This document shows positions 1 through 64,000 of a DNA stretch of 64,000 bases, one piece after another. The position numbers and the translations under genes are program-made. The stretch is from Chitinophagaceae bacterium. GTDB lineage: Bacteria; Bacteroidota; Bacteroidia; Chitinophagales; Chitinophagaceae. The notes below the pieces were generated by a model. The model worked only from the letters and a program-made list of their open reading frames with translations. It ran no database searches and was not told where the DNA came from. The stretch spans positions 3,568-67,567 of the forward strand of contig JAGQWM010000004.1 of NCBI GenBank assembly GCA_020437365.1, in the 5' to 3' direction. Within the stretch, counting starts at the first letter, position 1, and each line of letters starts with the position of its first letter.

Positions 1-482
1 ACCGGCGCATAATTGACGTGTACACCTAACCGTTTGCACTGTGCACCTACAGCCAATCCCATATTGTATGCCAGTTCTTCATTGTCCAACGCACCCATTG
101 TAAGCTGATACGGAAATTTAATAACACTATCCAATCGCATGCCCAGGCCATATTCTGCATCCTGTGTTATCATCAAAGGCGTTTTGGCTATACGTTGATA
201 ATAGTTAGTGAGTTTGGCTTGCCGCAATGGGCCACCCTGGAAAAAACACAACGCACCTACATTGTATTTTTTGATTTCATTCGTTACCTGTGCCACATGT
301 GCTGCTCCCAAATTGGAATGTGCCCGCACTACTATCAATTGCGCAATGCGCTGGTCTTTTGTCAAACTATTCAATACACTATCTGCCCAGGCCTCAGCCG
401 ATAAATGGCTCCGATATTGTGCCTGTACCATAAAAGGCAGAAAAACAAATAGATAGACAATGCGCTTATATTTTATCATCAT
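1..482 (-). CDS. Glycoside hydrolase family 3 (beta-N-acetylhexosaminidase-like), N-terminal part; runs off the left edge
   Basis: Not in the ORF track. Manual minus-strand translation from ATG at 482: MMIKYKRIVYLFVFLPFMVQAQ...WADSVLNSLTKDQRIAQL...QGGP...PLMITQDAEYGLGMRLD...FPYQLTMGA...LGVHVNYAPV, which is a signal peptide plus GH3 N-terminal motifs. Confidence 0.9.
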   Translation of the reverse strand, partial: MMIKYKRIVYLFVFLPFMVQAQYRSHLSAEAWADSVLNSLTKDQRIAQLIVVRAHSNLGAAHVAQVTNEIKKYNVGALCFFQGGPLRQAKLTNYYQRIAKTPLMITQDAEYGLGMRLDSVIKFPYQLTMGALDNEELAYNMGLAVGAQCKRLGVHVNYAP

Positions 483-620
483 TCTTTTTAATTTTTTTAT
501 CAATAGCGTTAAAATTAAGTCATTCTAACCGTACATTTTCTTATAAAAATTGTAACTTACTTATAATTCTTTCCCACTGAAATTTTCCTGAATCAATTTA
601 TAACTTCTAAACCTAAAGCT

Positions 621-3600
621 ATGAAGCAATTCAGTAAATTTTGCCTGTTGATTTTTTCAATAGGTTTTTTCAATTCATCAATTGTGCAGGCACAAAAATC
701 TTCTGCCAAAAAATATATACAGGAAGATTTTCACCTCAACGAAGGAACACTATCTGTGTTCTTACCTTCAGATCTTCGTGCCGGAGATGTTATTTCCGGA
801 ACCGTAGTTGTATGGCCCGACGGGAATAATGAAAAACAAAAAAACAGAAATGCCAAGTCATTAAAAAAATATTCCTTAGCCGTTGGTGGTATTCCAATTC
901 AGTTTGAAAAATCTTCTACCAACAATATTCATTTTTCCGGAAAATTAACAAAATTGAATATGCAGGTTGAGAACGAAAAAATCGGTTCCTTTTCTTCAAA
1001 AGCAATTCCGGCATTGCCAATTCCTCAACAACCTGTAGGCTTTGGTATGCCCACACATGCTTTGACTGATGCACCATTCAGCATTTCCGGGGCTTTCGAT
1101 GGCGAAGCGGCGAATACTGTTTGCCGTCTCGATGGAAAAACAATTGAAGTATTGGCCGAATCACCGCGACAAACAATTTGCCAGATGCCGGCAGCTACCA
1201 GCGGTGCACATGAATTGTCGGTAGAAGAAAACGGGCAATCAACAACCAAAAATATTGCCGCCGTGAATATGAATCTCAGTACCGGCAAATTGAATTTACA
1301 AAAAGGTGAAAGCACATTTGTGAATGTAGCGATTTCGGGTTTGCAAAATTTACCCGGCGATGCTACACTAACGGTAACCAATACCTCCACCGGAACGGTA
1401 ACCATGCAAGGAGGCAATGCACAAATAATTCCTATCACGCCGGCGGCCGCGGAATCAACCGGTAATTTTTCGCGACGCTTCAACCTGCAAAGTATTAAAA
1501 CAGGAAGTTTTACTGTAAGTGTTGATCTCGATCTTCCTGCTTCAGACAATACATCTCATATCGGTACCGCTTCAGCCGCTTTGTGCAATTGTTATATCAA
1601 CGAGCATAGTTATTTATTACCACCATCTATTTGTGCTTCACTCGGTGGAAGTGTAAACACTCCAGCAGAAAATACAAATACCACGGCTCCCATTGAATCG
1701 GTGAATCCGCCGGTCGTACAATTTTCTCAGCCGGAAGAAATAAATGCCGAAACAGGTCCCGTGAATTTACAATTGTTGGCTCCTGACAATGATATAGCTG
1801 CAGTTATTTTTTCGGACCGGCATGTTGCCGATAAAGACTGGACACCTATTGGTACAGCTACGCAAGATGGTAACAATTGGCGTTATGATTGGTTGGCTCC
1901 GGTAGGCAATGATGGAGAACATATTGTAAGAGCCAGAATTGTCAGTAAGAATAATGTAGTAACAGAAAGATTTATTAATAAAAATATTCAACTCAATCCA
2001 TCTTCTATCAATCCCTTGCCCGGTGAAAATATTGCATTGACCATTACCAGTAGTCAAATACGAGATGCCGATTGGAAAGTAAAAGGATTGGCCGAGAAAC
2101 TACGTCAATTACAGGAAAAACTGGATAAGCTGCAAAAAGAATATAATGACCTGAAAAACCAGCAAGCAGAAAATACAAATATGGCCAACGAGTTGGAGGA
2201 AATTGATAAAGTCATTGAAAAAATTCCGGGTTTGTATAAAGACTCTTTACAAAAACTAACCGATTCGTTAAATAATCTCAAGAAAAAGCTACCCAAAAAA
2301 GTAGATACAGATGCCTTGCAAAAAGCGGCTAATGATGCAGCACAAAGAGCAAAAGATTGTAAAGACAGGTTGGATAAACTGAAACAAGACAGGGATAAAG
2401 CCAAAAAAGATTTAGACGACCTCAATAAAAAAATTGAAGACTTACTGAACCAAATGGATCAATTGCACTTGGGAAATAATTGGGTAGGCGGACATGGTTA
2501 TCATGCCGATGGAGGATTCTGGTATGGCTATGTGGGCGATGAGCGGTCCAATACAAATATTTCGCCGCAGGCAAATAATCTCGCCAACCAACTCAGGGCA
2601 TTGAAGCGGCCACAAAACGAAGCCAATAACAGGTTGAACAATCTCAATAATGATATTAAAAACGCTGAAAATGATTGTGATAAACTGCAAAAAGAAAAAG
2701 AAAAAGCAGATGAAGCTTTAAAAAACGGGAAACAACATGATGCCGTTGAAACACAAATCAATGAACTGGACAGGCAGATAAAAGATTTGATGTCGTCATT
2801 AGAAAAATGGTGCGCTGCACATCCCGGCGTTTGCAATTTCGATCCTGCACTACCGGAAAGCCCTACTTCACCCCAAGCATTGCAGGCTTATCTTAATAAA
2901 CTCAATGAAATAATCGAAAAGAAAAAACAGAAAGAAAAAGATCTGAAAAATGATGCTGCACAAAATGCAACAGATGCTGCCGGAAAAAAAGACAATATAG
3001 ATAATGCAAATGGTGATAAAGAAAAACTGGAAGGTGATAAAGCCAAAGCACAGGAAGAAGCTGATAAATTGAAAGCGGCCAGAGAAAAACAATTGGAAGA
3101 AGAAAGAGAAAAACGCCGCAAAAAACAAGAAGAAGAAAAAATTAAAAGAAATGCGCCCAAGCCTGCGCCTACTTTGCCTGAACCCATCAACCCCAGTGAA
3201 AAACAAATTAAATACCAGGCCATTAGTTTATTCCGCGGTTTATACCGTGATTCATGGGTGAAAAACGGCCCTTGCCATTGTACAACAAAAGCATTGGCAC
3301 TATCCAATAATACCAACCAGGCTGCTACGCAACTTGTATTCAATATTGGGCTGGGTGTCATTTTTGCTCCGCTGGAAGCTTTTCCGGGATTATCGTTGGC
3401 TACCAAATTGGGCTTAGGTGCTGTCAAAGCATTGGGCAGTGCTTTATATGGCGGCGAAGATTTTACTAATGAACTGGCCAAAAATTTATTCAACGTCATC
3501 GGTGGTGAAATTTTTCCCAAGCTGACCGGAAGTGATATAGCCGGCAAGAATATTAACAAATTTGCCGGAAAAGGATTGGATGCCTTATTGAAAGACGAAG

Positions 3601-3812
3601 GTGTCAAATCTTTTAGTTGGGAAGGTGAAACGACTTTGCGTAATTGCGGAAAAGTAAAAGGAAAAACAACAACACTTTTTAATGCCAACACCGGTTGGGT
3701 AACCATGCTTATCAAAATAGAAGGATGTCCACTGGTTGTGGTAAAATATAAAGTCAATAAAGATGGCGTTCCTTTATCGAATCCTACACCTGTAGTCAAA
3801 CAAATCAGGTAA
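621..3812 (+). CDS. Large secreted hypothetical protein (1063 aa): signal peptide, IPT/TIG- and Ig-like domains, long coiled coil, hydrophobic C-terminal domain
   Basis: Long uninterrupted ORF. Sec signal ending VQA|Q; TIG-like segment (PFSISGAF...VLAESPRQTICQMP...G.HELSV); Ig-like segment (WTPIGTATQDGNNWRYDW...GEHIVRAR); K/E/D/Q-rich heptads from about aa 480 to 850. Confidence 0.85.
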   Translation: MKQFSKFCLLIFSIGFFNSSIVQAQKSSAKKYIQEDFHLNEGTLSVFLPSDLRAGDVISGTVVVWPDGNNEKQKNRNAKSLKKYSLAVGGIPIQFEKSSTNNIHFSGKLTKLNMQVENEKIGSFSSKAIPALPIPQQPVGFGMPTHALTDAPFSISGAFDGEAANTVCRLDGKTIEVLAESPRQTICQMPAATSGAHELSVEENGQSTTKNIAAVNMNLSTGKLNLQKGESTFVNVAISGLQNLPGDATLTVTNTSTGTVTMQGGNAQIIPITPAAAESTGNFSRRFNLQSIKTGSFTVSVDLDLPASDNTSHIGTASAALCNCYINEHSYLLPPSICASLGGSVNTPAENTNTTAPIESVNPPVVQFSQPEEINAETGPVNLQLLAPDNDIAAVIFSDRHVADKDWTPIGTATQDGNNWRYDWLAPVGNDGEHIVRARIVSKNNVVTERFINKNIQLNPSSINPLPGENIALTITSSQIRDADWKVKGLAEKLRQLQEKLDKLQKEYNDLKNQQAENTNMANELEEIDKVIEKIPGLYKDSLQKLTDSLNNLKKKLPKKVDTDALQKAANDAAQRAKDCKDRLDKLKQDRDKAKKDLDDLNKKIEDLLNQMDQLHLGNNWVGGHGYHADGGFWYGYVGDERSNTNISPQANNLANQLRALKRPQNEANNRLNNLNNDIKNAENDCDKLQKEKEKADEALKNGKQHDAVETQINELDRQIKDLMSSLEKWCAAHPGVCNFDPALPESPTSPQALQAYLNKLNEIIEKKKQKEKDLKNDAAQNATDAAGKKDNIDNANGDKEKLEGDKAKAQEEADKLKAAREKQLEEEREKRRKKQEEEKIKRNAPKPAPTLPEPINPSEKQIKYQAISLFRGLYRDSWVKNGPCHCTTKALALSNNTNQAATQLVFNIGLGVIFAPLEAFPGLSLATKLGLGAVKALGSALYGGEDFTNELAKNLFNVIGGEIFPKLTGSDIAGKNINKFAGKGLDALLKDEGVKSFSWEGETTLRNCGKVKGKTTTLFNANTGWVTMLIKIEGCPLVVVKYKVNKDGVPLSNPTPVVKQIR

Positions 3813-3841
3813 ATAAGAACTAGCTCAACTGCTTCTATACT

Positions 3842-3866
3842 GAAGGCTTCATTTTTTGAAGCCTTC
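3842..3866. terminator. Perfect 10-bp hairpin after the 1063-aa gene, probable terminator
   Basis: GAAGGCTTCA-TTTTT-TGAAGCCTTC; the U-tail is poor. Confidence 0.55.
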
Positions 3867-3891
3867 TCCATTTGGGCTCAGAGCAATTGCT

Positions 3892-3899
3892 TACATTTG
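3892..3899 (+). promoter_or_regulatory. Bacteroidota sigma70 -7 element for mutL
   Basis: TACATTTG matches TAnnTTTG; 23 nt lie between it and the GTG start. Confidence 0.7.
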
Positions 3900-3922
3900 T
3901 CAGTTCAGTAAAGAAACAGAGA

Positions 3923-5758
3923 GTGCCAGATAAAGTAACCTTATTACCCGACAATATCGCCAACCAGATTGCAGCCGGAGAAGTCATACAGCGGCCTGCC
4001 AGTGCTGTCAAAGAGTTACTCGAAAATGCAGTAGATGCCGGAGCCACATATATACAATTAATTGTTGCCGATGCCGGTAAATCTTTAATTCGGGTGATTG
4101 ATAACGGCAGCGGCATGTCGGAAACTGATGCCAGGATGTGTTTCGAACGACACGCCACATCCAAGATAAAAGATATTGAAGACTTATTTCATATCCGCAC
4201 TATGGGCTTTCGTGGCGAAGCCTTGGCTTCCATTGCTGCCGTGGCGCAGGTAGAAATAAAAACCAAAAGAGAAGAAGACGAAACAGGTGTTTGTATTGAA
4301 ATAGAAAATAGTGTTGTAAAAAAACAAGAACCTGTAGCTACACCAACCGGCACCAACCTGGCCATGAAAAATTTATTTTTTAATGTGCCGGCCCGAAGAA
4401 ATTTTTTGAAAAGTAATGCAGCCGAAATGCGACATATCGTTGAGGAATTTACACGGGTAGCCATGGCATTTCCTGAAATACTTTTTACGCTGACACATAA
4501 TGATCAGCAGCTTTTTCATTTAGAACCGGGCAATTTAAAACAACGGATTATTCAATTGTTGGGCAATGCATACAAAACAAAATTAGTAGCGGTAAAAGAA
4601 GACACCGACTACATGAATATTTACGGTTTTGCAGGCAAGCCTGATGCGGCTAAAAAAACCCGGGGCGACCAGTATTTTTTTGTCAACAATCGTTATATCC
4701 GCAGTGCTTATCTGAACCATGCGGTGATGAATGCTTTTCAGGATACCATTCCCAAAGATGTTTTTCCGGCTTATGTTTTATTCATCGACCTCGACCCGAC
4801 TGTCGTTGATGTCAATGTGCATCCCACCAAACAGGAAATAAAATTTGAAGACGAAAAAATTATTTATGCATTTGTACAGGCTGCTGTAAAACATGCTTTG
4901 GCACAATTCAGCGTTACGCCCACTTTAGATTTCGACCTTGATGCTACGATTCAACAATTACCATCCGTATCGCAGCCTTTTACCGAAGAAAAAAAATCGG
5001 CAGCAGCTGCCAGTTCTATTTTTAAAGGATTTAGCCAAAAGCATCAGGCACATTTTATTGAGAAAACTGAAAATACTGACCCGAAAGCTATCGGATTGAA
5101 GCACTGGAAAAGTTTTTATGATGATTCGTATGCCGATAACCTGGCGTCAAATCCCGAAAAACCAATTCAACATTTACCTTTCGCTCATCGCTCTGCTGCT
5201 GATTGTAAACAATTGTTGAATACGTATATAACTGTTCCTTCAGCCGATGGGTTTCTACTCATTCACCAACAGGCGGCACATGAAAGAGTTTTGTATGAAA
5301 AATATTTAATGGCCAATAAAATCCATCCTATTGCTTCGCAAAAAACGATGTTTCCCACGACAGTGGAATTGCCTCCGGCCGATGCAGCCATCATGCAGGA
5401 AATAACCGACGACCTTCATTTATTGGGATTCATCATTGAGCCATTTGGCAGAAATGCATTTGTGGTTCAAGGCTCACCAGCCGATGTAGCACAAGGCAGT
5501 GAAAAACAAACGATAGAAGATTTATTGGAACAATATAAAAATTTCAGTAGCGAAGTAAAATTTTCATCTCGTGAAAAAATTATCCGTAGCCTGGCCAAAC
5601 AACAAGCCATTAAACCGGGGACTTCGCTTTCTGTTACTGAAATGCATCAATTGATTGCTGATTTATTCGATTGTGAAATGCCTAACAGCACTGCCGATGG
5701 CCAACCCACTTATTTATCTTTTAGCAAAGAACAACTGGAAAGGATGTTTGGTAAATAA
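3923..5758 (+). CDS. mutL: DNA mismatch repair endonuclease MutL
   Basis: IAAGEVIQRPASAVKELLENAVDAGA, DNGSGM, RHATSKI, GFRGEALASI, DVNVHPTKQE, HQQAAHERVLYE. Likely GTG start at 3923 (ORF track starts 3872). Confidence 0.97.
   Translation: MPDKVTLLPDNIANQIAAGEVIQRPASAVKELLENAVDAGATYIQLIVADAGKSLIRVIDNGSGMSETDARMCFERHATSKIKDIEDLFHIRTMGFRGEALASIAAVAQVEIKTKREEDETGVCIEIENSVVKKQEPVATPTGTNLAMKNLFFNVPARRNFLKSNAAEMRHIVEEFTRVAMAFPEILFTLTHNDQQLFHLEPGNLKQRIIQLLGNAYKTKLVAVKEDTDYMNIYGFAGKPDAAKKTRGDQYFFVNNRYIRSAYLNHAVMNAFQDTIPKDVFPAYVLFIDLDPTVVDVNVHPTKQEIKFEDEKIIYAFVQAAVKHALAQFSVTPTLDFDLDATIQQLPSVSQPFTEEKKSAAAASSIFKGFSQKHQAHFIEKTENTDPKAIGLKHWKSFYDDSYADNLASNPEKPIQHLPFAHRSAADCKQLLNTYITVPSADGFLLIHQQAAHERVLYEKYLMANKIHPIASQKTMFPTTVELPPADAAIMQEITDDLHLLGFIIEPFGRNAFVVQGSPADVAQGSEKQTIEDLLEQYKNFSSEVKFSSREKIIRSLAKQQAIKPGTSLSVTEMHQLIADLFDCEMPNSTADGQPTYLSFSKEQLERMFGK
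5080..5094. repeat. 15-nt near-perfect palindrome apparently inserted in-frame in the mutL linker
   Basis: CCCGAAAGCTATCGG; its core CCGAAAGCTATCGG is one mismatch from the perfect palindrome CCGATAGCTATCGG. Removing it converts T-D-P-K-A-I-G-L-K-H-W to T-E-L-K-H-W. Confidence 0.7.
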
Positions 5759-5774
5759 ATGCAATTTATTGCAA

Positions 5775-5806
5775 GTCATTCCGGCATTGCGCCGGAATCT
5801 TTTTTT
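5775..5806. terminator. REP-like palindrome/terminator between convergent mutL and lipoprotein genes
   Basis: GTC-ATTCCGGC-ATTGC-GCCGGAAT-C followed by T7. Confidence 0.7.
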
Positions 5807-7535
5807 ATCTTGTACGTCGTATTCTAAATGCCCCGTTAATAGACTCAACAATGTTGGGATTATATGTTTCTTCTATATACTTACCTGAATATGTGCCTTC
5901 AAAAAATTCTCCTATTTGATTTGGAAAACGTGAAAGAGTTACATTAAAAGGAGGAACAATTGTATAATGAGCAAACTCCCTTTCAAGACGCATATACGTT
6001 ACAGGATAAATACCTGTTGGGTTTAACTGAAAAACCAAAGTTAGGCCATCAGCTAGACTGGCTATACCAGAAACTCCAGCAAAATCTGCGTTGAAAATAT
6101 CTCCTTCAAACCTAATAAACGGCCATTGATCATTTAAAACTGTATTGTTATATGAAATAAACTGAAAGGTTGTATCGCCACAAGCTGCAATATTTCCGGT
6201 GTTTGTAATGGGTGAAACAATTGTAAATGATTGAGGCAAACTTTGTCTTGAATCTTCTTCATCAACAGCAATTACAGTACAAATAGTTGGAACAGGAGTT
6301 ACACATTCCGATAGCCCTAAACTAAATTCACCATTCGAATTAACTTGAGCTGTCTGACTTTTATTGCCATAATTGATTATTGCATATCCATTTGTAACTT
6401 TTTGTCCCGAACATTTTATTAATTTGCCTTGCACTGTAGCAATGACAGGGTTATTTGCAGCTATTGTACCCAAATTAATGTCGCCACTGAAAGGACCAAA
6501 ATTCTCTGAATAAATCACGTTTCCACATACATTCAAAGCTTCAATTAATAATGGTTTATTCATAGGATAGTATAAATTTACTTGACCCAAAGAGTCTGTA
6601 AATCCCCAAACTGTTGTTTGCTCTCCCACAACGCTTATCCTAACATAATTATAACTAAGCGGTCCTCCAAATTGATCAATAAATGTCGCAGATAAAACTC
6701 CAGCTACTAATGGAGTATCACAATTCCAAGTTGTAAAATGTGACACTGCTCCTACATATTTATCTCCATTTTTTATAGCTGTTCCTTCTTCTTGCCAGAT
6801 TCCGGTTACTTCATCCACATACCACATACTTATTGTTGCAGGAGCCGATGATTGCACTGCAGATGGAATGGCTGTTGTTAGTGTTGCTGATTTGCTTTTT
6901 GCAATTTGCAATTTTTCACCTGATGGTGATTCCAGCTCTACCGCTAACATGCCATAAGACGCAAGTACAACCTTGTTTCCGTTTTTATCTTTGGCTAAAA
7001 AAGAACCCGGTATTGTTTTTGAAATATCAGGTCTTGTCGGATCTATGTATGCTGCATATACATTCACATCTCCATTATACACACCACCACCCGATTCTAA
7101 CGCCACTCCATTTGCAGGAAATTCAATCTTAGTTCCATTCGAAAGTGAAATTATTCCACCTGAACTATTTGTAATAGTTCCTGCAAGTTGTTTATTGACA
7201 AGTATGATTTCAATATTATTAACGCTGGTTGTCGCATTAAACACCCGATAAGTTTTAAAATATCCTTGCCTCTCGGCTGAAACAACTGTTTCTTTTTCAT
7301 TGAGCGTTGCGTCATTAATTCTAAAAAAACCTTTTACATCAGTCAAAGCAGATTTTATTCCAATAGTTATTTTAACATCAACAATTGGATTACCAGCTCC
7401 ATCCGTTACTTTACCTTTTACCACGCCATTAAATGTATTGGAACCATATACTCCAACTCCGGGTACATCGTACTTATGGCAATTCAATGCCAGTAATGCA
7501 ATTAAAATTATTAAAAAAGAATAACGTTTGCACAT
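5805..7535 (-). CDS. AT-rich putative lipoprotein with a carboxypeptidase-regulatory-like N-terminal domain and a CILP/astroprincin-like central domain
   Basis: Probable start MCKRYSFLIILIALLALN|C (lipobox); VKGKVTDGAGNPIVDVKI domain; LASYGMLAVELESPSGEKLQI...W..DE.TGIWQEEG...VSHFTTWNCD motif. Sampled 60-nt lines give 27-35% GC versus about 43% in mutL. Confidence 0.75.
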   Translation of the reverse strand: MCKRYSFLIILIALLALNCHKYDVPGVGVYGSNTFNGVVKGKVTDGAGNPIVDVKITIGIKSALTDVKGFFRINDATLNEKETVVSAERQGYFKTYRVFNATTSVNNIEIILVNKQLAGTITNSSGGIISLSNGTKIEFPANGVALESGGGVYNGDVNVYAAYIDPTRPDISKTIPGSFLAKDKNGNKVVLASYGMLAVELESPSGEKLQIAKSKSATLTTAIPSAVQSSAPATISMWYVDEVTGIWQEEGTAIKNGDKYVGAVSHFTTWNCDTPLVAGVLSATFIDQFGGPLSYNYVRISVVGEQTTVWGFTDSLGQVNLYYPMNKPLLIEALNVCGNVIYSENFGPFSGDINLGTIAANNPVIATVQGKLIKCSGQKVTNGYAIINYGNKSQTAQVNSNGEFSLGLSECVTPVPTICTVIAVDEEDSRQSLPQSFTIVSPITNTGNIAACGDTTFQFISYNNTVLNDQWPFIRFEGDIFNADFAGVSGIASLADGLTLVFQLNPTGIYPVTYMRLEREFAHYTIVPPFNVTLSRFPNQIGEFFEGTYSGKYIEETYNPNIVESINGAFRIRRTR

Positions 7536-7703
7536 ATTAGTCTCGGTTGTGGTTTTTGCCTTTAAAGTTAACTTTAAAAACAATTATCGGCAATTCATAA
7601 GACAGTTTATATTTTATAATTGCTGCTTTTGTATATCTTTTTGAAAACCAATACGATTATTTGATTTTTATTTTTTTACTCCTAGAAAATATCAGGTATA
7701 TCA

Positions 7704-9041
7704 TTAGTAATCATTCCTGATTGTACGCAAAAATTTTTCTACAGCTTTTCTTACATCTGTTGTAGAAGCATTGTGATTATTGACCAGCGTTGAAAATATC
7801 AGGTGTTTCCCTTTCTTCGTTGTTAAAAAACCACTGAAAGCAACGACACCATTCAGCGTTCCGGTTTTGGCATAGATAAATCCTTTTTCTTCTTTATAAT
7901 AATTACGAATAGTGCCTTCGCCGCCGGTTTCAAAAATCGTTTGAATGCGTGGCATACCAAATTCATCTTTCATTTTTTGTAAAATGGCAACAATATCCTG
8001 TGGTGTAAATAAATTATAACGGCTCAATCCGGAACCATCGGCCCAACTCGGCCTTTGTGGTAAATCTTTAAAATCTGTTTGTAAAATATGTTGAATGATT
8101 TTCCGGTCGTTCATTACACCGAGTAATTTCTGGCTCACCATCATCAATGATTGTTCGGCATAAAAATTATCGCTGCGATGCATCAATGGTTTCAACATAG
8201 CATCCGTTGGCTGCGAATAAATCATTACCGGGTTTGATATTGCAGGCAAATTGCCCTGCACGGGAACAAAATCTAAGGCCTTGTGCAACGTATCCGGCAA
8301 TAAAGATAACGTAGTAGAAAAACCATCGGTTACAAAAGGCATTTCCGATTTTTCAAATGGCTCATTCCCTTTTGTGATGGTAAATGTATTGTCATCTAAC
8401 CTTCGGTTGATGATTGCATTTTTTGCCTCGGCACCGGGAGCAAATTTTACATCTCTTTCAAAGAAAGAAGGAATGGTCTTTATCGATTCGCCTTGACGAT
8501 ACAAGGACATCATATTTCCATAGATAGGAAAAGGGCTTCTTTCTGCCATATAATATTCAGTATAATCGCCCCATGACCAACCCGCACCCCAATGCGTATC
8601 CTGCCAATTATCAGTTGCATATTTTACAATGGCGCCATCGGGTAGGTTTTTAAAAAAATCAAATACAGGTTGATAGCTGAACTCCTGTGTCATAAAAGTC
8701 GGGTCGCCGGTAGCTTGAATAAAATATTGATTATCCTTCACACTGTATTGCAAACCGGGTAAACTATCACCCAAATATTTCATGGCGACATAACAGGTAG
8801 AGATCTTTGTATTACTTGCCGGAATAAAATATTTATCGCTCTGAAAATTGTATAAATATTTTTGTGTAGCCGGATCGTAAATACAAATACCGACATGTGC
8901 ATTTTTTAAAGCCGGCGTTTCCAATACATCTTTTTGGGCCAGCCCGGAAATTTGTTTGCTGACGGAACAAGAAGATGTAAAAAAAATAATTAAAATAAAA
9001 ATCCAAATTGCGTTATCCTTTTGTAATACGTTTTTTTTCAT
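7704..9041 (-). CDS. dacB: D-alanyl-D-alanine carboxypeptidase/endopeptidase (PBP4, peptidase S13)
   Basis: PASNTK (SxxK), HRSDNFYAE (SxN), DGSGLSRYN, AKTGTL (KTG). Confidence 0.93.
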   Translation of the reverse strand: MKKNVLQKDNAIWIFILIIFFTSSCSVSKQISGLAQKDVLETPALKNAHVGICIYDPATQKYLYNFQSDKYFIPASNTKISTCYVAMKYLGDSLPGLQYSVKDNQYFIQATGDPTFMTQEFSYQPVFDFFKNLPDGAIVKYATDNWQDTHWGAGWSWGDYTEYYMAERSPFPIYGNMMSLYRQGESIKTIPSFFERDVKFAPGAEAKNAIINRRLDDNTFTITKGNEPFEKSEMPFVTDGFSTTLSLLPDTLHKALDFVPVQGNLPAISNPVMIYSQPTDAMLKPLMHRSDNFYAEQSLMMVSQKLLGVMNDRKIIQHILQTDFKDLPQRPSWADGSGLSRYNLFTPQDIVAILQKMKDEFGMPRIQTIFETGGEGTIRNYYKEEKGFIYAKTGTLNGVVAFSGFLTTKKGKHLIFSTLVNNHNASTTDVRKAVEKFLRTIRNDY

Positions 9042-9062
9042 TGCATATTTTTTTGAAATGTA

Positions 9063-10196
9063 TCAACCTCTCTCCTGTGCCCGCAACCATCTTTCCGGAA
9101 TTTCATTACTGCTCGCCAGCAAATAATCTTTGTAACTACAGGCTATAAATTTTTTATCAGGTAACTGCATCCACCAGCGGCCTGTTTTTTTACTTTGAAT
9201 AAAAGTAGTTTCCACTTCTACAAACATCGTATTATATTCTGTAAACGAATCTCTTTCATCGAGTGCTGCTTCTTTTTTGCCCCGGCTTCTGCCATCCAGT
9301 AAATACCAAATCATTTGACTGATTTGTTTGGCCGTCAGGTCGTCTTTGTCGTGCTGTGCATCGTAGCCGTAAATTCCCACTGTATTGATATTAGGGCTCA
9401 TACCGGCATAACGGAATAACACACAAGCTTCTTCACCGTACAATCCGTTCGGCGAAAAAGTATTGGCTGGCGCAAATGCACTGGCCATGGCAGTCATATC
9501 GAAACTAAACAGGTGGCTGTTGCGAATAACCGGTTCCATTTCATCTATCGATTCTTTGACGCTGCCCACCCGGAAACAATCGAAACGTAATTTATCAAGT
9601 GTTTCTAACATGCGGGGATGTACGTAATAACTTTGAAATGCAAGGTGATTATAATGGCGGATAAAATTGGGTTCGCCGGTGAGCATTTCCATTAAAAAAT
9701 TTTCGTGGCGGAAGGAAGACTCCAAGTTCAAATCTATCAGTGCATCAACACAAGTGGCTTCTATGAGTTTTTTGGCATCGGCATACGCATTGTATTGTGA
9801 CAGTGTCAGGTCATGTGAGCCGCCGAGTATTATGACTGTTTTACCATCCTGTATAAGGTCTTGTACAACGGTTTTCAAGGCAGCATAAGAATCGGTAAAC
9901 AAAGAGCCGGTTTTGATATTGCCGACGTCGGCCATTCTTATATCAGTATGCCAAAAATATAATTCGTAAAAATGTCGGCGGATAATATTAGGAGCTTCAC
10001 TCTGTCCGTGTATCAAACCACTGCCTCTTTGTTCGCCACAGCCCACTATCACAATTTGTACTTCGTCGAGGTCGGGAAAATCTTCATCAAACACAGCTAT
10101 TGTATTTCCTATCTGGCCTTCTTTATATCCTTCATCAAAAGAAAGGCCGGCGAGGCTAACCGGTTCCAGGAAATCGGAAATATTGAGGTGGTCCAT
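9063..10196 (-). CDS. Arginase/formimidoylglutamase-family protein with degenerate metal ligands
   Basis: ADVGNI, ILGGSHDLT, DALID, SFDMTA, SPNGLYGEEAC. Likely start MDHLNIS at 10196. Confidence 0.85.
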   Translation of the reverse strand: MDHLNISDFLEPVSLAGLSFDEGYKEGQIGNTIAVFDEDFPDLDEVQIVIVGCGEQRGSGLIHGQSEAPNIIRRHFYELYFWHTDIRMADVGNIKTGSLFTDSYAALKTVVQDLIQDGKTVIILGGSHDLTLSQYNAYADAKKLIEATCVDALIDLNLESSFRHENFLMEMLTGEPNFIRHYNHLAFQSYYVHPRMLETLDKLRFDCFRVGSVKESIDEMEPVIRNSHLFSFDMTAMASAFAPANTFSPNGLYGEEACVLFRYAGMSPNINTVGIYGYDAQHDKDDLTAKQISQMIWYLLDGRSRGKKEAALDERDSFTEYNTMFVEVETTFIQSKKTGRWWMQLPDKKFIACSYKDYLLASSNEIPERWLRAQERG

Positions 10197-10284
10197 AATC
10201 ACAAAGCTAAGGAGTAAAAGAGATAAACGATGATGTGCTGAAAGATTATTTAGCAGGGAGGCAAACTGCATTCTTTTCAAATCT

Positions 10285-10292
10285 TATCTTTG
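10285..10292 (+). promoter_or_regulatory. -7 promoter element for pheS
   Basis: TATCTTTG, 7 nt upstream of the ATG. Confidence 0.7.
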
Positions 10293-10299
10293 CGAACAC

Positions 10300-11361
10300 A
10301 TGAAAACATTACAGGAAAAAATCGAAGCATACAAAAAGGAAATTTCGGCATTTACCGCCGCTGATGAAAATGAAATTGAATCATTTCGTATCAAATATCT
10401 CGGCTCCAAAGGTTTGGTAAAATCCATTATGAGCGAAATGAAAAATGTATCACCGGACAATAAAAAAGAAGCCGGTTTGCTGCTCAATGAATTCAAAACC
10501 TTTGTAGAAGAAAAATTTGCGTCATTAAAATCGGCAACTGCTACGGTTGATACTACCGGTGATGGCAAATCTTCTTCGATAGATTTTAGTTTACCCGGCG
10601 ACCCCATGCCGGTAGGGGCCCGCCACCCTGTCGTATTGATGCGCAATAGGATTGTTTCTATTTTCCAACGGTTAGGATTCGCAGTAGCAGAAGGACCGGA
10701 GATTGAAGACGATTGGCACAATTTCGGCGCCTTGAATTTACCCGAACACCATCCGGCCCGCGACATGCAGGATACTTTTTATATTCAACAAAATCCTGAT
10801 TGGGTTTTGCGTACACACACAAGCAATGTGCAAATCCGGGAAATGGAAAAAGCCAGCCTACCGGACAGACAGGGAAAACTGCCTATTCGCATGATTATGC
10901 CGGGCAGGGTGTATAGAAATGAAACTGTGAGTGCAAGAAGCCATTGTTTTTTTCACCAGATAGAAGGGTTGTATGTAGATGAAAATGTTTCTTTCGCCGA
11001 CCTCAAACAAACTTTGTATTTTTTTGTAAAAGAAATGTATGGCCAAGATGTAAAAGTTCGCTTCAGGCCTTCATATTTTCCTTTTACCGAACCCAGTGCC
11101 GAAATGGATGTCAGTTGTTTTATCTGTGGCGGTAGTGGTTGTAATATTTGCAAAAAAACAGGATGGGTAGAAATCCTGGGCTGTGGTATGGTGCATCCGA
11201 ATGTTCTTAGCAATTGCAAGATAGACCCCAATAAATACACAGGATTTGCGTTTGGCATGGGCATTGAACGACCTGCCATGTTGAAATACGGCATCAATGA
11301 TATTCGGTTGTTCAGTGAAAATGATATTCGATTTTTACAACAGTTTACCGCTGCGATATAA
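10300..11361 (+). CDS. pheS: Phenylalanine--tRNA ligase alpha subunit
   Basis: HPARDMQDTFY, LRTHTSNVQIR, PGRVYRNE, FHQIEGL, RFRPSYFPFTEPSAEMD, WVEILGCGMVHPNV, GFAFGMGIER. Confidence 0.98.
   Translation: MKTLQEKIEAYKKEISAFTAADENEIESFRIKYLGSKGLVKSIMSEMKNVSPDNKKEAGLLLNEFKTFVEEKFASLKSATATVDTTGDGKSSSIDFSLPGDPMPVGARHPVVLMRNRIVSIFQRLGFAVAEGPEIEDDWHNFGALNLPEHHPARDMQDTFYIQQNPDWVLRTHTSNVQIREMEKASLPDRQGKLPIRMIMPGRVYRNETVSARSHCFFHQIEGLYVDENVSFADLKQTLYFFVKEMYGQDVKVRFRPSYFPFTEPSAEMDVSCFICGGSGCNICKKTGWVEILGCGMVHPNVLSNCKIDPNKYTGFAFGMGIERPAMLKYGINDIRLFSENDIRFLQQFTAAI
10853..10873. repeat. 21-nt degenerate palindrome apparently inserted in-frame in pheS
   Basis: CCAGCCTACCGGACAGACAGG. Removing it converts EMEK-ASLPDRQ-GKLPIR to EMEKGKLPIR; 5 of 8 stem pairs remain. 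Confidence 0.75.
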
Positions 11362-11362
11362 A

Positions 11363-11397
11363 AAAGGCTGCCAAACAACTGACAGCCTTTCTCTTTT
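11363..11397. terminator. Bidirectional terminator between convergent pheS and membrane-protein gene
   Basis: AAAGGCTG-N12-CAGCCTTT followed by CTCTTTT. Confidence 0.75.
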
Positions 11398-11408
11398 ATA
11401 TTTTTTAC

Positions 11409-11804
11409 TTAACGAGCCTTAGGTCGGTAAAAAGCCACGACAATAGAAGCAACGATAGCTATCCACATACCGATACCGTAACCTTTTCCAATGGCTTTAA
11501 AAATATCGCCAAATGCTGCGCCATCTATGAGCGGCTTGACAATAATAATGTAAAGCACTGTCAAAAATGGCAGCCAGGTAACGATGCTTCTCGGTAAAAC
11601 AGTGTTGTCGTTATTAAATTCGCCGAGCAACAACAGCAAGCCGCAAATCGGAATAAGCAGAATCAGGTATTTCTGCCAGTCGCCACCTTTGGCAGTTACC
11701 ATGTCTAAACCTGTGATACTTGCTCCAAAAAAGCTGTAAAAAGCTAAGAAGAAACTCGCTACCAGTGCAGCGCCGAATACAATGTTGAAGATTTTTTTGT
11801 CCAT
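11409..11804 (-). CDS. Small hypothetical multi-pass membrane protein
   Basis: 131 aa with about 4 hydrophobic segments. Confidence 0.75.
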   Translation of the reverse strand: MDKKIFNIVFGAALVASFFLAFYSFFGASITGLDMVTAKGGDWQKYLILLIPICGLLLLLGEFNNDNTVLPRSIVTWLPFLTVLYIIIVKPLIDGAAFGDIFKAIGKGYGIGMWIAIVASIVVAFYRPKAR

Positions 11805-11837
11805 GTTGGTTGGTTTAATTGGTGATAAATAAAAAAT

Positions 11838-12461
11838 TTATTGAGGTGCAGACATTCGTTTATAACAAAAATAGGCAGCCGTTAAAAAAGCAAGAACGGC
11901 TATATAAAACCAAGGTGTAAAATCTACCGTAATGCGTAAGCCTTTCGTCATTGTATCACCCAAATCGCCTACATCGCTGCCGGGCATACTTGTTTTTACA
12001 TTTTTTTTGATGTCAATAAATAATCCAATCATAGCAGCTGCGCCTGCTACGCCGGTTGCTACTGCCGCAGCCATTGCCGTTTTTCCTTTGGCAAATGATA
12101 ATGCAATGCCAATGACACCGAGGCCTAAAGCAATCATGGCAAACAAATTAGGATCTTTCTTATCTGATTTAGTGGTTGATTTTGTAATGGTTTCATCCAT
12201 ACTTTTTGTTTTCAACTGATTCATCATTGAATTGCCACTACTATTATTTTTCATTTTGAAACCAGTAGCAAGTTGAATCCCATTGACAGTTTGCAAAGAA
12301 GTACCATTACACTTAATATCAATAAACGGAAGAAAAAAAAGTAATACTACCACAATAAATGCAATATTCGATGGCATCTTCGTTTGTAATACACTACTTG
12401 TTGAAGACACTGCTGTTGTTGATGCAGCTACCGCCTGGTCTGTTGATGAATTGGTATCCAT
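11838..12461 (-). CDS. Hypothetical multi-pass membrane protein
   Basis: ATG at 12461; about 4 hydrophobic segments; FFLPF motif followed by a short loop. Confidence 0.75.
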   Translation of the reverse strand: MDTNSSTDQAVAASTTAVSSTSSVLQTKMPSNIAFIVVVLLFFLPFIDIKCNGTSLQTVNGIQLATGFKMKNNSSGNSMMNQLKTKSMDETITKSTTKSDKKDPNLFAMIALGLGVIGIALSFAKGKTAMAAAVATGVAGAAAMIGLFIDIKKNVKTSMPGSDVGDLGDTMTKGLRITVDFTPWFYIAVLAFLTAAYFCYKRMSAPQ

Positions 12462-12553
12462 TATCAAAATTTTTATTAAGATAAGAGAAAACTTGCAAAA
12501 AGAAGAAGTATAAATTCCACATCCAATATCTTTACCTTACTAAATTAGGCAGC

Positions 12554-13399
12554 ATGGAAATCAATAAGATTTGCGTATGTGGTTCAGGTACAATGGGAAA
12601 TGGCATTGCACAAGCAGCAGCACAGGCCGGATTGTCCGCTATTTTATATGATATTAATCAGCCAATACTGGACAAAGCCAGGCAATCTACCGACAAAAAC
12701 CTGCAAAAACTAGTGGATAAACAAAAGATTTCCCTTTCGGAAAAACAGGAAATCATACAACGTATTCAATATACAACGGATATAAATAATTGCCTTGCAC
12801 CAGTCATCATCGAAGCGATTGTAGAAAACCTTGCCATTAAAATTTCGTTGTTGAATCAGTTGTCGGATATAAATGCAACCGAAACCATACTGGCCACCAA
12901 TACTTCTTCTTTATCTGTTACTTCCATTGCTGAAAAAATCAAATATCCTGAAAGAGTGATTGGGATGCATTTTTTCAATCCGGCCACCATTATGAAATTG
13001 GTGGAGATTGTAAAAACAAAATTTACAAATGAAAAAACTTCGGCTACGGTTCTTGCATTAGCCCAACAAATGAATAAAGTGGCTGTTCTCTGTAAAGATG
13101 CTCCGGGTTTTATTGTCAACCGTGTGGCCCGTTCTTTTTATACTGAAACATTGCGTTTGGTAGAAGAAGGGTTAGTCAGCACTACTGTGGCTGATAAATT
13201 ATTAGAAGCATCGGGTTTTAAAATGGGGCCTTTCAAATTGATGGACCTTATCGGCAATGATGTGAATTACGAAGTCAGTTGCTCTGTGTATGAACAAATG
13301 AATCGAAACGAACGTTTCAAACCCTCATATATTCAGAAAGAAAAAGTGCAACAGGGAAAACTCGGCAAAAAAACAGGAGAAGGTTTTTATACTTATTAA
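12554..13399 (+). CDS. 3-hydroxyacyl-CoA (3-hydroxybutyryl-CoA) dehydrogenase
   Basis: VCGSGTMGNGIA Rossmann motif, IEAIVENL, LATNTSSL, GMHFFNPA, PGFIVNR, GFKMGPF. Confidence 0.93.
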   Translation: MEINKICVCGSGTMGNGIAQAAAQAGLSAILYDINQPILDKARQSTDKNLQKLVDKQKISLSEKQEIIQRIQYTTDINNCLAPVIIEAIVENLAIKISLLNQLSDINATETILATNTSSLSVTSIAEKIKYPERVIGMHFFNPATIMKLVEIVKTKFTNEKTSATVLALAQQMNKVAVLCKDAPGFIVNRVARSFYTETLRLVEEGLVSTTVADKLLEASGFKMGPFKLMDLIGNDVNYEVSCSVYEQMNRNERFKPSYIQKEKVQQGKLGKKTGEGFYTY

Positions 13400-13442
13400 T
13401 ATGTAAAACAAAAGCAAATTCAATTTTCATCAATATTTTTTC

Positions 13443-14474
13443 ATGCCCGACAATTCAACGACAACTAATAATAACCCGACAAAAAAAATACTTGTTACCG
13501 GCGGAACCGGTTTCCTGGGTTCTTATATCATCAAGTCATTGATAGAAGAGGGCTATACTGTGCGTGCCATCCGGCGGACTGATAAAATTCCTTTTTGGAT
13601 TTCGCCAGCAATCATTGCCAAAATAGAATGGGTGGAAGGCGATGTATTGGACATCGTTTCATTAGAAGATGCCATGGATGGAATGGATGCCATCATTCAT
13701 GCGGCAGCTATCGTTTCTTTTTCGAAAAAAGACAGAAAAGAAATGTATAAAATAAATGTGGAAGGCACTGCCAATGTGGTGAATGTGGCCTTGGAAAAAA
13801 ACATCCACCGTTTCATTCACATTAGTTCGGTAGCGGCATTGGGAAGAACGGTTGGCGGCGGCCATGTGGATGAAGAAAAAAAATGGGAGCGGTCGAAAGC
13901 CAATACACATTATGCTCAAAGCAAATTCAAAGCAGAGTTACAAGTTTGGCGGGCCTTCCAGGAAGGACTCGAAGGAATCATACTGAACCCCAGCACTGTT
14001 TTAGGTTTTGGCGATTGGAACAGTAGCAGTTGTGCCTTATTTAAAAATGTTTTTAAAGGTGTAAAATGGTTTACCGATGGTATCAATGGTTTTGTAGCTG
14101 TAGAAGATGTGGCATTGGCTACCAGTTCTGCACTTGCATCTGATATAACGGAACAACGATATATTGTCAATGGTGAAAATCTGGGTTTTAAAGAAATACA
14201 GGAAAATATGTGTGCTGCCTTCGGCAAAAAGAAACCTTTTAAACAAGCCACCCCGTTTTTATTGGGCATTGCCTGGCGTATCGAAAAAATAAAATCTTTC
14301 TTTACAAAACAAAAGCCTTTGATTACAAAAGAAAGCGTAAGAATTGCACAAAGCAAAACTTATTTTGATAATACGAAAATTAAAAATGCATTTCCAGCAA
14401 TAAAATTTACACCGCTCAAAAAAACAATTGACGAAGCCTGTAAAAAATATTTGGCACAGCAAGAAGTCCAATAG
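13443..14474 (+). CDS. NAD-dependent epimerase/dehydratase (extended SDR)
   Basis: LVTGGTGFLG, IHAAA, NVEGTANV, HISSVA, YAQSK (YxxxK). Confidence 0.9.
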   Translation: MPDNSTTTNNNPTKKILVTGGTGFLGSYIIKSLIEEGYTVRAIRRTDKIPFWISPAIIAKIEWVEGDVLDIVSLEDAMDGMDAIIHAAAIVSFSKKDRKEMYKINVEGTANVVNVALEKNIHRFIHISSVAALGRTVGGGHVDEEKKWERSKANTHYAQSKFKAELQVWRAFQEGLEGIILNPSTVLGFGDWNSSSCALFKNVFKGVKWFTDGINGFVAVEDVALATSSALASDITEQRYIVNGENLGFKEIQENMCAAFGKKKPFKQATPFLLGIAWRIEKIKSFFTKQKPLITKESVRIAQSKTYFDNTKIKNAFPAIKFTPLKKTIDEACKKYLAQQEVQ

Positions 14475-14579
14475 AAAGTTTACTGTATTTACAACGGATA
14501 TTTTACGATACCGGTCTTTCTCAGTAGCGTATCGTTACTCATTAATTAAAAATCATTTTTTATCTTTATTGCCCAATCA

Positions 14580-15656
14580 ATGTCTATGAAAAAAGCCGGA
14601 TTCATTTATTTATTATTTTTTGTTTTTCCTTTTTTTGCTGCAGCCCAATTTACCATCAAAGGGAAAGTATTGGATGCGACTACCTGCGAACCACTTTCTG
14701 AAGCTTCGGTATTTTGTCAAAACACAACCTTGGGCACCACTACCAACAACGATGGCATGTTTTCCCTACAATTACCCGGCGGCGGTTACGATCTTATTTT
14801 CAGTTATACCGGCTATTTTACCAAAACAGTTCGGGCCACCAAAAACGAAACACTGGAAATCCTGTTGGTCAAACAAGAAAAAAGTATGGAAGAAGTCATC
14901 CTGACCAATTCATTCGAAGTAAAAGACGGCTGGGAAAAATACGGCCAGTTTTTTACTGACCTTTTTATTGGTAGCACACCCAATGCACAACAGTGCCATT
15001 TGGTAAACCCCGAAGTCTTAAAATTTTATTTTTATAAAAGAAGTCAACGATTAAAAATTCGGGCTACAGAACCGGTCTTAATTGCCAACTATGCACTTGG
15101 TTATCGTTTAAGCTATCAGCTCGATTCTTTTGTACATTATTACAAAACAAATAACAGTGTGTATAGCGGTTATTGTTTATTCACCGAAATTGATGATTGC
15201 GACAGCCTGAAAAAAATATGGAAAGCCAACCGGGCCATGGCGTATGAAGGTTCCAAGTTACAATTCATGCGCAGCTACTATGACAGTTCTGTATATGAAG
15301 ATGGCTGGGTGATAGATATGTTAGACAAAAAAGGCGGTAAAAAATTCTATCGGGTTACCAACCCTTATGATTCTTTGTATTATGCAGGCTTGGATAGTAC
15401 GGGACAAATAGCCTTTTGGTATCCCCGCAAATTGAGTATTGCTTATACAAATAAAAAACCCGAACCCGAGTATTTAGAAAAAATGAATTTGCCGGAAGAT
15501 GTGGAATATCCTATTTCTTATATTGACGTTACAGATGAGATTTCAGTAATGGCTAACGGTTATTATTATCCGCAACAAAACTGGCTGAGCCAGGGATATT
15601 GGAGTTGGAAAAATGTAGGCGACCAGTTGCCTTTTGATTATTGGCCGGATGAATAA
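14580..15656 (+). CDS. Secreted protein with carboxypeptidase-like regulatory (CarbopepD_reg_2-type) N-terminal domain
   Basis: Signal peptide then IKGKVLDATTCEPLSEASVF...GTTTNNDGMFSL...YDLIFSYTGY. Confidence 0.8.
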   Translation: MSMKKAGFIYLLFFVFPFFAAAQFTIKGKVLDATTCEPLSEASVFCQNTTLGTTTNNDGMFSLQLPGGGYDLIFSYTGYFTKTVRATKNETLEILLVKQEKSMEEVILTNSFEVKDGWEKYGQFFTDLFIGSTPNAQQCHLVNPEVLKFYFYKRSQRLKIRATEPVLIANYALGYRLSYQLDSFVHYYKTNNSVYSGYCLFTEIDDCDSLKKIWKANRAMAYEGSKLQFMRSYYDSSVYEDGWVIDMLDKKGGKKFYRVTNPYDSLYYAGLDSTGQIAFWYPRKLSIAYTNKKPEPEYLEKMNLPEDVEYPISYIDVTDEISVMANGYYYPQQNWLSQGYWSWKNVGDQLPFDYWPDE

Positions 15657-15661
15657 ATAGT

Positions 15662-16609
15662 TTATTTCTTTCCCATTACTTTTTCCCAGAGTTCAGGAAT
15701 TCTTTTGATCCATATCCGTTCTTTCATTTTTTCCCGTGCATCTTCTACCGGTGACCCAAAATAAACTTTGCCGCCGGCAATGGAATCTTTTACGCCACTT
15801 TGTGCATATACAGTCGCATCTTTTCCAATCGTCAATGTTTTACTGACACCTACTTGTCCCCAAAGTGTTACGTTATCTTCAATAGTTGTGGCCCCGGCAA
15901 TGCCAACTTGCCCGGCTAGTAAGCAATTTTTTCCAATAACCGTATCGTGGCCGATATGCACCAGGTTATCAATTTTGGTACCGGCTCCAATTATTGTATC
16001 GCCGGAAACACCACGGTCAATTGTACAGTTGGCACCTATTTCTACCGCATCTTCAATAAGTACACGACCGCAACTATTCATTTTTTTATAGTATAAAGCC
16101 CGGTCAGTTTTTTTATTATAATAAAATGCATCGCTGCCAATGACCGTTCCAGACTGTATCACTACATTATCGCCAATACTGCAATGATCCATAATCGTAA
16201 CATTGGCATGTAGAATACAACCCTTGCCAATCACAACATGGTGGCCGATATATGTTCCGGGCAATACAGCCGTTCCTTCACCAATGCGGGCCGTTTCGCT
16301 AATCATTTGCATAGAAGGTGCAAATGGCCGGTAAAAATTTACAATCTTTTGATATGCTTCAAATGGCTCTTTCACAATCAACAAAGCTTTCCCGTCAGGA
16401 AATGACGTTTCTTTATCAATGATGATAAAAGAAGCTGCCGATTGAATACATTTTTCATAATATTTGGGATGGTCCACAAAAACCAAATCACCTTTTTCTA
16501 CTTTATGAATTTCATTGATGCCGGTAGCCATTGCATTGGCATCGCCAACCAACCGGGCGCCAATCATTTCAGCAATAAACGTCAAAGAAACAGGAGTGTT
16601 GAATCGCAT
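15662..16609 (-). CDS. lpxD: UDP-3-O-acylglucosamine N-acyltransferase (LpxD family)
   Basis: Hexapeptide repeats, IGSDAFYY, EIGANCTIDRG, GTKIDNLVHIGHD, GQVGIAG. Confidence 0.88.
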   Translation of the reverse strand: MRFNTPVSLTFIAEMIGARLVGDANAMATGINEIHKVEKGDLVFVDHPKYYEKCIQSAASFIIIDKETSFPDGKALLIVKEPFEAYQKIVNFYRPFAPSMQMISETARIGEGTAVLPGTYIGHHVVIGKGCILHANVTIMDHCSIGDNVVIQSGTVIGSDAFYYNKKTDRALYYKKMNSCGRVLIEDAVEIGANCTIDRGVSGDTIIGAGTKIDNLVHIGHDTVIGKNCLLAGQVGIAGATTIEDNVTLWGQVGVSKTLTIGKDATVYAQSGVKDSIAGGKVYFGSPVEDAREKMKERIWIKRIPELWEKVMGKK

Positions 16610-16651
16610 AATTTACATTTTAAAAATTGGCAAACAAGAACTGTTATTGGG

Positions 16652-16659
16652 CAAAGGTA
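16652..16659 (-). promoter_or_regulatory. -7 promoter element for lpxD-like gene
   Basis: Minus strand TACCTTTG, about 43 nt upstream of the ATG. Confidence 0.7.
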
Positions 16660-16783
16660 GGAATGCAAAAAGTGTAAATAAGTTTTAAATCAGTTCATGC
16701 AAACCGACTATCAACACCTTTTAAACTTCTACAATTACCTTACAAAATAATGGTTTAATAAAGACATAAAATGGAACTGAATG

Positions 16784-16813
16784 TTGACTATTTTTAAAAG
16801 CGTATTACCTTTA
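16784..16813 (+). promoter_or_regulatory. Candidate promoter with no annotated downstream gene
   Basis: TTG-N19-TACCTTTA fits the Bacteroidota -33/-7 spacing; the last base of the -7 box deviates from G. Confidence 0.4.
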
Positions 16814-16944
16814 GTTAACCATCCCGGAAAATAATTGTCAACGTTTTTTATTTTAAAATACATTAAAAAACAACCTTTGTTCTTTCGTTTTTACAAAAAA
16901 ATATTTCCCAAAACAGTTGTTTGCACCATGAAAAAAAAGGCGGC

Positions 16945-16953
16945 TTATCCACA
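16945..16953 (+). promoter_or_regulatory. Perfect DnaA box
   Basis: TTATCCACA in a 600-nt AT-rich intergenic region. Confidence 0.5.
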
Positions 16954-17070
16954 GCAAGATTCGAAATGTTAATAAAATAAATTAAAAATTTCTTTTGGTT
17001 ACTAATTTTTATTTATAATATTGTGTAAGGAAAATTTTTTTCCTGTACTTACTAACCCGTATATATAAAT

Positions 17071-17100
17071 AAATCCCTCTGGTTTTCCGGAGGGATTTTT
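17071..17100 (+). terminator. Strong intrinsic terminator with no annotated gene upstream
   Basis: AAATCCCTCTGG-TTTT-CCGGAGGGATTT followed by TT. Confidence 0.75.
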
Positions 17101-17214
17101 AGTTTCAAGACAATTGTTTGTAACAACTGCAACACAAAAACAAGTCGGACGGTTGATGTAAAATTACTCGGGGAATTAATTAATTAAGATACCTTTACAA
17201 AAATCAATCAGGAT

Positions 17215-18090
17215 ATGCTAAAGTCAATGACAGGGTTTGGAAGAGCAGAGAAATCAGTGGGTGAAAAAACTTTTCAGATCGACATCAAGTCGCTGAACAA
17301 TAAACAATTTGAATTACAACTGCGGTTGCCGGCCTTGTTAAAACCATTTGAATTTGACATTCGCAAAATTCTTGCTTCCCATTTAAAAAGAGGAAGTGTC
17401 GATTGCAATATCAGCCTGAAAGATACCGGCAATTCCAAACCCGTAACTATCAATACCGATTTGGCCAAAGCGTATTATAAACCTTTAGCTGAATTATCCA
17501 CTTCATTGGGGCTCGACACATCCAGGATTCTAAATACGCTGGTCAAACTGCCGGAAGTCATTACACCCAGTAGCGAAACTTTATCAGATACAGAATGGAA
17601 TGATTTTACATCGGTCTTGGAAGAAGCCATTCATGCCATCAATGAACATCGGCAAAATGAAGGACAAATGATTGAAAAAGACCTGCTCACCCGCATTACC
17701 AATATTGAAAACCTGCAAACCGAAGTGTTGAAACAGGAACCATTGCGCAAGCAAAAAATCAAAGAAAATATTACCAAATTGCTGGAAGAACATGTAGGTA
17801 AAGAACATTATGATGAAAACCGGCTTGAACAGGAGCTCATTTACTATATCGAGAAAATCGACATTACTGAAGAGCAAGTCAGGCTGAAAAACCATTGTAG
17901 TTATTTCAAATCACTGTTGGAAGAACAGGAAGAATGTAAAGGCAAAAAACTGTCTTTCGTCTTACAGGAAATCGGCCGTGAAATCAATACCACCGGCGCC
18001 AAAGCCTACCATGCAGATATGCAAAAAACCGTTGTGATGATGAAAGATGAATTGGAAAAAGCTAAAGAACAGGTTTTAAATTCGCTGTAA
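17215..18090 (+). CDS. yicC: YicC/YloC family endoribonuclease
   Basis: MLKSMTGFGRAE, IDITEEQVRL, GKKLSFVLQEIGREINTTGAKA. Confidence 0.95.
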   Translation: MLKSMTGFGRAEKSVGEKTFQIDIKSLNNKQFELQLRLPALLKPFEFDIRKILASHLKRGSVDCNISLKDTGNSKPVTINTDLAKAYYKPLAELSTSLGLDTSRILNTLVKLPEVITPSSETLSDTEWNDFTSVLEEAIHAINEHRQNEGQMIEKDLLTRITNIENLQTEVLKQEPLRKQKIKENITKLLEEHVGKEHYDENRLEQELIYYIEKIDITEEQVRLKNHCSYFKSLLEEQEECKGKKLSFVLQEIGREINTTGAKAYHADMQKTVVMMKDELEKAKEQVLNSL

Positions 18091-18146
18091 CAGATATGAA
18101 AGGCATTTATTTTTTTACTGATTACATTTGTCCCAAATTGACTTGG

Positions 18147-18641
18147 GTGAAACGATTCCGGCATCTTGATTTATATAGCATTGCAGCGTTGAGTTTGCTG
18201 TTGAGCATAACATCCTGCTCCACGAATGACTTGTACGAAAAAACAGTCACCTTATCGCATCATGAATGGAACAATGTGTATAAACCTTCCTTTACATTCA
18301 ATATCAAAGACACGGCTGCTGCGTACGATATTTTTTTTATTATCCGACATACAGATCGGTATAATTACAATAATATTTATATCAACCTCATCACCAAACA
18401 ACCCGGCGCAGACAGTACACAAAAAGCGAGGTACGACCTGACCCTCGCTACCGATGATGAAGGATGGCGAGGAACCGGTATGGACGATATTTATGAACAC
18501 CGTATCAGGCTGACACCTGCCAACCTCGAATTTCATTTCCGTAAAGCTGGAACATATACATTTCAACTGGAGCAAATCATGCGGGAAAATCCATTGAAAA
18601 ATGTTTTAAATGTAGGGTTGAGAGTAGAAAAGAAACAATAA
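18147..18641 (+). CDS. gldH: Gliding motility lipoprotein GldH
   Basis: Lipobox ITSC; LYEKTV...HEW, IRHTDRYNYNNIY, GTGMDDIYE, YTFQLEQIMRENPL...VGLRVEK. Likely GTG start at 18147, downstream of TACATTTG at 18123-18130. Confidence 0.9.
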   Translation: MKRFRHLDLYSIAALSLLLSITSCSTNDLYEKTVTLSHHEWNNVYKPSFTFNIKDTAAAYDIFFIIRHTDRYNYNNIYINLITKQPGADSTQKARYDLTLATDDEGWRGTGMDDIYEHRIRLTPANLEFHFRKAGTYTFQLEQIMRENPLKNVLNVGLRVEKKQ

Positions 18642-18656
18642 TTGCATCTTTGCATT

Positions 18657-19646
18657 ATGCCCGACGCCAGCCGACAAAGAATCCGACGCACTACTTTCAT
18701 TTACTGGATGCTGCTGACCTATATCATTGCCGCATTGGTTTGGTGGTTTATTTCGCTGGAGCGACAAAACAGTAAGATTACACAACTGCAATATAAAATT
18801 GCAAGGATTGAAAACATTCATGCCGATCCGGGTGTTGCTGCTAAAAATGCGACAAGCATTCAAAAAGACCAACAAAAAAACAACGAAAAATATATTGGTG
18901 AAGGCCTTACTTTCCTGGCTTTGATTCTCATTGGCGCCGTATTTGTTTACCGCTCCATCAGCCGGCAATTAAAACTACAACAACAGCAACAAAATTTTAT
19001 GATGGCCATTACACATGAATTGAAAACACCTATTTCTGTTGCCCGCCTCAATTTAGAAACTTTATTAAAATACGACCTCTCAGAAGAAAAAAAACAAAAA
19101 CTGCTCGACATAGCATTGGATGAAACCCTGCGATTGGATTTTCTGACATCCAATATACTTTTGGCAGCACAACTGGACAATAAGAATTTTAATGCCACCA
19201 AAGAAGAATTAAGCCTGACAGATTTGGTAAAAGAAACCATACATCAGTTTCGCAAAAGATTTCCCGACAGGGAATTTCCAACAACTATAAATGTAGATGC
19301 CGATATGAAAGGTGATGCTTTTTTATTGCAAATGCTCATCAATAATCTTGTGCAAAATGCTATCAAATATTCGCCCAGGGAAATACCGATAGTAACGAGT
19401 TTGCAACAAAATAAATCAGGTATTATTTTGCAAATAGCGGATGGTGGCGATGGCATTGCCAACAGCGAAAAAGCAAAAATATTCAGTAAATTTTATCGTA
19501 TCGGTAATGAATCAACACGCAAAACCAAAGGAACGGGTTTGGGTCTTTATCTTTGCCGTAAAATTGCCAAAGCACATAATGGCGACATTTCTGTGACGGA
19601 TAACGAACCAAAGGGCAGTATTTTTATCGTCCGATTTAAATCATGA
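18657..19646 (+). CDS. Sensor histidine kinase (HisKA/HATPase_c)
   Basis: Two TM segments, ITHELKTPIS, NNLVQNAIKYS, DGGDGI, FYRIG, GTGLGLYLC. Confidence 0.95.
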   Translation: MPDASRQRIRRTTFIYWMLLTYIIAALVWWFISLERQNSKITQLQYKIARIENIHADPGVAAKNATSIQKDQQKNNEKYIGEGLTFLALILIGAVFVYRSISRQLKLQQQQQNFMMAITHELKTPISVARLNLETLLKYDLSEEKKQKLLDIALDETLRLDFLTSNILLAAQLDNKNFNATKEELSLTDLVKETIHQFRKRFPDREFPTTINVDADMKGDAFLLQMLINNLVQNAIKYSPREIPIVTSLQQNKSGIILQIADGGDGIANSEKAKIFSKFYRIGNESTRKTKGTGLGLYLCRKIAKAHNGDISVTDNEPKGSIFIVRFKS

Positions 19647-20350
19647 AAACAAAGCAACATACATCCATTTTACTTGTAGAAGATGAAGAAAATCTTCATG
19701 AAGCCTTAAAGCTCAACCTCGAATTGGAAGGCTATGAAGTAACTTCTGCCTATGATGGAGCCGCCGCATTAAAAACTTTGCAAGGCGAATATTTCGACCT
19801 CATTATACTCGATGTGATGTTACCTGAAATGGATGGCATCAGCCTGACCGAAACTGTTCGCATTAGTAATAACGAAGTGCCGATTTTAATCCTGAGTGCA
19901 AAAAACAGTAGTGCCGATAGGGTGTTGGGGTTAAAAAAAGGCGCCGATGACTACCTGACAAAACCTTTCAACTTAGAAGAACTTTTATTGCGGGTGCAAA
20001 AGCTCATCGATAAAAACAAACAACTACAAGATAAATCTTCCATTGATGACAGTTATCAATTTGGCGGCAATACAATAGATTTTAAAGCACAGGAAGCCGT
20101 GAAAGCCAATGGCGAAAAAATACAACTCAGCAAGAAAGAAACGATGTTATTGAAACTGTTGATTGAAAATAAAAATGACGTTGTGCCGAGAGAAAAAATT
20201 TTACAATCCGTGTGGGGTTACAATGTTTATCCGACTACACGCACCATCGATAATTTCATTCTCAGCTTCCGGAAATATTTTGAAAAAGACAGCCGCAATC
20301 CAAAATATTTTCATTCTGTAAGAGGTGTAGGTTATAAGTATTCCGAATAA
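19643..20350 (+). CDS. OmpR/PhoB-family response regulator
   Basis: LLVEDE, LDVMLP, GADDYLTKPF, TRTIDNFI, SVRGVGY; overlaps the kinase stop (ATGA). Confidence 0.95.
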   Translation: MKTKQHTSILLVEDEENLHEALKLNLELEGYEVTSAYDGAAALKTLQGEYFDLIILDVMLPEMDGISLTETVRISNNEVPILILSAKNSSADRVLGLKKGADDYLTKPFNLEELLLRVQKLIDKNKQLQDKSSIDDSYQFGGNTIDFKAQEAVKANGEKIQLSKKETMLLKLLIENKNDVVPREKILQSVWGYNVYPTTRTIDNFILSFRKYFEKDSRNPKYFHSVRGVGYKYSE

Positions 20351-22122
20351 TGCTTTTCTAATGCTGTAATAATATCATTGGCAGTTTGTAACAAGGCTTC
20401 CCGGTTTTCTGCCAATGGTACTTCCGTAAACTGTGCTGTTTCGCAAATTGTCAATACTTGTATCATCTTCTGTAAAATATCTTCCGGCATTTTCTTTTGG
20501 CGGGCAGTTTCCAACAATTTATTTTTATTGATGGCAGTTCCTTCCAACTGAAATTTTTCTGCTAAATATTGCCATAAAACCTGGTACAGGCTCATAAAAA
20601 ATGAGGGTCCGTGCCGGTGAATTTTTGTAGCAGCCGGTTGCAGCAAAGCAGCCGCATCTTTTTGGGGTACAGTTGCAATTGTAACGTCGGTTGGCCCTTC
20701 TCTTTTCCGAAAAATCCAATACAGTAAAACCATACCTGCCAATACGCTAACAATAATAGCGGCCAGTTGTCCGGATCGTTTGTTCAGCGCTTCGATAGAA
20801 GGCTGCCGGATTAATTTCGTTTTGGCCGAAGGCAATTTGCCTTTTACTGCTACGGTCATTGATGGCGTCGAAATGGTTTGATAAAGATTACTGTCTATAT
20901 CAAAATACGACAGGCTGACTGCCGGCAATTGAAAAGCACCTTCTTGCGTTGCCACAAAAGGAAAAACAAATGTGCGGCTACCGGATAAAGGCATTGCCGT
21001 TTTTTCAAAATGATCTTCAATAGTTGGCGCAAAAGCTTCTATGCCTTCGGGCCATTGCACCGTAGGAGCTGTCAATTGAATAAAATTGCCGGCGCCACTG
21101 ACCATAATTTTCAAAAAACTTTGTTCACCTTTTGCCAGTGTTTTTTTCTCCAGTGAAGAAGCCAGGAAAAACTTACCAACGGCGCCACTGAAACTAACCG
21201 GCTTGTTTGTGCCGGGCAACGGTTTTACGTTGATGGTAACAGGTGAAGTTTCTATTTCATTTTCATAATACACTGCATCTGACGGGCGACTGATTGGTTG
21301 TTGTCCGTACATTCCTTCAATTATTTCCTGTTCAGTTTTTTTATGCACCAATGACCGGGAAAATGCCACACTGTTTTTTATTTTCATGGCATCAATGGTA
21401 AACTGCCCGGCTCGCAACGGAAACAATTGTAGTTGTCGAATTGTATGTACATCAAAAAGTTTTCCATGGATTTTTTGTGTGGTTTGCACTTTATCAGCCA
21501 GGCTTATCATGTCGAAAACCGAAAATCCATAAAACCCGGGGTTTTTGATGATATCAGATCGGGATTGCAAACAGGAATAGAGTTTGTAGGTTACAAGTAT
21601 AGGTTCGCCCATAATACAAGTTTTTTTATCGACTTCTACTCGCACAAAAAGATTATTTTTTATTTTTTGATAAGGGTCTTCGCCCGGTTGCAAATAATAA
21701 TCGTTGGCTGAATATTTTTTAGCCGCTTTTTCTTTGGCTTCCGCTTCTTGTTTGGAAATGATGGTGATGGGGGCGTTATTACTTGTCCATGGTTTTTGAT
21801 CAATCAAAGCGGAAGCACCTTGAATCAAAAAATGGCCCGGGCGTATGGCTTCCAACGTATAGACAATATTGCGAACCGGTTTTTCGCCTAGTAAAGTTGC
21901 TGCACTTCCCATATATAAACTAGGGCCTGCCACCACCCGAAAATCAGGAAAGCCTGTAGTTTTGAATCCATCAACTTTCTGTGCCCCTTCAATTACAAAT
22001 TGTACACGAAATGAAGAACCCACTGTAATTTTTTCGGGTGGCACAATGGTTTTGAAAACTACCTGTGCGGGTAAACACAGTGGCAGGCAAAAAAACAAGG
22101 CTATGGCAAATCTTTTTTTCAT
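20332..22122 (-). CDS. BatD family protein
   Basis: Signal peptide, repeated beta-sandwich units (VEVDKKTCIMGEPILVTYKL; FSGAVGKF; SYFD), single C-terminal TM and a helical tail. Confidence 0.8.
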   Translation of the reverse strand: MKKRFAIALFFCLPLCLPAQVVFKTIVPPEKITVGSSFRVQFVIEGAQKVDGFKTTGFPDFRVVAGPSLYMGSAATLLGEKPVRNIVYTLEAIRPGHFLIQGASALIDQKPWTSNNAPITIISKQEAEAKEKAAKKYSANDYYLQPGEDPYQKIKNNLFVRVEVDKKTCIMGEPILVTYKLYSCLQSRSDIIKNPGFYGFSVFDMISLADKVQTTQKIHGKLFDVHTIRQLQLFPLRAGQFTIDAMKIKNSVAFSRSLVHKKTEQEIIEGMYGQQPISRPSDAVYYENEIETSPVTINVKPLPGTNKPVSFSGAVGKFFLASSLEKKTLAKGEQSFLKIMVSGAGNFIQLTAPTVQWPEGIEAFAPTIEDHFEKTAMPLSGSRTFVFPFVATQEGAFQLPAVSLSYFDIDSNLYQTISTPSMTVAVKGKLPSAKTKLIRQPSIEALNKRSGQLAAIIVSVLAGMVLLYWIFRKREGPTDVTIATVPQKDAAALLQPAATKIHRHGPSFFMSLYQVLWQYLAEKFQLEGTAINKNKLLETARQKKMPEDILQKMIQVLTICETAQFTEVPLAENREALLQTANDIITALEKHYSEYL

Positions 22123-22202
22123 GGCACAACTACTAAAATAATAGAGATACCGGAAAGTAAAATGATAATCTATACCAATGGAAGAATGCTTAGGTCAGTG
22201 GT

Positions 22203-22901
22203 TTATAAATCGCCCAGTTGCGGCCGAATGACGAGTTCTTCTACACAGGCTTGTGGCGATAATGTTGTACAAGCCACAATCATTTTAGCTACATCATCGG
22301 CTTCCATGATGCGTTTTTCTGTATTATCAAAACCTTTCCATGAATCTGTCATTGCCGAACCGGGATACAGGGCTGTTACTTTTATACCATAAGGTTTTAA
22401 TTCTTCCCGCAAATTCATGGTGAAGCCACGCAATGCAAATTTGCTGATGCTATAAGCACCGCCATTATGATAGGCTTTCAAAGAAGCTACAGAGCACAAT
22501 GTAAAAATATGTCCCGATTTTTTTTCTTTCATCTTGGGTAACAATGTCCGGGTAAAATGATAAGCACTGTATAAATTGGTTTGTATCTGGCTTTCCAGGT
22601 TACCATCAGCTTCATCGGCAACGCTGCCCGGTTCGAACAAACCGGCATTGTTGACAACAATATCCGGTACCGCTGTGGCCAGGCACCATTCTGCAAATGC
22701 AATGGCTTCTTTTTTTTGGCTCATGTCAACCGGTTTCGCTTTTATTTGCACGGCAGGAAATCTTGTTTGCAATGCTTCCATTGTTTTATACAATGCCATT
22801 TCTCCCCTGGCACAAAGAAAAATATCATGGCCTTGAGCAGCAAAAAGTTCTGCGGTGGCTTTACCAATTCCTTTTGATCCTCCTGTTATAATTACCTGCA
22901 T
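22203..22901 (-). CDS. Short-chain dehydrogenase/reductase
   Basis: ITGGSKGIG, VNNAG, YSISKF. Likely start MQVII at 22901; TAGCTTTG at 22944-22951 on the minus strand. Confidence 0.9.
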   Translation of the reverse strand: MQVIITGGSKGIGKATAELFAAQGHDIFLCARGEMALYKTMEALQTRFPAVQIKAKPVDMSQKKEAIAFAEWCLATAVPDIVVNNAGLFEPGSVADEADGNLESQIQTNLYSAYHFTRTLLPKMKEKKSGHIFTLCSVASLKAYHNGGAYSISKFALRGFTMNLREELKPYGIKVTALYPGSAMTDSWKGFDNTEKRIMEADDVAKMIVACTTLSPQACVEELVIRPQLGDL

Positions 22902-22960
22902 GATATAAAGATTATTGATTGTAAAATTTTTCCGGTTTCTTTGCAAAGCTACAATCTGTT

Positions 22961-23668
22961 ATGAAGTATCAACATCTCCTTTTCGACCTCGATCATACCC
23001 TTTGGGATTTTGCCTCCAATTGCCGTGTTACACTGGCCGAAATTTATGAAGAAATGGCCTTAGAACAAAAAGGCATTCACAGTTTTGACTTGTTTTATAC
23101 CAACTACCAGGTGCACAATGAAAAATTATGGGAACGCTATCGCAATGGATTTATCAAACAGGAAGAACTCCGGGTAAAAAGAATGCGACTGGCATTACTC
23201 GATTTCAAAATTGCCGATGAAAAACTGGCCATCGCCATGGGCGAAAGGTTTTTAGAATTATTACCAACTCGAACTATTTTATTTCCACATACAATAGAAT
23301 TGTTAGCCTATCTTTCAGACAAAGGCTATCAATTACATCTTGTAACAAATGGTTTTGAAAAAACGCAACACAGCAAATTGAAATATTCGGGACTGAGTGA
23401 ATATTTTGAAGAAGTCATTACGTCGGAAAGCAGTAACAGCCTAAAACCTAATAAAGAAATTTTTGAATTCGCTTTTCAAAAAATTGGCACTGACCCTTCT
23501 GCTACTATTATGATTGGCGATACCTTGGCCGTGGATATTCTCGGTGCCATGAATGCCGGAATCGACCAGATTTATGTGAATCATATTTCGAAAGAAAAAG
23601 AAAGTATCAACGGGCAATTTCCAACTCACACGGTTTATTCATTAAAAGAAATTGAGGGTATTTTATAA
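22961..23668 (+). CDS. yjjG: YjjG-family HAD pyrimidine nucleotidase
   Basis: FDLDHTLWDF, VTNGF, KPNKEIF, MIGDTLAVDILGA. Confidence 0.9.
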   Translation: MKYQHLLFDLDHTLWDFASNCRVTLAEIYEEMALEQKGIHSFDLFYTNYQVHNEKLWERYRNGFIKQEELRVKRMRLALLDFKIADEKLAIAMGERFLELLPTRTILFPHTIELLAYLSDKGYQLHLVTNGFEKTQHSKLKYSGLSEYFEEVITSESSNSLKPNKEIFEFAFQKIGTDPSATIMIGDTLAVDILGAMNAGIDQIYVNHISKEKESINGQFPTHTVYSLKEIEGIL

Positions 23669-23671
23669 TCC

Positions 23672-24328
23672 TTACCAATTGGCGATAACAGTTACACCAC
23701 CTTTTGTTTTGTCGCCTATTTTCACTTGCAGATTTGTACCCAACGGCAACAATAAATCGACACGGGAACCAAATTTAATAAAGCCCATTTCTTCCGTTTG
23801 ATTAGCAGCTTGCCCCACTTGCAAATAATTACAAATTCTTCTGGCCATAGCACCGGCAATTTGTTTGACCAATAATTCTTTTCCATCATGTTGATAAACG
23901 ACGGTATGCCGTTCATTTGCGGATGATGATTTCGGATGCCAGGCTACAAGATATTTTCCTTTATGATATTCGCTGTACACAACTTCGCCACTTACCGGAT
24001 TGCGATTGACATGCACATTGGCGGGACTCATAAAAATTGAAACCTGGATTCTTTTATCTGAAAAATATTCATCGGCCTGCATTTCCTCAATCGTCACAAC
24101 TTTTCCATCTGCGGGAGCAATAATAGCCTTTTCATCAATCGTCAACTTACGGCTCGGAATTCTGAAAAACGAAATCATAAATAATAACAAGCACAATGTT
24201 ACAATAAATAGCAGCAGGCTAAGAATGGGAACATAAGGACTCACAAAATAAAAAGACAATACATTGATCAGTCCGAATACAATAACGCTAATCGCAATAG
24301 ACTTATATCCTTCTTTGTGTATAATCAT
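23672..24328 (-). CDS. psd: Phosphatidylserine decarboxylase proenzyme
   Basis: FFRIPSR, APADGKV, SIFMSPANVHVNR, QIAG, GFIKFGSRVD cleavage motif. Likely start 24328. Confidence 0.93.
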   Translation of the reverse strand: MIIHKEGYKSIAISVIVFGLINVLSFYFVSPYVPILSLLLFIVTLCLLLFMISFFRIPSRKLTIDEKAIIAPADGKVVTIEEMQADEYFSDKRIQVSIFMSPANVHVNRNPVSGEVVYSEYHKGKYLVAWHPKSSSANERHTVVYQHDGKELLVKQIAGAMARRICNYLQVGQAANQTEEMGFIKFGSRVDLLLPLGTNLQVKIGDKTKGGVTVIANW

Positions 24329-24375
24329 GTCAAAACGGTTCTTTACAAATATAACAAAAGCCCATGCTTTATATT

Positions 24376-25257
24376 TTAATGCAAAAACTGAAGGAAAATC
24401 CAAACTACAGGTGTAGCCAATAAAAGAGAATCGAACCGATCGAGAAAACCACCATGGCCGGGTAAAAACTGGCCACTGTCTTTAACCCCTGCCATTCTTT
24501 TTAGTTTCGACTGAAACAAATCGCCCCATACGCCAGCCAGCGCCGCTACAAAACTTAATACAACCCAATTGAAAAAAGATTTTTGCAATATTTCATGTTC
24601 ATCGAAATAATATGCAGCATAACCAACTATGCAAGCGGCACAAATCATTCCACCCAATGTACCTTCCCATGTTTTTTTAGGCGAAATTTTTGTCAGCGGT
24701 GTTTTGCCAATCAGCGACCCAACTATATAAGCCATGGTATCATTGACCCACATACAGGCAATGATAAACAAAGGAAGGAAAACAACTTGCCAGGAAAATA
24801 AAGAGGTACTATCAGTTGCATACAATCCATATAAATGAATAAGGAAGCCCAATGAAACAGAAATATAAATCAAACCCAACAAAGCCATACCGAAAGCTTT
24901 TAATTGAATCTGCTTTTGTTGAAAAATACCCACAATTAATATGGCAAATCCTGCCGCCGAAACGGGCAGTGAAAAATTATCTTTCAATCCATAGCCATTA
25001 ATTTGAAAAACTGAACGACAAAAACAAAGCATTATACCATAACCCATCACCATCAAACCCAATTGTGTATAGGCTTGAAATTTTGTAGTAAAAATTTTTT
25101 TACTCAATTGCAAATATTCCCACCAACAACCAAAATGGATGATGGTCAATAAAACCAGGAAACTCCATTTATTCCAAAGCATGCCGACAAGCATTACCAT
25201 TGCAAAAACAATTGCTGTCAGACTGCGGGTTTTAAAACTGGAAAATTGTAAAGCCAT
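24376..25257 (-). CDS. cdsA: Phosphatidate cytidylyltransferase
   Basis: NDTMAY, ISPKKTWEG, KDSGQFLPGHGGFLDRFDS. Confidence 0.95.
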   Translation of the reverse strand: MALQFSSFKTRSLTAIVFAMVMLVGMLWNKWSFLVLLTIIHFGCWWEYLQLSKKIFTTKFQAYTQLGLMVMGYGIMLCFCRSVFQINGYGLKDNFSLPVSAAGFAILIVGIFQQKQIQLKAFGMALLGLIYISVSLGFLIHLYGLYATDSTSLFSWQVVFLPLFIIACMWVNDTMAYIVGSLIGKTPLTKISPKKTWEGTLGGMICAACIVGYAAYYFDEHEILQKSFFNWVVLSFVAALAGVWGDLFQSKLKRMAGVKDSGQFLPGHGGFLDRFDSLLLATPVVWIFLQFLH

Positions 25258-25271
25258 TATCAATTTGAAAG

Positions 25272-26225
25272 TTAAATTTGCGAAGCGTCCTGCGATTCTT
25301 CATCAACGGCAACCGGTAAATTTTGCTCTTGCTCTTTCTTTGTAATTTTTATGAAATAATAAAAAACCAGAATCAAAATGGGCAGTACAAAAACGCCGGC
25401 CCAGGTTTCGCCACTGGTATCGCTCAGCGTAGTATCAATAGATTTCCCTTGTGTCATACTGATATATACCATTGTAATGGCGATGGCATTATTGATAAAA
25501 TGCCCTATAATGGAAAGCCACAATTTGCCCGAATAATAAAATATGGCTCCTAAAATAATTCCTAAAAACAACCTCGATAAGAAACCATAATAAGAAAGAT
25601 GTGCCAGGCTAAATAAAATACTAACTACAATAATGGCTGCCCAGGGTTTTTTGGTAGATCTGGCCAGGAAGTTTTGTAAGCCACCACGGAATAAAGTTTC
25701 TTCGCATAGTGCCGGTAAAAACGCCATCACAAAAAGAGCAATGAGATAATCGCCAAAATTTTTCATTGTTAATATAGCAGCTGCCTGGTTATTATAATCC
25801 GCTTCCATTTTATCAAACTGTTCTTTTAGCGAAGCGGCTATTTGTATATGATCATTGAAATAAGCCAGCGCAGATGAGAAAAACAAAGCTGTTAACATAA
25901 TAACGGCTACCAAAACAATTTCATTCCTGTTGATGCTTTTTTTATACCCTAATAAATGCATCGGCCGGCGGTTCAATAAATAAGCTGTAACAATGGCCGG
26001 TAGCAGAAAGCCGACAATTGTCGTTACCACCTGTATCATTTTTACAGCATTGGCATTGGCCGGATTGCTCATACCATCAGCCATTGAGGAAAAAGGCAAT
26101 CCTGTCAAGGCCTGCCAAATGGGAATACTCAACAGGCCTGCCATGATAACACCTACAATTACAAAAGCTATCAGGATAAAAAAACCGGCGATATAGGAAA
26201 TACCCTTCGAATGGTTGTCGTACAT
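25272..26225 (-). CDS. CPBP/Abi-family intramembrane glutamic endopeptidase
   Basis: PALCEETLFRG, FSLAH, GHFINN; multiple TM segments. Confidence 0.9.
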   Translation of the reverse strand: MYDNHSKGISYIAGFFILIAFVIVGVIMAGLLSIPIWQALTGLPFSSMADGMSNPANANAVKMIQVVTTIVGFLLPAIVTAYLLNRRPMHLLGYKKSINRNEIVLVAVIMLTALFFSSALAYFNDHIQIAASLKEQFDKMEADYNNQAAAILTMKNFGDYLIALFVMAFLPALCEETLFRGGLQNFLARSTKKPWAAIIVVSILFSLAHLSYYGFLSRLFLGIILGAIFYYSGKLWLSIIGHFINNAIAITMVYISMTQGKSIDTTLSDTSGETWAGVFVLPILILVFYYFIKITKKEQEQNLPVAVDEESQDASQI

Positions 26226-26341
26226 ATTTTTGGCAATTAAAATGTAAATTTGCAGCTTAATTTTTAAAACAGGATTGAGTTGGATACTCTTCCTGCAGTT
26301 GCCTTAAGGCAGCTAAACAAAAATAAGTAATTGCAAATTGA

Positions 26342-27379
26342 ATGGTAAAAATTGGCCACATAACGCTTTCAGATTTTCCTTTGTTCTTGGCACCGATGGA
26401 AGACGTCAGTGATCCGCCGTTTCGTGCAGTTTGTAAAGATCATGGTGCCGATATGATGTACACCGAATTTATTTCCAGCGAAGGATTAATCCGGGATGCC
26501 ATTAAAAGCCGTAAGAAACTCGATATTTTCGATTATGAAAGGCCGGTTGGTATTCAGATTTTCGGTGGCGATGAAGAAAGCCTCGGCCTGGCGGCCAAAA
26601 TAGTAGAAGTTACCAACCCGGATGTGTTGGATATTAATTTCGGATGCCCGGTCAAAAAAGTAGCTATGCGTGGCGCCGGCGCCGGTGTGTTGAAAGATAT
26701 AGACCTGATGGTTCGATTGACCGAAGCCGTTGTAAAATCCACTTCGTTGCCAGTAACCGTCAAAACCCGTTTGGGATGGGATGAAAACACAAAAAACATT
26801 GAAGAAGTAGCTGAGCGGTTGCAAGACGTAGGAATACAGGCATTGGCTATTCATGGACGAACCAGGACACAGATGTACAAAGGTGAAGCTGACTGGACAC
26901 TCATTGGAAAAGTAAAAAACAATCCCAGGATACAGATTCCCATCATTGGCAATGGCGATATCGAATCGCCGGAAAAAGCATTGGCATATAAAAACAGATA
27001 TGGTGTAGATGGCGTTATGATTGGCCGTGCAGCTATTGGTTATCCCTGGATTTTTGATGAAATAAAACATTTTGTAAAAACCGGTGAGCATTTACCATCG
27101 CCTTCCATTACAGACAGGATTGCTGTTTGCAGAAAACATTTAAAACTCTCTGTTGAATGGAAAGGGCCCATTGTAGGTATCAATGAAATGCGTCGTCATT
27201 ATACCAATTATCTGAAAGGCCTACCTAATATCAAAGCTTTTCGTCAGCGCCTCGTTACGCTTCCTACCGAAGCTGACATCAACGAAGTGTTGGACGAAAT
27301 AGCAGCTACTTACCAAGGATATGAATTTGAAAAAACAGCGATTGAATTAATCAATTACCACGAAAAATGTGCAGTATAA
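26342..27379 (+). CDS. dusB: tRNA dihydrouridine synthase DusB
   Basis: LAPMEDVSD, QIFGG, DINFGCP, VKTRLGW, IHGRTR, GNGDI, VMIGRAA; TAAATTTG at 26246-26253. Confidence 0.95.
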   Translation: MVKIGHITLSDFPLFLAPMEDVSDPPFRAVCKDHGADMMYTEFISSEGLIRDAIKSRKKLDIFDYERPVGIQIFGGDEESLGLAAKIVEVTNPDVLDINFGCPVKKVAMRGAGAGVLKDIDLMVRLTEAVVKSTSLPVTVKTRLGWDENTKNIEEVAERLQDVGIQALAIHGRTRTQMYKGEADWTLIGKVKNNPRIQIPIIGNGDIESPEKALAYKNRYGVDGVMIGRAAIGYPWIFDEIKHFVKTGEHLPSPSITDRIAVCRKHLKLSVEWKGPIVGINEMRRHYTNYLKGLPNIKAFRQRLVTLPTEADINEVLDEIAATYQGYEFEKTAIELINYHEKCAV

Positions 27380-27381
27380 AA

Positions 27382-27840
27382 CTATTGCCAGTATTGTTTC
27401 ATTAATTCTTCACTCCAGGCTGGTTGTACAATTTTCTTTTGCGGCAAAAATTCTTTCAGCACAGGTTTAATATCTAATACAGGTGTTCCATCAATGGCAT
27501 CCAAATATTTTACCCATATTTTATTGCCTTCTCTTTTTATCAATTCTACAATGGTAAGCCCCAAAGCGTTTGGCCTGTTTTTTTTACGTTGTGCGAAAAT
27601 GCCAACTTCCGGCCAGTTTTTATTGCCTCGTGGGTAACTATTATATAGAACAGTAGATGAATCAGTTTGATTGAAATAAAAAATGATTTCCAGGTGCGAA
27701 AATGTATCAATGCCATTGAAAGCAGTTGCAGGTATTTTTTCTACCAATTCTATTTCACTGATAATGCTGCCCCAGAAATCATCAGACAAATCATTCCTGC
27801 TATTCTTTACAAAAGCCACCGGGTTCATATTTATTTCCAT
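27382..27840 (-). CDS. TsaA/TrmO (YaeB)-like SAM-binding domain protein
   Basis: FSHLEIIFYF, GIFAQRKKNRPNALGL, LDAIDGTPVLDIKP. Confidence 0.88.
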   Translation of the reverse strand: MEINMNPVAFVKNSRNDLSDDFWGSIISEIELVEKIPATAFNGIDTFSHLEIIFYFNQTDSSTVLYNSYPRGNKNWPEVGIFAQRKKNRPNALGLTIVELIKREGNKIWVKYLDAIDGTPVLDIKPVLKEFLPQKKIVQPAWSEELMKQYWQ

Positions 27841-27849
27841 AAAATATTT

Positions 27850-28095
27850 TTAAGTCATTTTAATTTTCATTGCCTTCATCAAACCATAAACCGACACCAA
27901 AAACCATGTGCCTTCTAAAATAACAAACGGCCAGTAATCAATTAATAGAGAGGCATAACAAGCCAATCCTGCACCAACGGCATTCAATACAAAATAAAGT
28001 TTGCCGTCATTTTGAATAAATTTTTCAGTAGAAAGAAAAAAGGCCACTAAAATCAGGCCGACACCAATGGTGCCAATTATGTCATTATACACCAT
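27850..28095 (-). CDS. Small membrane protein (CBU_0592-like)
   Basis: 81 aa, 3 TM; IGTIGVGLILVAF...YFVLNAVGA...PFVILEGTW. Confidence 0.75.
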   Translation of the reverse strand: MVYNDIIGTIGVGLILVAFFLSTEKFIQNDGKLYFVLNAVGAGLACYASLLIDYWPFVILEGTWFLVSVYGLMKAMKIKMT

Positions 28096-28098
28096 GAT

Positions 28099-28614
28099 TT
28101 ATGATTTTTGAGTGAAAGAAGTCAATCCTTTAAAATATATTTTTCCTCTTTGCTCCGCAAAATAATCCACTACCAAGGCAATCAGTGCCATTGCCGAAAG
28201 GCCAATGCCAAATCCTTTCCAAAAAACATTTTTTGCATCAGCATAAAAAAAGAGGAGCAGAAAAATACCTATAAGCAAGAATATGATTTCGAGATAACGA
28301 TAAAGTTTAAAATTTTGCATAACCGTTTGCATTCTCGGCCATTCTACATTTTTCAATTCCGATGGATTCATATCGTAAGCATATACATTCCGTTTTCTGT
28401 CTTCATCACTTCTTTTATACACGGTATAACCTACAATACCCAAAATACTTCCAATCATAAAAATGGGAATGGCAGCACCTGTAAAACAGGTCGAATGCAG
28501 AAAAAAGAAAAATACCAAGGCTGTTAATTCAGACAAGATGCCGATAATAACAAACCAATAGCTTTCTTTCTTTTCTGCCAGAAAATAGGTTTCAATATCT
28601 TTTTTTTCAAACAT
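28099..28614 (-). CDS. Hypothetical membrane protein
   Basis: 171 aa with 4 hydrophobic segments; overlaps the gpx stop. Confidence 0.75.
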   Translation of the reverse strand: MFEKKDIETYFLAEKKESYWFVIIGILSELTALVFFFFLHSTCFTGAAIPIFMIGSILGIVGYTVYKRSDEDRKRNVYAYDMNPSELKNVEWPRMQTVMQNFKLYRYLEIIFLLIGIFLLLFFYADAKNVFWKGFGIGLSAMALIALVVDYFAEQRGKIYFKGLTSFTQKS

Positions 28615-29203
28615 GGTTTTGGTTTTTAATAATTGAAATTACATCAGGATCCAAAGGCGATATGGCAGGCCCGAAATAATGCGTCAGTTCGCCTTTTTCA
28701 TTGACAAGGTATTTTGTAAAATTCCAGGAAGGCGGTTTATCATTCCAACCATTTTGCTCTTTGTGTGTCAGCCATTGAAAAATTTTATTTTGCGAAGGAG
28801 ATTTTCGCACAGAAGATTTTTGCATCAACGGAAACCGAATGCCATAATTTTTTTCACAAAAATTGGCAATGTCTTTATCTGTTCCTTTTTCCTGGTCTTT
28901 AAAATCGTTTGACGGAAATGCCAAAACGACTAATTCATTTGTGTACTGATCAGCCAATTGTTGCAAATCTTTGTATTGATGTGTATAACCACAATCGCTG
29001 GCCGTATTGACAAGCAACACTTTTTTCCCTCGTAAATCATCAAAATTGAATGCTTCGCCGTTATTCAACTTGTTATGGAGCCCATAAAAAGATTGTTGTG
29101 GTGTTGCCTTGCCATTTAAAATTGAATTTCGTTTTTGAAATTTTTTTGAAGCCCACATAAAAAGCGGATAGATTTTTTTTAATATCGTTTGCCGAAGTGT
29201 CAT
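28607..29203 (-). CDS. Glutathione peroxidase family protein (Cys type)
   Basis: LVNTASDCGYTHQY, LAFPSNDF, WNFTKYLVNEKG. Confidence 0.93.
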   Translation of the reverse strand: MTLRQTILKKIYPLFMWASKKFQKRNSILNGKATPQQSFYGLHNKLNNGEAFNFDDLRGKKVLLVNTASDCGYTHQYKDLQQLADQYTNELVVLAFPSNDFKDQEKGTDKDIANFCEKNYGIRFPLMQKSSVRKSPSQNKIFQWLTHKEQNGWNDKPPSWNFTKYLVNEKGELTHYFGPAISPLDPDVISIIKNQNHV

Positions 29204-29216
29204 TTCTCAAATCTTG

Positions 29217-30590
29217 TCATTTGATAATTTTTTTAAAGAGTTTTAATTTTCCTTTAAATGGTGGATATTTTATTGCCGGGTCAAACCAGGTTGGCGTTTT
29301 CATAACGGCCTTTCGATGGCTGAACGTATCAAATGAAAAACGTCCATGATATTGCCCGATGCCACTATTACCACGTCCGCCAAAAGGTAAATGATGATTG
29401 GTTATATGCCAGCTTGAATTATTGACACATACACCACCTGCGGGAATATTTTGCAACCAGTAATGAATTGTATTGCTGCCGGAAGCATAAATATAAAGTG
29501 AAAGTGGGTTTGGGTTTTGTTGTATTATGTTTAAAGCTTCCTCTTTATCCTGGAAACCAATCACCGGTAAAACGGGGCCAAAAATTTCTTCCTGCATCAC
29601 CGGATCGCTGATTTTTACACCTGTTAATATCGTCGGTTCAATATATAATTTTTCTTTGTCGTATCGGCCACCATGCACAACTGTTCCGGATGCTACATAT
29701 TGTTGAATACGATTGAATTGCTTTTCATTGATAATTTTTCCATAGTTATAACTGTGCAACGGATCTTTGGTAAAAAATTTTTCAATTACAATTTTTAATT
29801 GTTGCAAAAATTCCTCTTTCACCGATTCATGAATCAATACATAATCCGGCGCCACACACATTTGTCCGGCATTGGAAAATTTTGCGATAGCTATTCTTCT
29901 CGCAGCAACTTTTAGATTGGCATCGGCTTCTATGATGCAAGGACTTTTGCCACCCAATTCCAACGTAACAGGCACTAATTTATCGGCGGCCATTTTATAA
30001 ATATGCCTGCCTACTGTAGTGCTACCGGTATAAAAAATATGATCGAATCGAAAATCCTGCATCATCGGTTGTAGGACCGCAGCACCTTCGCCTTGTATAT
30101 ATAAAATATATTCCTCCGGGAAAATTTCAGTGATAATTTTTTCCATGACTGATGCAGTAGCGGGTGCAAATTCACTGGGTTTCAGCACAACAACATTTCC
30201 GGCAGCAATGGCGCCAACAAGTGGATTTAGTAAAAGCTGAAATGGATAATTCCAGGGTGCAATAATTAAAACCACACCCAACGGTTCCGCATAGATGCGG
30301 CTTTTAGAAGGAAAATTCACCAGGTTTGTTTTCACTTTTTCGGGTTGCATCCATGTATGTAAATGCCGGATAGCAGTATTCAATTCTGCTATTACCAGTC
30401 CGATTTCTGTTACCCAGCTTTCCTCTTTACTCTTTTTCAAGTCTTTCGCCAATGCCTCATAAATTTCTTCTTCGTGTTGAAGAATAGCGGATTTTAATTG
30501 GCGTAGCTGTGCTTTTCTGAAAGAAACCGAACGAGTGGCTCCACTCCTGAAATATTTTTGTAATTGTATAAGACGGGAAATGTCTGTCAT
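29217..30590 (-). CDS. Aldehyde dehydrogenase (ALDH3-like)
   Basis: PWNYP, LKPSE, YTGSTTVG, LELGGKSP, AGQMCVAPDY, EEIFGP; TATCTTTG at 30617-30624 on the minus strand. Confidence 0.95.
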   Translation of the reverse strand: MTDISRLIQLQKYFRSGATRSVSFRKAQLRQLKSAILQHEEEIYEALAKDLKKSKEESWVTEIGLVIAELNTAIRHLHTWMQPEKVKTNLVNFPSKSRIYAEPLGVVLIIAPWNYPFQLLLNPLVGAIAAGNVVVLKPSEFAPATASVMEKIITEIFPEEYILYIQGEGAAVLQPMMQDFRFDHIFYTGSTTVGRHIYKMAADKLVPVTLELGGKSPCIIEADANLKVAARRIAIAKFSNAGQMCVAPDYVLIHESVKEEFLQQLKIVIEKFFTKDPLHSYNYGKIINEKQFNRIQQYVASGTVVHGGRYDKEKLYIEPTILTGVKISDPVMQEEIFGPVLPVIGFQDKEEALNIIQQNPNPLSLYIYASGSNTIHYWLQNIPAGGVCVNNSSWHITNHHLPFGGRGNSGIGQYHGRFSFDTFSHRKAVMKTPTWFDPAIKYPPFKGKLKLFKKIIK

Positions 30591-30632
30591 TAATTTTAAT
30601 TTTATACCAAGGTAATCAAAGATAATTTTTTA

Positions 30633-31070
30633 ATGACGAATGAATATTTCATGATGCAGGCTTTGAAAGAAGCCCGAAAAGCATTGGCCGAAGATGAAGT
30701 ACCTATTGGTGCTGTTGTTGTCATTGATGAAAAAATTATTGCCCGTGGGCATAATATGACCGAACGATTAAAAGACCCAACGGCACATGCCGAAATGATT
30801 GCTTTAACAACAGCCTTCAATACTTTGGGGTCAAAATATTTACCGGAGGCAACATTATTTGTAACCATTGAACCTTGTACCATGTGTGCCGGTGCTATTT
30901 ACTGGAGCCAGGTAAGGAAAATCGTTTATGGTGCCGATGATACAAAAAACGGTTATAAAAAAATTGCGACGACAAATTGGCCCTTTCATCCAAAAGCTGA
31001 ATTAATCAGGGGCGTATTGCAAGAGGAATGTGCCCGGTTAATGAAAACATTTTTTCAGCAAAAAAGATAA
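30633..31070 (+). CDS. tadA: tRNA adenosine deaminase TadA / nucleoside deaminase
   Basis: EVPIGAV, TAHAEM, TIEPCTMCAGA. Confidence 0.9.
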   Translation: MTNEYFMMQALKEARKALAEDEVPIGAVVVIDEKIIARGHNMTERLKDPTAHAEMIALTTAFNTLGSKYLPEATLFVTIEPCTMCAGAIYWSQVRKIVYGADDTKNGYKKIATTNWPFHPKAELIRGVLQEECARLMKTFFQQKR

Positions 31071-31074
31071 ATAA

Positions 31075-31102
31075 AAAAGGCCGTCAATACTGACAGCCTT
31101 TT
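31075..31102. terminator. Bidirectional terminator between tadA and susD
   Basis: AAAAGGCCGTCA-ATAC-TGACAGCCTTTT. Confidence 0.8.
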
Positions 31103-31126
31103 GAATCTTTCAAGCAAGTAAAGTTT

Positions 31127-32533
31127 TTACTGATCCCACCAAAACTTCTGATCCAGTCCACTAATAGTAGGTACGTTACTACCATTTCTTGACGTTTCGA
31201 CAGAAGGGTAATCCAAACGGCGGATATAAGTACTCAAAACTGCATTGGCAGGCAATGAGAAACCGGAATAATTATAATTTGTTCTTCTGGCATCATTCCA
31301 GGTTTCAGAACTCAGGAACAGCGCCTTGTATTTTTCTTTAAAGATTAACGCTAAAGTAAGATTAGCTGAGCCAACAGACACAATAGGAGAATTGACATAA
31401 GCATCTCTATCAACTGCACTCACACCCATCTTATTCATATTGGCACGAATACCATCTAAATAAGCATTGTATGCACCCGTCATATCCGTTCCTTTTCTGA
31501 ATTTAGCTTCCGCTTCAAGGAATTTTGTTTCGGCATAAGAAATAATAATCAACGGTGAATTGGTGCTGCTGTAATACCCATCTACTTTCAAATAAGATTC
31601 TTCATCGTCAATACCGGTACCGATTCTTCCTACACCATTGGGCGTACCACGGTAATCGCTGTACTGTGTCAGTGTGGCAATCATAGGCAAACGAGGGTCG
31701 AAATTGCCGTAAATCGTACCATCCATCATGTCGATATACTGTGTACTTAAGAAACCATCTAATAGTAAAGCAGCATTATTCAATGCCACCTGTGCCCAAG
31801 GATTACGACTACTGAAAGTGGTAATTTGTGCATCATCACTGTTGGAGGTATAAGCATTATTCAATGCTGTTAGTACTGCATCAGGATTATAAGAAGGTAA
31901 TTTTGATACCAGACTTAAAAAACGGGCTTTGAGTGCATAGGCTGTTTTAATCCAGGCCGATTTACTTCCGTGATGTATAAAATCCAATGATGGATCTAAG
32001 TTAAAAGCAGAAGTAGGTTGTTGCAATAAAGCAATTCCTTCATCCAATAAACTCAGGCATTTGGCGTAAATCGCTTGTGCGCCGTCGTAAGAAGGTGTAA
32101 TTGTTTCGCTGGTAAATGCTTCTGTAAAAGGTGCATCGCCCCAGATGTCATGTACAAATTTTAAATTCAATGCCATCAATATTTTGGCCACGCCTTCATG
32201 TTCGGAAGAACCACTATTGGCACCCAACTGTTGCATGTCATAAATATCTGTCATGGTGTTGTACAAACTGGTCCAGGTACCGCTGGCATCGATAGATTCA
32301 TAAATATCAGATGCTGATGCCGGGTTTGGCGAAGCAAAATACTGAACATAATTAGTCGTTAAATAAGCGATTCGATACTCATCTAAAGCCGACTGGTATG
32401 TAACCTGTCCCAACAATCCATTGATTGGTGCCGTTGTAGGCGAGTTGGGATTTTCATTCACATCTAAATACTTCTTACAAGAAGGGAAAATGAATGCGGC
32501 CAACAGGATATATAAACTAAATTTTTTCATCAT
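31127..32533 (-). CDS. susD: SusD/RagB-family outer membrane lipoprotein
   Basis: Lipobox FPSC, KKYLDVNENPNSP, WGDAPFTEA, W.K.AYALKAR, EAEAKFR, EKYKALF, ETWNDARR, RRLDYP. Confidence 0.93.
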   Translation of the reverse strand: MMKKFSLYILLAAFIFPSCKKYLDVNENPNSPTTAPINGLLGQVTYQSALDEYRIAYLTTNYVQYFASPNPASASDIYESIDASGTWTSLYNTMTDIYDMQQLGANSGSSEHEGVAKILMALNLKFVHDIWGDAPFTEAFTSETITPSYDGAQAIYAKCLSLLDEGIALLQQPTSAFNLDPSLDFIHHGSKSAWIKTAYALKARFLSLVSKLPSYNPDAVLTALNNAYTSNSDDAQITTFSSRNPWAQVALNNAALLLDGFLSTQYIDMMDGTIYGNFDPRLPMIATLTQYSDYRGTPNGVGRIGTGIDDEESYLKVDGYYSSTNSPLIIISYAETKFLEAEAKFRKGTDMTGAYNAYLDGIRANMNKMGVSAVDRDAYVNSPIVSVGSANLTLALIFKEKYKALFLSSETWNDARRTNYNYSGFSLPANAVLSTYIRRLDYPSVETSRNGSNVPTISGLDQKFWWDQ

Positions 32534-32565
32534 TTATAATTTTTCATTTATTAATTAAAATGCAT

Positions 32566-35500
32566 TTAGAAAGTAAGGTTAAGTGTCAGCATATAACTCC
32601 GTAAAGCAGGATAAGTAAATCCGGCAAAGCCTGCTGCATTACTACCAGAATTAAAACTGGAACTTTCGGGATCATAACCCGTGAAATCCGTACTCAACCA
32701 TAAGTTATTGCCTGTAAAGCTGACTGTTGTTGATTTAATAAATGTTTTTCTTAAAACTGATTCAGGAATAGTATAACTGAAAGTCAGGTTTCTTAATCGA
32801 ACCCATGATGCATCTTCCACAAAATTTTCTGATACACCTCTATAAACATTTCTATAATAACCTGCACCATAATTTCTACCATCGGGTTTTAAGCCCTGGC
32901 CTGTATAAACAATCATGGTATTTTGTGTGCCATCAGAATATACGCCATCAAATGTTTGCGGCGTATCCCTGTCTTCTGTGTATTTAGCAATACCAAAAGC
33001 GGCCATGAAATTGCCTAACTGGTTGTAGCGGTATAATCCCTGTTGTGTATCGAACTGGAATGATAAACCAAATTGTTTGTATCGGAAAGTATTGACAATA
33101 CCACCCATCCACTTCGGATATACATTTCCCAAAATTCTTTGTGTGGCATCCCTTACAGGGAAACCACGGTTGCTTCCTGTTTGCGCAATGATTAAAGGCA
33201 AATCTTTTTGCACTGTCAATCCATCATCCACTTTTCCATTATAATACCTCATGTAAGAAGTTCCGAATAATGTGCCCGCAGAATGTCCTGGTAAATATTT
33301 TAAAGTAACCGTAGAGCCGGCATAACCATATTGGCTGGCCAAAACAATTTCTGTTAATTCAGGAGTAATGCTGAGGACATCATTTTTATTGGAAGTGAAA
33401 TTCAGGCTTACATCCCATCCGAAATTCTTATTCGTAATCGGCTTTCCTGATAAGGCAATTTCAATACCTTTATTTTGAATTTCACCGGCATTGATAACTG
33501 TAGTAGTATAACCTGCTGTTGGTGAAATAGCAACCGGAATAATCTGGTCGCGGCTGTTCAGTTTGTACCAGGTAAAATCAAAGTTAATCCTGTTTTTCAG
33601 GAAGCCTAATTCTGTACCAATTTCAAGTGTTGTTGTTCTTTCAGGTCTCAAACTTTTATCTCCCTTCTGATCACTTCTTGTCCATAATACCTGGCCGGTA
33701 GAACTTAATACATAAGAGCCATAATAGGTATTTAAACTATAGGGGTCATAGTCTTTACCAATCTGTGCCCAGGAAGCTCTTAGTTTTCCATAATTCCACC
33801 ATTTGGGTAGTTTTATTTTATCGGAGAATACACCTGACAAACTCACTGAAGGATAATAATAAGAATTATTACCAGGCGCCAAAGCTGAAGTTCTGTCGTT
33901 TCTACCTGTTACAGATAAGAATAAAAAATTATCGTAATCAAAAGTCAAATCACCATAAAAACTTACTATTCTATATTTTTCAATATACTCTGAATTGTAT
34001 CTGATTTTTGTATTATTCAACGAAAGCAAGGTGGGGATGTCAAGTTCATCGCCTTCGGCCGTAACACGGTTATAGTATTGATCTCTGGCACTGGTACCCA
34101 AACGCAAAGATGTATTGAATTTTTTGCTCCAGTCATGTTTTAATAATGCCCATAAATTAGAGTTCAAAATCCGATTCCTGATTCTGTATTCATACACAAA
34201 ACCAAGGCCATTGTCTTCATACGTTCTCTCTCCTGCTAAACCTAAAGGACCGGGTGCTGTATAAGTTCTTAAATCATTGGATTGATCAATACCAAGGCGA
34301 TAATTAAAATCGAGCCATTTGAATGGTGAATATACCCAGTACATACTGGCAATCACCCGATTCACATTATCTTTAAACCGGTTAGTAGCTGCACCATACA
34401 CCGGGTTATTATTACCATAGGTTTTCATGGTGCCATCGGGTTTAATGTAGTCCATTACATCCCACCTGGGTGCCCAGTAAGTCAAACTTTCATTGTACCT
34501 GTCGGCATTATACCGGTAACCGCCGGAACTGATATAATAAATAGATGGATTGAATTTTAGTTTATCGCTGATTGTGATAGTACTGTTTATTCTTGCAGAA
34601 ATATTTCTGTAATCAGTAAAAGGAATAGTTCCTTCTTGTTTGAAATAGGAGAGTGAACTATTGAAAACAGCATTTTCTGAACCGCCGCTCATGCTTACAT
34701 TGGTACGAAAACGATTTCCGTTTTGATAGCCTCTTGCATATTGATTAAATAAATGGTCGGGGTGAGAAGGGTCAATTGCTTTTGCTTCTGCAATAGTTGG
34801 TCCCCAATCAGGCCAGAAACTGGTACTATCATAACTACCGGAATAACCCATTGTGTATTTATCCTGTACTTCGGGGAATTTATTCACTTGGTCAATTCCG
34901 TAAGTGGCATCTACGCCCACTTGTATTTTACCGGCTCTTCCGGATTTAGTTGTAATTACCACAACACCATTCGAACCGGCTTGTCCGTACAATGCTGTAG
35001 CTGCACCACCTTTCAGGATGGATACATTTTCTATATCATTAGGATTTAAATCGGCAGCCCGATTACTCATGCCTCTTAGTTCGGCTTGTGCTCCAACAAG
35101 ACTAGTGCTATTGTCCATAATCACACCATCGATTACAAACAAAGGCTGATTGTTTTTGCCCGGGTCAAGTGATTTTACACCCCGAATTAAGATAGAGGCT
35201 CCTTGTCCGGGTGCACCGCCGGTGCTATTGATTTGTACACCGGCAACTTTTCCCTGGAGTGCATTAATGATATTGGGTTGTTTAGCCACTTCAAGATCTT
35301 TGGCACCAACCTCCTGGGTCGAATAACCCAAAGAACGTTTTTGCTTTTTAATACCGAAGGCTGTAACAACGACTTCGTTCAAATTTCCGGAACGAACCAT
35401 TTTTACATTGACTGAAGTTTTTTCGCCTACATTTACTTCCTGTGTTGTAAAGTTGACACTGCTGATAACTAATACAGCATTATCGTCTTGTACCTTGATG

Positions 35501-35670
35501 CTGAAATTTCCTCCGGCATCCGTTACAACTGTGTTTAACTTTCCCTTTTCCTGTACATTGGCAGAAACAAGCGGTGCACCGTTTTCATCCGATACATAAC
35601 CGGTTATTTTCTTCTGCGCTAACAATGTAAGTGGGAGCATAAGCAGCATGCTAAAAAAAAGTTTTCTCAT
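32566..35670 (-). CDS. susC: SusC/RagA-family TonB-dependent transporter
   Basis: N-terminal CarbopepD_reg-like domain, LNEVVVTAFG, LQGKVAGV, PLFVIDG, ILKGGAATALYG...NGVVVITTK, NGRNDRTS, LRPERT; C-terminal F. Confidence 0.96.
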   Translation of the reverse strand: MRKLFFSMLLMLPLTLLAQKKITGYVSDENGAPLVSANVQEKGKLNTVVTDAGGNFSIKVQDDNAVLVISSVNFTTQEVNVGEKTSVNVKMVRSGNLNEVVVTAFGIKKQKRSLGYSTQEVGAKDLEVAKQPNIINALQGKVAGVQINSTGGAPGQGASILIRGVKSLDPGKNNQPLFVIDGVIMDNSTSLVGAQAELRGMSNRAADLNPNDIENVSILKGGAATALYGQAGSNGVVVITTKSGRAGKIQVGVDATYGIDQVNKFPEVQDKYTMGYSGSYDSTSFWPDWGPTIAEAKAIDPSHPDHLFNQYARGYQNGNRFRTNVSMSGGSENAVFNSSLSYFKQEGTIPFTDYRNISARINSTITISDKLKFNPSIYYISSGGYRYNADRYNESLTYWAPRWDVMDYIKPDGTMKTYGNNNPVYGAATNRFKDNVNRVIASMYWVYSPFKWLDFNYRLGIDQSNDLRTYTAPGPLGLAGERTYEDNGLGFVYEYRIRNRILNSNLWALLKHDWSKKFNTSLRLGTSARDQYYNRVTAEGDELDIPTLLSLNNTKIRYNSEYIEKYRIVSFYGDLTFDYDNFLFLSVTGRNDRTSALAPGNNSYYYPSVSLSGVFSDKIKLPKWWNYGKLRASWAQIGKDYDPYSLNTYYGSYVLSSTGQVLWTRSDQKGDKSLRPERTTTLEIGTELGFLKNRINFDFTWYKLNSRDQIIPVAISPTAGYTTTVINAGEIQNKGIEIALSGKPITNKNFGWDVSLNFTSNKNDVLSITPELTEIVLASQYGYAGSTVTLKYLPGHSAGTLFGTSYMRYYNGKVDDGLTVQKDLPLIIAQTGSNRGFPVRDATQRILGNVYPKWMGGIVNTFRYKQFGLSFQFDTQQGLYRYNQLGNFMAAFGIAKYTEDRDTPQTFDGVYSDGTQNTMIVYTGQGLKPDGRNYGAGYYRNVYRGVSENFVEDASWVRLRNLTFSYTIPESVLRKTFIKSTTVSFTGNNLWLSTDFTGYDPESSSFNSGSNAAGFAGFTYPALRSYMLTLNLTF

Positions 35671-36281
35671 TGTTATATCTTGTTTTAGTTTAAGATTAAG
35701 CTTTTAAAATATGTTTTGATTCTTGCAGTTACCTTCTGGTAATTCTCAAATTTATAGGAATTTTTCAGCAAAACCATTCGATTTGTCGCAAAATACTGCA
35801 TTTTTTTTGCACAAAAGCCGCAAAAACTTGCAATTTTTGACTCCATTTATTAAAACTCTATTGGCACAGCCGGAAATCTTCAATTCCTGATAAAATTTTA
35901 TTCCCGGCATCATTGCTTTCGATTGGCTTTCTTGACAATGCATTTAATTGTTGCAATCTACTTTAAAAACATATAGCTTGTCAATGTTGTAATACATTTT
36001 TTTTAAACGGTTGGTTCATAGTAATAATTTCTTTCAATCAAAAATTGTTGTAACGACATTCATACCTTGTGCCAGTCAATTTTTAATTTTTAAGTTATTT
36101 TCGGTTATACTTTACCGTTGTAATAAATGATATTCCAAGCGAAAATACATTTAGGTTCATTTTTTTTATGCATAAAAGGTTCAAAGTAAGCCTCACCCAA
36201 CTTTTCTTTCCTGCAACCTGCAAGCAGAAAACAATTCCCGATACCGAAAGAGGGGCACAAGGTTTTTCAACCGATAAGAAT

Positions 36282-36289
36282 TAAATTTG
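36282..36289 (+). promoter_or_regulatory. -7 promoter element for the sod gene
   Basis: TAAATTTG, 44 nt upstream of the ATG. Confidence 0.65.
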
Positions 36290-36333
36290 TCCACCTGATA
36301 AAAAACTATTTTTTCACACTAAAAAAATACATT

Positions 36334-36930
36334 ATGGCATTTACATTAGCAGCACTTCCTTATGCAGAAGATGCATTAGAACCACATATTGATAAAGAGA
36401 CGATGCAAATTCACTATGGCAAACATCACCAGGCGTATGTCAATAACCTGAACAAGGCCATTGCCGGAACGGATAATGAGAATAAATCGCTGGAGGATTT
36501 AGTAGCCCATGCAGGCGCTATTTCTCCTGCCGTTAGGAATAATGGTGGCGGACACTGGAACCACAGTTTTTTCTGGGAAAGCCTGGCGCCCGGCAAAGGT
36601 GGTTCACCTTCCGGAAAACTGGCAGATGCCATCAAGGAAGCCTTTGGTTCTTTCGATACATTTAAAGAACAATTTGCTGCGGCCGGTATGACAAGATTTG
36701 GTAGTGGCTGGGCCTGGCTCATCAAAAAAGCCGATGGTAAATTGGCTGTTTGCTCTACACCCAACCAGGACAATCCGTTGATGGACGTTGCCGAAGAAAA
36801 AGGGACTCCTTTGCTCGGTTGCGATGTTTGGGAACATGCATATTATTTAAAATACCAAAACAGAAGAGCCGATTATCTCGCCGCATTTTGGAATGTTGTA
36901 AACTGGGATAAAGTAGCAGAAAGATTGTAA
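36334..36930 (+). CDS. sodA: Fe/Mn superoxide dismutase
   Basis: [34 protein letters not shown]. Metal specificity not determined. Confidence 0.95.
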
Positions 36931-36950
36931 AGGTTATAGCTACAATAAGG

Positions 36951-36982
36951 AAAGCCGTTTCAACAATTGGAACGGTTTTTTT
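36951..36982. terminator. Terminator between convergent sod and yidD
   Basis: GCCGTTTCAA-CAA-TTGGAACGGT followed by a T-run; A-run upstream. Confidence 0.7.
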
Positions 36983-36994
36983 ATTCAAAAAATT

Positions 36995-37225
36995 TTAAGG
37001 CACCGGGTCATAGCCACTGCCGCCCCAGGGATGACAACGGCTGATTCTTTTCACCGCCAACCAGAAACCTTTGAATACGCCGTATTTTTTAAAAGCCTGC
37101 ATGGCATAATGAGAACAAGTGGGTGTGTAACGGCATTTTGGCCCCAGCCAGGGTGAAATAATTAACTGGTAAATTTTTATCAGCAGGATAAAAGGTAGGC
37201 TTAGTATTTTAAGAATGATCTTCAC
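36995..37225 (-). CDS. yidD: Membrane protein insertion efficiency factor YidD
   Basis: [35 protein letters not shown]. Confidence 0.95.
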
Positions 37226-37598
37226 GTAAATTTTTTATCAGTGTGATCAAAATTTTTTTAACTGATTTATAAAAAACCGGGTAGTCAGCAATGTCTTGTT
37301 GAATATACACCAGGAAAAGATGCATTCCCTTTTTTTGTTGCTCTAAAACTTCCTGCAATTCATTTTTTTGTAAACGATAGGCTTCTCGCACCAATCGTTT
37401 TATCTTATTGCGATCAACAGCTTTTTTAAAATTTTTGTTGCTGACACTTACACCAAATTGTAAACCCGGCGTATTTTTTATGGCATAAAAAACCCGAAAC
37501 GGCTGTTGTGTAAATCGCCGGCCGCTTTGAAACAAAGCATCCAAAGCTTTGCGACTTTTCAGTCTTTCTGATTTCCTGAATGTAAATTGTTTGGGCAA
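37209..37598 (-). CDS. rnpA: Ribonuclease P protein component
   Basis: [38 protein letters not shown]. Likely TTG start at 37598. Confidence 0.93.
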
Positions 37599-37610
37599 TG
37601 ATATACAAAT

Positions 37611-37643
37611 AAAAAACTCCGTCTCGCATACAACGCGACGGAG
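37611..37643 (-). terminator. Intrinsic terminator-like hairpin between rpmH and rnpA
   Basis: Minus strand CTCCGTCGCG-TTGTATG-CGAGACGGAG followed by TTTTTT. Confidence 0.7.
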
Positions 37644-37692
37644 CGATAAAAAATTCAGTTGTTGTCCGGTTTTACATCTTATGGACAAGAAA

Positions 37693-37848
37693 TTATTTCA
37701 ATTTGCTTTCATCGGAAACCGTCAGCTTTACACGGCCCTTTGCACGGCGACTTGCCAATACTTTGCGTCCATTTGCAGTGGACATTCTTTTTCTGAAGCC
37801 ATGTACTGTTTTACGACGTTTGCGATGAGGTTGATATGTACGTTTCAT
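37693..37848 (-). CDS. rpmH: 50S ribosomal protein L34 (51 aa)
   Basis: Below the ORF-track cutoff. Manual translation: [51 protein letters not shown]. Confidence 0.97.
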
Positions 37849-37995
37849 TTTTTTTTATTTTTCACGATGTAAACTTCTTCGGCTTTGTGCCGGCAAAGTC
37901 TTGAAATTCGGTTGGCCCAATTCGGACTCCTTTCGGAGGAGAACAACCAGTTTTCTGTTTTTCTGCGAGTCACCACACTCACAGATTTGTGAAAG
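37849..37995 (-). ncRNA. Candidate structured 5' leader of rpmH
   Basis: Hairpins CTGTGAGT/ACTCGCAG, CTCC-GAAA-GGAG inside GGTTG/CAACC, and CTTTG/CAAAG, lying between the -7 box and the ATG. Confidence 0.45.
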
Positions 37996-38000
37996 GACGG

Positions 38001-38008
38001 CAAAGGTA
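38001..38008 (-). promoter_or_regulatory. -7 promoter element for rpmH-rnpA-yidD
   Basis: Minus strand TACCTTTG. Confidence 0.7.
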
Positions 38009-38048
38009 GGGTTTTACACGCAAAGATGAAAAGTAATTCACTCGTTTT

Positions 38049-38882
38049 TCAAGGCGTTTTTAAATCGGTATGTGCTGATTGAACCGGCTGTCCATAAAAC
38101 TTTTCGGCATGGCGGTCAAAATTCTCACAATCATCGGTTGTAAAAAATAAACTGCGGCTTTGGCGACTGCAGAGATTGGCCATTTCCGGATGCCTTTCCA
38201 GGTAATTGACAAGGCTTTTGGCTACAATTTCGCCTTGCGAAAGTAGTTTGGCGGCCACCGGAAGGTACTCTTTAATTTTTGGTATCAGCAATGGATAATG
38301 CGTACAACCCAACAAAACAGCATCAATATTTTTGCCTTTTTCGAATAATGATTCGAGGTTTTTGCGGATAAAATAATCGGCACCTTGACTTTCGGCTTCG
38401 CCATTTTCGACCAAAGGGACCCACATCGGGCAGGCTTCCTGGTACACCTTCACCTCTGGGAAAAATTTTTTGATTTCCATGGGATAGGAATCGGAAGCTA
38501 CCGTTCCCGCCGTCGCCAGGATACCGATACTTTGATTTTCTGTCAGGTGGCCAATCATTTCTGCCGTTGGCCGAATGACGCCTAAAACTCTTTTTTGCGG
38601 CGCCATTACCGGCAGGTCTTTTTGCTGAATCGTTCGAAGAGCTTTTGCCGAAGCTGTATTACACGCCAGGATGACCAACGAACAGTTTTGCCGGAATAAC
38701 CAACTGACGGCTTCTTTGGTATATTGATACACCGTATCGAAGGAACGAATGCCATAGGGCGAACGGGCATTATCGCCCAGGTATAGATAATCGTATTGCG
38801 GCAACTGTGCCACCATTTCTTTTAAGACGGTCAATCCACCGTAGCCGGAATCGAAAACACCTATTGGACCTGCTTGTGCCAT
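38049..38882 (-). CDS. murI: Glutamate racemase
   Basis: IGVFDSGYGGLTV, GDNARSPYG, ILACNTAS, LLGCTHYP. Confidence 0.97.
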   Translation of the reverse strand: MAQAGPIGVFDSGYGGLTVLKEMVAQLPQYDYLYLGDNARSPYGIRSFDTVYQYTKEAVSWLFRQNCSLVILACNTASAKALRTIQQKDLPVMAPQKRVLGVIRPTAEMIGHLTENQSIGILATAGTVASDSYPMEIKKFFPEVKVYQEACPMWVPLVENGEAESQGADYFIRKNLESLFEKGKNIDAVLLGCTHYPLLIPKIKEYLPVAAKLLSQGEIVAKSLVNYLERHPEMANLCSRQSRSLFFTTDDCENFDRHAEKFYGQPVQSAHTDLKTP

Positions 38883-38908
38883 TGTGTAAAATTAAAAAAG
38901 GCAGAAAT

Positions 38909-38946
38909 GAAAAATGCCCTGCGGTATAAAACTACAACAGGGCATT
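38909..38946 (-). terminator. Terminator after the ompH genes
   Basis: Minus strand AATGCCCTG-N16-CAGGGCATT followed by TTT. Confidence 0.65.
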
Positions 38947-38966
38947 CAATCTTTTTAAAAATTTAT

Positions 38967-39494
38967 TTAATTATCTGAATCCGATTTCGGAATTTTTAAA
39001 TTGAGTTTATTGGCCACCAATAGTGAAATATCATCAGCATCGGGTGCCACCAGCAGTGTTTCTTTATTGAGGATATAGGTATATTTTTTCTCTTTGGCTA
39101 TATCTTGTATGGCTTTATAAACTTTGCGGTACAAAGGTGCCAGGTATTCATCCTGTTTATTCTGCAACGCTTGGTTTACAATTTGCTGCCAGTTCTGAAT
39201 TTGATATAACAACTGGGGCAATTCTTTTGAGATTTGCTGTCTTACTGAAGCCGGCGTTTTTACTGAATCTTTAAACACACTATCCTTGTAATTGTACAAT
39301 TCGATTATTTGCGCATACTGTGGATTGATAGAATCTTTTTGATATGTCTGCAACACAGAATCTAATTTTGCCGTTTCGGGCATCAGGCCAACCATATCAT
39401 CTACACGGATGTAGCCAATTTTCACTTGTGCTGCTGCATTGTTCGAAAAGATAAGACCTGCAGCCAACACGATGACGGTAAGAAGTTTTTTCAT
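38967..39494 (-). CDS. OmpH/Skp periplasmic chaperone (copy 2)
   Basis: Signal peptide, KIGYIRVD, YRKVYKAIQDIAKEKKYTYIL, DDISLLV. Confidence 0.9.
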   Translation of the reverse strand: MKKLLTVIVLAAGLIFSNNAAAQVKIGYIRVDDMVGLMPETAKLDSVLQTYQKDSINPQYAQIIELYNYKDSVFKDSVKTPASVRQQISKELPQLLYQIQNWQQIVNQALQNKQDEYLAPLYRKVYKAIQDIAKEKKYTYILNKETLLVAPDADDISLLVANKLNLKIPKSDSDN

Positions 39495-39586
39495 TTAGTT
39501 TTATTTTTGCTTTAAAGAGTTATTCAGCCCTCAATACGTTGCTTGAAGCTTCCCAAATCAGGCTTTTTTTATTTATTTTTTACAAA

Positions 39587-40099
39587 TTATCTGACCCCAA
39601 GGCTTTTGAGCACATCTTCACTCTTGTCCAATTTTGGGTCGGCAAAGATAACGGTAATTCCTTCACTTTTATCCAATACAAAATCATATCCTCGCTGAAC
39701 GGCCATTTTTTGTACGGCATTGTACACTTTATCCTGAATCGGCTTGATGAGTTGTTGTCTTTTTTGGAATAAATCGCCTTCATAGCCAAAGCGTTTCCGC
39801 TGTAAATCACGAAGTTCTTTTTCTTTATTGTACAGTTGGTCTTCCCGTTTTTTGCTCAATTCCTCAGTGAGCATTACTTTTTCTGCGTCAAAATTTTTGT
39901 ACATCTGGTCCAAATCGGCTTGCATACCATCAATTTCATGCTGCCAGCTTTCTGCAGTAGCATCCAATTGTTTTTGGGCTGTTTTATATTCAGGCATATT
40001 GTCCAGAATATAACGAGTGTCGATGATGGCATATCGTTGTGCTTTTACACTGACCGATAATAACATCAAACTAAAGAATGCAATTACTATTTTTTTCAT
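39587..40099 (-). CDS. OmpH/Skp periplasmic chaperone (copy 1)
   Basis: QRYAIIDTRYIL, RQQLIKPIQDKVYNAV, GYDFVLDK, DKSEDVL. Confidence 0.92.
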   Translation of the reverse strand: MKKIVIAFFSLMLLSVSVKAQRYAIIDTRYILDNMPEYKTAQKQLDATAESWQHEIDGMQADLDQMYKNFDAEKVMLTEELSKKREDQLYNKEKELRDLQRKRFGYEGDLFQKRQQLIKPIQDKVYNAVQKMAVQRGYDFVLDKSEGITVIFADPKLDKSEDVLKSLGVR

Positions 40100-40130
40100 C
40101 GGTTTATTTTTTATCGTTTTTCAGGAAAAT

Positions 40131-42869
40131 TTATTCAGGTTCAACACCGAGCATAAAGGTAAACCGGGATGCATTTTTTAATCCCTGTCCGGGTATCAGC
40201 CTGTCGATGCCAATACCATAATCAAATCCAAGCAGGCCAAACATAGGTAAATAAAACCGCATACCTACACCCACACTTCTACGCAGTTTGAATGGATTAT
40301 AATCTTTATAGTTATACCATCCATTGGCCGCTTCGAAGAAACCGAGAGCATAGATGGTGCTACTCGGGCTTGTTACCAACGGGAAACGCAACTCCAATGT
40401 ATATTTATTGAAAATGGTAAAGAATTGTGTAGCATTCTGCTGGTCGGGATTGATAGTCGGATCGGAATTTTGATATACCGGATAACCTCTTTGCGCTACA
40501 ATATCGTAGCCCAGTAAACCAAAATTATTGGTCAGGCCGGCATCACCCAACTGGAATCTTTCGAATGGAGAATAAGCCAGGTTTTTATTATAACGGCCCA
40601 TAAAGCCATATTTGGCGGCAATTTTCAAAACAAACTGTCTTGTTTTATCGGCACCCAATGCTTTTCCGATTGGAACAAACCATTCAGCCTTGAATTTCCA
40701 TTTATGGTATTCAGGATTTTTGAATTTATTGGCCGGTTCGCTTTTATTTTTATTGAATAATGAATACGGTGGCGTTAATTGTACACTGGCCAAAAAGTTG
40801 GAACCGCTGACCGGATATATCGGGTTAAATACGGATGAACGTTGCAATGCCAAAGTAAAACTCACATTGGTAGATGTTCCGTTTCTAAAATCCTGGTCGA
40901 AAATGGGATAATTGCGCAGCTTATATTGGGTCAAATTCAAAGAATACACCAGGCTGAAATAATCATCAGGCCATTTTAATTGTTTGCCAAGCGAAACGGA
41001 AATGCCATTTACTTTCAGGTAATTGGTATCTGATTTTGCCCGGTCGATACGTCCGGTATAAGGGTCAAAGGCATTGGAATACTTACTGCTATTCAAACCG
41101 ATGGTAAGCGAATTTCTTTTTTTGCCACCCAACCAGGGTTCGGTAAAGGCAAAACTATATGACCTGAATGCCCGTCCGTTGGATTGTACCCGCAAGCTGA
41201 GTTTTTGTCCGTCGCCCATGGGAAGTGGATCCCAGGCAGATTTTTTCCAGATATTGCGGATTGAAAAATTATTGAAGGTAACACCCAGTGTTCCTGTCAG
41301 CCCGATGCCGCCACCCCAACCGGCAGAAAGTTCCAATTTATCAGAAGATTTTTCTTCGAGTTTCCAGTTGATATCTACCGTACCGTCATCAGCATTGGGA
41401 ACGACGCCGGGATTTATGGTTTCCTGGTTAAAGAAATCAAGATTGGCCAACTCCCGCTGTGAACGAATCAAATCGGCACGGCTGAATAATTCGCCGGGAA
41501 TTGTTCGGAGTTCACGCCTGATAACATGGTCTTTCGTTTTCTCGTTACCGGCAATAGTTACATTTTTCAACCTGGCCTGCGGCCCTTCTATCAATCGTAT
41601 TTCGTAATCAATGGTATCATTGTAAACGGCCATTTCTACCGGCTCGGCTCTGAAGAATAAATACCCTTGGTCCATGTACAATCCGGTAATATCGCCACCT
41701 TCCTGCGATGCTTCCAATCCCAAGCCTTTATTCAGGAGGCTCATATTGTAAATATCTCCTTTATTGATGCCAAGAATTACATTCAATACAGAGTCAGAAT
41801 ATTTTGTATTGCCCTTCCAGGAAATATTGCCAAAATAATATTGTTTGCCTTCGTTGACTTTCAGGTCAATGTCTAAATTGCCCCGCTTAGTCAGGTAATT
41901 GGTATCTTCTACAATTTGTGCATCACGAAAACCTTGTGCGTTATAATAATCGAGGATGCTGTTTTTATCTTCTGCAAATTTTTTCTGGCTGAATTTTGAA
42001 CTACCAAACAAACGAAGTTTGAACCAAGGTGAAATTAATTTTTTGGTTTTACTCAATGACAAGAAACCCCAATCTTTCATGTAGTTTTTAAACGTATAAG
42101 GTTTGTCTTCTCCATAAGGGCTTTTCGCATAATCACGGCGGAACGACATTTTACTCATTTCCTTATTGCCTTTCATTTGTTTTTTCAGCCGTATATCGTC
42201 AATATTGGTATTGCCATAAAAACGGATTTCATTGATACGGACTTTATTGCCTTTCACAATATGAATCGTCAGTTGATTGGAATTGACATAGGCCGGGTCG
42301 GGTTTTTCTTCTAAAGAAACTTCGACGTTCAGGTAGGCTTTATCTTTAAAATATTTGGTAACAACTTCTACAACATTGCGGCGGGTATTTTCTGTAATGA
42401 TGGTTTGTTTGGTAAGGCCGGTTTTGGTGGTCAATTCTTCTGCTTCGGTTTTGCTAACGCCCTCAAATTTAAAATTGCCGAGCCGGGCTCTTTCCTGCAC
42501 ATTCACTTCGAGCCACACTTTGTTGCCATCGAGCCGGGTGATATAAATGCCTACATTGGAAAATAATTTCTGTCGCCACAAGTTGGCAATAGTTTTTGAA
42601 AAAATATCGGTACCCGGATACATAAAAGTTTGTCCCGGCACCAGGTTCGCAATGGAATAAACGATGGATGTATCTAAATGTTTAATACCTGTAATCTGCA
42701 CATCGGCAATGGTATATTCTTTGGGTACCCTCGATTGTTGCCATTCGATCAATTTAGGGTCCAAAGAAGTGGGTTTTGTAGTATCGCCGGCCTCTTGTGC
42801 AAAGGAGCTGAATACGGAAATTGCCACCATCAACATTGTACCACTGAGCCTGGAAAAAATTCTTTGCAT
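40131..42869 (-). CDS. bamA: Outer membrane protein assembly factor BamA
   Basis: POTRA repeats, KTKDHVIRRELRT, LEEKSSDKLELSAGWGG, RGY motif, GVGMRFYLPMFGLLGFDYG. Confidence 0.96.
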   Translation of the reverse strand: MQRIFSRLSGTMLMVAISVFSSFAQEAGDTTKPTSLDPKLIEWQQSRVPKEYTIADVQITGIKHLDTSIVYSIANLVPGQTFMYPGTDIFSKTIANLWRQKLFSNVGIYITRLDGNKVWLEVNVQERARLGNFKFEGVSKTEAEELTTKTGLTKQTIITENTRRNVVEVVTKYFKDKAYLNVEVSLEEKPDPAYVNSNQLTIHIVKGNKVRINEIRFYGNTNIDDIRLKKQMKGNKEMSKMSFRRDYAKSPYGEDKPYTFKNYMKDWGFLSLSKTKKLISPWFKLRLFGSSKFSQKKFAEDKNSILDYYNAQGFRDAQIVEDTNYLTKRGNLDIDLKVNEGKQYYFGNISWKGNTKYSDSVLNVILGINKGDIYNMSLLNKGLGLEASQEGGDITGLYMDQGYLFFRAEPVEMAVYNDTIDYEIRLIEGPQARLKNVTIAGNEKTKDHVIRRELRTIPGELFSRADLIRSQRELANLDFFNQETINPGVVPNADDGTVDINWKLEEKSSDKLELSAGWGGGIGLTGTLGVTFNNFSIRNIWKKSAWDPLPMGDGQKLSLRVQSNGRAFRSYSFAFTEPWLGGKKRNSLTIGLNSSKYSNAFDPYTGRIDRAKSDTNYLKVNGISVSLGKQLKWPDDYFSLVYSLNLTQYKLRNYPIFDQDFRNGTSTNVSFTLALQRSSVFNPIYPVSGSNFLASVQLTPPYSLFNKNKSEPANKFKNPEYHKWKFKAEWFVPIGKALGADKTRQFVLKIAAKYGFMGRYNKNLAYSPFERFQLGDAGLTNNFGLLGYDIVAQRGYPVYQNSDPTINPDQQNATQFFTIFNKYTLELRFPLVTSPSSTIYALGFFEAANGWYNYKDYNPFKLRRSVGVGMRFYLPMFGLLGFDYGIGIDRLIPGQGLKNASRFTFMLGVEPE

Positions 42870-42928
42870 AAGTTATCTGCTGTATTCAATCCCTTTCGGG
42901 AGTTAAAATGTTAGTTTTCTGCGATTTA

Positions 42929-42957
42929 TAAAATGGCCGCCTTTTTGGTCAGGCGGC
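42929..42957 (-). terminator. Hairpin between uppS and bamA, possible terminator
   Basis: GCCGCCT-N8-AGGCGGC stem; weak U-tail. Confidence 0.5.
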
Positions 42958-43019
42958 AAATTAAAGTTAAAAATCGAAAGTCTTTGTTAAATAAATCATT
43001 GCGACAAAGACTTACAAAA

Positions 43020-43781
43020 TTATTGTGTTTTTATCGATTTGGTGACCTGTTCCCCGGTTTTTCCAAAACGCCTTTCTCTACCCTGAAAATCAACGATTGC
43101 TTCGTATAAATTTTCTTTACGGAAATCGGGCCAACGCACTTGTGTAAAATACAATTCGGCATAGGCCAATTGGTACAATAAAAAATTACTGATACGGCTT
43201 TCACCTCCTGTACGAATCATAATTTCCGGGTCGGGAAAATCTTTGGTACACAAAAATGATTCAATCATTTTTTCGTTTATGTCCCGTACTTCTATTTTTC
43301 CTTCCTTTACCTGTATGGCAATTTCTTTGGCGGCATTTCCCAGTTCCCAGCGGCCGCTATAGCTCAATGCCATTATTAAATTCAACCCCTTATTTTCCTT
43401 GGTTATTTCCAATGCTTCTTTCAATTCTTTTTGGGCAAAGCCGGGCAGCATTTTCATATCGCCGATGACATGAAGGCGAATATTGTTTTTATTCAGTGTA
43501 GCCACTTCCTTTCGGATGGTAGAAACCAGCAATTCCATCAGCCCGGTAACTTCCTGCTCGGGCCGCTCCCAGTTTTCGGTAGAAAATGCGTATAAGGTCA
43601 AATATTCAATCCCCATCTCGGCACAGCCTTCCACAATGTTTCTTACACTTTCCACACCATGAAAATGGCCATAAAGCCTGTCTTCGCCTTTTTCTTTGGC
43701 CCACCGGCCATTGCCGTCCATTATAATGGCAATATGACGGGGCAGCAATTCTTTGTCTATCTGATTGAGCAATGTTGACAT
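43020..43781 (-). CDS. uppS: Undecaprenyl diphosphate synthase (isoprenyl transferase)
   Basis: HIAIIMDGNGRWA, YAFSTENWERP, IRTGGESRISNFLLYQLAYAELYF. Start MSTLL at 43781; TACCTTTG at 43793-43800 on the minus strand. Confidence 0.97.
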   Translation of the reverse strand: MSTLLNQIDKELLPRHIAIIMDGNGRWAKEKGEDRLYGHFHGVESVRNIVEGCAEMGIEYLTLYAFSTENWERPEQEVTGLMELLVSTIRKEVATLNKNNIRLHVIGDMKMLPGFAQKELKEALEITKENKGLNLIMALSYSGRWELGNAAKEIAIQVKEGKIEVRDINEKMIESFLCTKDFPDPEIMIRTGGESRISNFLLYQLAYAELYFTQVRWPDFRKENLYEAIVDFQGRERRFGKTGEQVTKSIKTQ

Positions 43782-44049
43782 AAAAAGGGGCACAAAGGTA
43801 AGGCTGAATAGAGGTAAAACAGCCTTTTTTTCAAAAAATATACAGGAGTTGTAACCAGTGTCAAAAATGCTGTTGCTCTATGGTAAAACAACAACACAGT
43901 CTTACGGCACTACTTAGTATGACGGTCAAATGAATTAAATAATTCTTTCTGTAAAAAATTGCCTAATAAAATAAATAAAGGAATCTTTAGTATGATGTTT
44001 TATGGTTGTTAGTAAAACCGTTAACAATCCGGTACAGAACTCTTTCGAT

Positions 44050-44910
44050 TTAGTTGGATGTTGGGCATTTGTATGACTGCAAATTGAAAGTAACATGAAA
44101 CATGGCGGTTACAAACTGGTCTTTCTGTTTACTATTGCCTCGCTGTCTTCCCGGAATACCAATGGGTGTGCCCAGTTCATAAGAACGGTCGCTAAGCAAT
44201 AACGCATTGGAAGTACTGCCGTCGGGATTGGAAGGAAAAACTGCAGGATCTACATAGGTTTTACTGACGTCGTCGAGATAATCCGTATTGGTAAATCGGT
44301 GAAGCACTTCGAAACCAATATTGATTCTGTCGTTCAATGCATATTTTATACCGCCGCCAAAAGGAATACAAATAGCGATGGAACTGTAGGGTTTCCGGTC
44401 TGGGTACAAACTGCTGCCTTGCCCTTCGGTATTCAACGGACGCAGCTGAATTTTTTCGCCTTGCAAATAAGCATAAGGGTCATAAGAAAAAACGCCGCCG
44501 CCAAGAGTGATATATGGCGTAAAGCTATATTGCGGATCGCCGGGCATGAAGCGGAAAAAATTGAAATCGCCCTGTAAAGTCAACTCCCACACACGGCTGT
44601 TGAAACTTAGGTTGCGGGTAAACATTTGCTTATTGAAAGAATTGTATTTATCGGAATACCCTAATTGCGCAAAGCTGGCTCCCAGCCGAACGGCTATGTA
44701 ATTGCCAAGGTTTTTACGAAAGAAAACGGTTGCTGCTATTTTGGGGCGGTTCAGCTTGGCTCTTGTGTTCAAATCGCCAAAATAATGACCGGCACCAATG
44801 CCAATACCAAATTCGCCTTCCTGCACAATGGCATCCTGGGCTTGTACGGATAAAATGCCTGTAATAAACGCTGCCAATACAAGTGAAATCCTGATTGCTT
44901 TCTTCATCAT
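44050..44910 (-). CDS. DUF6089 / PorG-like outer membrane beta-barrel protein
   Basis: G.G.G.GHYFGDLN, NLSFNS, IPFGGGIKY, EVLHRFTNTDYLDDVS, RGNSKQKD; conserved position upstream of uppS-bamA-ompH. Confidence 0.8.
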   Translation of the reverse strand: MMKKAIRISLVLAAFITGILSVQAQDAIVQEGEFGIGIGAGHYFGDLNTRAKLNRPKIAATVFFRKNLGNYIAVRLGASFAQLGYSDKYNSFNKQMFTRNLSFNSRVWELTLQGDFNFFRFMPGDPQYSFTPYITLGGGVFSYDPYAYLQGEKIQLRPLNTEGQGSSLYPDRKPYSSIAICIPFGGGIKYALNDRINIGFEVLHRFTNTDYLDDVSKTYVDPAVFPSNPDGSTSNALLLSDRSYELGTPIGIPGRQRGNSKQKDQFVTAMFHVTFNLQSYKCPTSN

Positions 44911-44983
44911 AACTGTTTAAATAGTAGTCTTTGCGTTGATTAGAACGTTAAAAGTACTCAATTTCTTATTTAAGTGGAAGTAT

Positions 44984-45862
44984 TTAGTTTCTTTTATCGA
45001 GTCCCCAAGTCAATTTATTGCGTAAGGTTTGCAAAAAATTATTTTCGTGCAGGCGTACCAGGTGTACATCAAACACTTCTCTTTTAACGGCTAATTCAAT
45101 GTTTTTATCGACAAGTTCCCTGCGAGAGTCAATTGAGCAGATCACCTGTTCGGCCCTACACTCTATTTCGAATGAAATAATAGTATTGTCAGGAACTACG
45201 ATAGGCCTTACATTTAAATTGTGTGGCGCAACGGGTGTAATGATAAAATTGCCTGCATCCGGAAAAACTACCGGCCCGTTGCAACTCAATGAATAACCGG
45301 TAGAACCGGTTGGCGTAGCTACAATCAGGCCATCGGCCCAATAATTATTCAAAAACTCACCATTGAGATATGTATGTATTCGAATCATAGAATCGATATC
45401 TCTTTTGTGAATCGAAAATTCATTGAGCCCATAAGGTACATCGCCAAACAGGGGAATATTTGCATCCACATGAATTAACGAACGGGTGTCTTTGACAAAG
45501 GTCCGGTTGGCTACAGCTTTTACCGCCATTTGCAATTCTTCGCGGCGAATACTGGCCAAAAATCCAAGGCGGCCAAAATTAATGCCCATTATGGCAATGG
45601 GTTTATTCTTGATGTACGTAATGGTATCGAGCAAAGTGCCATCGCCACCAAGACTAATGATGCATTCAATTTCCTGCGTCAGGTCATCCGCTTTGACAAA
45701 TGGAATTGTATTTTCCGGCAGTTGAATGATGGATGTAATTTGTTCCAAAAAATCACGAAAAACGACAGGCTGAATTTTCTGTTTTGCCAATTCATCAAAA
45801 AAAAGTTGTACGTCTTTTTCCTGTTCCTGAACCATGCCTCTGCTATACACCGCTGCTTTCAT
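44984..45862 (-). CDS. nadK: NAD kinase
   Basis: SLGGDGTLL, GINFGRLGFL, LNEF, ADGLIVATPTGSTGYSLSCNGP. Confidence 0.97.
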   Translation of the reverse strand: MKAAVYSRGMVQEQEKDVQLFFDELAKQKIQPVVFRDFLEQITSIIQLPENTIPFVKADDLTQEIECIISLGGDGTLLDTITYIKNKPIAIMGINFGRLGFLASIRREELQMAVKAVANRTFVKDTRSLIHVDANIPLFGDVPYGLNEFSIHKRDIDSMIRIHTYLNGEFLNNYWADGLIVATPTGSTGYSLSCNGPVVFPDAGNFIITPVAPHNLNVRPIVVPDNTIISFEIECRAEQVICSIDSRRELVDKNIELAVKREVFDVHLVRLHENNFLQTLRNKLTWGLDKRN

Positions 45863-45898
45863 CCGATTTGATTTTGGTTAATAAAAATTCACCTTGTA

Positions 45899-47329
45899 TT
45901 AGAAAAACGAATTTTGGTGCAAAAATAATCCGTTTTCACCGATTGCGTTGAAGCTGTACTCCAACTTGAAAGTTACGTCATACAAAGTCAATATATCAAT
46001 ACCGAATCCTCCGGAGTACAACATTTTATTGGTTAAGGAATTATTGTTGGGTTGTGGATTGTGCACATAGCCTGTATTGCCATATATTTTTCCAAAAATC
46101 CGAAAGGGAATACGAATTCCTTTCTTACCGTTTTTGCCAAATAAGTTGATCGAAAAATTAGCCAGTTCACGGGATAAAGTAGTTTTAGCAATGCCGCCGG
46201 CAACGCCATCTACCACATAATATTCATAGCCTTGCAGGTATGAATCGCCATAACCCAATACTCTTTTGTTGTAATAAGGTTGATGAAAAGGTAATTTCAA
46301 TTGTCCAATTAAAGTGAGGGTTAAAAATGTTTTGGGGGCAACCGGCCAGTAAGCGGAGCCTTTGGCTTGCCACTCCCAACTGTTCATATTTTTATTAACG
46401 CCTTTTTTGAAAAAATTTAATTGAACAATATATCCTTTGGTTGGATAGGGAATATAATTAACGTCAAAATAATCCATCGTATAGCGCAATTCAGGAAAAG
46501 ACAACCGGTTTTTTCCATTCGAAAAATAATCAGGATTGAGCTTGTTGATGGTGTCTGCTACGATTTCCTGCGTAAAGCCGATACCAAAACTATGTCTTGC
46601 TTTTATCGCTCTGCGATAAGAAACTTCGAGATAGGTTTTTAAAAATTTTCGGGTAAAAACATTTTCATCTTTGTAAAACGCTTGTTTATTATTTTCGGTA
46701 GCATAGTTTACTTCTTTGTTTTTGCCGGCATCCATAAAAAACTTTCCACCCCATTTCATTTTTTTATCGAAATACAAACGGTCATAGCTTAGCGAAAGTT
46801 GTTTCGTATAGCCATTCGTAACTTTTAGTTTCAGGTTATCATTGCGGCCTGTTGTATTGTTGTAATACAGTTTGGCGCCGTAATTCACTCTTTTCAAACT
46901 GGCATGATGCTCTACCAACCATTGGTTGAGATTGCGGTCAACAAAACTAAAATAGGGCACCGGAAAAAAATACCATCTTTCCCTGACGATTATTTTTACA
47001 TGGACAACCTGGCCTTCAAAATGATCGGCAGCAACAATGACGGCATTAAAAAGTCTCGTATTCAGCAATTGTTTTTTTCCATCGGCAAATTTTTCTAGTA
47101 GTACTTTCATCGGAAATTGGTCGCCGGTTTTAAATGGAATTTCTCTTAAAATAATAACGTCTTTGGTTTTTTTATTGCCGGCAATGTCAATGTTACCAAT
47201 GGTTATTTTATCGGTTATGGTGTCTGTCGGAATTTTTTGTTGAAAACTACTATCGGTTTGGGCAGTAGCTGTAACAGCCTGGCAAAGCAGGGCCAAAAAC
47301 AAAAAAAAATATTTTCTTCCCTGTTTCAT
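45899..47329 (-). CDS. POTRA-domain Omp85-superfamily outer membrane protein
   Basis: Signal peptide, one POTRA (IDIAGNKKTKDVIILREIPF), VRERWYFFPVP, beta-strand-rich C-terminus with GYGDSYLQGYEYYVVDG; terminal F. Confidence 0.8.
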   Translation of the reverse strand: MKQGRKYFFLFLALLCQAVTATAQTDSSFQQKIPTDTITDKITIGNIDIAGNKKTKDVIILREIPFKTGDQFPMKVLLEKFADGKKQLLNTRLFNAVIVAADHFEGQVVHVKIIVRERWYFFPVPYFSFVDRNLNQWLVEHHASLKRVNYGAKLYYNNTTGRNDNLKLKVTNGYTKQLSLSYDRLYFDKKMKWGGKFFMDAGKNKEVNYATENNKQAFYKDENVFTRKFLKTYLEVSYRRAIKARHSFGIGFTQEIVADTINKLNPDYFSNGKNRLSFPELRYTMDYFDVNYIPYPTKGYIVQLNFFKKGVNKNMNSWEWQAKGSAYWPVAPKTFLTLTLIGQLKLPFHQPYYNKRVLGYGDSYLQGYEYYVVDGVAGGIAKTTLSRELANFSINLFGKNGKKGIRIPFRIFGKIYGNTGYVHNPQPNNNSLTNKMLYSGGFGIDILTLYDVTFKLEYSFNAIGENGLFLHQNSFF

Positions 47330-47390
47330 ATCATATTATGGATCCAGGTAAATACGTTGCCGGATTTTTGTTTTGAAAAAAGATTGGCAC

Positions 47391-48053
47391 TTAAATTTTG
47401 AGGTAACTCATCAGGTTATCAAAATTTGTTTTTAATTCATTTTCATACATTTCTTCGCCGAGGAAATATTTTACTGAATATTCGTATCGTTGAAAGCTGG
47501 CCACTAAATCTGATACTTCGGCTTTATTGATGCGAATAGTAACCGTCATAATACCGGTTTCAATATTATTGGATGTATTGAGTTGGGTGATTTGTGCATC
47601 ATTCGATTCTACGATTTGGCTTATTTCATTGAATGAATAACTATTGCTTTCAATTTCGAGAACAATCAATCCGCCGGGTTCGTTCAGGCTCATAAATGAA
47701 GAAGCTTCTTTGAGCAAAGTTTCGTAAGACACTACGCCGGTCAGAATATTTTCCTCATTGACAATGGGCACTATGCTGAGTCCGTTTTCGCCGGCCAGTT
47801 GTACGGCTTTCAAAAAATGTTCGTCTTCTTTGACTGAAAATTCGGCAAATGATTGTTGTAATTCACGCAAAACTGCATGGTCGTTATCGGCTTGTAATAA
47901 ATCATTTTCGCTAATAATACCTACGAAAGTTTCGCCTTCAATAATAGGTAAATGTGTTACCTGGTTGTCATTCATCAATTGTAGTACCTGGTACACTTTG
48001 TCGGTCAGGTGTACCGCCGGAATGGATTGAGATTTTATTTCACGTGTCAACAT
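47391..48053 (-). CDS. CBS domain-containing protein
   Basis: Two CBS repeats (HLPIIEGETFVGIISENDL; VPIVNEENILTGVV) plus an ACT-like tail. Probable ATG at 48053. Confidence 0.9.
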   Translation of the reverse strand: MLTREIKSQSIPAVHLTDKVYQVLQLMNDNQVTHLPIIEGETFVGIISENDLLQADNDHAVLRELQQSFAEFSVKEDEHFLKAVQLAGENGLSIVPIVNEENILTGVVSYETLLKEASSFMSLNEPGGLIVLEIESNSYSFNEISQIVESNDAQITQLNTSNNIETGIMTVTIRINKAEVSDLVASFQRYEYSVKYFLGEEMYENELKTNFDNLMSYLKI

Positions 48054-48121
48054 GGATAGCGGCTTTGTTTTCTTTTCGGCGAGCAATAATCAATTGCCTT
48101 ACAATAAACAGACAACAATTA

Positions 48122-48898
48122 TCAGGCAATTGATGCAGGTTCATTTTGTTTTTTCAAAAATTTATGCAGAATAGCATTAAATTCTTCAGGAACTTCCATC
48201 ATAGGTGCATGACCACATTTATCTATAAATTGTAATTCGCTGTTCGGGATGAGTTTATTAAATTCTTTGGCAACAAAAGGTGGCGTAATAGTGTCATTAT
48301 TGCCCCATACCAGTAAAGTGGGTTGTTGTATTTGGTTCAGTTCTTCACCGAGGTTATTGCGAATAGCACTTTTGGCTAGTGCAATAATCTTGATGGCTTT
48401 AATTCGGTTATTGGTAATACTGTACACTTCATCTACCAATTCCTTAGTAGCAATGGCCGGGTCATAAAAAGTAAGTTCTGTTTTTTTCTTGATATATTCG
48501 TAATCTCCTCTTTTGGGATAACTGTCGCCCATACCATTTTCGAATAATCCGGAACTACCGGTAAGTATCAATGATTTGATTCGTTCAGGATGTTTGAGTG
48601 TATGAATTAAAGCTACATGCCCGCCCAATGAATTGCCCAGTAAGTGCACCCCATTGTAATCTTTTTTTTCGAGGAACTTATGGACATATTTGGCCAGGCC
48701 ACCTACGGTTGTATTCAGAATATCCATATCGAGCAATGGTAACAAAGGCACAATTACTTTATTGTATTGTTTAAAATATTCTACCAATGAATGAAAATTA
48801 CTCAAGGCACCAAACAATCCATGTAGCAATACTAAAGGTTCCCCTTCGCCTTCTTCTACATAACTGAATTTATCGTATTTCTTTATTTCGTATTCCAT
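48122..48898 (-). CDS. Alpha/beta fold hydrolase
   Basis: LVLLHGLFG, LGNSLGG nucleophile elbow, WGNNDTITP, CGHAPMME; TATCTTTG at 49000-49007 on the minus strand. Confidence 0.93.
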   Translation of the reverse strand: MEYEIKKYDKFSYVEEGEGEPLVLLHGLFGALSNFHSLVEYFKQYNKVIVPLLPLLDMDILNTTVGGLAKYVHKFLEKKDYNGVHLLGNSLGGHVALIHTLKHPERIKSLILTGSSGLFENGMGDSYPKRGDYEYIKKKTELTFYDPAIATKELVDEVYSITNNRIKAIKIIALAKSAIRNNLGEELNQIQQPTLLVWGNNDTITPPFVAKEFNKLIPNSELQFIDKCGHAPMMEVPEEFNAILHKFLKKQNEPASIA

Positions 48899-49082
48899 GT
48901 TTTCTGTTCCCGGACGGAAAAGTTTTTTAAATCTTTTTTAACGATATACAATAATAAATGATTTATCATAAAAAACACAGTTCCTTTCCTTCTACCTTAC
49001 AAAGATAAGTGTCAAAGGGGTTCTTTTGAAAGTAGATTTCAACGCTTTGTATATCCGGGAAAATAATATACTTGAAATCGGG

Positions 49083-49637
49083 CTAAATAAAAAATAGAAT
49101 CACAGACATCCTGGTAGCCAATCCGCCAAAAAATTCTTTCAACTCGCCGAACATATTTTTAAATATCGGGATAATAACACCCATACCGTCCATTACTGAC
49201 GGTCCCCAGGGTTGAATAAAGGAATAGATTTTTGACGTGGCAATGGTGTCGGCCGGCAAAAGTTTGGATTGTTCGGCATAGAACAAAACAATGCTAAACC
49301 CAATGGAATATATTATAGCAAAAAATAAGATACCACCCAATTTGTTCAACCATCCCAACATAGCGAATTGAATGGTTTTCTCTATGGCTTTGGCCCCAAT
49401 CCGGATTAGCAAAACCACTACAATAAATACGAGGATAAAGGATAAAACCGGCAGCCATTCACCATCGAGGTGTAACTGATGATGTAAAAAACCTGCCATA
49501 ACAACCGATAATTTCATGGCGGCTGCCAAACCAATGATACCCGCCAGTAATGAAAATAATCCGACAATAAGGCCTCGTCGGTAACCTCTCCAAACGGCGT
49601 AAAAAAGATTTAAAATAAAGAGGGCGTCTAAAATCAT
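49083..49637 (-). CDS. cvpA: CvpA family membrane protein
   Basis: GYRRGLI, GIIGLAAA, LGWLNKLGGILF, SKIY. Confidence 0.88.
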   Translation of the reverse strand: MILDALFILNLFYAVWRGYRRGLIVGLFSLLAGIIGLAAAMKLSVVMAGFLHHQLHLDGEWLPVLSFILVFIVVVLLIRIGAKAIEKTIQFAMLGWLNKLGGILFFAIIYSIGFSIVLFYAEQSKLLPADTIATSKIYSFIQPWGPSVMDGMGVIIPIFKNMFGELKEFFGGLATRMSVILFFI

Positions 49638-49688
49638 TTATTATATGATAGTTAACGAATGTTTGTACTAAGAAGTATCAACATGCTG

Positions 49689-50147
49689 TTAATCCTGTCC
49701 GGATAATAAGGTTCTGACTTGCGTAGAAATTTCTTTTCCATCGGCTTTGCCGAGCAATTGCTTAGTGGCAATACCCATCACTTTTCCCATATCGGCCATT
49801 GACGACGCACCCAAGTCGTTGATAATTTTTTGTACTACAGTTTTTATTTCTTCGGCAGTCATTTGTTGCGGCAGAAATTTTTCAATCACTTCAATTTCTT
49901 CTTTTTCTTTGGTAGCCAGGTCATCTCTTTTTTGCTCGGTATAAATGGACAAAGAATCTTTTCTTTGCTTAACCAGCTTTTGCAGAATCTTCATTTCATC
50001 ATCTGCACTCAATTGGCCTTTGGCACCGGCCGCAGTTTTGGCTTCCATAAAAGCCGCTTTGATGGCTCTCAAGCTACGCAAGGATGCTTCGTCTTTAGCA
50101 ATCATGGCCTCTTTCAGGGCTTTGACAATTTGGGGTTCAACACTCAT
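49689..50147 (-). CDS. GatB/YqeY domain protein
   Basis: KEAMIAKD, KLVKQRKDSL, E.EVIEKFLPQQM, DMGKVMG, GKADG. Confidence 0.93.
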   Translation of the reverse strand: MSVEPQIVKALKEAMIAKDEASLRSLRAIKAAFMEAKTAAGAKGQLSADDEMKILQKLVKQRKDSLSIYTEQKRDDLATKEKEEIEVIEKFLPQQMTAEEIKTVVQKIINDLGASSMADMGKVMGIATKQLLGKADGKEISTQVRTLLSGQD

Positions 50148-50157
50148 CTTTATTTTT

Positions 50158-50508
50158 TTAATTGGCTTTGTTGTCTTTCAATTGGCGGGATTTGAATTTT
50201 TCATAAAAATCTTTGGCAAAAGATTTCATTTCTTCTCCCTGGTCTTCATATTTTGTAGCACGGCTGTAGGTATCAGCCATGGTCATCATTGTTTGATAAA
50301 AAAAATCGGCCATTTCATCAACCATCATGTCTTTGGTCCAAAGGTCGATGCGCAGTGCTGCTTTTTCAGCTCCATCCCAAAAAGATACCATCATGGCTTT
50401 CGCTTGTTGCTCTTTGGCCGAGCCGGTATCTGTTGCCTGCCAGGAAATGCTTTGCGGCACCCGGTTTTCATCTGTTGTAACCTGAATATTGATTGAAGAT
50501 TTTTTCAT
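50158..50508 (-). CDS. gldC: Gliding motility protein GldC
   Basis: INIQVTTDENRVPQSISWQATD, AKAMMVSFWD, ALRIDLWTKDMMVDEM; TACCTTTG at 50532-50539 on the minus strand. Confidence 0.9.
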   Translation of the reverse strand: MKKSSINIQVTTDENRVPQSISWQATDTGSAKEQQAKAMMVSFWDGAEKAALRIDLWTKDMMVDEMADFFYQTMMTMADTYSRATKYEDQGEEMKSFAKDFYEKFKSRQLKDNKAN

Positions 50509-50546
50509 AATGCTTTTCTGTAAATTGTGTGCAAAGGTAGTTGAAA

Positions 50547-51671
50547 TTAACCGACCGCATGTTGTAGCAATCCCCATAGATTCGACAAGTCCGCCTCGGC
50601 TTGTCGCTTGTGTAGCTGCTCCAATCCTTTTTGCACTTGTACTGCCTTCAGCGATTCATCTTTATAAAGCAACATCATTTTATCAGCCAAAGCCGTATAT
50701 GCCATCTCATCGGCATATAATGCAGCAGCGCCGGCCAATTCTTTGTTTATGGTTGTTGGATAAGCCATCAGCGGCACTGCCATTTGCATAGCTTCGAGTA
50801 GAAAAGGAGAATGTATTTCGGCCTGCACAGGATATACAATTCCATAGGCGGCACTTATCCATTTTTGCATGTCACCAACGGATGGATTTATTTTCAGCAA
50901 TACATCATTTCTATATTTATAAGTACTAAAAATTTTTTTGAAGGACTGTATTGTTTCGCAGTTTTGCAAAACCAACAGTAATTTCATGCCAGATAATTGA
51001 CGTTTTTTAAAAACTGAATAGGTTTTCAGGATGTCAATCAGTAATGCGTCATTGTAATAAGCAGCCACGACCATAAAATATTCTTTATGCTGTGTCAACT
51101 CATTTTTAATTTTCATTTTTTCATTAATGTCCACCGGAGAAAAAGAAGCATCAACCAAGGGTTGAATGACATGAATTTTCGAAGTTGGAATCTGCATTTG
51201 TTGTTCGAGCACCGATTGTAAGTAATGCGTCGTAACAATAATTGCGTTGGCTTTTGCAAGATTTTTTTGCAGCAGTTTTTTACTGCCGGAAATTTTCCTT
51301 TTTTTAACTCCCAATTCTTTTTCAAGAAAAGATAAATCATTCAACCAGAGTAAAAGCGGAATGGCAAAACGATAATAAAATCCATCGAATGACGCCAACA
51401 TTATATCCGGTTTTTCCCGGCGAATAATTTGTTGTACCGCACGGTGGTGCCAATTTTTTTTTGACAAAACAAAACGGGGCGGCTTGTTCAATTCAATTAC
51501 TGTACAGTTGCCTGGCCATTCAAATTGATGCATTGTCAACGCCTCGCCAATCAATATAAATTGATGATTCGTTTCTTTCCCGGCCAGCATCTTTATTTGC
51601 TGACAGATGGTATGTAGCGGCACCCGGAATTTTTCCGATAAATATCCTCCTGTATAAATAGCCAGTTTCAT
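50547..51671 (-). CDS. Divergent GT-B (family 4-like) glycosyltransferase
   Basis: ANAIIVTT..., VYPVQAE...PFLLEAMQMAVP...ELAGAAALY. Start MKLAIY at 51671; TACCTTTG at 51681-51688 on the minus strand. Confidence 0.75.
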   Translation of the reverse strand: MKLAIYTGGYLSEKFRVPLHTICQQIKMLAGKETNHQFILIGEALTMHQFEWPGNCTVIELNKPPRFVLSKKNWHHRAVQQIIRREKPDIMLASFDGFYYRFAIPLLLWLNDLSFLEKELGVKKRKISGSKKLLQKNLAKANAIIVTTHYLQSVLEQQMQIPTSKIHVIQPLVDASFSPVDINEKMKIKNELTQHKEYFMVVAAYYNDALLIDILKTYSVFKKRQLSGMKLLLVLQNCETIQSFKKIFSTYKYRNDVLLKINPSVGDMQKWISAAYGIVYPVQAEIHSPFLLEAMQMAVPLMAYPTTINKELAGAAALYADEMAYTALADKMMLLYKDESLKAVQVQKGLEQLHKRQAEADLSNLWGLLQHAVG

Positions 51672-51926
51672 ATTCGTGTGCAAAGGTATTGTTTGCATCA
51701 AATACTTAGTAAATCGGCGCAGCCCAAAAAAAATATGCTTGTGATAAATTCAAGAACTACGACTACAAATTACGGTACAATAAAAGTAGTCTGACTTGCA
51801 TAACTACTGTGGATAAAAACCAAAATCAACGTAATAAATTCTGGCATTTTTACAATTGTTTTCGATGTATTGATGTATTACATTTATACAGTGAAAACAT
51901 TACCCTAACGTTTAAAATGCAACCCT

Positions 51927-53129
51927 ATGAAACAACTATACAACCGCATTTTGCCCGGTGTATTCATTTGCATTTTCCTAATAGCTGCCGGGCAAAAAAC
52001 TTTAGCGCAATGTCCCTATGGTTTTCCTTCGGGACAAGTAGCGTATGATACCAGTATTGCAACGCCGCCGGGGATTAATACTTTATATGTCAAATTTCCG
52101 CAGGCCGACCCGGCTGATGGTTACCTCACATGTTTGCAAATATGTATTTCTATTACCGGCGTTGTAGATTCTGTGAGTGTTGAAAACAATTCAGCGACTT
52201 CTCAAACTGCAAATATTTATTACACTCGTTCTGACCAAATCAGTGGGCCGGGATTGAGTAGCCCCTTGACCAATAGCATCAATCATCATTACGGACCGTA
52301 CAACCTGGGTGGCACAGCTCCGCCGTTGGGCGCCGGGCCCGATTTTATTGCCATTTCGCATGATACTTTGCTGAATGCCGTTACAACTTGTGCTTTGATT
52401 AATAACCCGGATTCTTTATTCCAGTTTTATGGTACGGACAGCGTCACTTATTTGTATGATATTTCTGCATTTACAAATGTTACTTGCACCGGAGGCAATT
52501 ATAATAGTACCGTGGCCACTTCGGCTGTTGTACGATTTCAATTTAAATATTGTACTTGCCCGGGATTGATTTTGCCCTTGACAATAGGCAGTTTTAAAGT
52601 AGATAAAATAGCTGATAACAAAGCGAATCTCAGCTGGACCGACCAGCAAAATGCAGAGCAATCACCGGTACGATACGAAGTAGAAATGAGCCGCAATGCT
52701 ATTAATTTTACTTCTGTCGGGGAAGTACTGGCAAATCAACAGGCAGGCACACCTTATCAATTTCCGTTTACAACTTCGGTTCATGAATCCGGTATATTTT
52801 ATTTTAGAATTCGCCAGGTGTATGCCAATGGATACAGTCGATTTTCGGCCATACGGAGTGTTACTTTGAAAAATTCCGATGCACCTGCTTTTATTTTATT
52901 CCCTAACCCCTCCAGCGGCGAAATTGGAATCAAATTTGCATATCCACAAAATGACCGAAAGCGAATAACCATATTCAACGCACAATCACAAAAAGTTTTG
53001 GACAAAACTTATTTAACAACAGGCACCGTCTTAAAAATACCCACAAATTTACCGGGCGGCATTTATTGGATTCGGATAAGCGATGAAGGTCAAAAATATA
53101 GTAGCGTCAATCAACTTTATATTCAATGA
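51927..53129 (+). CDS. T9SS type A sorting domain protein (Cys-rich N-terminal domain, Ig-like domain, CTD)
   Basis: Signal peptide; LPLTIGSF...NLSW...YEVEMS...YYFRIRQV.ANG..RFS Ig domain; CTD LFPNPSSG...LPGGIYWIRI...QLYIQ. Confidence 0.9.
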   Translation: MKQLYNRILPGVFICIFLIAAGQKTLAQCPYGFPSGQVAYDTSIATPPGINTLYVKFPQADPADGYLTCLQICISITGVVDSVSVENNSATSQTANIYYTRSDQISGPGLSSPLTNSINHHYGPYNLGGTAPPLGAGPDFIAISHDTLLNAVTTCALINNPDSLFQFYGTDSVTYLYDISAFTNVTCTGGNYNSTVATSAVVRFQFKYCTCPGLILPLTIGSFKVDKIADNKANLSWTDQQNAEQSPVRYEVEMSRNAINFTSVGEVLANQQAGTPYQFPFTTSVHESGIFYFRIRQVYANGYSRFSAIRSVTLKNSDAPAFILFPNPSSGEIGIKFAYPQNDRKRITIFNAQSQKVLDKTYLTTGTVLKIPTNLPGGIYWIRISDEGQKYSSVNQLYIQ

Positions 53130-53160
53130 CCTCTTGGTGGAAGAGGATGGTGGCTTGTAA

Positions 53161-53192
53161 AAGGGGGTCTATTCTTAGGCCCCTTTCTTTTT
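53161..53192 (+). terminator. Terminator after the T9SS cargo gene
   Basis: AAGGGGGTCT-ATTCTT-AGGCCCCTTT followed by CTTTTT. Confidence 0.75.
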
Positions 53193-53266
53193 GTGAAAGC
53201 TTCATGGCAAACTTGTAAACTCGTCAACTCTTCATTACATTTGCTCTTTACGAACGAAACATCACA

Positions 53267-53923
53267 ATGGAATATAATACAACCAGGAATCATCTTACCA
53301 TGCGGGAATATGGCCGTCATGTACAAAAGATGGTTGAACATATCTTAAAAATTGAAGATCCCGAACGCCGGCAAAGAAATGCACAAGCCGTCATTGAACT
53401 CATGGGTTTTTTGAATCCACATTTGAAAAATGTAGAAGATTTTAAACATAAACTTTGGGACCATCTTTTTTTAATCGCCGATTTTTCACTTGACGTAGAT
53501 TCTCCTTATCCGATTCCGACAAAAGAAACCCTGAAAGCAAAACCAGCACCTTTGCCTTACCCCAATTCCAATCCTAAATATTTACACCTCGGTAAAAATT
53601 TAGAAAAAATAATTGACAAGGCCTTGCAAGAAGAAGATGCCGATAAAAAACTTGGCCTTTCCAATTCCATCGCTTACTATATGAAACTGGCGTATAACAA
53701 CTGGCACAAAGAACTGGTACATGATGAAGCCATTCAAAGCGAAATGAATACATTGACTGACGGTCAACTCACATTCACCAACACGCCTTATGTAAAAGCG
53801 TATCGTTCACAACAGGACAATAACAGAAACGGAAGAAGAGATAACCGCTCTAATAACAGGCGTGATAATCGTGGCGGCCGCCGTGGCAAAACCGGAAACA
53901 ACTATAAGAAAAAAAGATATTAA
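53267..53923 (+). CDS. DUF4290 domain protein
   Basis: MEYNTTR.HL..REYGRHVQKMV, KLWDHLF, YMKLAY..W; basic R/N tail; TACATTTG at 53236-53243. Confidence 0.88.
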   Translation: MEYNTTRNHLTMREYGRHVQKMVEHILKIEDPERRQRNAQAVIELMGFLNPHLKNVEDFKHKLWDHLFLIADFSLDVDSPYPIPTKETLKAKPAPLPYPNSNPKYLHLGKNLEKIIDKALQEEDADKKLGLSNSIAYYMKLAYNNWHKELVHDEAIQSEMNTLTDGQLTFTNTPYVKAYRSQQDNNRNGRRDNRSNNRRDNRGGRRGKTGNNYKKKRY

Positions 53924-54064
53924 TTGTCTTTGCATTTACATTGATTCTTTCTATTGTAGAACAAGGTTTTCCGTATCGATGTTGTCAGTCTTTTTTAATT
54001 TTTCATCAATCTGTTTATCTTTCAACACCATAATATCATCCGGTTTTAAAAAAATCAATTTATC

Positions 54065-55372
54065 ATGCATTCATTTGAAGTAAATGGTGGTAAAAAATTA
54101 AAGGGAACAATCACTCCGCAAGGTGCCAAAAACGAAGCCTTACAGGTTATCAGTGCCATATTATTGACACCGGAAGAAATAACCATTCACAATATTCCGG
54201 ATATTTTGGATGTAAACCTGCTCATCGACATTCTGAAAGACATGTCCGTGAAAGTAGAACGGCTGAGCCGAAATAGTTGTCGCTTCCAAGCCGATGATAT
54301 CAATATTGATTACCTCCATAGTGATGCATTTAAAAAAAAGAGTAGCAAACTGCGAGGCGTTGTCATGTTTGCCGGCCCTACATTGGCAAGATTCAAAAAA
54401 GCATTTATTCCCAAACCCGGTGGCGATAAAATTGGCCGCCGAAGATTGGATACACATATTGTCGGTTTTGAAAAACTCGGTGCCCGCATCGATAATTTAC
54501 AAGATGGGTTTATGCAACTCTCGGCATCGGAATTAACAGGCGTGGATTTGATGCTGGACGAACCCTCTGTAACCGGTACAGCTAATATGATTATGGCGGC
54601 TTCGCTGGCCAAAGGGAAAACGACAATTTACAATGCGGCTTGCGAACCGTATGTACAACAACTTTGCCTGCTTATCAATAATATGGGTGGAAAAATTTCC
54701 GGGATTGGCAGCAATTTACTGACCATTGAAGGTGTAAATAACTTAAAAAGTACAACGCATCATATTTTACCCGATATGATTGAAGTAGGTTCTTTCATCG
54801 GGCTGGCAGCCATGACGCAAAGTGAATTAACCATTCAACATGCAGGCGTGCAACATCTCGGTATCATTCCGCAAAAATTTCAACAATTAGGAATCGAACT
54901 CACAATCAAAGACGATTCAATTTATATACCGGCACAGGAGCACTATGAAATTCAAACTTTCATGGACGGTTCCGTTATGACCATTTACGACCATCCCTGG
55001 CCGGGTTTTACACCCGATTTATTGAGTATTGTTTTGGTGACCGCCATCCAGGCCAAAGGCTCCATCCTGGTGCACCAGAAAATGTTTGAAAGCCGATTGT
55101 TTTTTGTCGATAAACTCATCGATATGGGAGCACAAATTGTCCTTTGCGATCCCCATCGAGCCGTTGTTATCGGGCTGGATAGAAAACAAAAACTAAGAAA
55201 TATTTCTATGACATCGCCTGACATAAGAGCCGGAGTAGCTTTATTGATTGCGGCATTGAGTGCCGAAGGCAAAAGCATTATTCAAAATATTGAACAAATA
55301 GACAGGGGTTATCAAAATATAGATGAACGATTGAATAAATTAGGTGCCGACATTAAAAGGATTGAAGCATGA
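54065..55372 (+). CDS. murA: UDP-N-acetylglucosamine 1-carboxyvinyltransferase
   Basis: GAKNEAL, PGGDKIGRRRLDTH (Asp-type active site), SVTGTAN, WPGFTPD, MFESR, PDIRAG, IDRGY. Confidence 0.97.
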   Translation: MHSFEVNGGKKLKGTITPQGAKNEALQVISAILLTPEEITIHNIPDILDVNLLIDILKDMSVKVERLSRNSCRFQADDINIDYLHSDAFKKKSSKLRGVVMFAGPTLARFKKAFIPKPGGDKIGRRRLDTHIVGFEKLGARIDNLQDGFMQLSASELTGVDLMLDEPSVTGTANMIMAASLAKGKTTIYNAACEPYVQQLCLLINNMGGKISGIGSNLLTIEGVNNLKSTTHHILPDMIEVGSFIGLAAMTQSELTIQHAGVQHLGIIPQKFQQLGIELTIKDDSIYIPAQEHYEIQTFMDGSVMTIYDHPWPGFTPDLLSIVLVTAIQAKGSILVHQKMFESRLFFVDKLIDMGAQIVLCDPHRAVVIGLDRKQKLRNISMTSPDIRAGVALLIAALSAEGKSIIQNIEQIDRGYQNIDERLNKLGADIKRIEA

Positions 55373-55509
55373 TAAAAAATTCTTGAAAGCTATACCTTGA
55401 ATAAATAGCTTCTACTACATTATAAAAAGTTTACTTCCATTTCAAATATAGATAATGTCCTTCTTACTCGGAGTAGTACTGATAATTGGCTACATTTGCC
55501 CACATAAAA

Positions 55510-56100
55510 ATGGAATCTAATTTAAATAAAAAACTGGTTATTATTGCTGCGCCTTCCGGTGCTGGCAAAACTTCCGTTACCCGTCATTTATTGAAATCGC
55601 TTCCGGAAAAATTGGCATTTTCTATTTCCTGTGCTACCCGTCCACCCCGCAACAATGAAAAAGATAAAGTAGATTATTATTTTATTTCGGCCGATGAATT
55701 CAAAGAAAAAATTGACCGGGATGAATTTGTGGAATGGGAAATGGTGTATGAAGGAAAATACTATGGCACTTTGAAATGGGAATTGGAACGAATCTGGCAA
55801 TTACAAAAATCGCCTTTGCTGGATGTTGATGTGCAAGGTGGCATTCATATTCAACGTTTGTATCCCAAAAACTCTATGTCGCTGTTTATAGAACCTCCTT
55901 CAATTACAGAACTCGAACGCCGATTGAGAAAGAGAGGTTCAGAATCGGCAACTTCTTTACAGGCAAGAATTAACAAAGCCAGTTATGAACTCACATTCAA
56001 AGAACAATTCGACCACCACATCCTGAATGACGATTTGGCCACTGCCTGCGCCGAAGCGGAAGAAAAAGTACGTTCCTTCCTGCAGGCAAATGTATCTTAA
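55510..56100 (+). CDS. gmk: Guanylate kinase
   Basis: AAPSGAGKT, SCATRPPR, DYYF, FVEWEMVYEGKYYGT, DVDVQG. ATG at 55510, downstream of TACATTTG at 55491-55498. Confidence 0.97.
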   Translation: MESNLNKKLVIIAAPSGAGKTSVTRHLLKSLPEKLAFSISCATRPPRNNEKDKVDYYFISADEFKEKIDRDEFVEWEMVYEGKYYGTLKWELERIWQLQKSPLLDVDVQGGIHIQRLYPKNSMSLFIEPPSITELERRLRKRGSESATSLQARINKASYELTFKEQFDHHILNDDLATACAEAEEKVRSFLQANVS

Positions 56101-56142
56101 CTCCTTTTCCAATGTAAAAAACTTCTTATCTATCTTCGCAGT

Positions 56143-57408
56143 ATGGCTGAATGGGTTACGATTGTACTATTATTGCTGTCCTTAATTTTTATGGCATTTT
56201 TTGCAGGTATAGAAATGGCGTATTACAGTGCCAACCGTTTGCAAATTGAAATTAAAAAGAAACAGGAAGGTGTTACCGCAAAACTGCTACATAAATTTTT
56301 GTCGGCGCCGGCCAAATTTATTGGCACTACTCTGATTGGCTATACTTTATTTTTTGTACTCTTTGGATTGCAGACCGGCAACCTGATGTTGAGCCTGGGC
56401 CGGGATTGGCATATTGCTTCTGCCGGTTTGTTGTTGGTCATTGAAATTATACTCGCCACATTTTTTATTTTAATTTTTGCCGATTTGATTCCCAGGGCTT
56501 TTTTCAGAGCCAACAGCAATAGTTGGTTGGAAAAACTATCGCCGGTTACTAATTTCTTTTATCAAATTTTTTATCCCTTGGCCAACGGTTGTATCCTGCT
56601 GGCATCCTGGATTTTAAAATATATTTTCAATATCCGTTTAGATAAAAATAAAGAGCCCATTACCCGCAGCGACCTCAAACATTTATTTCAAATGACAGAG
56701 GAAGACGAACGCCAGGAACGGAATACGCAGCTCATGGAAAATGCACAAGAGTTGCCCAATATCAAAATCAGGCAATGCCTGGTACCGAGAAAAGAAATCG
56801 TTGGTATCGAAGCCGGGGCTACTATGGAAGAGCTGACACAAAAATTTATTACCACCAAACTCAGCAAACTCATTGTCTATAAAGAAAACATTGACCAGAT
56901 AATCGGTTACGTTCACCAGTTAGCCATGTTCAAAAAACCAACAGATATTCAATCTATTCTTTTACCTATTCCGGCCGTTCCGGAAAGTATGACCGCCACC
57001 AGCCTGATCAATAAATTTACCCGCAATAGAAAAAGTATTGCCTGGGTTGTAGATGAATTTGGCGGCACTGCCGGCATCATCACATTGGAAGACGTATTGG
57101 AAGAACTCTTTGGCGAAATACAGGATGAATATGATACCGAAGAATTTATTGACAAACAAATTGCCGCCAATGAATTTATGTTTTCGGGCCGATTAGAACT
57201 CGATTTCCTCAGTGAAAAATATGGTTTCGAATTTGACACCGATACATCGGAAACTCTTTCCGGCTATATCATCAATCATCATGAAAAAATCCCCAGTAAT
57301 AAAGAACGTATTATTATTGATGATTTTGAATTTGATATTTTGCATGTCAGCGATACAAGAATAGAAATGGTAAAAATGAAATGGCTGAACCAAAAAAATA
57401 AATCTTAA
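56143..57408 (+). CDS. HlyC/CorC (CNNM, hemolysin-family) transporter
   Basis: FFAGIEMA, DUF21 TM region, CBS pair (VDEFGGTAGIITLEDVLEELFGEIQDEYD), CorC-type tail. Confidence 0.93.
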   Translation: MAEWVTIVLLLLSLIFMAFFAGIEMAYYSANRLQIEIKKKQEGVTAKLLHKFLSAPAKFIGTTLIGYTLFFVLFGLQTGNLMLSLGRDWHIASAGLLLVIEIILATFFILIFADLIPRAFFRANSNSWLEKLSPVTNFFYQIFYPLANGCILLASWILKYIFNIRLDKNKEPITRSDLKHLFQMTEEDERQERNTQLMENAQELPNIKIRQCLVPRKEIVGIEAGATMEELTQKFITTKLSKLIVYKENIDQIIGYVHQLAMFKKPTDIQSILLPIPAVPESMTATSLINKFTRNRKSIAWVVDEFGGTAGIITLEDVLEELFGEIQDEYDTEEFIDKQIAANEFMFSGRLELDFLSEKYGFEFDTDTSETLSGYIINHHEKIPSNKERIIIDDFEFDILHVSDTRIEMVKMKWLNQKNKS

Positions 57409-57449
57409 AAAAGCCAATCTCCTACCTTTACGAAACTGTAATAACGAAC

Positions 57450-58304
57450 ATGGCATTACTCGATTTTTTTAATAAACGCAATAAGAATCCGGAAGCGGAA
57501 ATGTCGTTTATCGATCACCTGGAAGATTTGCGTTGGCATATCATCCGGTCGGTCATTGCCGTAGTGATAGGTGCAATCATTGTTTTTTGTTTTGCCAATT
57601 TCGTGGTTGATAAAATTTTATTTGCACCCACCCGAACTGATTTTATTTCTGCCCGCTGGCTGTGTTTGCTGGGACATAAGATCGGCATTGGCGATACCCT
57701 ATGTTTTCAACAAGTTGATGTCAAATTTTTGGAAACAACTATGACCGGGCAATTCATTGCATCATTTACCCTGGCGTTTATCGGTGGTTTTATCATAGCT
57801 TTTCCGTATGTATTTTGGGAGTTCTGGCGATTTTTGCGGCCTGCTTTATCCGAAAAAGAATTGAAACGAACCCGGGGCATCATTTTTTGGGTATCGGCAT
57901 TGTTTTTTCTCGGCGTGGCATTCGGTTATTTTATCCTGACACCGTTTATGGTTAATTTTTATTTTAACTATAAACTGAGTTCGCAGATTACTATCATGCC
58001 TACTTTTTCAGATTATTTAGAAAATTTGATTTATACCACTGTAGGAATCGGCGTTTTATTTCAAATGCCATTGTTGGTTATGTTGCTTGCAAAGATTGGT
58101 ATCATCACGGCAAAATTCCTGAAGAAATACCGGCGGCATGCATTTGTTATTATATTGATTGCTGCGGCTATCATTACACCTTCTACCGATCCATTTAGCT
58201 TGACCATCGTCACCATACCTTTATACTTATTGTATGAAGCGAGTATAATGATTGCTTCCCGTATCAATAAAAATCAAAAAAAGGAAGAAGAAGAATGGAG
58301 TTAA
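57450..58304 (+). CDS. tatC: Twin-arginine translocase subunit TatC
   Basis: EMSFIDHLEDLRW, FWRFLRPAL, FQMP, RRHA, ITPSTDP, LYEASI. Confidence 0.96.
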   Translation: MALLDFFNKRNKNPEAEMSFIDHLEDLRWHIIRSVIAVVIGAIIVFCFANFVVDKILFAPTRTDFISARWLCLLGHKIGIGDTLCFQQVDVKFLETTMTGQFIASFTLAFIGGFIIAFPYVFWEFWRFLRPALSEKELKRTRGIIFWVSALFFLGVAFGYFILTPFMVNFYFNYKLSSQITIMPTFSDYLENLIYTTVGIGVLFQMPLLVMLLAKIGIITAKFLKKYRRHAFVIILIAAAIITPSTDPFSLTIVTIPLYLLYEASIMIASRINKNQKKEEEEWS

Positions 58305-58411
58305 TAAACCGTAAGTTGACGAAACGGTAATTAATCGTCAGAAGTTTTGTAACTTTAGAATAACTATTTCAAAAAACTAATCTTGTTTCTTAAACTTTAA
58401 TGAATGTAATT

Positions 58412-58867
58412 ATGCAATCGCCTTTTGACCTCAGTAAACCCATCGCCATCGGCAGTGACCATGCAGGATTTGATTACAAAGAAGCGTTGATTTCTTTTTT
58501 GGAAGGCAAAGGACTGTCGTTCGAAGATTTCGGCACTCACAGTAAAGACTCAACTGATTATCCGGATTATGCGCATCCCGTAGCTACAGCCGTAGCTGAA
58601 GGAAAAGCCGCCATGGGTATTTTAATTTGCGGCAGCGCCAATGGTGTGGCTATGACGGCCAATAAACACCAAAGTATCAGGGCGGCAATTTGTTGGGGCG
58701 AAGAACTGGCCCAACTGGCAAGAGAACATAACAATGCAAATATTATTTGCATTCCCGCCAGGTTTGTAACAGAAAGCGACGCAGAAAAAATGGTGGCACA
58801 ATTTATTACAACTAATTTCGAAGGTGGCCGGCATGAAAGAAGAGTTGAAAAAATTGCCTGCGCTTAA
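58412..58867 (+). CDS. rpiB: Ribose-5-phosphate isomerase B
   Basis: IGSDHAGF, DYPDYA, ILICGSANG, AREHNNAN, FEGGRHERRV. Start could also be 58400. Confidence 0.95.
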   Translation: MQSPFDLSKPIAIGSDHAGFDYKEALISFLEGKGLSFEDFGTHSKDSTDYPDYAHPVATAVAEGKAAMGILICGSANGVAMTANKHQSIRAAICWGEELAQLAREHNNANIICIPARFVTESDAEKMVAQFITTNFEGGRHERRVEKIACA

Positions 58868-58954
58868 AAGACAGTTTCCATTTATCAATTTTTTCTTTTT
58901 TGTTTTTCTTTTTCCTTTATTTTTAAGGCTTTCAACAAGAAAAACAATCAATCA

Positions 58955-60493
58955 ATGCTTAAAAAATTAATCTTTTACTTTTTTCTTTTTGTTCCGGTTT
59001 TTTCTATCGCACAAAAAAAAGATAAACAGGCAAAAAAGGCAGCTGCAACCATTACCATCGACGATTTAAAATCACGTCTTGCCATCATTGCCAGTCCCGA
59101 AATGGAAGGAAGAAATACCCCTTCTGCCGGATTGGAAAAAGCAGCCGATTATATTTCATCGCAATTCAAATCTTTTGGCTTATTGCCCGGCAATAACGGT
59201 AGTTACCGACAAACCTATCCTTTGTACCAGGACGAAGTCATCAGTTCTGCAATGCAAGTCAATGAGGAAGCCATGGTAGAACAACAAGATTTTACACCTT
59301 TTTCAAGAAATTATGCCGCCGATATGTATTTTTCGCAAGCAGTTTTTGCCGGCTATGGCATTGTAGATGAAGGCAAGCGAAATGATTATAAAGGGCTCGA
59401 TGTAACCGGCAAACTGGTAGTAATTCTGAATGGTACCCCCGACGATTACACAACTGCCAGCCGGAGCTTTCGTTCACCTTCCAGTGTATATGGAAAAATG
59501 CAAGCTGCCGCTAAAGAAGGAGCCGCTGCATTATTCATTGTTTTTCCAAAACTGTCAAAAGGATTTTCCGGTTTCTCAGATTCATGGACACGGCAAATCT
59601 ATAAATCATCGCAAACTATTTTCAGCTTTTTTATTTCAGAAGATGCCGCTGCAAAAATTATTGGTACCGATGGCAATAGTGTGTTGACGCAACTAAAAAC
59701 CGGTAGCCTGACATCAAAAACCTGCGAAGCTGATATTCATTTGGCTTACAATAAAAAAACAAAAACCTCATCTGCTTCAAACATTATTGGCGTACTCGAA
59801 GGTTCAGATTTAAAAGATGAATATGTTTTTATTACTGCCCATTACGATCATCTTGGCAAAAGAGGAGAAGCCATTTATTATGGTGCCGATGATGATGGCT
59901 CGGGTACCACTGCCGTTTTGGAAATGGCCGAAGCATTTGCCAAAGCCAAAGCCGATGGGCACGGGCCACGCCGGAGTATCGTTTTCATGACAGTAAGCGG
60001 CGAAGAAAAAGGATTGTGGGGCTCAGCTTATTATACAGATCATCCCATTTTTCCATTGGATAAAACAACTGTAGATCTGAATATTGATATGATTGGCAGA
60101 ACTGATTCCAGCCGGCATTATGGCGATTCACTAAACTATGTATATGTGGTAGGCGATGATAAACTCAGTACCGATTTAAAACCCATTAGCGAAAAGATTA
60201 ATCAATTATATACCAAATTGGAATTGGATTATAAATTCAATGACCCGAACGATAAAAATCGCATTTACTTCCGTAGCGATCATTATAATTTTGCCGATAA
60301 AGGTGTTCCCATTATTTTTTATTACGATGGAATGTTAGGAGCCGATTATCATAAACCTACTGATACACCCGATAAAATAAATTATGCTTTGTATCAAAAA
60401 AGAGCCCAGCTCGTTTTTTATACCGCCTGGGAAATGGCTAACAGGGATGAAATGCTAAAAAGAGATTTGAAATTATCTGTTCCGTCTCGCTAA
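58955..60493 (+). CDS. M28 family metallopeptidase with PA domain
   Basis: Signal peptide, MEGRNT, ITAHYDHLG, GADDDGSG, SGEEKGLWGS, NIDMIGR, RSDHYNF, DYHKPTD. Confidence 0.93.
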   Translation: MLKKLIFYFFLFVPVFSIAQKKDKQAKKAAATITIDDLKSRLAIIASPEMEGRNTPSAGLEKAADYISSQFKSFGLLPGNNGSYRQTYPLYQDEVISSAMQVNEEAMVEQQDFTPFSRNYAADMYFSQAVFAGYGIVDEGKRNDYKGLDVTGKLVVILNGTPDDYTTASRSFRSPSSVYGKMQAAAKEGAAALFIVFPKLSKGFSGFSDSWTRQIYKSSQTIFSFFISEDAAAKIIGTDGNSVLTQLKTGSLTSKTCEADIHLAYNKKTKTSSASNIIGVLEGSDLKDEYVFITAHYDHLGKRGEAIYYGADDDGSGTTAVLEMAEAFAKAKADGHGPRRSIVFMTVSGEEKGLWGSAYYTDHPIFPLDKTTVDLNIDMIGRTDSSRHYGDSLNYVYVVGDDKLSTDLKPISEKINQLYTKLELDYKFNDPNDKNRIYFRSDHYNFADKGVPIIFYYDGMLGADYHKPTDTPDKINYALYQKRAQLVFYTAWEMANRDEMLKRDLKLSVPSR

Positions 60494-60515
60494 GTAATTC
60501 TAAAAATTTTGTTAT

Positions 60516-60545
60516 AAAAGCCTTCTTCAAACGGAAGGCTTTTTT
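60516..60545 (+). terminator. Terminator after the M28 peptidase
   Basis: AAAAGCCTTC-N8-GAAGGCTTTT followed by TT. Confidence 0.8.
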
Positions 60546-60641
60546 CTTTTATCTTTTTTCATGCATCGCTTCAGGATGAAATGGCGTTACTAAATAGTGT
60601 AACCGCTTTTCTATGAAATCTGAATCCTGACCTTTCTTCAT

Positions 60642-60674
60642 AAAAAAATTCCCGGCCAGTGGTCGGGAGTTTTC
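60642..60674 (-). terminator. Terminator after the deoxyhypusine-synthase-like gene
   Basis: TTCCCGGCC-AGT-GGTCGGGAG flanked by an A-run and a T-run. Confidence 0.7.
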
Positions 60675-60675
60675 T

Positions 60676-61650
60676 TTACCATCCTAATATCCAGGCAAAA
60701 ATTAATGGAGCGACAATGGTAGCATCACTTTCCACAATAAATTTGGGTGTATCGATATCCAGTTTGCCCCAAGTGATTTTTTCATTGGGAACGGCACCGG
60801 AATACGAACCGAATGAAGTTGTAGAATCGCTGATCTGGCAAAAATATTTCCAGAATGGAACGTCATGCCATTCCAAATCCTGGTACATCATGGGCACTAC
60901 ACAAATAGGAAAATCGCCGGCTATACCGCCACCGATTTGAAAAAATCCAACTCCTTTATCACCGGCATTCTTTTTATACCAATCGGTCAACCACACCATA
61001 TATTCAATTCCACTTTTAACAGTTGATGCCTGTAATTCACCTTTTACCACATAACTGGCAAAAATATTTCCGGTGGTACTGTCTTCCCAGCCCGGTACTA
61101 CAATGGGAATATTCTTTTTTGCTGCCGCTACGACCCAACTGTCTTTTTCATCTATTTCATAATACTGCTCCAATTCGCCACTCAAAATTGTTTTATATAA
61201 AAATTCATGCGGAAAAAATCTTTCACCGTTTTCTTCAGCCAGGTTCCATTGCTTGAGCAAATGTTTTTGTAAACGTCGGAAAGCTTCTTCTTCCGGAATG
61301 CAAGTATCGGTTACCCTGTTATAATGATTTTCCAGTAAATCCCATTCCTGTTGCGGCGTCAAGTCGCGGTATTCCGGTATGCGTTTATAGTGAGAATGGG
61401 CTACAAGGTTCATAATATCTTCTTCTAAATTGGCACCTGTGCAGGAAATGATGTCCACTTTATCTTGTCGAATCATTTCAGCTAATGAGATGCCTAATTC
61501 GCCGGTACTCATGGCGCCGGCAAGGGTAACCATCATTTTGCCGCCTTCGTTTTTCAGTTTTTCATACCCTTTAGCAGCATCAACGAGAGCTGCAGCATTA
61601 AAATGTCTGTAATGATGTTCAATAAATCCGGAAACAGGTCCTTTTTTCAT
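60676..61650 (-). CDS. Deoxyhypusine synthase family protein (probable homospermidine synthase)
   Basis: FNAAAL, TLAGAM, TGANLEED, DSTTG, GGGIAGD, SYSGAVPNEKITWGK with the catalytic-Lys-equivalent motif intact. Confidence 0.9.
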   Translation of the reverse strand: MKKGPVSGFIEHHYRHFNAAALVDAAKGYEKLKNEGGKMMVTLAGAMSTGELGISLAEMIRQDKVDIISCTGANLEEDIMNLVAHSHYKRIPEYRDLTPQQEWDLLENHYNRVTDTCIPEEEAFRRLQKHLLKQWNLAEENGERFFPHEFLYKTILSGELEQYYEIDEKDSWVVAAAKKNIPIVVPGWEDSTTGNIFASYVVKGELQASTVKSGIEYMVWLTDWYKKNAGDKGVGFFQIGGGIAGDFPICVVPMMYQDLEWHDVPFWKYFCQISDSTTSFGSYSGAVPNEKITWGKLDIDTPKFIVESDATIVAPLIFAWILGW

Positions 61651-61759
61651 GTTGGTTCTAATTTTTAGCCGCCTTCATATCACAATACTGTGAGACCCTG
61701 CGGAAGATTTTTGCAAATCGCAAAATATTATTGACACAAAAATACAGGTTTGTATAATA

Positions 61760-61794
61760 AAAATTCCGCTCCGTACATGGCGAAGCGGAATTTT
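61760..61794 (-). terminator. Terminator after the PepSY-like gene
   Basis: 11-bp stem AAAATTCCGCT/AGCGGAATTTT. Confidence 0.75.
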
Positions 61795-61833
61795 ATGTCA
61801 GTAAAATCTTTCGTTGTTGATAGAACAGGTTAT

Positions 61834-62274
61834 TTAGATTTTGCTGATTGTTTGATAAACACGCCATTGGTTACTGCCGCTTGATTGTAAAACCAGTTGC
61901 TTGTCGGCATTTTCCAATGTGATGTAGTATTGAATTGTATTATTTTTTGACACTTCTATCAAATCACTTATCCAGTAATTTTTATAATACTTATTTTTCA
62001 AAGTAGCTTGTAAACTAATGGGCAGGTTTTCCAACCTGATGTGACGAGAAACGCCGAGCAGGTCACCGCCTTCATTATAATAGGCATACACATATTTATC
62101 ATTGTAAAAAAATGTTGCCATGTAATAATTTTGTGCCACCGTCCAGTTTACATCCTTGGCGGTAGTAAACTCCGTTTTAAAGGCATTCAATACTTGTTGG
62201 TTTACATTTTCTTCCCCGGCAAAAGCATTCACTGTGCTTATCGTAATGGCCAGCATAATAATCATCTTCTTCAT
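61834..62274 (-). CDS. Secreted PepSY-like (beta-lactamase-inhibitor-like) domain protein
   Basis: Signal peptide; VLNAFKTEF..AKDVNW...Y.A.F...AYYN..G.LLG...LP..LQ..LK.KY...WI repeats. Confidence 0.75.
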   Translation of the reverse strand: MKKMIIMLAITISTVNAFAGEENVNQQVLNAFKTEFTTAKDVNWTVAQNYYMATFFYNDKYVYAYYNEGGDLLGVSRHIRLENLPISLQATLKNKYYKNYWISDLIEVSKNNTIQYYITLENADKQLVLQSSGSNQWRVYQTISKI

Positions 62275-62357
62275 TGTCTAAAATTTTAATGATGTTGGTT
62301 TAACGGTTCAAAACTACTATCTGTTACACCTTGCTTCAAGCCAAATATGACCATTGG

Positions 62358-62380
62358 TAAGGAGTGTTAAGGAGTCTTAA
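62358..62380. promoter_or_regulatory. Tandem 10-bp direct repeats, candidate response-regulator binding site
   Basis: TAAGGAGTGT-TAAGGAGTCT-TAA. Confidence 0.5.
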
Positions 62381-62432
62381 CAGATAGTATTAAATGGGCC
62401 GATGTAAAAATAAATTTGGTAGATACAGAAAG

Positions 62433-62454
62433 TATTTAGATATTTGTCTAATTA
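62433..62454. promoter_or_regulatory. Palindromic operator candidate upstream of the ArsR/SdpR repressor
   Basis: TAT-TTAGA-TATTTG-TCTAA-TTA. Confidence 0.55.
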
Positions 62455-62473
62455 TATAATTGTACAAATAAAG

Positions 62474-62737
62474 ATGAATTTAGTTTTCAAAGCCTTAAAC
62501 GATCCGACCCGCAGGGAAATATTGGAATTGCTTCAAAAAAAAGACATGACAGCCGGTGAAATCGCCGAGCAATTTGATATTTCGTTTCCCAGCATTTCGC
62601 ATCACCTGGATTTGCTGCGGCAGGCCAAACTGGTATTGAGTGAAAAAGAAGGACAATTTGTGTATTACTCCTTAAACACTACGGTTGTAGATGATATATT
62701 AAAATGGTTGATTCAATTCAAAACGAAAAAAAAATAA
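62474..62737 (+). CDS. ArsR/SdpR-family autorepressor
   Basis: VFKALNDPTRREILELL, MTAGEIA, SISHHLDLL, EKEGQFVYYSLNTTV. Confidence 0.92.
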   Translation: MNLVFKALNDPTRREILELLQKKDMTAGEIAEQFDISFPSISHHLDLLRQAKLVLSEKEGQFVYYSLNTTVVDDILKWLIQFKTKKK

Positions 62738-62738
62738 T

Positions 62739-63401
62739 ATGAATAAAGTATTCAATAAACTTATTGGTTTGGTCATCATTATTCCCGGTATTTACCTCGC
62801 AATTGTTTGGCCCCATATTGCCGATGCCATTCCCATTCATTTCAATATAGAAGGTCAGCCTGACAAAATGGGCAATAAGAATGATTTATTGCTTTTGGTT
62901 ATCATACTTTCCGTATTCAGCCTCTTGCTATTTTTATTATTAAAAAACATTTACAAACTGGATCCTAAAAAAAATGCAGCGGCTAATAAAGATCGCCTCA
63001 TAAAAATTGGATTTGCCGTAGCAGTTTTTATTATGTGTATCAATTGTTTTTTCATTTACAATGCCAAAGCCGGTACCAATAGTTTTAAAGTAGGCATTCT
63101 ATTAAGTGTTGTCGGATTGTTTTTTGCCATTCTTGGTAATTATATGCCAAACCTAAAACCTAATTATTTTGCCGGTTTTCGTTTGCCATGGACACTCGAA
63201 AATCCGGAGAATTGGAAAAAAACACATGCCCTTGCCGGTAAACTCTGGGTTGGAGGCGGTATGTTCCTGGCCATTATTTGCCTGTTCATTCCATCCGTAA
63301 TAGCCATTATCGTATTTTTTACAGTACTGATCATTATTACTATCATTCCTTGTTATTATTCATATAAGATGTTTCGCAAGAAAAAAACTGTCAATTCATA
63401 A
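62739..63401 (+). CDS. SdpI-family membrane protein (DUF1648 + SdpI)
   Basis: IPIHFNIEGQPD, GNYMP.LKPNYFAGFRLPWTL...NWKKTH..AGKLW. Confidence 0.92.
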   Translation: MNKVFNKLIGLVIIIPGIYLAIVWPHIADAIPIHFNIEGQPDKMGNKNDLLLLVIILSVFSLLLFLLLKNIYKLDPKKNAAANKDRLIKIGFAVAVFIMCINCFFIYNAKAGTNSFKVGILLSVVGLFFAILGNYMPNLKPNYFAGFRLPWTLENPENWKKTHALAGKLWVGGGMFLAIICLFIPSVIAIIVFFTVLIIITIIPCYYSYKMFRKKKTVNS

Positions 63402-63427
63402 ATCAAAATCATCTCAAAAAATAAATT

Positions 63428-64000
63428 ATCAATTACTTAGCCCACGCATATTTATCATTTCATCGTCCCGAAATCCTAGTGGGCAACATGATTAGTGATT
63501 TTGTAAAAGGCAAAAAGAAAAATACCTACCCTGTTAATATACAGCGGGGAATTTTATTGCATCGCCTGATAGACCGGTTTACAGATATACACGAAGCTAC
63601 AAAAGAGGCCAAACTGATTTTTCAACCCAAATACAGATTGTACAGTGGTGCTTTTGTAGATGTTGTGTATGATTATTACCTGGCCAATGATGCCAGCTAT
63701 TTTACCGAAAATTCTCTTTTTCAATTTTCGCAAGAAGTATATCAATCTATCGATACCTACGAAAAATGGCTGGAGCCAAAATTTGCTTCCTTCTATCCAT
63801 ATATGAAAAAACAAAATTGGCTGTATGCTTACCGAACGCCTGTTGGGATTCAAAAAAGTATGGCAGGTCTGGCTCGCCGTGCAAAATATATAGATGACAG
63901 CCAGCCTGCTTTTCAACTATTTGAAAAAAATAATCAACTATTAGAGGATTGTTCTCGTCATTTCCTCGCTGACGTAGTACCTTTTGCTTTTAAAAAACTG
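63428..64000 (+). CDS. acpH: ACP phosphodiesterase (AcpH family); runs off the right edge, apparent ATC start
   Basis: Not in the ORF track. Translation (I)NYLAHAYLSFHRPEILVGNMISDFVKG...GILLHRLIDRFTD.H...YSGAFVDVVYDYYLAN is open to the window end; in-frame TAA at 63422-63424. Confidence 0.9.
   Translation, partial: MNYLAHAYLSFHRPEILVGNMISDFVKGKKKNTYPVNIQRGILLHRLIDRFTDIHEATKEAKLIFQPKYRLYSGAFVDVVYDYYLANDASYFTENSLFQFSQEVYQSIDTYEKWLEPKFASFYPYMKKQNWLYAYRTPVGIQKSMAGLARRAKYIDDSQPAFQLFEKNNQLLEDCSRHFLADVVPFAFKKL

Follow-up and report, generated by a model that had tools for sequence, protein, structure and literature searches.

A conserved exported protein of Chitinophagaceae and its undescribed superfamily with a constant front and exchanged tails

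The open reading frame at positions 621..3812 on the forward strand of the window, which is the whole 64,000-nucleotide stretch of Chitinophagaceae DNA analysed here, is a genuine conserved gene for an exported protein. Its product represents one of the tail types in a polymorphic superfamily that has not been described before; most members come from Chitinophagaceae, others from Flavobacteriaceae and Prolixibacteraceae. All of them begin with a shared module of some 290 residues, and the part downstream of it is exchanged among many unrelated tails. We hold this architectural and evolutionary part of the explanation with high confidence. As to function, a polymorphic exported effector is the best reading that we infer, and it is put forward tentatively.

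The frame begins with ATG, encodes 1063 amino acids plus a stop codon and is the sole long frame at that place. It is more than a chance frame, because full-length homologues exist at 32-97% identity and dN/dS amounts to 0.10-0.15, a range found in every domain and indicating purifying selection. The full-length relatives form about 45 clusters (33 homologues in the homologue search) and belong to the three families named above. The gene is rare, occurring in 11 of 201 Chitinophagaceae genomes and in 3 of 401 genomes of the phylum; a cultured Tenacibaculum sp. encodes a homologue (P0027). Some homologues are labelled CwlO-like or TolA-binding in source databases, which is a mislabelling due to their coiled coils.

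The first-pass annotation described a stand-alone gene that is divergent from a GH3 gene and closed by a perfect hairpin, and all three points are borne out. According to the annotation of the flanking genes, the 117-bp intergenic region at 504..620 is common to the gene and to a divergent GH3/beta-lactamase gene; in an exact-motif scan of this region, the Bacteroidota -7 promoter motif TAnnTTTG was absent upstream of the gene. The stop codon is followed by a hairpin at 3842..3866 on the forward strand (perfect 10-bp stem, 5-nt loop, -22.3 kcal/mol, z = -4.58) and then by mutL. This hairpin has no T run, and it is unflagged in the consensus scan because the scan demands one. The stretch from the stop codon to mutL contains no ORF of at least 80 aa, and a comparison of 20 loci gave no small conserved neighbour gene in any lineage; therefore, an immunity partner is missing for this tail type. 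A GH3/beta-lactamase-fold fusion and an S13 D-Ala-D-Ala carboxypeptidase adjoin the gene in one clade of Chitinophagaceae. Around P0004, which is 73% identical, and in other families, the surroundings are different, and a conserved partner gene was rejected, as neighbours are shared only within that one syntenic clade, by descent. A phage or plasmid origin was also rejected, since phage, plasmid and viral-contig searches gave no relative.

The protein starts with a Sec/SPI signal peptide (residues 1-24; 621..692, forward strand) that ends in SIVQA|Q. As had been proposed from the sequence, cleavage is predicted at VQA|Q, and this fits the Q-rule for signal peptidase I substrates of Bacteroidetes because Gln25, the +1 position, is at least 90% conserved among 25 homologues (PMC5837995). 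A lipobox of the form [LVI][ASTVI][GAS]C is indeed lacking: the lone cysteine of the signal peptide, C8, is preceded by S-K-F and is not conserved. Equally, the expected lack of a T9SS C-terminal domain (CTD) was confirmed, as NCBIfam searches at E<=1 found neither the type A (TIGR04183) nor the type B (TIGR04131) model in the protein. The producing genome encodes a T9SS, with SprA present, and a TIGR04183 search of that genome returned 27 other CTD-bearing frames, ORF 621-3812 not being among them. With neither a T9SS CTD nor a lipobox, the protein has no recognised secretion tag for crossing the outer membrane.

Downstream of the signal peptide lies the N-module (residues 25-310; 693..1550, forward strand), composed of three beta-sandwich domains at about 30-130, 146-221 (TIG-like) and 222-308. 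In the AlphaFold2 model (full-length pTM 0.35), strand-only blocks cover residues 32-128, 146-221, 231-304 and 367-456, and the Foldseek matches are tandem Ig/MG arrays, in agreement with the several beta-sandwiches that had been foreseen; no beta-barrel is present in the model, as expected. The TIG-like domain is borderline. At residues 159-209, Pfam TIG (PF01833) gives 20.1 bits with the full-length sequence, just under its cut-off of 20.9, and 24.4 bits if the scan is confined to residues 1-320; a beta-sandwich is modelled there, and the domain looks real in spite of its borderline score. The module is followed by a Cys knot (residues 318-345; 1572..1655, forward strand), previously noticed as a CNC...C patch, whose cysteines C322, C324 and C338 are invariant among 25 homologues. 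Next comes the anticipated Ig-like domain, D4 (residues 364-457; 1710..1991, forward strand), which is placed by a weak Pfam Big_7 match and by the last strand-only block of the model.

The N-module is the element that unites the superfamily. More than 800 protein clusters, with lengths of 286-1549 aa and unrelated tails, start with the first 310 or so residues, namely the signal peptide and the three beta-sandwiches. A profile search gave 2161 matches (clusters at 50% identity), 878 of them with E<1e-30, and among the 150 matches listed, most share only residues 1-310. The last 200 amino acids of 185 sampled proteins fall into 49 BLAST clusters, which gives at least 49 unrelated tail types. 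In one of these clusters, the motif HExxHxxxxxH occurs in 31 of 31 sequences; judged by this motif, such tails look metzincin-type and enzymatic rather than adhesive. In L023, L032 and L038, this HExxH type is always followed by a gene for about 290 aa that has weak TPR matches. Across six protein sets with a total of 32 other members and neighbours, the flanking genes in the window included, Pfam found only PKD in tails.

The chromosomal sites of these genes are variable in their content. The slot between the GH3/beta-lactamase gene and mutL holds the studied tail type in 10 genomes, a type with another hairpin and end domain in two (L025 and L035), and an 855-aa type plus an extra gene in one (L036), and in four further genomes, three of them from the same genus, it is empty and the gap measures 84-233 bp. 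A second slot, which adjoins an SDR gene, carries N-module genes for 527-1384 aa; the SDR gene was considered as a functional partner there and rejected as plain synteny. Proteins aimed at other organisms often vary at fixed chromosome sites between related species. The shared N-module and the variably filled or empty slot argue against a housekeeping tether that spans the periplasm, so that among the options first offered (adhesin, toxin or tether), the toxin-like and adhesin-like ones are left ahead.

Variation also occurs within the gene. Compared with the 97%-identical allele L027, positions 2871..3470 (forward strand) contain 110 mismatches in 600 bp, while the other 2592 bp of the gene contain 21 and 1075 bp of flank contain 1. 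dS is uneven along the gene. By sequence comparison, recombination still swaps tail segments between alleles. Each tail type is conserved in sequence, and therefore no residue-level sign of an arms race is seen.

The middle of the protein, residues 477-844 (2049..3152, forward strand), is a predicted four-helix antiparallel coiled-coil region. The modelled helices H1 (477-556), H2 (563-618), H3 (648-733) and H4 (751-844) measure 80, 56, 86 and 94 residues, with connectors of 6, 29 and 17 residues, and span 368 residues from first to last, which matches the roughly 370 heptad-rich residues described before. Such helix and connector lengths imply an up-down-up-down bundle. The earlier picture of an extended, stalk-like molecule thus holds for an elongated multidomain exported protein, but not for a linear stalk of 370 residues, as the lengths imply a folded-back bundle. 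By the same lengths, the bundle would jut out as a spike of about 13 nm, and the hairpin described below and the C-terminal domain would sit at the same bundle end as the Ig domain. The H3-H4 turn (residues 734-750; 2820..2870, forward strand), closed by the near-invariant C731 and C738, would then lie at the far end.

Between H2 and H3, residues 619-647 (2475..2561, forward strand) form an aromatic/Gly/His beta-hairpin with modelled strands 621-627 and 633-639, and a 25-row alignment places it among the best-conserved parts of the protein. It is flanked by C580 and C686 (2358..2678, forward strand), both invariant, whose spacing to the hairpin is fixed at 41 residues in 25 of 25 rows on one side and at 47 in 22 of 25 on the other. 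This pair is a probable disulfide staple of H2 and H3. The bundle is followed by the Pro-rich linker of the first description, placed as a hinge at residues 845-859 (3153..3197, forward strand) by the sequence and the homologue alignment.

The C-terminal domain (residues 860-1063; 3198..3809, forward strand) is of the alpha+beta type, with helices at 860-993 and a beta-sheet at 995-1045. Its four cysteines, which had been pointed out beforehand (C885, C887, C1009 and C1036), are invariant among 25 homologues, as are four Glu residues. The domain is modelled with a pTM of 0.79. Foldseek with this model found no fold relative, with best E values of 0.055 (PDB) and 0.041 (BFVD, viral), and residues 846-1063 matched nothing in Pfam or NCBIfam, while the best E value of the PDB profile search was 0.56. 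According to the model, the domain is an orphan fold, confidently predicted and without a solved relative. The fraction of majority residues is highest in the hairpin and the C-terminal domain, at 0.76-0.84, against 0.46-0.58 in the N-module. Across three families, this putative hairpin/C-terminal head is 50-96% identical, and in an alternative tail type its two components switch together.

Within this highly conserved domain, residues 903-946 (3327..3458, forward strand) form a hydrophobic Gly/Ala-rich segment that has the lowest pLDDT of the domain and keeps its hydrophobic character in divergent relatives. In windows of 19 residues, its Kyte-Doolittle hydropathy peaks at 1.6, only at the threshold for a transmembrane stretch, and the segment contains E919, K929, K936 and two Pro. 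It could simply be buried core. A constitutive transmembrane anchor is unlikely in view of the two Pro, one Glu and two Lys, and it is also disfavoured because it would split the four Cys of the domain across the membrane and the domain models as compact.

Searches for known families agree with the first impression that the protein matches no recognised family: no full-length assignment to a characterised family was found by sequence (Pfam, NCBIfam, PADLOC, PDB) or by fold (Foldseek). Pfam, NCBIfam and PADLOC, run with the whole protein and with pieces, gave only coiled-coil noise (SMC, Rad50, LmuB, JetC) and the borderline TIG. Neither sequence nor profile searches of the PDB, with the protein, A1, A2 and A3 as queries, gave anything significant, and Foldseek with the full model listed only generic Ig/MG arrays among its 50 best matches. 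Pfam and NCBIfam recognised no toxin domain. For the colicin pore-forming domain, there is no Pfam match, and no colicin appears in the Foldseek list of the 50 best PDB matches to the end domain; a weak match to klebicin C (E 0.018) is coiled-coil noise. ClyA-type toxins are absent among the 50 Foldseek matches listed for each of the full and end-domain models, the former being swamped by Ig arrays, and NF033927 (xenorhabdolysin B) reaches 15.9 bits against an NCBIfam cut-off of 40.

The effector reading is favoured by several features taken together: a constrained gene, a signal peptide, exchanged tails, a variable slot, a head that is the most conserved part and an orphan end domain. The mechanism that we propose is a membrane-active one, and it is more doubtful than the effector reading itself. 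Docking would be the role of the N-module, whose conserved partner would belong to the envelope or to the export machinery, and the up-down bundle would unite the hairpin and the C-terminal domain as one head. This head would be the effector, which may bind and perturb a membrane or envelope polymer of another cell, like a pore-former or a colicin. Its target would be a foreign cell and not the producer's own envelope, and a foreign-envelope target would explain why no immunity gene is needed. Against the effector reading stand the lack of a toxin domain, of an immunity gene and of a visible outer-membrane route. The sequence conservation within each tail type and the borderline hydropathy of the segment at 903-946 also count against it. 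In addition, the bundle topology and the contact between hairpin and end domain depend on helix lengths, with the low pTM of the full model.

Known systems resemble this protein in logic rather than in sequence. An immunity partner is a hallmark of polymorphic toxins. Like CdiA, Rhs and MafB (Zhang et al. 2012, PMC3482391), the present superfamily combines a constant N-terminus with recombining, unrelated C-terminal cassettes, and its content varies between related species, with the recombination patch located in the 3' part of the gene; unlike them, it shows no recognised trafficking domain, immunity gene, orphan cassette array or toxin fold. The TANFOR class of polymorphic toxins, which was described in Bacteroidetes by Jana, Salomon and Bosis (2020) and proposed to comprise T9SS substrates without a CTD, is similar as regards Bacteroidota proteins with a Sec signal peptide and no classical secretion tag (PMC7073777). 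However, the N-module is not TANFOR, as TIGR02542 is absent and no known toxin domain is present; for this tail type, the 50 bp or so downstream of the stop codon hold no cognate immunity gene in the same orientation, and the genes occupy fixed slots flanked by housekeeping genes instead of sites beside T9SS cargo genes. TANFOR membership was rejected, as TIGR02542 matched neither the protein (NCBIfam, E<=1) nor its genome (E<=0.01); the control genomes likewise gave no match, which leaves this negative result without a positive control.

Other parallels concern only the way in which the protein might work. In colicin Ia, a long antiparallel helical hairpin unites the N- and C-terminal functional domains, and the C-terminal domain of about 200 residues has a hydrophobic helical segment. 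The present protein is comparable in its helical hairpin, in the predicted placement of domains at one end and in a C-terminal domain of about 200 residues with a hydrophobic segment, but it has no colicin match by sequence (Pfam) or fold (50 best Foldseek matches listed), and it carries a signal peptide. To our knowledge, colicins never have a signal peptide and always have an immunity gene. In ClyA, Hbl, Nhe and XaxAB, an extended bundle of helices bears a small beta-hairpin as its head, and a hydrophobic element rich in Gly/Ala is kept shielded while the protein is soluble. Counterparts of these three elements are predicted here, again as a working analogy only, except that the hairpin is aromatic and polar, not hydrophobic.

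A bolder form of the effector reading would make the N-module a new Sec-dependent delivery class with its own export partner and the tail a new, immunity-free effector fold that inserts into or fuses membranes; we consider this rather unlikely. The N-module would then be a counterpart of TANFOR, TPS or PAAR-type leader domains, and the targets might be membranes unlike those of the producer, for example, those of protist grazers or other phyla.

Of the rivals, a variable surface adhesin or receptor survives best, and it is somewhat unlikely. Here, the N-module would serve as an anchor in the envelope, and each swapped tail would be an alternative, non-toxic head that binds prey, a substrate or a partner or acts as a decoy for phage; glycan would be the ligand of the aromatic/Gly/His hairpin, by analogy with single cell-wall-binding repeats. 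Adhesins are typically built from parts such as Ig/TIG/PKD-type domains and a rod-like bundle, and both the lack of an immunity gene at the locus and the difference in slot occupancy between related species suit an adhesin. The Bdellovibrio MAT fibres, in which a conserved N-terminal anchor and a rod carry C-terminal tips that are chimeric and vary within one genome family, follow the same logic of a conserved N-terminus and variable C-terminal heads (Caulton et al. 2024, PMC10769870); they have no sequence relationship to the present protein, and MAT proteins form trimeric predator fibres, whereas a monomeric fold-back bundle is predicted here. However, no surface-export signal is recognised (no CTD, no lipobox), and the head, identical at 50-96% across families, is the best-conserved part; a tip that binds ligands under pressure from host or prey would not usually be so conserved. 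The enzymatic look of the metzincin-type tails elsewhere in the superfamily also speaks against adhesion.

EnvC, PcsB and CwlO are exported proteins in which an antiparallel coiled-coil hairpin precedes a C-terminal functional domain. A periplasmic envelope protein of this kind is improbable here. Its coiled-coil hairpin would dock to a partner in the membrane, and a C-terminal domain acting on peptidoglycan would be carried or controlled by this hairpin; alternatively, the protein would be a tether bridging layers. The likeness in architecture, echoed in the names given to some homologues, is joined by the four invariant Glu of the end domain, by the peptidoglycan enzymes that adjoin the gene in one Chitinophagaceae clade and by the fact that, in Bacteroidota, Sec substrates lacking a sorting signal for the outer membrane stay in the periplasm by default. 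Nevertheless, no LytM, CHAP, NlpC/P60 or lysozyme-like domain was matched by sequence (Pfam, PDB profile) or by fold (Foldseek of the end domain), and the neighbourhood, kept only by descent, is already different for P0004. Moreover, the gene is absent from the same site in three genomes of the genus and from about 95% of the sampled Chitinophagaceae; therefore, it is accessory and not part of the core envelope machinery.

Very improbable is cargo of the T9SS, or of another system, with the last 70 or so residues as an unrecognised C-terminal sorting domain: this small beta-sheet subdomain also ends short forms of about 500 aa and is found again at the very end of tails that differ in other respects (hhalign probability 60.7%, E 8e-5, 68 columns; blastp of P0135 against P0219, 28% over 149 aa), the genome has a T9SS and TANFOR toxins are likewise proposed as T9SS substrates without a CTD (PMC7073777), but neither CTD model matches, most tail types of the superfamily lack the subdomain, and it is stapled by Cys and forms one tight unit with the helices of the well-modelled end domain.

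If our main reading holds, a second class of proteins in which a variable tail follows a conserved front, so far undescribed, is present in Chitinophagaceae and some marine Bacteroidota. More than 2000 clusters at 50% identity came up in the profile search, and almost none of them has a Pfam annotation, so that even a merely structural or adhesive role would yield a useful annotation of a large dark family. The slots between housekeeping genes represent a natural experiment, in which the same neighbours enclose either an empty site or one of three different cargos. The cultured Tenacibaculum homologue makes localisation and activity testable.

A minor observation concerns the hairpin region. 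Profile positions 620-683 align with residues 19-83 of influenza HA2 at E 0.027-0.98 and 10-15 bits, which is below significance, and the HA2 matches all come from one protein family. This HA2-like resemblance, one of sequence, is taken as a lead only.

Sequence comparison shows that the 1063-residue protein encoded by the studied ORF (621..3812, + strand, ATG start) is a member of a real, conserved family. A word-indexed search returned 33 homologous proteins from Chitinophagaceae, Tenacibaculum, Oceanihabitans and Mariniphaga, nearly all of 1040-1100 aa and aligning over their full length at 32-97% identity; their database names are absent or are wrong labels taken from coiled coils. Another 18 loci, in MAGs of Chitinophagaceae, Flavobacteriaceae, Prolixibacteraceae and Sphingobacteriales, came from a genome scan, and residues 860-1063, the end domain, used as query, gave 45 clusters, essentially all of the ~1060-aa architecture. 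Comparison with three alleles of 97, 78 and 73% identity gave dN/dS values of 0.10-0.15 for the gene as a whole and 0.06-0.10 for the end domain. The majority-residue fraction peaks at 0.76-0.84 in a hairpin (residues 619-647) and the end domain, compared with 0.46-0.58 in the N-terminal domains.

All the features listed in the first-pass annotation are present in the protein, and its view that no recognised family is matched holds, with Pfam, NCBIfam and PADLOC giving coiled-coil noise alone. The proposed TIG-like domain is borderline: Pfam TIG scores 20.1 bits on the whole protein, below the cut-off of 20.9, and 24.4 bits with residues 1-320 as query. Neither sequence nor profile searches of PDB gave a significant match. 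Sub-significant profile matches to klebicin C (E 0.018) and to influenza HA2 chains (HA2 residues 19-83 against profile positions 620-683, E 0.027-0.98) are leads only. In another Chitinophagaceae genome, a 66-aa frame (L026:6559-6759, - strand) matches end-domain residues 917-977 only and looks like the remnant of a decayed copy.

The wider relationships are carried by the N-module, a signal peptide followed by three beta-sandwiches (residues ~25-310). An exhaustive profile search found 2161 representatives at E<=0.001, 878 of them at E<1e-30; among the 150 matches listed, most have residues 1-310 alone in common, in proteins of 286-1549 aa. The module is complete in 206 of 224 collected proteins, and BLAST sorted the last 200 residues of the 185 proteins whose tails reach 100 aa or more into 49 clusters. 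The largest is the end domain of the studied protein, and it also joins short forms of ~500 aa, in which this domain directly follows the N-module (hhalign 60.7% probability, E 8e-5, 68 columns; blastp 28% identity over 149 aa). The second comprises 31 proteins of 1205-1465 aa, all with the metzincin-type zinc motif HExxHxxxxxH, while the third is the type represented by the homologues P0050 and P0058. Pfam detected nothing but PKD domains on these tails. The stalk and end domain also occur as a unit behind different N-termini (P0046, P0034, P0082, P0069, P0080). The studied protein is a kind of polymorphic secreted protein, with a conserved front, whose N-module is undescribed, and a variable tail.

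Two side observations concern other tails. Behind each gene for a 1380-1405-aa N-module protein of the HExxHxxxxxH cluster lies one of a related group that encodes 286-357 aa and matches TPR weakly (L038:10156-11046, L023:9782-10642, L032:3524-4597), which may be the cognate partner of this tail type. The P0087 tail, without a Pfam match, ends in a C-terminal His...Cys pair with the motifs IGHGDE ... VLGCSLG, which by eye look like a caspase/CHAT-type peptidase.

The most informative genomic feature is the slot with the GH3/beta-lactamase-fold gene on one side and mutL on the other. The former lies upstream in divergent orientation, as had been noted, and mutL is the downstream neighbour; a perfect 10-bp hairpin stem follows the stop codon. 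The claim that the gene stands alone is correct outside one syntenic Chitinophagaceae clade, the only group in which its neighbours are conserved. In this slot, the window and nine other loci carry the tail type of the studied protein, L025 and L035 the P0058/P0050 type, and L036 an 855-aa N-module protein with an extra 546-aa gene. The slot is empty in four genomes, three of them from the same genus and the other a Chitinophagaceae from another genus (L039:8667-8783, L040:8392-8476, L041:8740-8824, L042:2545-2778), the flanking genes lying 84-233 bp apart. A second, hypervariable slot adjoins a short-chain dehydrogenase gene and holds N-module genes of 527, 650, 746-780 and 1379-1384 aa (L031:6569-8152, L033:6313-8655, L034:5069-7384, L037:6001-7953, L038:6001-10140), including two in tandem at L023:3302-9753. 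The family is rare (11 of 201 Chitinophagaceae genomes, 3 of 401 Bacteroidota genomes), the 73%-identical P0004 is located elsewhere, and searches of phage, plasmid and viral collections found no relatives.

Comparison with the 97%-identical allele (L027) places 110 of 131 differences within 600 bp (window 2871-3470, L027:3976-4575), a stretch that runs over the last coiled-coil helix and the Pro hinge to the middle of the end domain. Outside it the gene is 99.2% identical, and a single one of the 1075 flanking bases differs. This distribution identifies the patch as a recent recombination import, its predicted donor allele being ~82% identical.

Concerning export, the proposed Sec signal peptide is borne out: it ends in VQA|Q, Gln25 is conserved at 90% or more across 25 homologues, and a Q after the cleavage site is what the "Q-rule" describes for signal peptidase I substrates of Bacteroidetes (PMC5837995). 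As had been stated, the protein has neither a lipobox nor a T9SS CTD; the genome encodes SprA and 27 type A CTD frames.

The full-length AlphaFold2 model (25-sequence alignment, mean pLDDT 77.6, pTM 0.35) predicts beta-sandwiches at residues 32-128, 146-221, 231-304 and 367-456, a small Cys-knot element at 322-340, helices H1-H4 at 477-556, 563-618, 648-733 and 751-844, a beta-hairpin at 621-639, and an end domain of helices (860-993) and a four- to five-stranded sheet (995-1045). Of the Cys listed in the annotation, the three in the CNC...C patch and the four in the end domain are invariant across the 25 homologues. Among the Foldseek matches listed for the whole model there are tandem Ig/MG arrays alone, such as complement C3/C5 and titin. 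The end domain, modelled separately from 18 sliced homologues (pLDDT 79.4, pTM 0.79), had no relative in PDB (best E 0.055) or BFVD (best E 0.041), and its predicted structure is an orphan fold. Within this highly conserved domain, residues 903-946 are hydrophobic and Gly/Ala-rich (19-residue Kyte-Doolittle maximum 1.6) and have the lowest confidence in both models.

Because the modelled lengths of H1-H4 (80, 56, 86 and 94 residues) and of their connectors (6, 29 and 17 residues) allow nothing else, the helices would pack up-down-up-down. The H2-H3 connector, an aromatic/Gly/His hairpin, would then lie at the same bundle end as the start of H1, which the Ig domain precedes, and the end of H4, which is followed by the Pro hinge and the end domain; the H1-H2 turn and the C731...C738 loop would form the far end. 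C580 and C686 are invariant, the hairpin lying 41 residues after C580 in 25/25 rows and C686 47 residues after the hairpin in 22/25, which fits a predicted disulfide staple across H2/H3. The protein had been read as an extended, stalk-like molecule; on the helix lengths, the coiled coil would instead be a projecting spike of ~13 nm rather than a spacer between the protein ends. Hairpin and end domain would form one head, consistent with their joint replacement in P0050/P0058.

A constant front, many unrelated tails, fixed slots whose occupancy varies between related species, and ongoing recombination form a signature of proteins for interactions with other organisms. On this signature, the N-module is read as serving docking or delivery, and the head, the hairpin and the orphan domain with its hydrophobic segment, as an effector whose most likely target would be a foreign membrane or envelope. 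This reading is weak in three respects: no toxin domain was recognised in the protein, no immunity gene was found for the gene, and no known route across the outer membrane was identified. Less likely alternatives are an adhesin and a periplasmic protein, either EnvC/PcsB-like or a tether; that sister species have empty slots weakens the periplasmic reading in its core-machinery version. Among described proteins, the TANFOR polymorphic toxins of Bacteroidetes (PMC7073777) come closest to the pattern; no testable defining feature of TANFOR proteins, T9SS cargo, colicins or cell-wall hydrolases was found in the studied protein, and the 50 top-ranking Foldseek matches listed for each of the two models include no ClyA-type toxin.

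The hairpin motif (window 2475-2561, residues 619-647) reads W.GG.GYH.DG.FWYGYVGDE. Its sub-significant profile matches fall on the HA2 fusion-peptide end and helix A (E 0.027 or worse), and by eye it resembles a single cell-wall/choline-binding repeat, a likeness that is not significant. Downstream, the TTG start listed for mutL at window 3872 is probably too early: a -7-like motif, TACATTTG, lies at 3892-3899 within the listed frame, and MutL homologues have 601-612 aa versus 628 aa for this frame. An uncharacterised 592-aa ORF at window 5805-7583 (- strand), whose one match, CarboxypepD_reg at 29.2 bits, stays below the cut-off of 32.3, is also found 3' of mutL in L028.

Follow-up and report, generated by a model that had tools for sequence, protein, structure and literature searches.

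How did a short palindrome come to lie in frame in the linker of an intact mutL gene, and is it an accident of that linker or one copy of a dispersed element? The question is raised by a 64,000-nt stretch of DNA (the window) from a Chitinophagaceae bacterium, whose genome (G000) was searched over 2.63 Mb. Most likely, positions 5079-5096 represent a decayed copy of an 18-bp perfect-palindrome nano-element that occurs across the Bacteroidota. The observation made in an earlier note on this DNA was confirmed and its interpretation was largely supported, with three corrections.

The mutL gene and its insert

The features of the mutL locus are collected in Table 1. The gene product in the public collection has 611 aa, which implies a start at ∼3923. 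All three Pfam domains of MutL (HATPase_c_3, DNA_mis_repair and MutL_C) are present; they stop at residue 343 and resume at residue 447. The intervening linker is a disordered stretch around the Glu-Leu codons GAG|TTG, which among orthologs shows low identity, many indels and variable length. The endonuclease motif HQQAAHER was considered as a sign of decay in this MutL and rejected, as the motif is genus-wide. The terminator downstream of the gene is ordinary and lies outside the palindrome family.

Table 1. Features of the mutL locus (coordinates are those of the window).
Feature	Coordinates	Strand	Evidence and remarks
mutL	3872..5758	+	Intact ORF, longest frame begins with TTG at 3872; three domains found
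MutL interdomain linker	4901..5209	+	∼Residues 344-446 of the 628-aa frame; contains the insertion site
Net 15-nt insertion, CCCGAAAGCTATCGG	5080..5094	+	Clean 15-nt/5-aa gap in orthologs and sister species
Full 18-nt unit, A-CCCGAAAGCTATCGG-AT	5079..5096	.	Filled versus empty alleles at the nucleotide level; weakened hairpin
Intrinsic terminator 3' of mutL	5775..5806	+	ATTCCGGC-loop-GCCGGAAT followed by a T-run

The frame through the insert reads ACT GAC CCG AAA GCT ATC GGA TTG (T D P K A I G L), such that CCCGAAAGCTATCGG turns the E-L of MutL into D-PKAIG-L, with a gain of five residues. As the earlier note had stated, its excision gives ACT GAA TTG (T E L). The same note had stated that related MutL proteins read ELKHW at this point, and the alignment bears this out: the same-genus orthologs have a clean 5-residue gap exactly at the insert (...GE-----LKHW), most congeners reading ...E-LKHW where G000 has T-D-PKAIG-L. 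In the closest relative, P0002 (∼90% aa identity), the site is likewise empty (EKSEKTE-----LKHW). At the nucleotide level, the sister species has GAG|TTG, i.e., G|AGT|TG, versus GA-CCCGAAAGCTATCGG-ATTG in G000; its mutL site is empty and no palindrome copy was found in 21.8 kb of its syntenic DNA. The site is empty in all of the outgroup families, and the codons at empty sites include GAA CTG, GAG TTG, GAT TTA and GAA TTA. Inspection of the aligned filled and empty sequences revealed no target-site duplication of 1-3 nt at the mutL junction. The copy in G000 arose or was acquired only once its lineage had separated from that of its nearest known relative, and it has since drifted.

In G000, the full unit stands where empty alleles have an AGT across the codons GAG|TTG. 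It reads ACCCGAAAGCTATCGGAT, and two substitutions (T>A in the left arm, G>A at position 17) separate it from the perfect palindrome of the A...T class, ACCCGATAGCTATCGGGT. The perfect 18-mer of this class is found at the same mutL site in three other genomes (G018, G123 and G148). The copy is one base from either of the symmetric variants, ATAGCTAT or AAAGCTTT, and its description as a hybrid of two forms was therefore accurate. Its predicted fold energy is -2.5 kcal/mol, versus -6.6 kcal/mol for the perfect mutL copy.

Only one exact match to CCCGAAAGCTATCGG, the mutL copy itself, occurs in the 2.63 Mb of G000. The lone match with one mismatch (contig C55) is native Peptidase_M20 coding sequence, and a genome-wide search for decayed further copies found no excess. 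A repeat family within G000 itself was thus rejected; the 14-nt core with its outer pairs and the net +15 geometry are present, while the many dispersed copies per genome are not. Being the only copy, the mutL insert is a relic rather than part of an active family in this genome. The mutL copies of G016 and G109 are also decayed, and in none of the three genomes was there a sign of harm. The five additional linker residues are presumably neutral for MutL function, and for the window itself the practical consequence is small: its mutL gene is intact, with a harmless fossil copy inside.

A dispersed palindrome family in the Bacteroidota

The consensus of the family is TCCCGATAGCTATCGGGA, with an outer pair that is variable but nearly always complementary. 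The 14-nt core is given as CCGAWAGCTWTCGG, also written CCGATAGCTATCGG, to which two outer pairs, variable yet complementary, are added. Among 101 congeners, the core occurred at 0-133 sites per genome, compared with 0-1 for a control of reversed pattern. It was found in 64 of the 101 and in at least 10 copies in 23 of them, while many complete congener genomes had zero copies. At least 120 stretches contained the exact 16-mer, and the 80 among the matches listed were without exception from Bacteroidota, in at least five orders. Culturable species with several copies include Algoriphagus aquimarinus ACAM 450, Lacibacter cauensis CGMCC 1.7271 and a Flavobacterium strain. In addition, the exact 18-mer was present in 46 viral-contig stretches. 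The two palindromes named in the earlier note, CCCGATAGCTATCGG and CCCGAAAGCTTTCGG, are thus genuine dispersed Bacteroidota sequences, read as PIAIG, PDSYR or PKAFG in open frames. The proposed excess over chance fails in G000, with its single copy, and holds overwhelmingly in the congeners.

These counts bear on the possibility that the insert is an ordinary linker indel, accidentally palindromic (e.g., by template switching) and unrelated to any family. The indel-rich nature of MutL linkers and the single copy in G000 would be in keeping with such an origin, but congener genomes have as many as 133 occurrences of the same 14-16-mer, against ∼0 for the reversed control, and a perfect palindrome occupies the identical mutL site in other species. 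Chance or local mutation is thus refuted as an explanation.

Position -1 is T in 81% of the copies and position +1 is A in 82%; beyond ±2 the flanks are unconserved. Of 89 copies, 85 have a complementary outer pair, as do 14 of the 18 whose outer pair is other than T..A. The DNA is 82% coding, yet according to simple longest-ORF gene calls only 12 of the 89 copies fall inside a predicted gene and ∼87% lie between genes; in one genome (G094), 15 of 16 were intergenic. The view of the palindrome as an element of protein loops needs to be amended: the family is mainly intergenic. In the common form, one of the three frames contains TAG, and the genic copies are confined to the two stop-free frames (PDSYR, 6; PIAIG, 6; third frame, 0). 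Some copies occupy the D-loop position in duplicated 5' fragments of tRNA genes; nested palindrome-in-palindrome copies were also seen. In the literature, no paper was found that contains the palindrome; keyword searches gave only work on REP, MITE and RPE.

A palindrome of this kind could also be a functional site kept by selection (an operator, a recombination site, an RNA or DNA hairpin signal, or a PIAIG peptide motif) rather than selfish DNA. Its 18-mer is identical across the whole phylum, symmetric, compensated variants exist, the nucleotide sequence is conserved in mutL, and the two 7-nt arms around AGCT might resemble the binding site of a dimeric protein. However, the copy number ranges from zero, in many complete genomes, to 133 among congeners; no consistent position relative to genes was observed, and no neighbor gene recurred across 80 loci. 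Moreover, copies are found in both open frames, within tRNA pseudo-fragments and inside other copies, and the mutL copies that have decayed did so with no apparent harm. A function of this sort is considered improbable.

Insertion geometry

In pairs of filled and empty sites, the 18-mer replaces a trinucleotide, usually AGT or AAT, for a net gain of 15 nt. The pairs from G016 and G109, two close relatives with 110 and 10 copies, respectively, have the empty forms AAA|AGT|TCC, AT|AGC|TG and AA|AGT|TA. In the tRNA loci, AGT was lost from tRNA Ser, Pro and Cys, and AAT from tRNA Trp and Leu. An alanine-racemase-like ORF gained 5 aa, and a pair of strains that differ at the mutL site reads GGAGTGAG|TTGAAG when empty and GGAGTGAG-CCGATAGCTATCGGC-TTGAAG when filled. 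As each event adds exactly 15 nt, the reading frame is never shifted.

The insert had originally been taken for a 15-nt unit. This model was rejected, because the bases of the outer pairs do not always match those of the target: AAA|AGT|TCC acquired C..G, and the AGT of the tRNA loci acquired T..A. The unit is instead an 18-nt palindrome that replaces three target bases.

Repeated filling of the mutL site

The mutL site is filled in 7 of 147 genomes of the genus. Among the 120 nearest MutL clusters, 21 were filled, and this distribution needs at least 11 changes of state, 8 of which are forced by supported branches. The site is filled in one and empty in the other of two strains that are 98% identical. 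A single clade of filled mutL genes was rejected by the AU test for the whole gene (p = 4e-39) and, weakly, for the linker only (p = 0.016-0.037). Together with the trees, these tests reject one ancestral insertion behind all of the filled genes, the linker-only test being weak and the linker being mosaic. Two distinct perfect 18-mers, ACCC..GGGT and AGCC..GGCT, stand in place of the same AGT. They differ only at two third-codon positions, and drift from one to the other is therefore unlikely, though possible. In three lineages, the insert is invariant (0 of 15 sites), versus flanks that vary at 37-40% of sites (P ∼5e-4). The eight to eleven or more changes of state, the strain pair and the two junction types thus argue for a mutL AGT, spanning the Glu-Leu codons, that has been filled repeatedly within the genus, with recombination of the linker as a confounder.

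The confounder takes its strongest form in the proposal that one or two ancient mutL insertions passed from species to species within the genus through homologous recombination of patches of the linker, in which case the G000 copy was imported or inherited and the site is no hot spot. The ancestry of the linker is indeed mosaic: G018 is nearest to the empty G003 over most of mutL and to the filled G055 in the linker, while G148 resembles filled alleles 5' of the insert and the empty G004 on its 3' side. In the 98%-identical strain pair, SNPs crowd around the insert (11 per 140 nt, versus 30 per 1760 nt). Over the 5' 90 nt, similarity among filled alleles is also a little higher (0.78 versus 0.73, p = 0.02). 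The mosaic linker and the clustered SNPs suggest that the patchy distribution may derive in part from homologous recombination of filled alleles. Furthermore, the rare hybrid core of G000 recurs in the distant P0010 and, in degraded form, in G109, for which shared descent or transfer of a mutL allele fits better than independent insertions, unless the I>K change was selected. On the other hand, the flanks of filled alleles are otherwise no closer to one another than to those of empty alleles, the 15-mer is identical in three lineages with flanks that differ at ∼40% of sites, two distinct perfect palindromic junctions are present, and no donor allele was identified. Recombination as the whole explanation is thus rather unlikely.

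A history of one old insertion, followed by many precise excisions, would make the empty sites revertants and the element reversible. The changes of state in the patchy distribution could in principle be losses, and palindromes are prone to deletion. Nevertheless, the codons of the empty alleles vary synonymously in the ordinary way, as they would had these sites never been filled; direct repeats that could guide a precise deletion do not flank the unit; the perfect conservation of the palindrome in several lineages indicates young copies; and all of the outgroup families are empty. Such a history is very unlikely, and the preferred reading remains repeated insertion, perhaps overlaid in part by recombination in the linker.

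Search for a mobilizing activity

Several candidate mobilizers were sought. In a test of one nuclease family (GIY-YIG, PF01541) in a few genomes, gene counts did not track copy number: seven matches were found in G000 (1 copy) and six in G012 (0 copies), compared with six, seven and ten in the high-copy genomes G048, G016 and G094 (133, 110 and 73 copies, respectively). The GIY-YIG nuclease was thus rejected as the mobilizer. RAYT/Y1 transposases were also rejected. No copy of the palindrome was found within ±1.5 kb of six Y1 loci, which were flanked by other hairpins, their own GTAG REPs. The correlation between copy number and Y1 count among large genomes was not significant (rho = 0.19, p = 0.12), and several Y1-bearing genomes had zero copies.

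The palindrome was also considered as the zero-cargo junction of a longer TIR element. This was rejected, as no split half-sites were found within 4 kb in four data sets; orphan half-sites were at chance level. Hairpin tips as the general target were rejected because flanking stems were only in modest excess (at least 6 of 8 pairs in 3.4% versus 0.6%). A phage-encoded enzyme was likewise rejected: the dense copies on a Mu-like phage contig have beside them genes for structural and antirepressor proteins only. No mobilizing enzyme was found in these searches, and the term mobile element therefore rests on the distribution and on filled and empty sites, not on observed movement. The designation of a miniature non-autonomous element stands insofar as the palindrome acts as a tiny insertion that a protein linker can accommodate; the copy in G000 itself is a relic.

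A mechanism may be sketched on this basis. The element enters DNA by displacing a trinucleotide, in most cases AGT or AAT. It would have no gene of its own; an activity supplied in trans would write it, working on a hairpin or copying one. The symmetric variants suggest that one arm may template the other, or that perfect pairing may be required. Tentatively, and with less than even confidence, Bacteroidota cells or their phages may possess a trans-acting activity, so far undescribed, that exchanges an ART trinucleotide for a fixed 18-bp palindrome, with neither target duplication nor cargo, and with arms that are kept complementary, perhaps by templating of one on the other. Such an activity would have operated recently enough for 98%-identical strains to differ in the presence of a copy, and would repeatedly hit sites such as the mutL linker and the tRNA D-loop; at the latter, an insertion would survive only where a local duplication keeps one tRNA intact.

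If the reading of the palindrome as an inserted element is right, it would be among the smallest insertion elements known (18 in, 3 out, always in frame), with a geometry not obviously produced by any described transposition chemistry. It lengthens housekeeping proteins by peptide segments, remodels tRNA loci and is present in phage genomes across a major phylum. Its insertion touches on genome annotation (spurious PIAIG or PDSYR peptides), the evolution of protein linkers and strain typing. The mutL site lends itself to a natural assay, in which closely related strains differ only by the element and the responsible activity would be traceable by strain comparison.

Comparison with known systems

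Rickettsia palindromic elements (RPE) are reportedly non-coding palindromic repeats, found in frame in protein genes, including housekeeping genes, and tolerated in surface or linker regions. They measure ∼100-150 bp, fall into several sequence families and are known only from Rickettsia and its relatives. The likeness to RPE drawn in the earlier note applies at the functional level only: in both cases, an in-frame insertion adds a peptide to an ORF and leaves the host protein intact, as in the mutL ORF with all of its domains. In contrast, the palindrome is 18 bp long (net +15), about tenfold smaller, is phylum-wide in the Bacteroidota and mainly intergenic, and replaces three bases. Its length is outside the ∼100-150 bp of RPE, and no sequence relationship to them was found.

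The small dispersed repeats (SDR) of Nostoc and other cyanobacteria are described as non-coding units of ∼21-27 nt with palindromic content, which insert without target duplication, can be nested and have no established mobilizing mechanism. The palindrome family similarly comprises tiny, dispersed, non-coding units that are also nested. Unlike SDR, it is found in another phylum, has another sequence, is perfect and spacerless with symmetric variants, and combines a defined 18-for-3 geometry with a preference for ART that includes tRNA D-loop positions.

REP/REPIN sequences mobilized by RAYT (Y1) transposases are short, GC-rich hairpin repeats, mostly extragenic and variable in copy number among relatives (PMC3733652, PMC3116915). 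The present family is likewise a short hairpin, mostly extragenic and highly variable in copy number, whereas its consensus lacks a GTAG or CGTC tag. The classical GTAG REPs of the genus (TTTGCCCC-GTA-GGGGCAAA) flank Y1 genes, while the palindrome does not, and neither a Y1 gene flanked by the repeats nor a link between Y1 presence and abundance was found for the family. Clean in-frame +15 insertions are not known from REPs.

HIP1-like motifs of cyanobacteria are perfect short palindromes, strongly over-represented in both coding and non-coding DNA, that accumulate by point substitution. The palindrome shares with them its shortness, perfection, over-representation and occurrence in both coding and non-coding DNA. 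In contrast, every informative comparison revealed a clean +15 indel, and none an origin at unchanged length. MITE features were not observed in the family (no internal segment, no duplication, three bases being lost, and no split or cargo forms), and no linkage to GIY-YIG genes, the one nuclease family compared over a few genomes, was found for it.

As a separate observation, a ∼180-nt MITE-like unit in G016 has terminal repeats of 35-38 nt, within which a variant form of the palindrome occurs. Also in G016, the 2.1-kb interval between two 38-nt arms encodes an ordinary secreted protein, not a transposase.

The mutL copy in the window

The mutL gene of the window is intact. The insert falls at about MutL residues 403-408, in the linker between HATPase_c_3 and DNA_mis_repair, which end by residue 343, and MutL_C, which begins at 447. 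The codons at the site read ACT GAC CCG AAA GCT ATC GGA TTG (T-D-P-K-A-I-G-L), and excision of the 15 nucleotides leaves ACT GAA TTG (T-E-L), exactly as the earlier note had it. Its expectation of a clean five-residue gap in the orthologs was also borne out. In an alignment of MutL from 22 same-genus genomes and seven other families of the order, most of the congeners read ...(G/N/S)E-----LKHW, and the other families were all empty (i.e., without the unit) at this site. Two congeners were filled at the same place: G018 with a perfect palindrome, GAC CCG ATA GCT ATC GGG TTG (DPIAIG), and G016 with a degraded version (EPKGVG). The closest relative in a collection of 5.8 billion proteins, the sister species P0002 (a Chitinophagaceae MAG; ~90% amino acid and 86% nucleotide identity), has a contig syntenic with the window and an empty site, ACC GAG/TTG AAA (slashes mark junctions). 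Since linker length differs among relatives, the effect of five added residues is likely neutral.

The C-terminal metal-site motif of MutL, DQHA(X)2E(X)4E in textbook form, reads HQQ(A/S)AHER...E throughout the genus, while sister families have DQQAAHER; the altered motif is a lineage trait, not peculiar to this genome.

Locations of the features (L numbers, DNA stretches inspected; G and C numbers, genomes and their contigs)
Feature	Location	Strand	Context
Net insert, 15-mer CCCGAAAGCTATCGG	window 5080-5094		within mutL
mutL open frame, 628 codons	window 3872-5758	+	HATPase_c_3, DNA_mis_repair, MutL_C domains
MutL metal-site motif	window ~5213-5250 (residues ~448-460)		MutL C-terminus
pheS ASLPDRQ segment	window 10853-10873		sister PheS, L283
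Nested copies	L135:1-120; L181:940-975	reverse (L135)	
Phage copies	L312, L315, L317		IMGVR_UViG_3300009870_000707
GTAG-type REP hairpins (TTTGCCCC-GTA-GGGGCAAA)	L274-L278		~50-100 nt either side of Y1 genes, same-genus genomes
tRNA-fragment arrays	L061:8100-8540 (G094:C1:568100-568540), L076:5650-5920, L105:1530-1690, L140:7240-7400, L135, L240		
MITE-like unit, ~180 nt	L234:1070-1249, L223:6508-6694, L229:1062-3265		G016

A dispersed palindrome family

The earlier note had also predicted that the motif would recur genome-wide. This failed in the window's own genome, G000 (2.63 Mb in 161 contigs; marker genes indicate 100% completeness), where the mutL copy is the only one, and held in congeners, where frequencies rose above chance to as many as 133, 110, 86, 73, 64 and 60 sites per genome. 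The 14-nt core CCGAWAGCTWTCGG was detected in 64 of 101 sampled genus genomes, while a reversed-pattern control gave no sites in the same genomes (once, a single site). In a few genomes with one match, this was native rpmE sequence (HPDSYR) and not an insertion. Likewise, the sole one-mismatch match in G000 (contig C55) is native Peptidase_M20 coding sequence (...LLGLARKLSEK...), and decayed copies there showed no excess over composition-matched palindromic controls.

In the species-representative genome collection, the exact 16-mer CCCGATAGCTATCGGG occurred in at least 120 stretches. All 80 of the matches listed were from Bacteroidota, in the orders Bacteroidales, Flavobacteriales, Chitinophagales, Sphingobacteriales and Cytophagales. 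Of 89 such copies, 81% had T as the left-hand neighbour and 82% had A as the right-hand one; further positions were unconserved, and the consensus is therefore TCCCGATAGCTATCGGGA. The outer pair was complementary in 85 of the 89, including 14 of the 18 that were not T..A; symmetric inner variants (AAAGCTTT) were also found, and hybrid cores like that of the window were rare. Only 12 of the 89 lay in predicted genes, though ~82% of that DNA is coding, and 15 of 16 copies in 400 kb of genome G094 were intergenic. Six of the genic copies encoded PDSYR and six PIAIG; the third frame, which in the common form includes TAG, was never used.

The exact 18-mer was present in 46 viral-contig stretches as well. 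A Mu-like phage contig of 22,993 bp, with Portal_Mu, Mu F, Gp36 and AntA genes, carried five copies, all intergenic, a density of about one per 4-5 kb that exceeds any bacterial genome examined.

The window copy is two changes away from the perfect form and its hairpin is weak (-2.5 versus -6.6 kcal/mol). Given that G000 has no other copy and that 21.8 kb of syntenic DNA from the sister species has none, the most plausible reading is a relic left by past activity or by an imported allele.

Geometry of insertion

Wherever filled and empty alleles could be compared informatively, the net gain was 15 nucleotides. Between G016 (110 copies) and its close relative G109 (10 copies), AAA/AGT/TCC became AAA-CCCCGATAGCTATCGGGG-ACC, AT/AGC/TG became AT-TCCC..GGGA-TG, and AA/AGT/TA became AA-ACCC..GGGT-TG. 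As the outer pair in the first case is not derived from the target, the event is an exchange of three bases for an 18-mer and not a plain 15-nt insertion. An alanine-racemase-like ORF had gained SDSYR relative to G000. Stems flanking the copies were only modestly enriched, so hairpin tips are not the general target. Nested copies (e.g., TCCC-TCCCGATAGCTATCGGGA-AGCTATCGGGA) imply that the palindrome is able to target itself.

Repeated filling of the mutL site

A census pattern that covered the insert together with its right flank detected filled mutL in 7 of 147 genus genomes; filled MutL accounted for 21 of the 120 nearest protein clusters. The filled genes do not form one clade (AU test: whole-gene DNA tree, p = 4e-39; linker alone, p = 0.016-0.037), and the 120-protein tree called for no fewer than 11 state changes, of which well-supported branches force 8. 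A single metagenome study supplied two proteins that are 98% identical and differ by the five insert residues; their DNA reads GGAGTGAG/TTGAAG when empty and GGAGTGAG-CCGATAGCTATCGGC-TTGAAG when filled, the latter a perfect 18-mer, AGCCGATAGCTATCGGCT (E-PIAIG-L), an AG..CT form also found intergenically in G016. In G018, G123 and G148 the site reads ACCCGATAGCTATCGGGT (D-PIAIG-L). That one AGT has taken two different perfect palindromes suggests two insertion events or more.

Some of this pattern comes from filled alleles spread by homologous recombination, as indicated by a mosaic linker, SNPs clustered close to the insert in the 98%-identical pair, slightly greater likeness of the filled alleles' 5' flanks (p = 0.02), and recurrence of the rare hybrid core of G000 in the distant P0010 and, degraded, in G109. 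Precise excision is an unlikely source of the empty alleles, since their codons at the site have the usual range of synonymous forms. Across three lineages the 15-mer shows no variation at all, against 37-40% variable sites in the flanks (P ~5e-4), so that the mutL copies are either younger than the species or under constraint at the nucleotide level.

Candidate mobilisers and known systems

No mobiliser was identified among the genes and forms checked. GIY-YIG counts did not track palindrome copy number. Y1/RAYT genes (~155 aa in the genus) are common, occurring in 65 of 101 genomes with four Y1 matches in G000, and their correlation with copy number among large genomes was not significant. 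They are bracketed by classical GTAG REPs and not by the palindrome, and the genus REP-RAYT system is separate from it. No gene family recurred near the 89 copies (80 loci), no split, cargo-bearing forms were found, and the proteins adjoining the phage copies were structural, with no mobiliser beside them.

The palindrome resembles Rickettsia palindromic elements, the earlier note's comparison, in its in-frame, tolerated insertions, but not in their defining size. Cyanobacterial small dispersed repeats are like it in their size, in carrying no cargo and in nesting. In contrast to REP/RAYT systems it has neither tag nor cognate transposase; unlike a MITE it has no internal segment and no duplication, and unlike HIP1 it is not of substitution origin. 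Its sequence had no match in the searchable literature. The analysis newly contributes a census of the genus, a pair of mutL alleles that are filled and empty at strain level, the two junction types, negative results for RAYT, GIY-YIG and cargo, and the phage copies.

Other repeat contexts

Upstream of some intact tRNA genes (Trp, Cys, Ser, Pro, Val or Leu) stand tandem arrays, of up to seven units, of duplicated 5' pieces of that tRNA. In these the 18-mer has been exchanged for D-loop bases, namely AGT in Ser, Pro and Cys and AAT in Trp and Leu. The MITE-like unit has 35-38-nt terminal inverted repeats (GGGTGCATTTCAAA-TCCGATAGCTATCGGA-TGTCG) that hold a T/A variant of the palindrome; at L229 two such arms bracket an ordinary gene for a 556-aa secreted beta-helix-like protein.

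The seven-residue pheS segment, flagged in an earlier reading as a 21-nt degenerate palindrome insert, bears no sequence relation to the mutL palindrome. It is identical in the PheS of the sister species and therefore predates the split from G000.

What the first reader, a model, noticed from the sequence alone, without database searches (positions are those of the whole stretch)
5080..10873. Hypothesis: an in-trans system writing 3n-length micro-palindromes into housekeeping genes
Seen: two sequence-unrelated hairpin elements within 6 kb, both multiples of 3 nt and both removable to restore a compact protein, with no obvious target-site duplication. A third, REP-like hairpin lies between genes at 5775. 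No mobilising enzyme is encoded in this window. Established: REP elements elsewhere are mobilised by RAYT/HUH (IS200/IS605-type Y1) transposases. Inference: this genome hosts several micro-element families spread by enzymes encoded elsewhere, and they supply peptide indels. This is my best candidate for an under-described system here.
Basis: inference. Interest (0 to 1): 0.7.

Follow-up and report, generated by a model that had tools for sequence, protein, structure and literature searches.

The report
Tiny palindromic repeats inserted inside genes
Two essential genes of this uncultured Chitinophagaceae bacterium (pheS and mutL) each carry an in-frame copy of a 15- to 21-base palindromic repeat that occurs in tens to over a hundred copies in related genomes, so these are relics of very small, probably mobile DNA elements that add short peptide loops to proteins.

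Summary
The 21 nt at 10853-10873 (ASLPDRQ in PheS) is absent from all 30 relatives examined. It differs at two bases from CCTGCCTACCGGACAGGCAGG ("F1"), found in 39 of 61 congeners (up to 63 copies; reversed control 0). The 15 nt at 5080-5094 (PKAIG in the MutL linker) is shared with two congeners; in one the core is the perfect palindrome CCGATAGCTATCGG ("F2"), found in 45 of 61 congeners (up to 176 copies; control at most 2).

The same genome has F1 in frame in GlyRS, LysRS and AlaRS, with empty sites in most relatives. Congeners carry F1 in MetRS, CysRS, QueA, RsgA, another MutL and RAYT genes.

The hairpin at 5778-5798 is an ordinary mutL terminator.

The enzyme is not shown. Y1/HUH transposases lie outside the window. 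One F1-like hairpin sits about 40 nt upstream of an IS200-type gene. Genomes rich in F1 all have Y1 genes, but genome size confounds this.

"3n" is partly a survival filter: 19- and 20-nt variants are extragenic, and 21 nt is F1's usual length outside genes too.

Intragenic REPs, Rickettsia RPEs and cyanobacterial SDRs are precedents. I rate this a new variant of a known kind, with moderately high interest.

The parts
10853..10873 (+). F1 element: a 21-nt in-frame insert in pheS, CCAGCCTACCGGACAGACAGG, encoding (A)SLPDRQ(G). It is a decayed copy, differing at 2 bases from CCTGCCTACCGGACAGGCAGG.
   Evidence: Absent from 30 relatives. Family membership is shown. An F1 insert at the same site is seen in the metagenome protein P0001.
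10300..11361 (+). pheS, the phenylalanyl-tRNA synthetase alpha subunit; host gene of the F1 copy.
   Evidence: Pfam PF01409 and PF02912; PDB matches.
5080..5094 (+). F2 element: a 15-nt net in-frame insert in the mutL linker, CCCGAAAGCTATCGG, encoding PKAIG. The 14-nt core at 5081-5094 is one substitution away from the perfect palindrome CCGATAGCTATCGG.
   Evidence: Filled in G000, G018 (perfect) and G016 (decayed); empty (GAG|TTG) in the other congeners aligned.
3872..5758 (+). mutL; host gene of the F2 copy. The insert lies in the linker between the transducer domain and the C-terminal dimerisation domain.
   Evidence: Pfam PF13589, PF01119 and PF08676.
5778..5808 (+). Intrinsic terminator of mutL: ATTCCGGC-ATTGC-GCCGGAAT followed by CTTTTTTTAT, between convergent genes. 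It is not part of either repeat family.
   Evidence: Fold z = -3.8; terminator scan; 3 copies in the own genome and 0 in 4 congeners.

Best explanation
The two window features are relic copies of two unrelated families of REP-like micro-palindromic repeats that spread, or once spread, within Chitinophagaceae genomes.

F1 is a 21-nt hairpin, CCTGCCT(G/A)CC-GGA-CAGGCAGG, with an 8-bp stem and a 5-nt loop. It has no stop codon in any of the six frames.

F2 is an 18-nt perfect palindrome, NN-CCGATAGCTATCGG-N'N'. In 5 of 5 filled/empty comparisons it stands where the empty site has the trinucleotide A-N-T, which gives a net gain of 15 nt.

Shown: copies land in intergenic DNA, where they cluster as REPs do, and also in coding DNA. 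In genes, the copies observed keep the frame, contain no stop, and sit in places such as the MutL linker, the PheS loop before motif 2, and the N-terminal linker of PheS. There they read as xLPAGQAG, CLPDRQ, PACRTGR or PIAIG.

Inferred: the elements are mobilised in trans as single-stranded hairpins by HUH/Y1 tyrosine transposases (RAYT-type or IS200-type) encoded elsewhere. Precise excision by such an enzyme, recurrent insertion, or both would explain the patchy filled/empty pattern among species. In this genome the families look nearly extinct. It has 3 copies of the 21-nt form within 2 mismatches (the pheS copy is a fourth, more decayed one) and 1 F2 copy. What remains is slowly decaying peptide loops in pheS, mutL, glyS, lysS and alaS.

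The confidence of 0.72 is for the whole statement. That both inserts are copies of dispersed repeat families I put at about 0.95; that the mobilising enzyme is a Y1/HUH transposase at about 0.5.
For: Inserts and empty sites:
- PheS.
- MutL.
- AlaRS SFGD^PARPAGG^YFK is filled in G000, G023 and G011 and empty in the other genus members aligned.
- LysRS is filled only in G000.
- GlyRS is filled in G000, G012 and G019.
- A G048 gene has GGAAAC|CCGATAGCTATCGGG|TGGAAT, against empty sites in the 17 congeners whose site could be aligned.
- A methyltransferase is filled in 3 species and empty in 2.

Family status:
- F1 is in 39 of 61 congeners with a control of 0, and in 13 of 161 genomes across the phylum.
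- F2 is in 45 of 61 congeners, and in 44 of 401 genomes across the phylum, almost all in one class.
- All 15 sites in this genome within 3 edits of the C152 copy are family members.

Hairpin-preserving covariation:
- The AlaRS variant CCCGCC..GGCGGG recurs in other genomes.
- The outer two pairs of F2 are complementary in 18 of 21 copies although their sequence varies.

Proteins carrying F1 in congeners: MetRS, CysRS, QueA, RsgA, ComEC, the MutL of G076 and others.

Enzyme candidates:
- IS200-type genes pass NF033573, and a RAYT-type gene of G016 passes NF047646.
- An F1-like hairpin, GCCAGCCTACCGGCAGGCAGGC, lies about 40 nt upstream of the C152 Y1 gene.
- A CCTGCCGGGC..GCCCGGCAGG hairpin lies upstream of a RAYT gene in G069.
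- One F1 subfamily carries a GTAG tag.
- All 28 genomes with at least 5 F1 copies have Y1 genes, and none of the 20 genomes without Y1 do.
Against: - No transposition event, intermediate or polymorphism was observed.
For F2 it disappears among genomes of 2.6 Mb or more.
- F2 copies are found inside RAYT genes and inside the hairpins that flank them, rather than as their cognate ends.
- Known Y1 transposases neither delete nor duplicate target bases, so the apparent 18-for-3 replacement by F2 is not what they are known to do.
- REP mobilisation by RAYTs has never been shown directly (my own knowledge of the field).
- A single origin of the shared PheS insert in G000 and P0001 cannot be excluded (AU p = 0.38). 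Recurrent insertion or excision is therefore not proven.
Confidence: 0.72

Rival explanations
1. The elements are real dispersed repeats, but they are copied without a dedicated transposase. Possible routes are replication template switching or hairpin-primed synthesis, short-patch gene conversion from other copies, or integration of excised hairpin oligonucleotides by microhomology.
For: - F2 always ends as an 18-nt perfect palindrome that takes in or replaces an A-N-T trinucleotide. This looks more like microhomology or a repair process than like Y1 chemistry.
- The G018 mutL copy is perfect while the orthologous G016 copy is badly decayed, which fits re-homogenisation by conversion.
- No enzyme gene is consistently next to F2.
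Against: - Template switching makes palindromes out of local sequence. It would not produce the same 14-nt core at hundreds of unrelated sites.
- Copy numbers differ more than 100-fold between congeners, as expected if activity is switched on by a factor present in some genomes only.
- F1 at 5 or more copies is found only where Y1 genes exist.
Confidence: 0.17
2. The motifs are kept because they do something for the host. They could be DNA sites, such as uptake or recognition sequences, HIP1-like sites tied to methylation or repair, or terminators or RNA hairpins. Alternatively they could be a useful peptide module in translation proteins.
For: - In this genome, four of the five gene-internal F1 copies are in aminoacyl-tRNA synthetases. 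MetRS, CysRS, QueA and RsgA carry copies in congeners.
- The stem is preserved by compensatory changes.
- The exact 21-mer is conserved across classes.
Against: - The copies arise as clean indels, not by point mutation.
- Most relatives manage with empty sites.
- The window copies are decaying and no longer fold better than shuffled sequence.
- The peptide differs with reading frame and orientation (LPAGQAG, CLPDRQ, PACRTGR, LPVRQAG), so no single peptide is being selected.
- 14 small-genome congeners have essentially none.
Confidence: 0.06
3. These are chance hairpins in ordinary lineage-specific indels of variable loops, with no repeat family involved. I consider this rival rejected.
For: The window copies fold no better than shuffles. 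Neither has a second exact copy in this genome. The MutL linker is full of indels in all relatives.
Against: The pheS insert matches the 21-nt family consensus at 19 of 21 positions with no gap, and the reversed-pattern control gives 0 hits in 61 genomes. The mutL insert is a perfect 14-nt palindrome in G018, and that palindrome has up to 176 copies in congeners against a control of at most 2.
Confidence: 0.02

Closest known systems
Intragenic REPs ('REP-decorated proteins'), GTAG- and CGTC-tagged REP superfamilies (Di Nocera et al. 2013, BMC Genomics 14:522, PMC3733652)
   Same: Both are short palindromic repeats of about 20-40 bp. Both are mostly intergenic and clustered, with some copies lying wholly inside ORFs of known proteins and adding amino acids. 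Both are proposed to be mobilised by RAYTs. One F1 subfamily here carries a 5' GTAG. The paper also notes a bias towards certain gene classes (replication and repair genes there).
   Different: The host is Chitinophagaceae. The paper lists Bacteroidetes only for CGTC repeats. The inserts here are single 21-nt and 15-nt units, whereas more than half of theirs are dimers or groups encoding 20-30 aa. The gene bias here is towards aminoacyl-tRNA synthetases. F2 has no loop and no GTAG or CGTC tag. Orthologous filled and empty sites are documented across many species.
Rickettsia palindromic elements (RPEs; Ogata et al. 2000, as cited in PMC3733652)
   Same: Selfish palindromic DNA inserted in frame into genes that very probably still make functional proteins, including housekeeping genes. 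The inserts are tolerated as surface peptide segments.
   Different: From my own knowledge, RPE-1 is about 100-150 bp and encodes 30-50 aa, and its hosts are obligate intracellular alphaproteobacteria. The elements here are 5-7 codons long and sit in free-living Bacteroidota.
Small dispersed repeats (SDR4-6) of Nostoc and Anabaena (Elhai et al. 2008, Genome Res 18:1484; reference 43 in PMC3116915; paper not held, details from memory)
   Same: Very small (21-27 nt) hairpin-forming repeats that are argued to be mobile. They are found inside conserved genes and nested within one another. The mobilising enzyme is unknown.
   Different: The phylum and the sequences differ. F2's net insert of 15 nt is smaller than any SDR. 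A nested insertion was seen here once (G016:C110).
REPINs and RAYTs (Bertels & Rainey 2011, PMC3116915); IS200/IS605 'peel-and-paste' Y1 transposition
   Same: A hairpin-based, non-autonomous element with a single-copy HUH/Y1 gene nearby; no target duplication; excision is expected to be precise.
   Different: The proposed replicative unit of a REPIN is a REP doublet, whereas the gene-internal copies here are single hairpins. No doublet structure was found around the window copies. A cognate RAYT has not been identified, and the RAYT-like gene in this genome (C93) scores 69.6 bits, below the NF047646 cut-off of 80.

Membership tests
REP (repetitive extragenic palindrome) family | Short (about 20-40 nt) imperfect palindrome present in many dispersed copies per genome | tested here: met
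   F1 has up to 63 copies and F2 up to 176 copies per congener, with reversed-pattern controls of 0-2. In the window's own genome the related 20-nt form has about 40 sites, but the 21-nt F1 has only 3 within 2 mismatches and F2 has 1.
REP (repetitive extragenic palindrome) family | Predominantly intergenic, often clustered or arrayed | tested here: met
   In G076, 62 of 79 F1 sites lie outside ORFs of 150 aa or more, and most of the rest are in spurious ORFs; arrays are present. In the own genome the copies cluster at contig ends. For F2, 18 of 21 sampled copies are intergenic.
REP (repetitive extragenic palindrome) family | Stem maintained by compensatory changes | tested here: met
   The T:A to C:G variant CCCGCC..GGCGGG recurs. 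F2's outer pairs are TC/GA, AC/GT, AT/AT, AG/CT or CC/GG, and are complementary in 18 of 21 copies.
GTAG-type REP / REPIN mobilised by a RAYT | Conserved GTAG (or CGTC) tetranucleotide at one end of the hairpin | tested here: inconclusive
   GTAG lies immediately 5' of one F1 subfamily in G076 and of the C69 and C11 copies in G000. It is absent from the other subfamilies, from all gene-internal copies and from F2.
GTAG-type REP / REPIN mobilised by a RAYT | A RAYT gene flanked by copies of the same REP (a 'REPtron') | tested here: inconclusive
   One F1-like hairpin lies about 40 nt upstream of an IS200-type gene, which is cut by a contig end (C152). A related hairpin lies upstream of a RAYT gene in G069. 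The RAYT genes of G016 are flanked by other hairpins, with F2 inserted into them. The own-genome RAYT-like gene on C93 is flanked by an unrelated hairpin.
GTAG-type REP / REPIN mobilised by a RAYT | The replicative unit is an inverted REP doublet | tested here: not met
   All gene-internal copies are single 21-nt or 15-nt units with clean empty sites.
Mobile element (any) | Orthologous filled and empty sites, with the same sequence at unrelated loci | tested here: met
   Seven genes have filled and empty orthologues.
Mobile element (any) | Observed movement, meaning polymorphism within a population or experimental transposition | not testable with these tools
No same-species genome or protein exists in the collections; the best PheS match is 82-84% identical over the full BLASTP alignment, and at most 86% once the insert columns are removed.
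Intrinsic terminator (hairpin at 5778-5798) | GC-rich stem-loop followed by a T-run just downstream of a stop codon | tested here: met
   An 8-bp stem with 5 GC pairs, a 5-nt loop and CTTTTTTTAT, 20 nt after the mutL stop.

The most novel reading that the evidence does not exclude
F2 would be the smallest integrating DNA element so far described: an 18-nt loop-less perfect palindrome that replaces an A-N-T trinucleotide, for a net gain of 15 nt. Together with the 21-nt F1, it would represent a class of micro-elements whose multiple-of-three length and stop-poor frames let them colonise the coding 85-90% of compact bacterial genomes. They would insert into and precisely excise from essential genes, including the AlaRS SFGD|YFK motif, through a hairpin-specific HUH enzyme acting in trans.
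Probability: 0.25. Interest if true: 0.8.

Novelty: new variant of a known kind. Interest (0 to 1): 0.6.

Why it matters
The finding gives a concrete source for a class of short lineage-specific indels in highly conserved proteins: six aminoacyl-tRNA synthetases, MutL twice, QueA, RsgA and even RAYT transposase genes. It shows that 5-7-residue loops can be added by selfish DNA rather than by slippage.

It also offers a testable system for a long-open question, namely whether and how REP-type hairpins actually move. Congeners range from 0 to more than 170 copies, many orthologous sites are filled in some species and empty in others, and candidate HUH enzymes are present.

For annotation and phylogenetics, the peptides (xLPAGQAG, CLPDRQ, PIAIG, PDSYR) mark insert columns that should be masked.

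The apparent A-N-T replacement by F2, if it holds up, is an integration pattern not described for Y1 transposases.

Tried and rejected
- Folding the window copies as DNA gave no signal. The structure has decayed, so hairpin energy is the wrong test.
- Exact and short-word searches of the own genome found no second copy. The BLAST E-values for the 12-mer matches were uninformative. Family membership appeared only after de novo 16-mer counting and fuzzy matching.
- A first fuzzy-regex scan timed out.
- I first suspected that 21 nt was a coding-selected variant of a 20-nt REP. The G076 survey rejected this, because 21 nt dominates outside genes too.
- The riboflavin synthase hit (C77) was dismissed as native sequence. 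The PIVIG and PIAIG peptide hits in G000 use unrelated codons and were dismissed.
- A literature search for the motif strings found nothing relevant. Elhai et al. 2008 is not held.
- A tree and AU test could not decide whether G000 and P0001 share one insertion event.
- The lipoprotein signal-peptide F2 site was too divergent to define an empty site.
- One genome search failed because of a mistyped parameter.
Full report
**What is in the window.**
- The window is G000:C106:3568-67567, from a 2.63-Mb, 38% GC MAG in 161 contigs. The closest named relatives are uncultured Chitinophagaceae.
- mutL runs 3872..5758 (+) and pheS runs 10300..11361 (+).

**Hairpins as such.**
- The two coding 'hairpins' fold no better than shuffled sequence: z = -0.27 and -0.95.
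- Neither has a second exact copy in this genome.
- The intergenic hairpin is strong (z = -3.8). It has an 8-bp stem and a 5-nt loop, followed by CTTTTTTTAT, 20 nt after the mutL stop.
- This hairpin type has 3 copies in this genome and none in four congeners. It is a terminator, not a repeat family.

**The pheS insert is real.**
- All 24 same-genus and 6 same-order PheS sequences read ...REMEK-GKLPIR...
- The window's protein reads ...REMEK-ASLPDRQ-GKLPIR....
- The solved P. aeruginosa enzyme (4p71) aligns with a 7-residue gap at the same place.
- The DNA can be written GAAAAAG|CCAGCCTACCGGACAGACAGG|GAAAAC. There is no target duplication.

**It belongs to a repeat family (F1).**
- De novo 16-mer counting in the genome found a palindromic repeat, ACCTGTCTGCCGACAGGCAGGT / CCTGCCTGCCGGCAGGCAGG. 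It has about 44 sites, many of them in arrays at contig ends.
- All 15 genome sites within 3 edits of one copy (C152: GCCAGCCTACCGGCAGGCAGG) are family members, and the pheS insert is one of them.
- Across 61 congeners, the 21-nt form CCTGCCTGCCGRACAGGCAGG (up to 2 mismatches) occurs in 39 genomes, with up to 63 copies. The reversed pattern occurs in none.
- The dominant variant CCTGCCTACCGGACAGGCAGG matches the pheS insert at 19 of 21 positions without a gap.
- In a phylum-wide sample, F1 with up to 1 mismatch occurs in 13 of 161 genomes, including other classes.

**Other F1 inserts in the same genome.** Four further family hits lie in long ORFs:
- GlyRS, EEQDLS[LPAGEAG]T.
- LysRS, FTEE[SLPAEQA]GK.
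- AlaRS, NWSFGD[PARPAGG]YFKKEA, which is inside a highly conserved motif.
- A TPR-like protein.

Each aaRS insert is exactly 21 nt. The relatives show:
- AlaRS is filled in G000, G023 (1 nt different) and G011 (diverged), and empty in the other genus members aligned. A 7-aa insert also sits at the same point in another family, in G040.
- LysRS is filled only in G000.
- GlyRS is filled in G000, G012 and G019.
- A peptide-level scan of G000 found no further cases.

**F1 in congeners.**
- Of 30 loci (one per genome), about 20 lie in frame inside ORFs of 150 aa or more.
- The proteins include MetRS, CysRS, QueA, RsgA (two species), a GATase, FIST proteins, an E1 dehydrogenase, ComEC, an aminotransferase, adenine deaminase and the MutL linker of G076.
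- The peptides depend on frame and orientation: xLPAGQAG, CLPDRQ, PACRTGR, LPVRQAG or PARPAGG.
- The F1 consensus has no stop codon in any of the six frames (read directly from the sequence).

**A genome-wide survey of copy-rich G076 corrects the picture.**
- Of 79 sites, 8 are 19 nt long, 24 are 20 nt and 47 are 21 nt.
- 62 of the 79 lie outside long ORFs, and most 'ORF' hits look spurious.
- So 21 nt is the family's normal length. The family is mainly intergenic and arrayed, with several composite contexts, one of them GTAG-tagged.

**PheS elsewhere.**
- In 5.8 billion proteins there is no same-species PheS. The best matches are 82-84% identical over the full BLASTP alignment. With the insert columns removed, the highest identity is 86%.
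- P0001 (82% identical) has ACLPDRQ at the same site, with DNA GAAAAAG|CTTGCCTGCCGGACAGGCAGG|GGAAG. Its 92%-identical neighbour P0024 is empty.
- An AU test cannot reject a G000+P0001 clade (p = 0.38). One ancestral event or two independent events both remain possible.
- Five other homologues carry F1 or F2 peptides in the N-terminal linker: DLPTGQAG twice, TCLPDRQA, LPAGRAG and PIATG.

**The mutL insert and family F2.**
- In the disordered linker, G000 reads TD-PKAIG-LKHW, G018 reads SD-PIAIG-LKHW and G016 reads DE-PKGVG-LKHW. The other genus members read SE-LKHW.
- The G018 core is the perfect 14-nt palindrome CCGATAGCTATCGG. G000 has one substitution, and G016 has about five.
- This palindrome (up to 1 mismatch) occurs in 45 of 61 congeners: 176 copies in G048, 169 in G016 and 58 in G013. 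The control gives at most 2.
- The exact form occurs in 44 of 401 genomes across the phylum, almost all in the same class.
- Sampled copies are 18-nt perfect palindromes. The outer two pairs vary but are complementary in 18 of 21 copies. Most copies are intergenic, and the coding copies read PIAIG or PDSYR.

**The A-N-T pattern at F2 sites.** In all five filled/empty comparisons, the 18-mer occupies the place of an A-N-T trinucleotide, for a net gain of 15 nt. Two of the five rest on paralogues, so I treat this as a lead.

| Site | Trinucleotide at the empty site |
|---|---|
| mutL | AGT |
| G048:C11 gene | ACT |
| Methyltransferase | AGT |
| Loop of a hairpin upstream of a RAYT gene | ACT |
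| Inside a RAYT gene | AAT |

**Candidate enzymes.**
- G000 has IS200-type Y1 genes on C109, C127 and C152/C111. The two complete genes (C109, C127) pass NF033573; the 81-aa C152 fragment scores 49.5 bits, below the cut-off of 55.
- It also has a RAYT-like gene on C93, which scores 69.6 bits against a cut-off of 80, and a RAYT pseudogene on C147. None of these is in the window.
- The C152 gene is preceded, about 40 nt upstream, by the F1-like hairpin closest to the pheS copy.
- Congeners carry RAYT-type genes that pass NF047646. One in G069 is preceded by CCTGCCGGGC-tgaa-GCCCGGCAGG.
- RAYT genes are themselves hit at one spot (FAVVEW|VDVF): by F2 in G016 (with a nested 18-nt insert in a paralogue) and by F1 in G012.
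- All 28 genomes with at least 5 F1 copies have Y1 genes, and none of the 20 Y1-less genomes do (Fisher p = 1e-7; p = 0.0025 among genomes of 2.6 Mb or more). Genome size and relatedness confound this, and F2 shows no such link among the larger genomes.

**Literature.**
- Intragenic REPs that add residues to known proteins, and the in-frame RPEs of Rickettsia, are described in PMC3733652.
- REPIN/RAYT mobility is proposed in PMC3116915, which cites Elhai et al. 2008 on 21-27-nt mobile repeats in cyanobacteria. That paper is not held.
- No held paper contains the F1 motif.
- The scan's earlier notes on this window (e1-5275329, e1-5275328) recalled the same peptides from memory. The family status they guessed is now tested.

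**Verdict.**
- It is unproven as to the enzyme.
- It is overstated as to a purposeful '3n' or 'housekeeping' rule.
- It is wrong about the third hairpin.
- The phenomenon is a new variant of a known kind. The F2 integration pattern and the aaRS bias are the parts most worth following up.

Noticed in passing
G000:C78:21971-21991, C102:6876-6896, C117:34647-34667 (outside the window): In this genome, four of the five gene-internal F1 copies sit in aminoacyl-tRNA synthetases (PheS, GlyRS, LysRS, AlaRS). MetRS and CysRS carry copies in congeners. aaRS genes make up only about 1-2% of coding DNA, so this bias is unexplained.
   Followed up: partly
G000:C117:34647-34667 and L066, L073, L093: The AlaRS insert splits the conserved GNWSFGD|YFK motif. 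A 7-aa insert at the same point is also present in another family (G040: NIGQERGG). This suggests either a recurrent target or a loop that tolerates insertion surprisingly well.
   Followed up: partly
L273 (G016:C110), L277 (G016:C626), L275 (G012:C8): RAYT-type transposase genes carry F2 and F1 inserts at the FAVVEW|VDVF site. One paralogue has a nested extra 18 nt (CCTTCGATGCCTCAGGAC) in the centre of its F2 copy, which may be a third micro-element.
   Followed up: partly
L020 (G013 PheS): PheS of G013 has a separate 4-aa insert, P-AGGI-DWVL, upstream of the HTS motif. Its origin was not examined.
   Followed up: no
G000:C109:16200-17248 and C127:10030-10500: The IS200-type genes are flanked by other small hairpin repeats (CCCCTTCGGGG, GCCCGAAGGGC, CAACCGCAAAGCGGTTG). 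On C109 there is also a partial duplication of the gene's 5' end. These look like further REP-like families in this genome.
   Followed up: no
G000 genome (contigs not mapped; not in the window): A 46-nt repeat, GTTGCGAATCATCCTTAAAGATAAAATTTTGAAAGCTATTCACAAC, occurs about 22 times. It looks like a CRISPR array repeat of the long Bacteroidota type.
   Followed up: no
G000:C70:1903-1923 and 2055-2075: Two hairpins of the same type as the mutL terminator (ATTCCGGC..GCCGGAAT) lie 152 nt apart with identical flanks. This is a local duplication or a tandem unit.
   Followed up: no
L237 (G076 mutL): The MutL linker of G076 carries an F1 copy (GLPAGQAG), while G000, G016 and G018 carry F2 in the same linker. 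So both families hit the same disordered region independently.
   Followed up: partly
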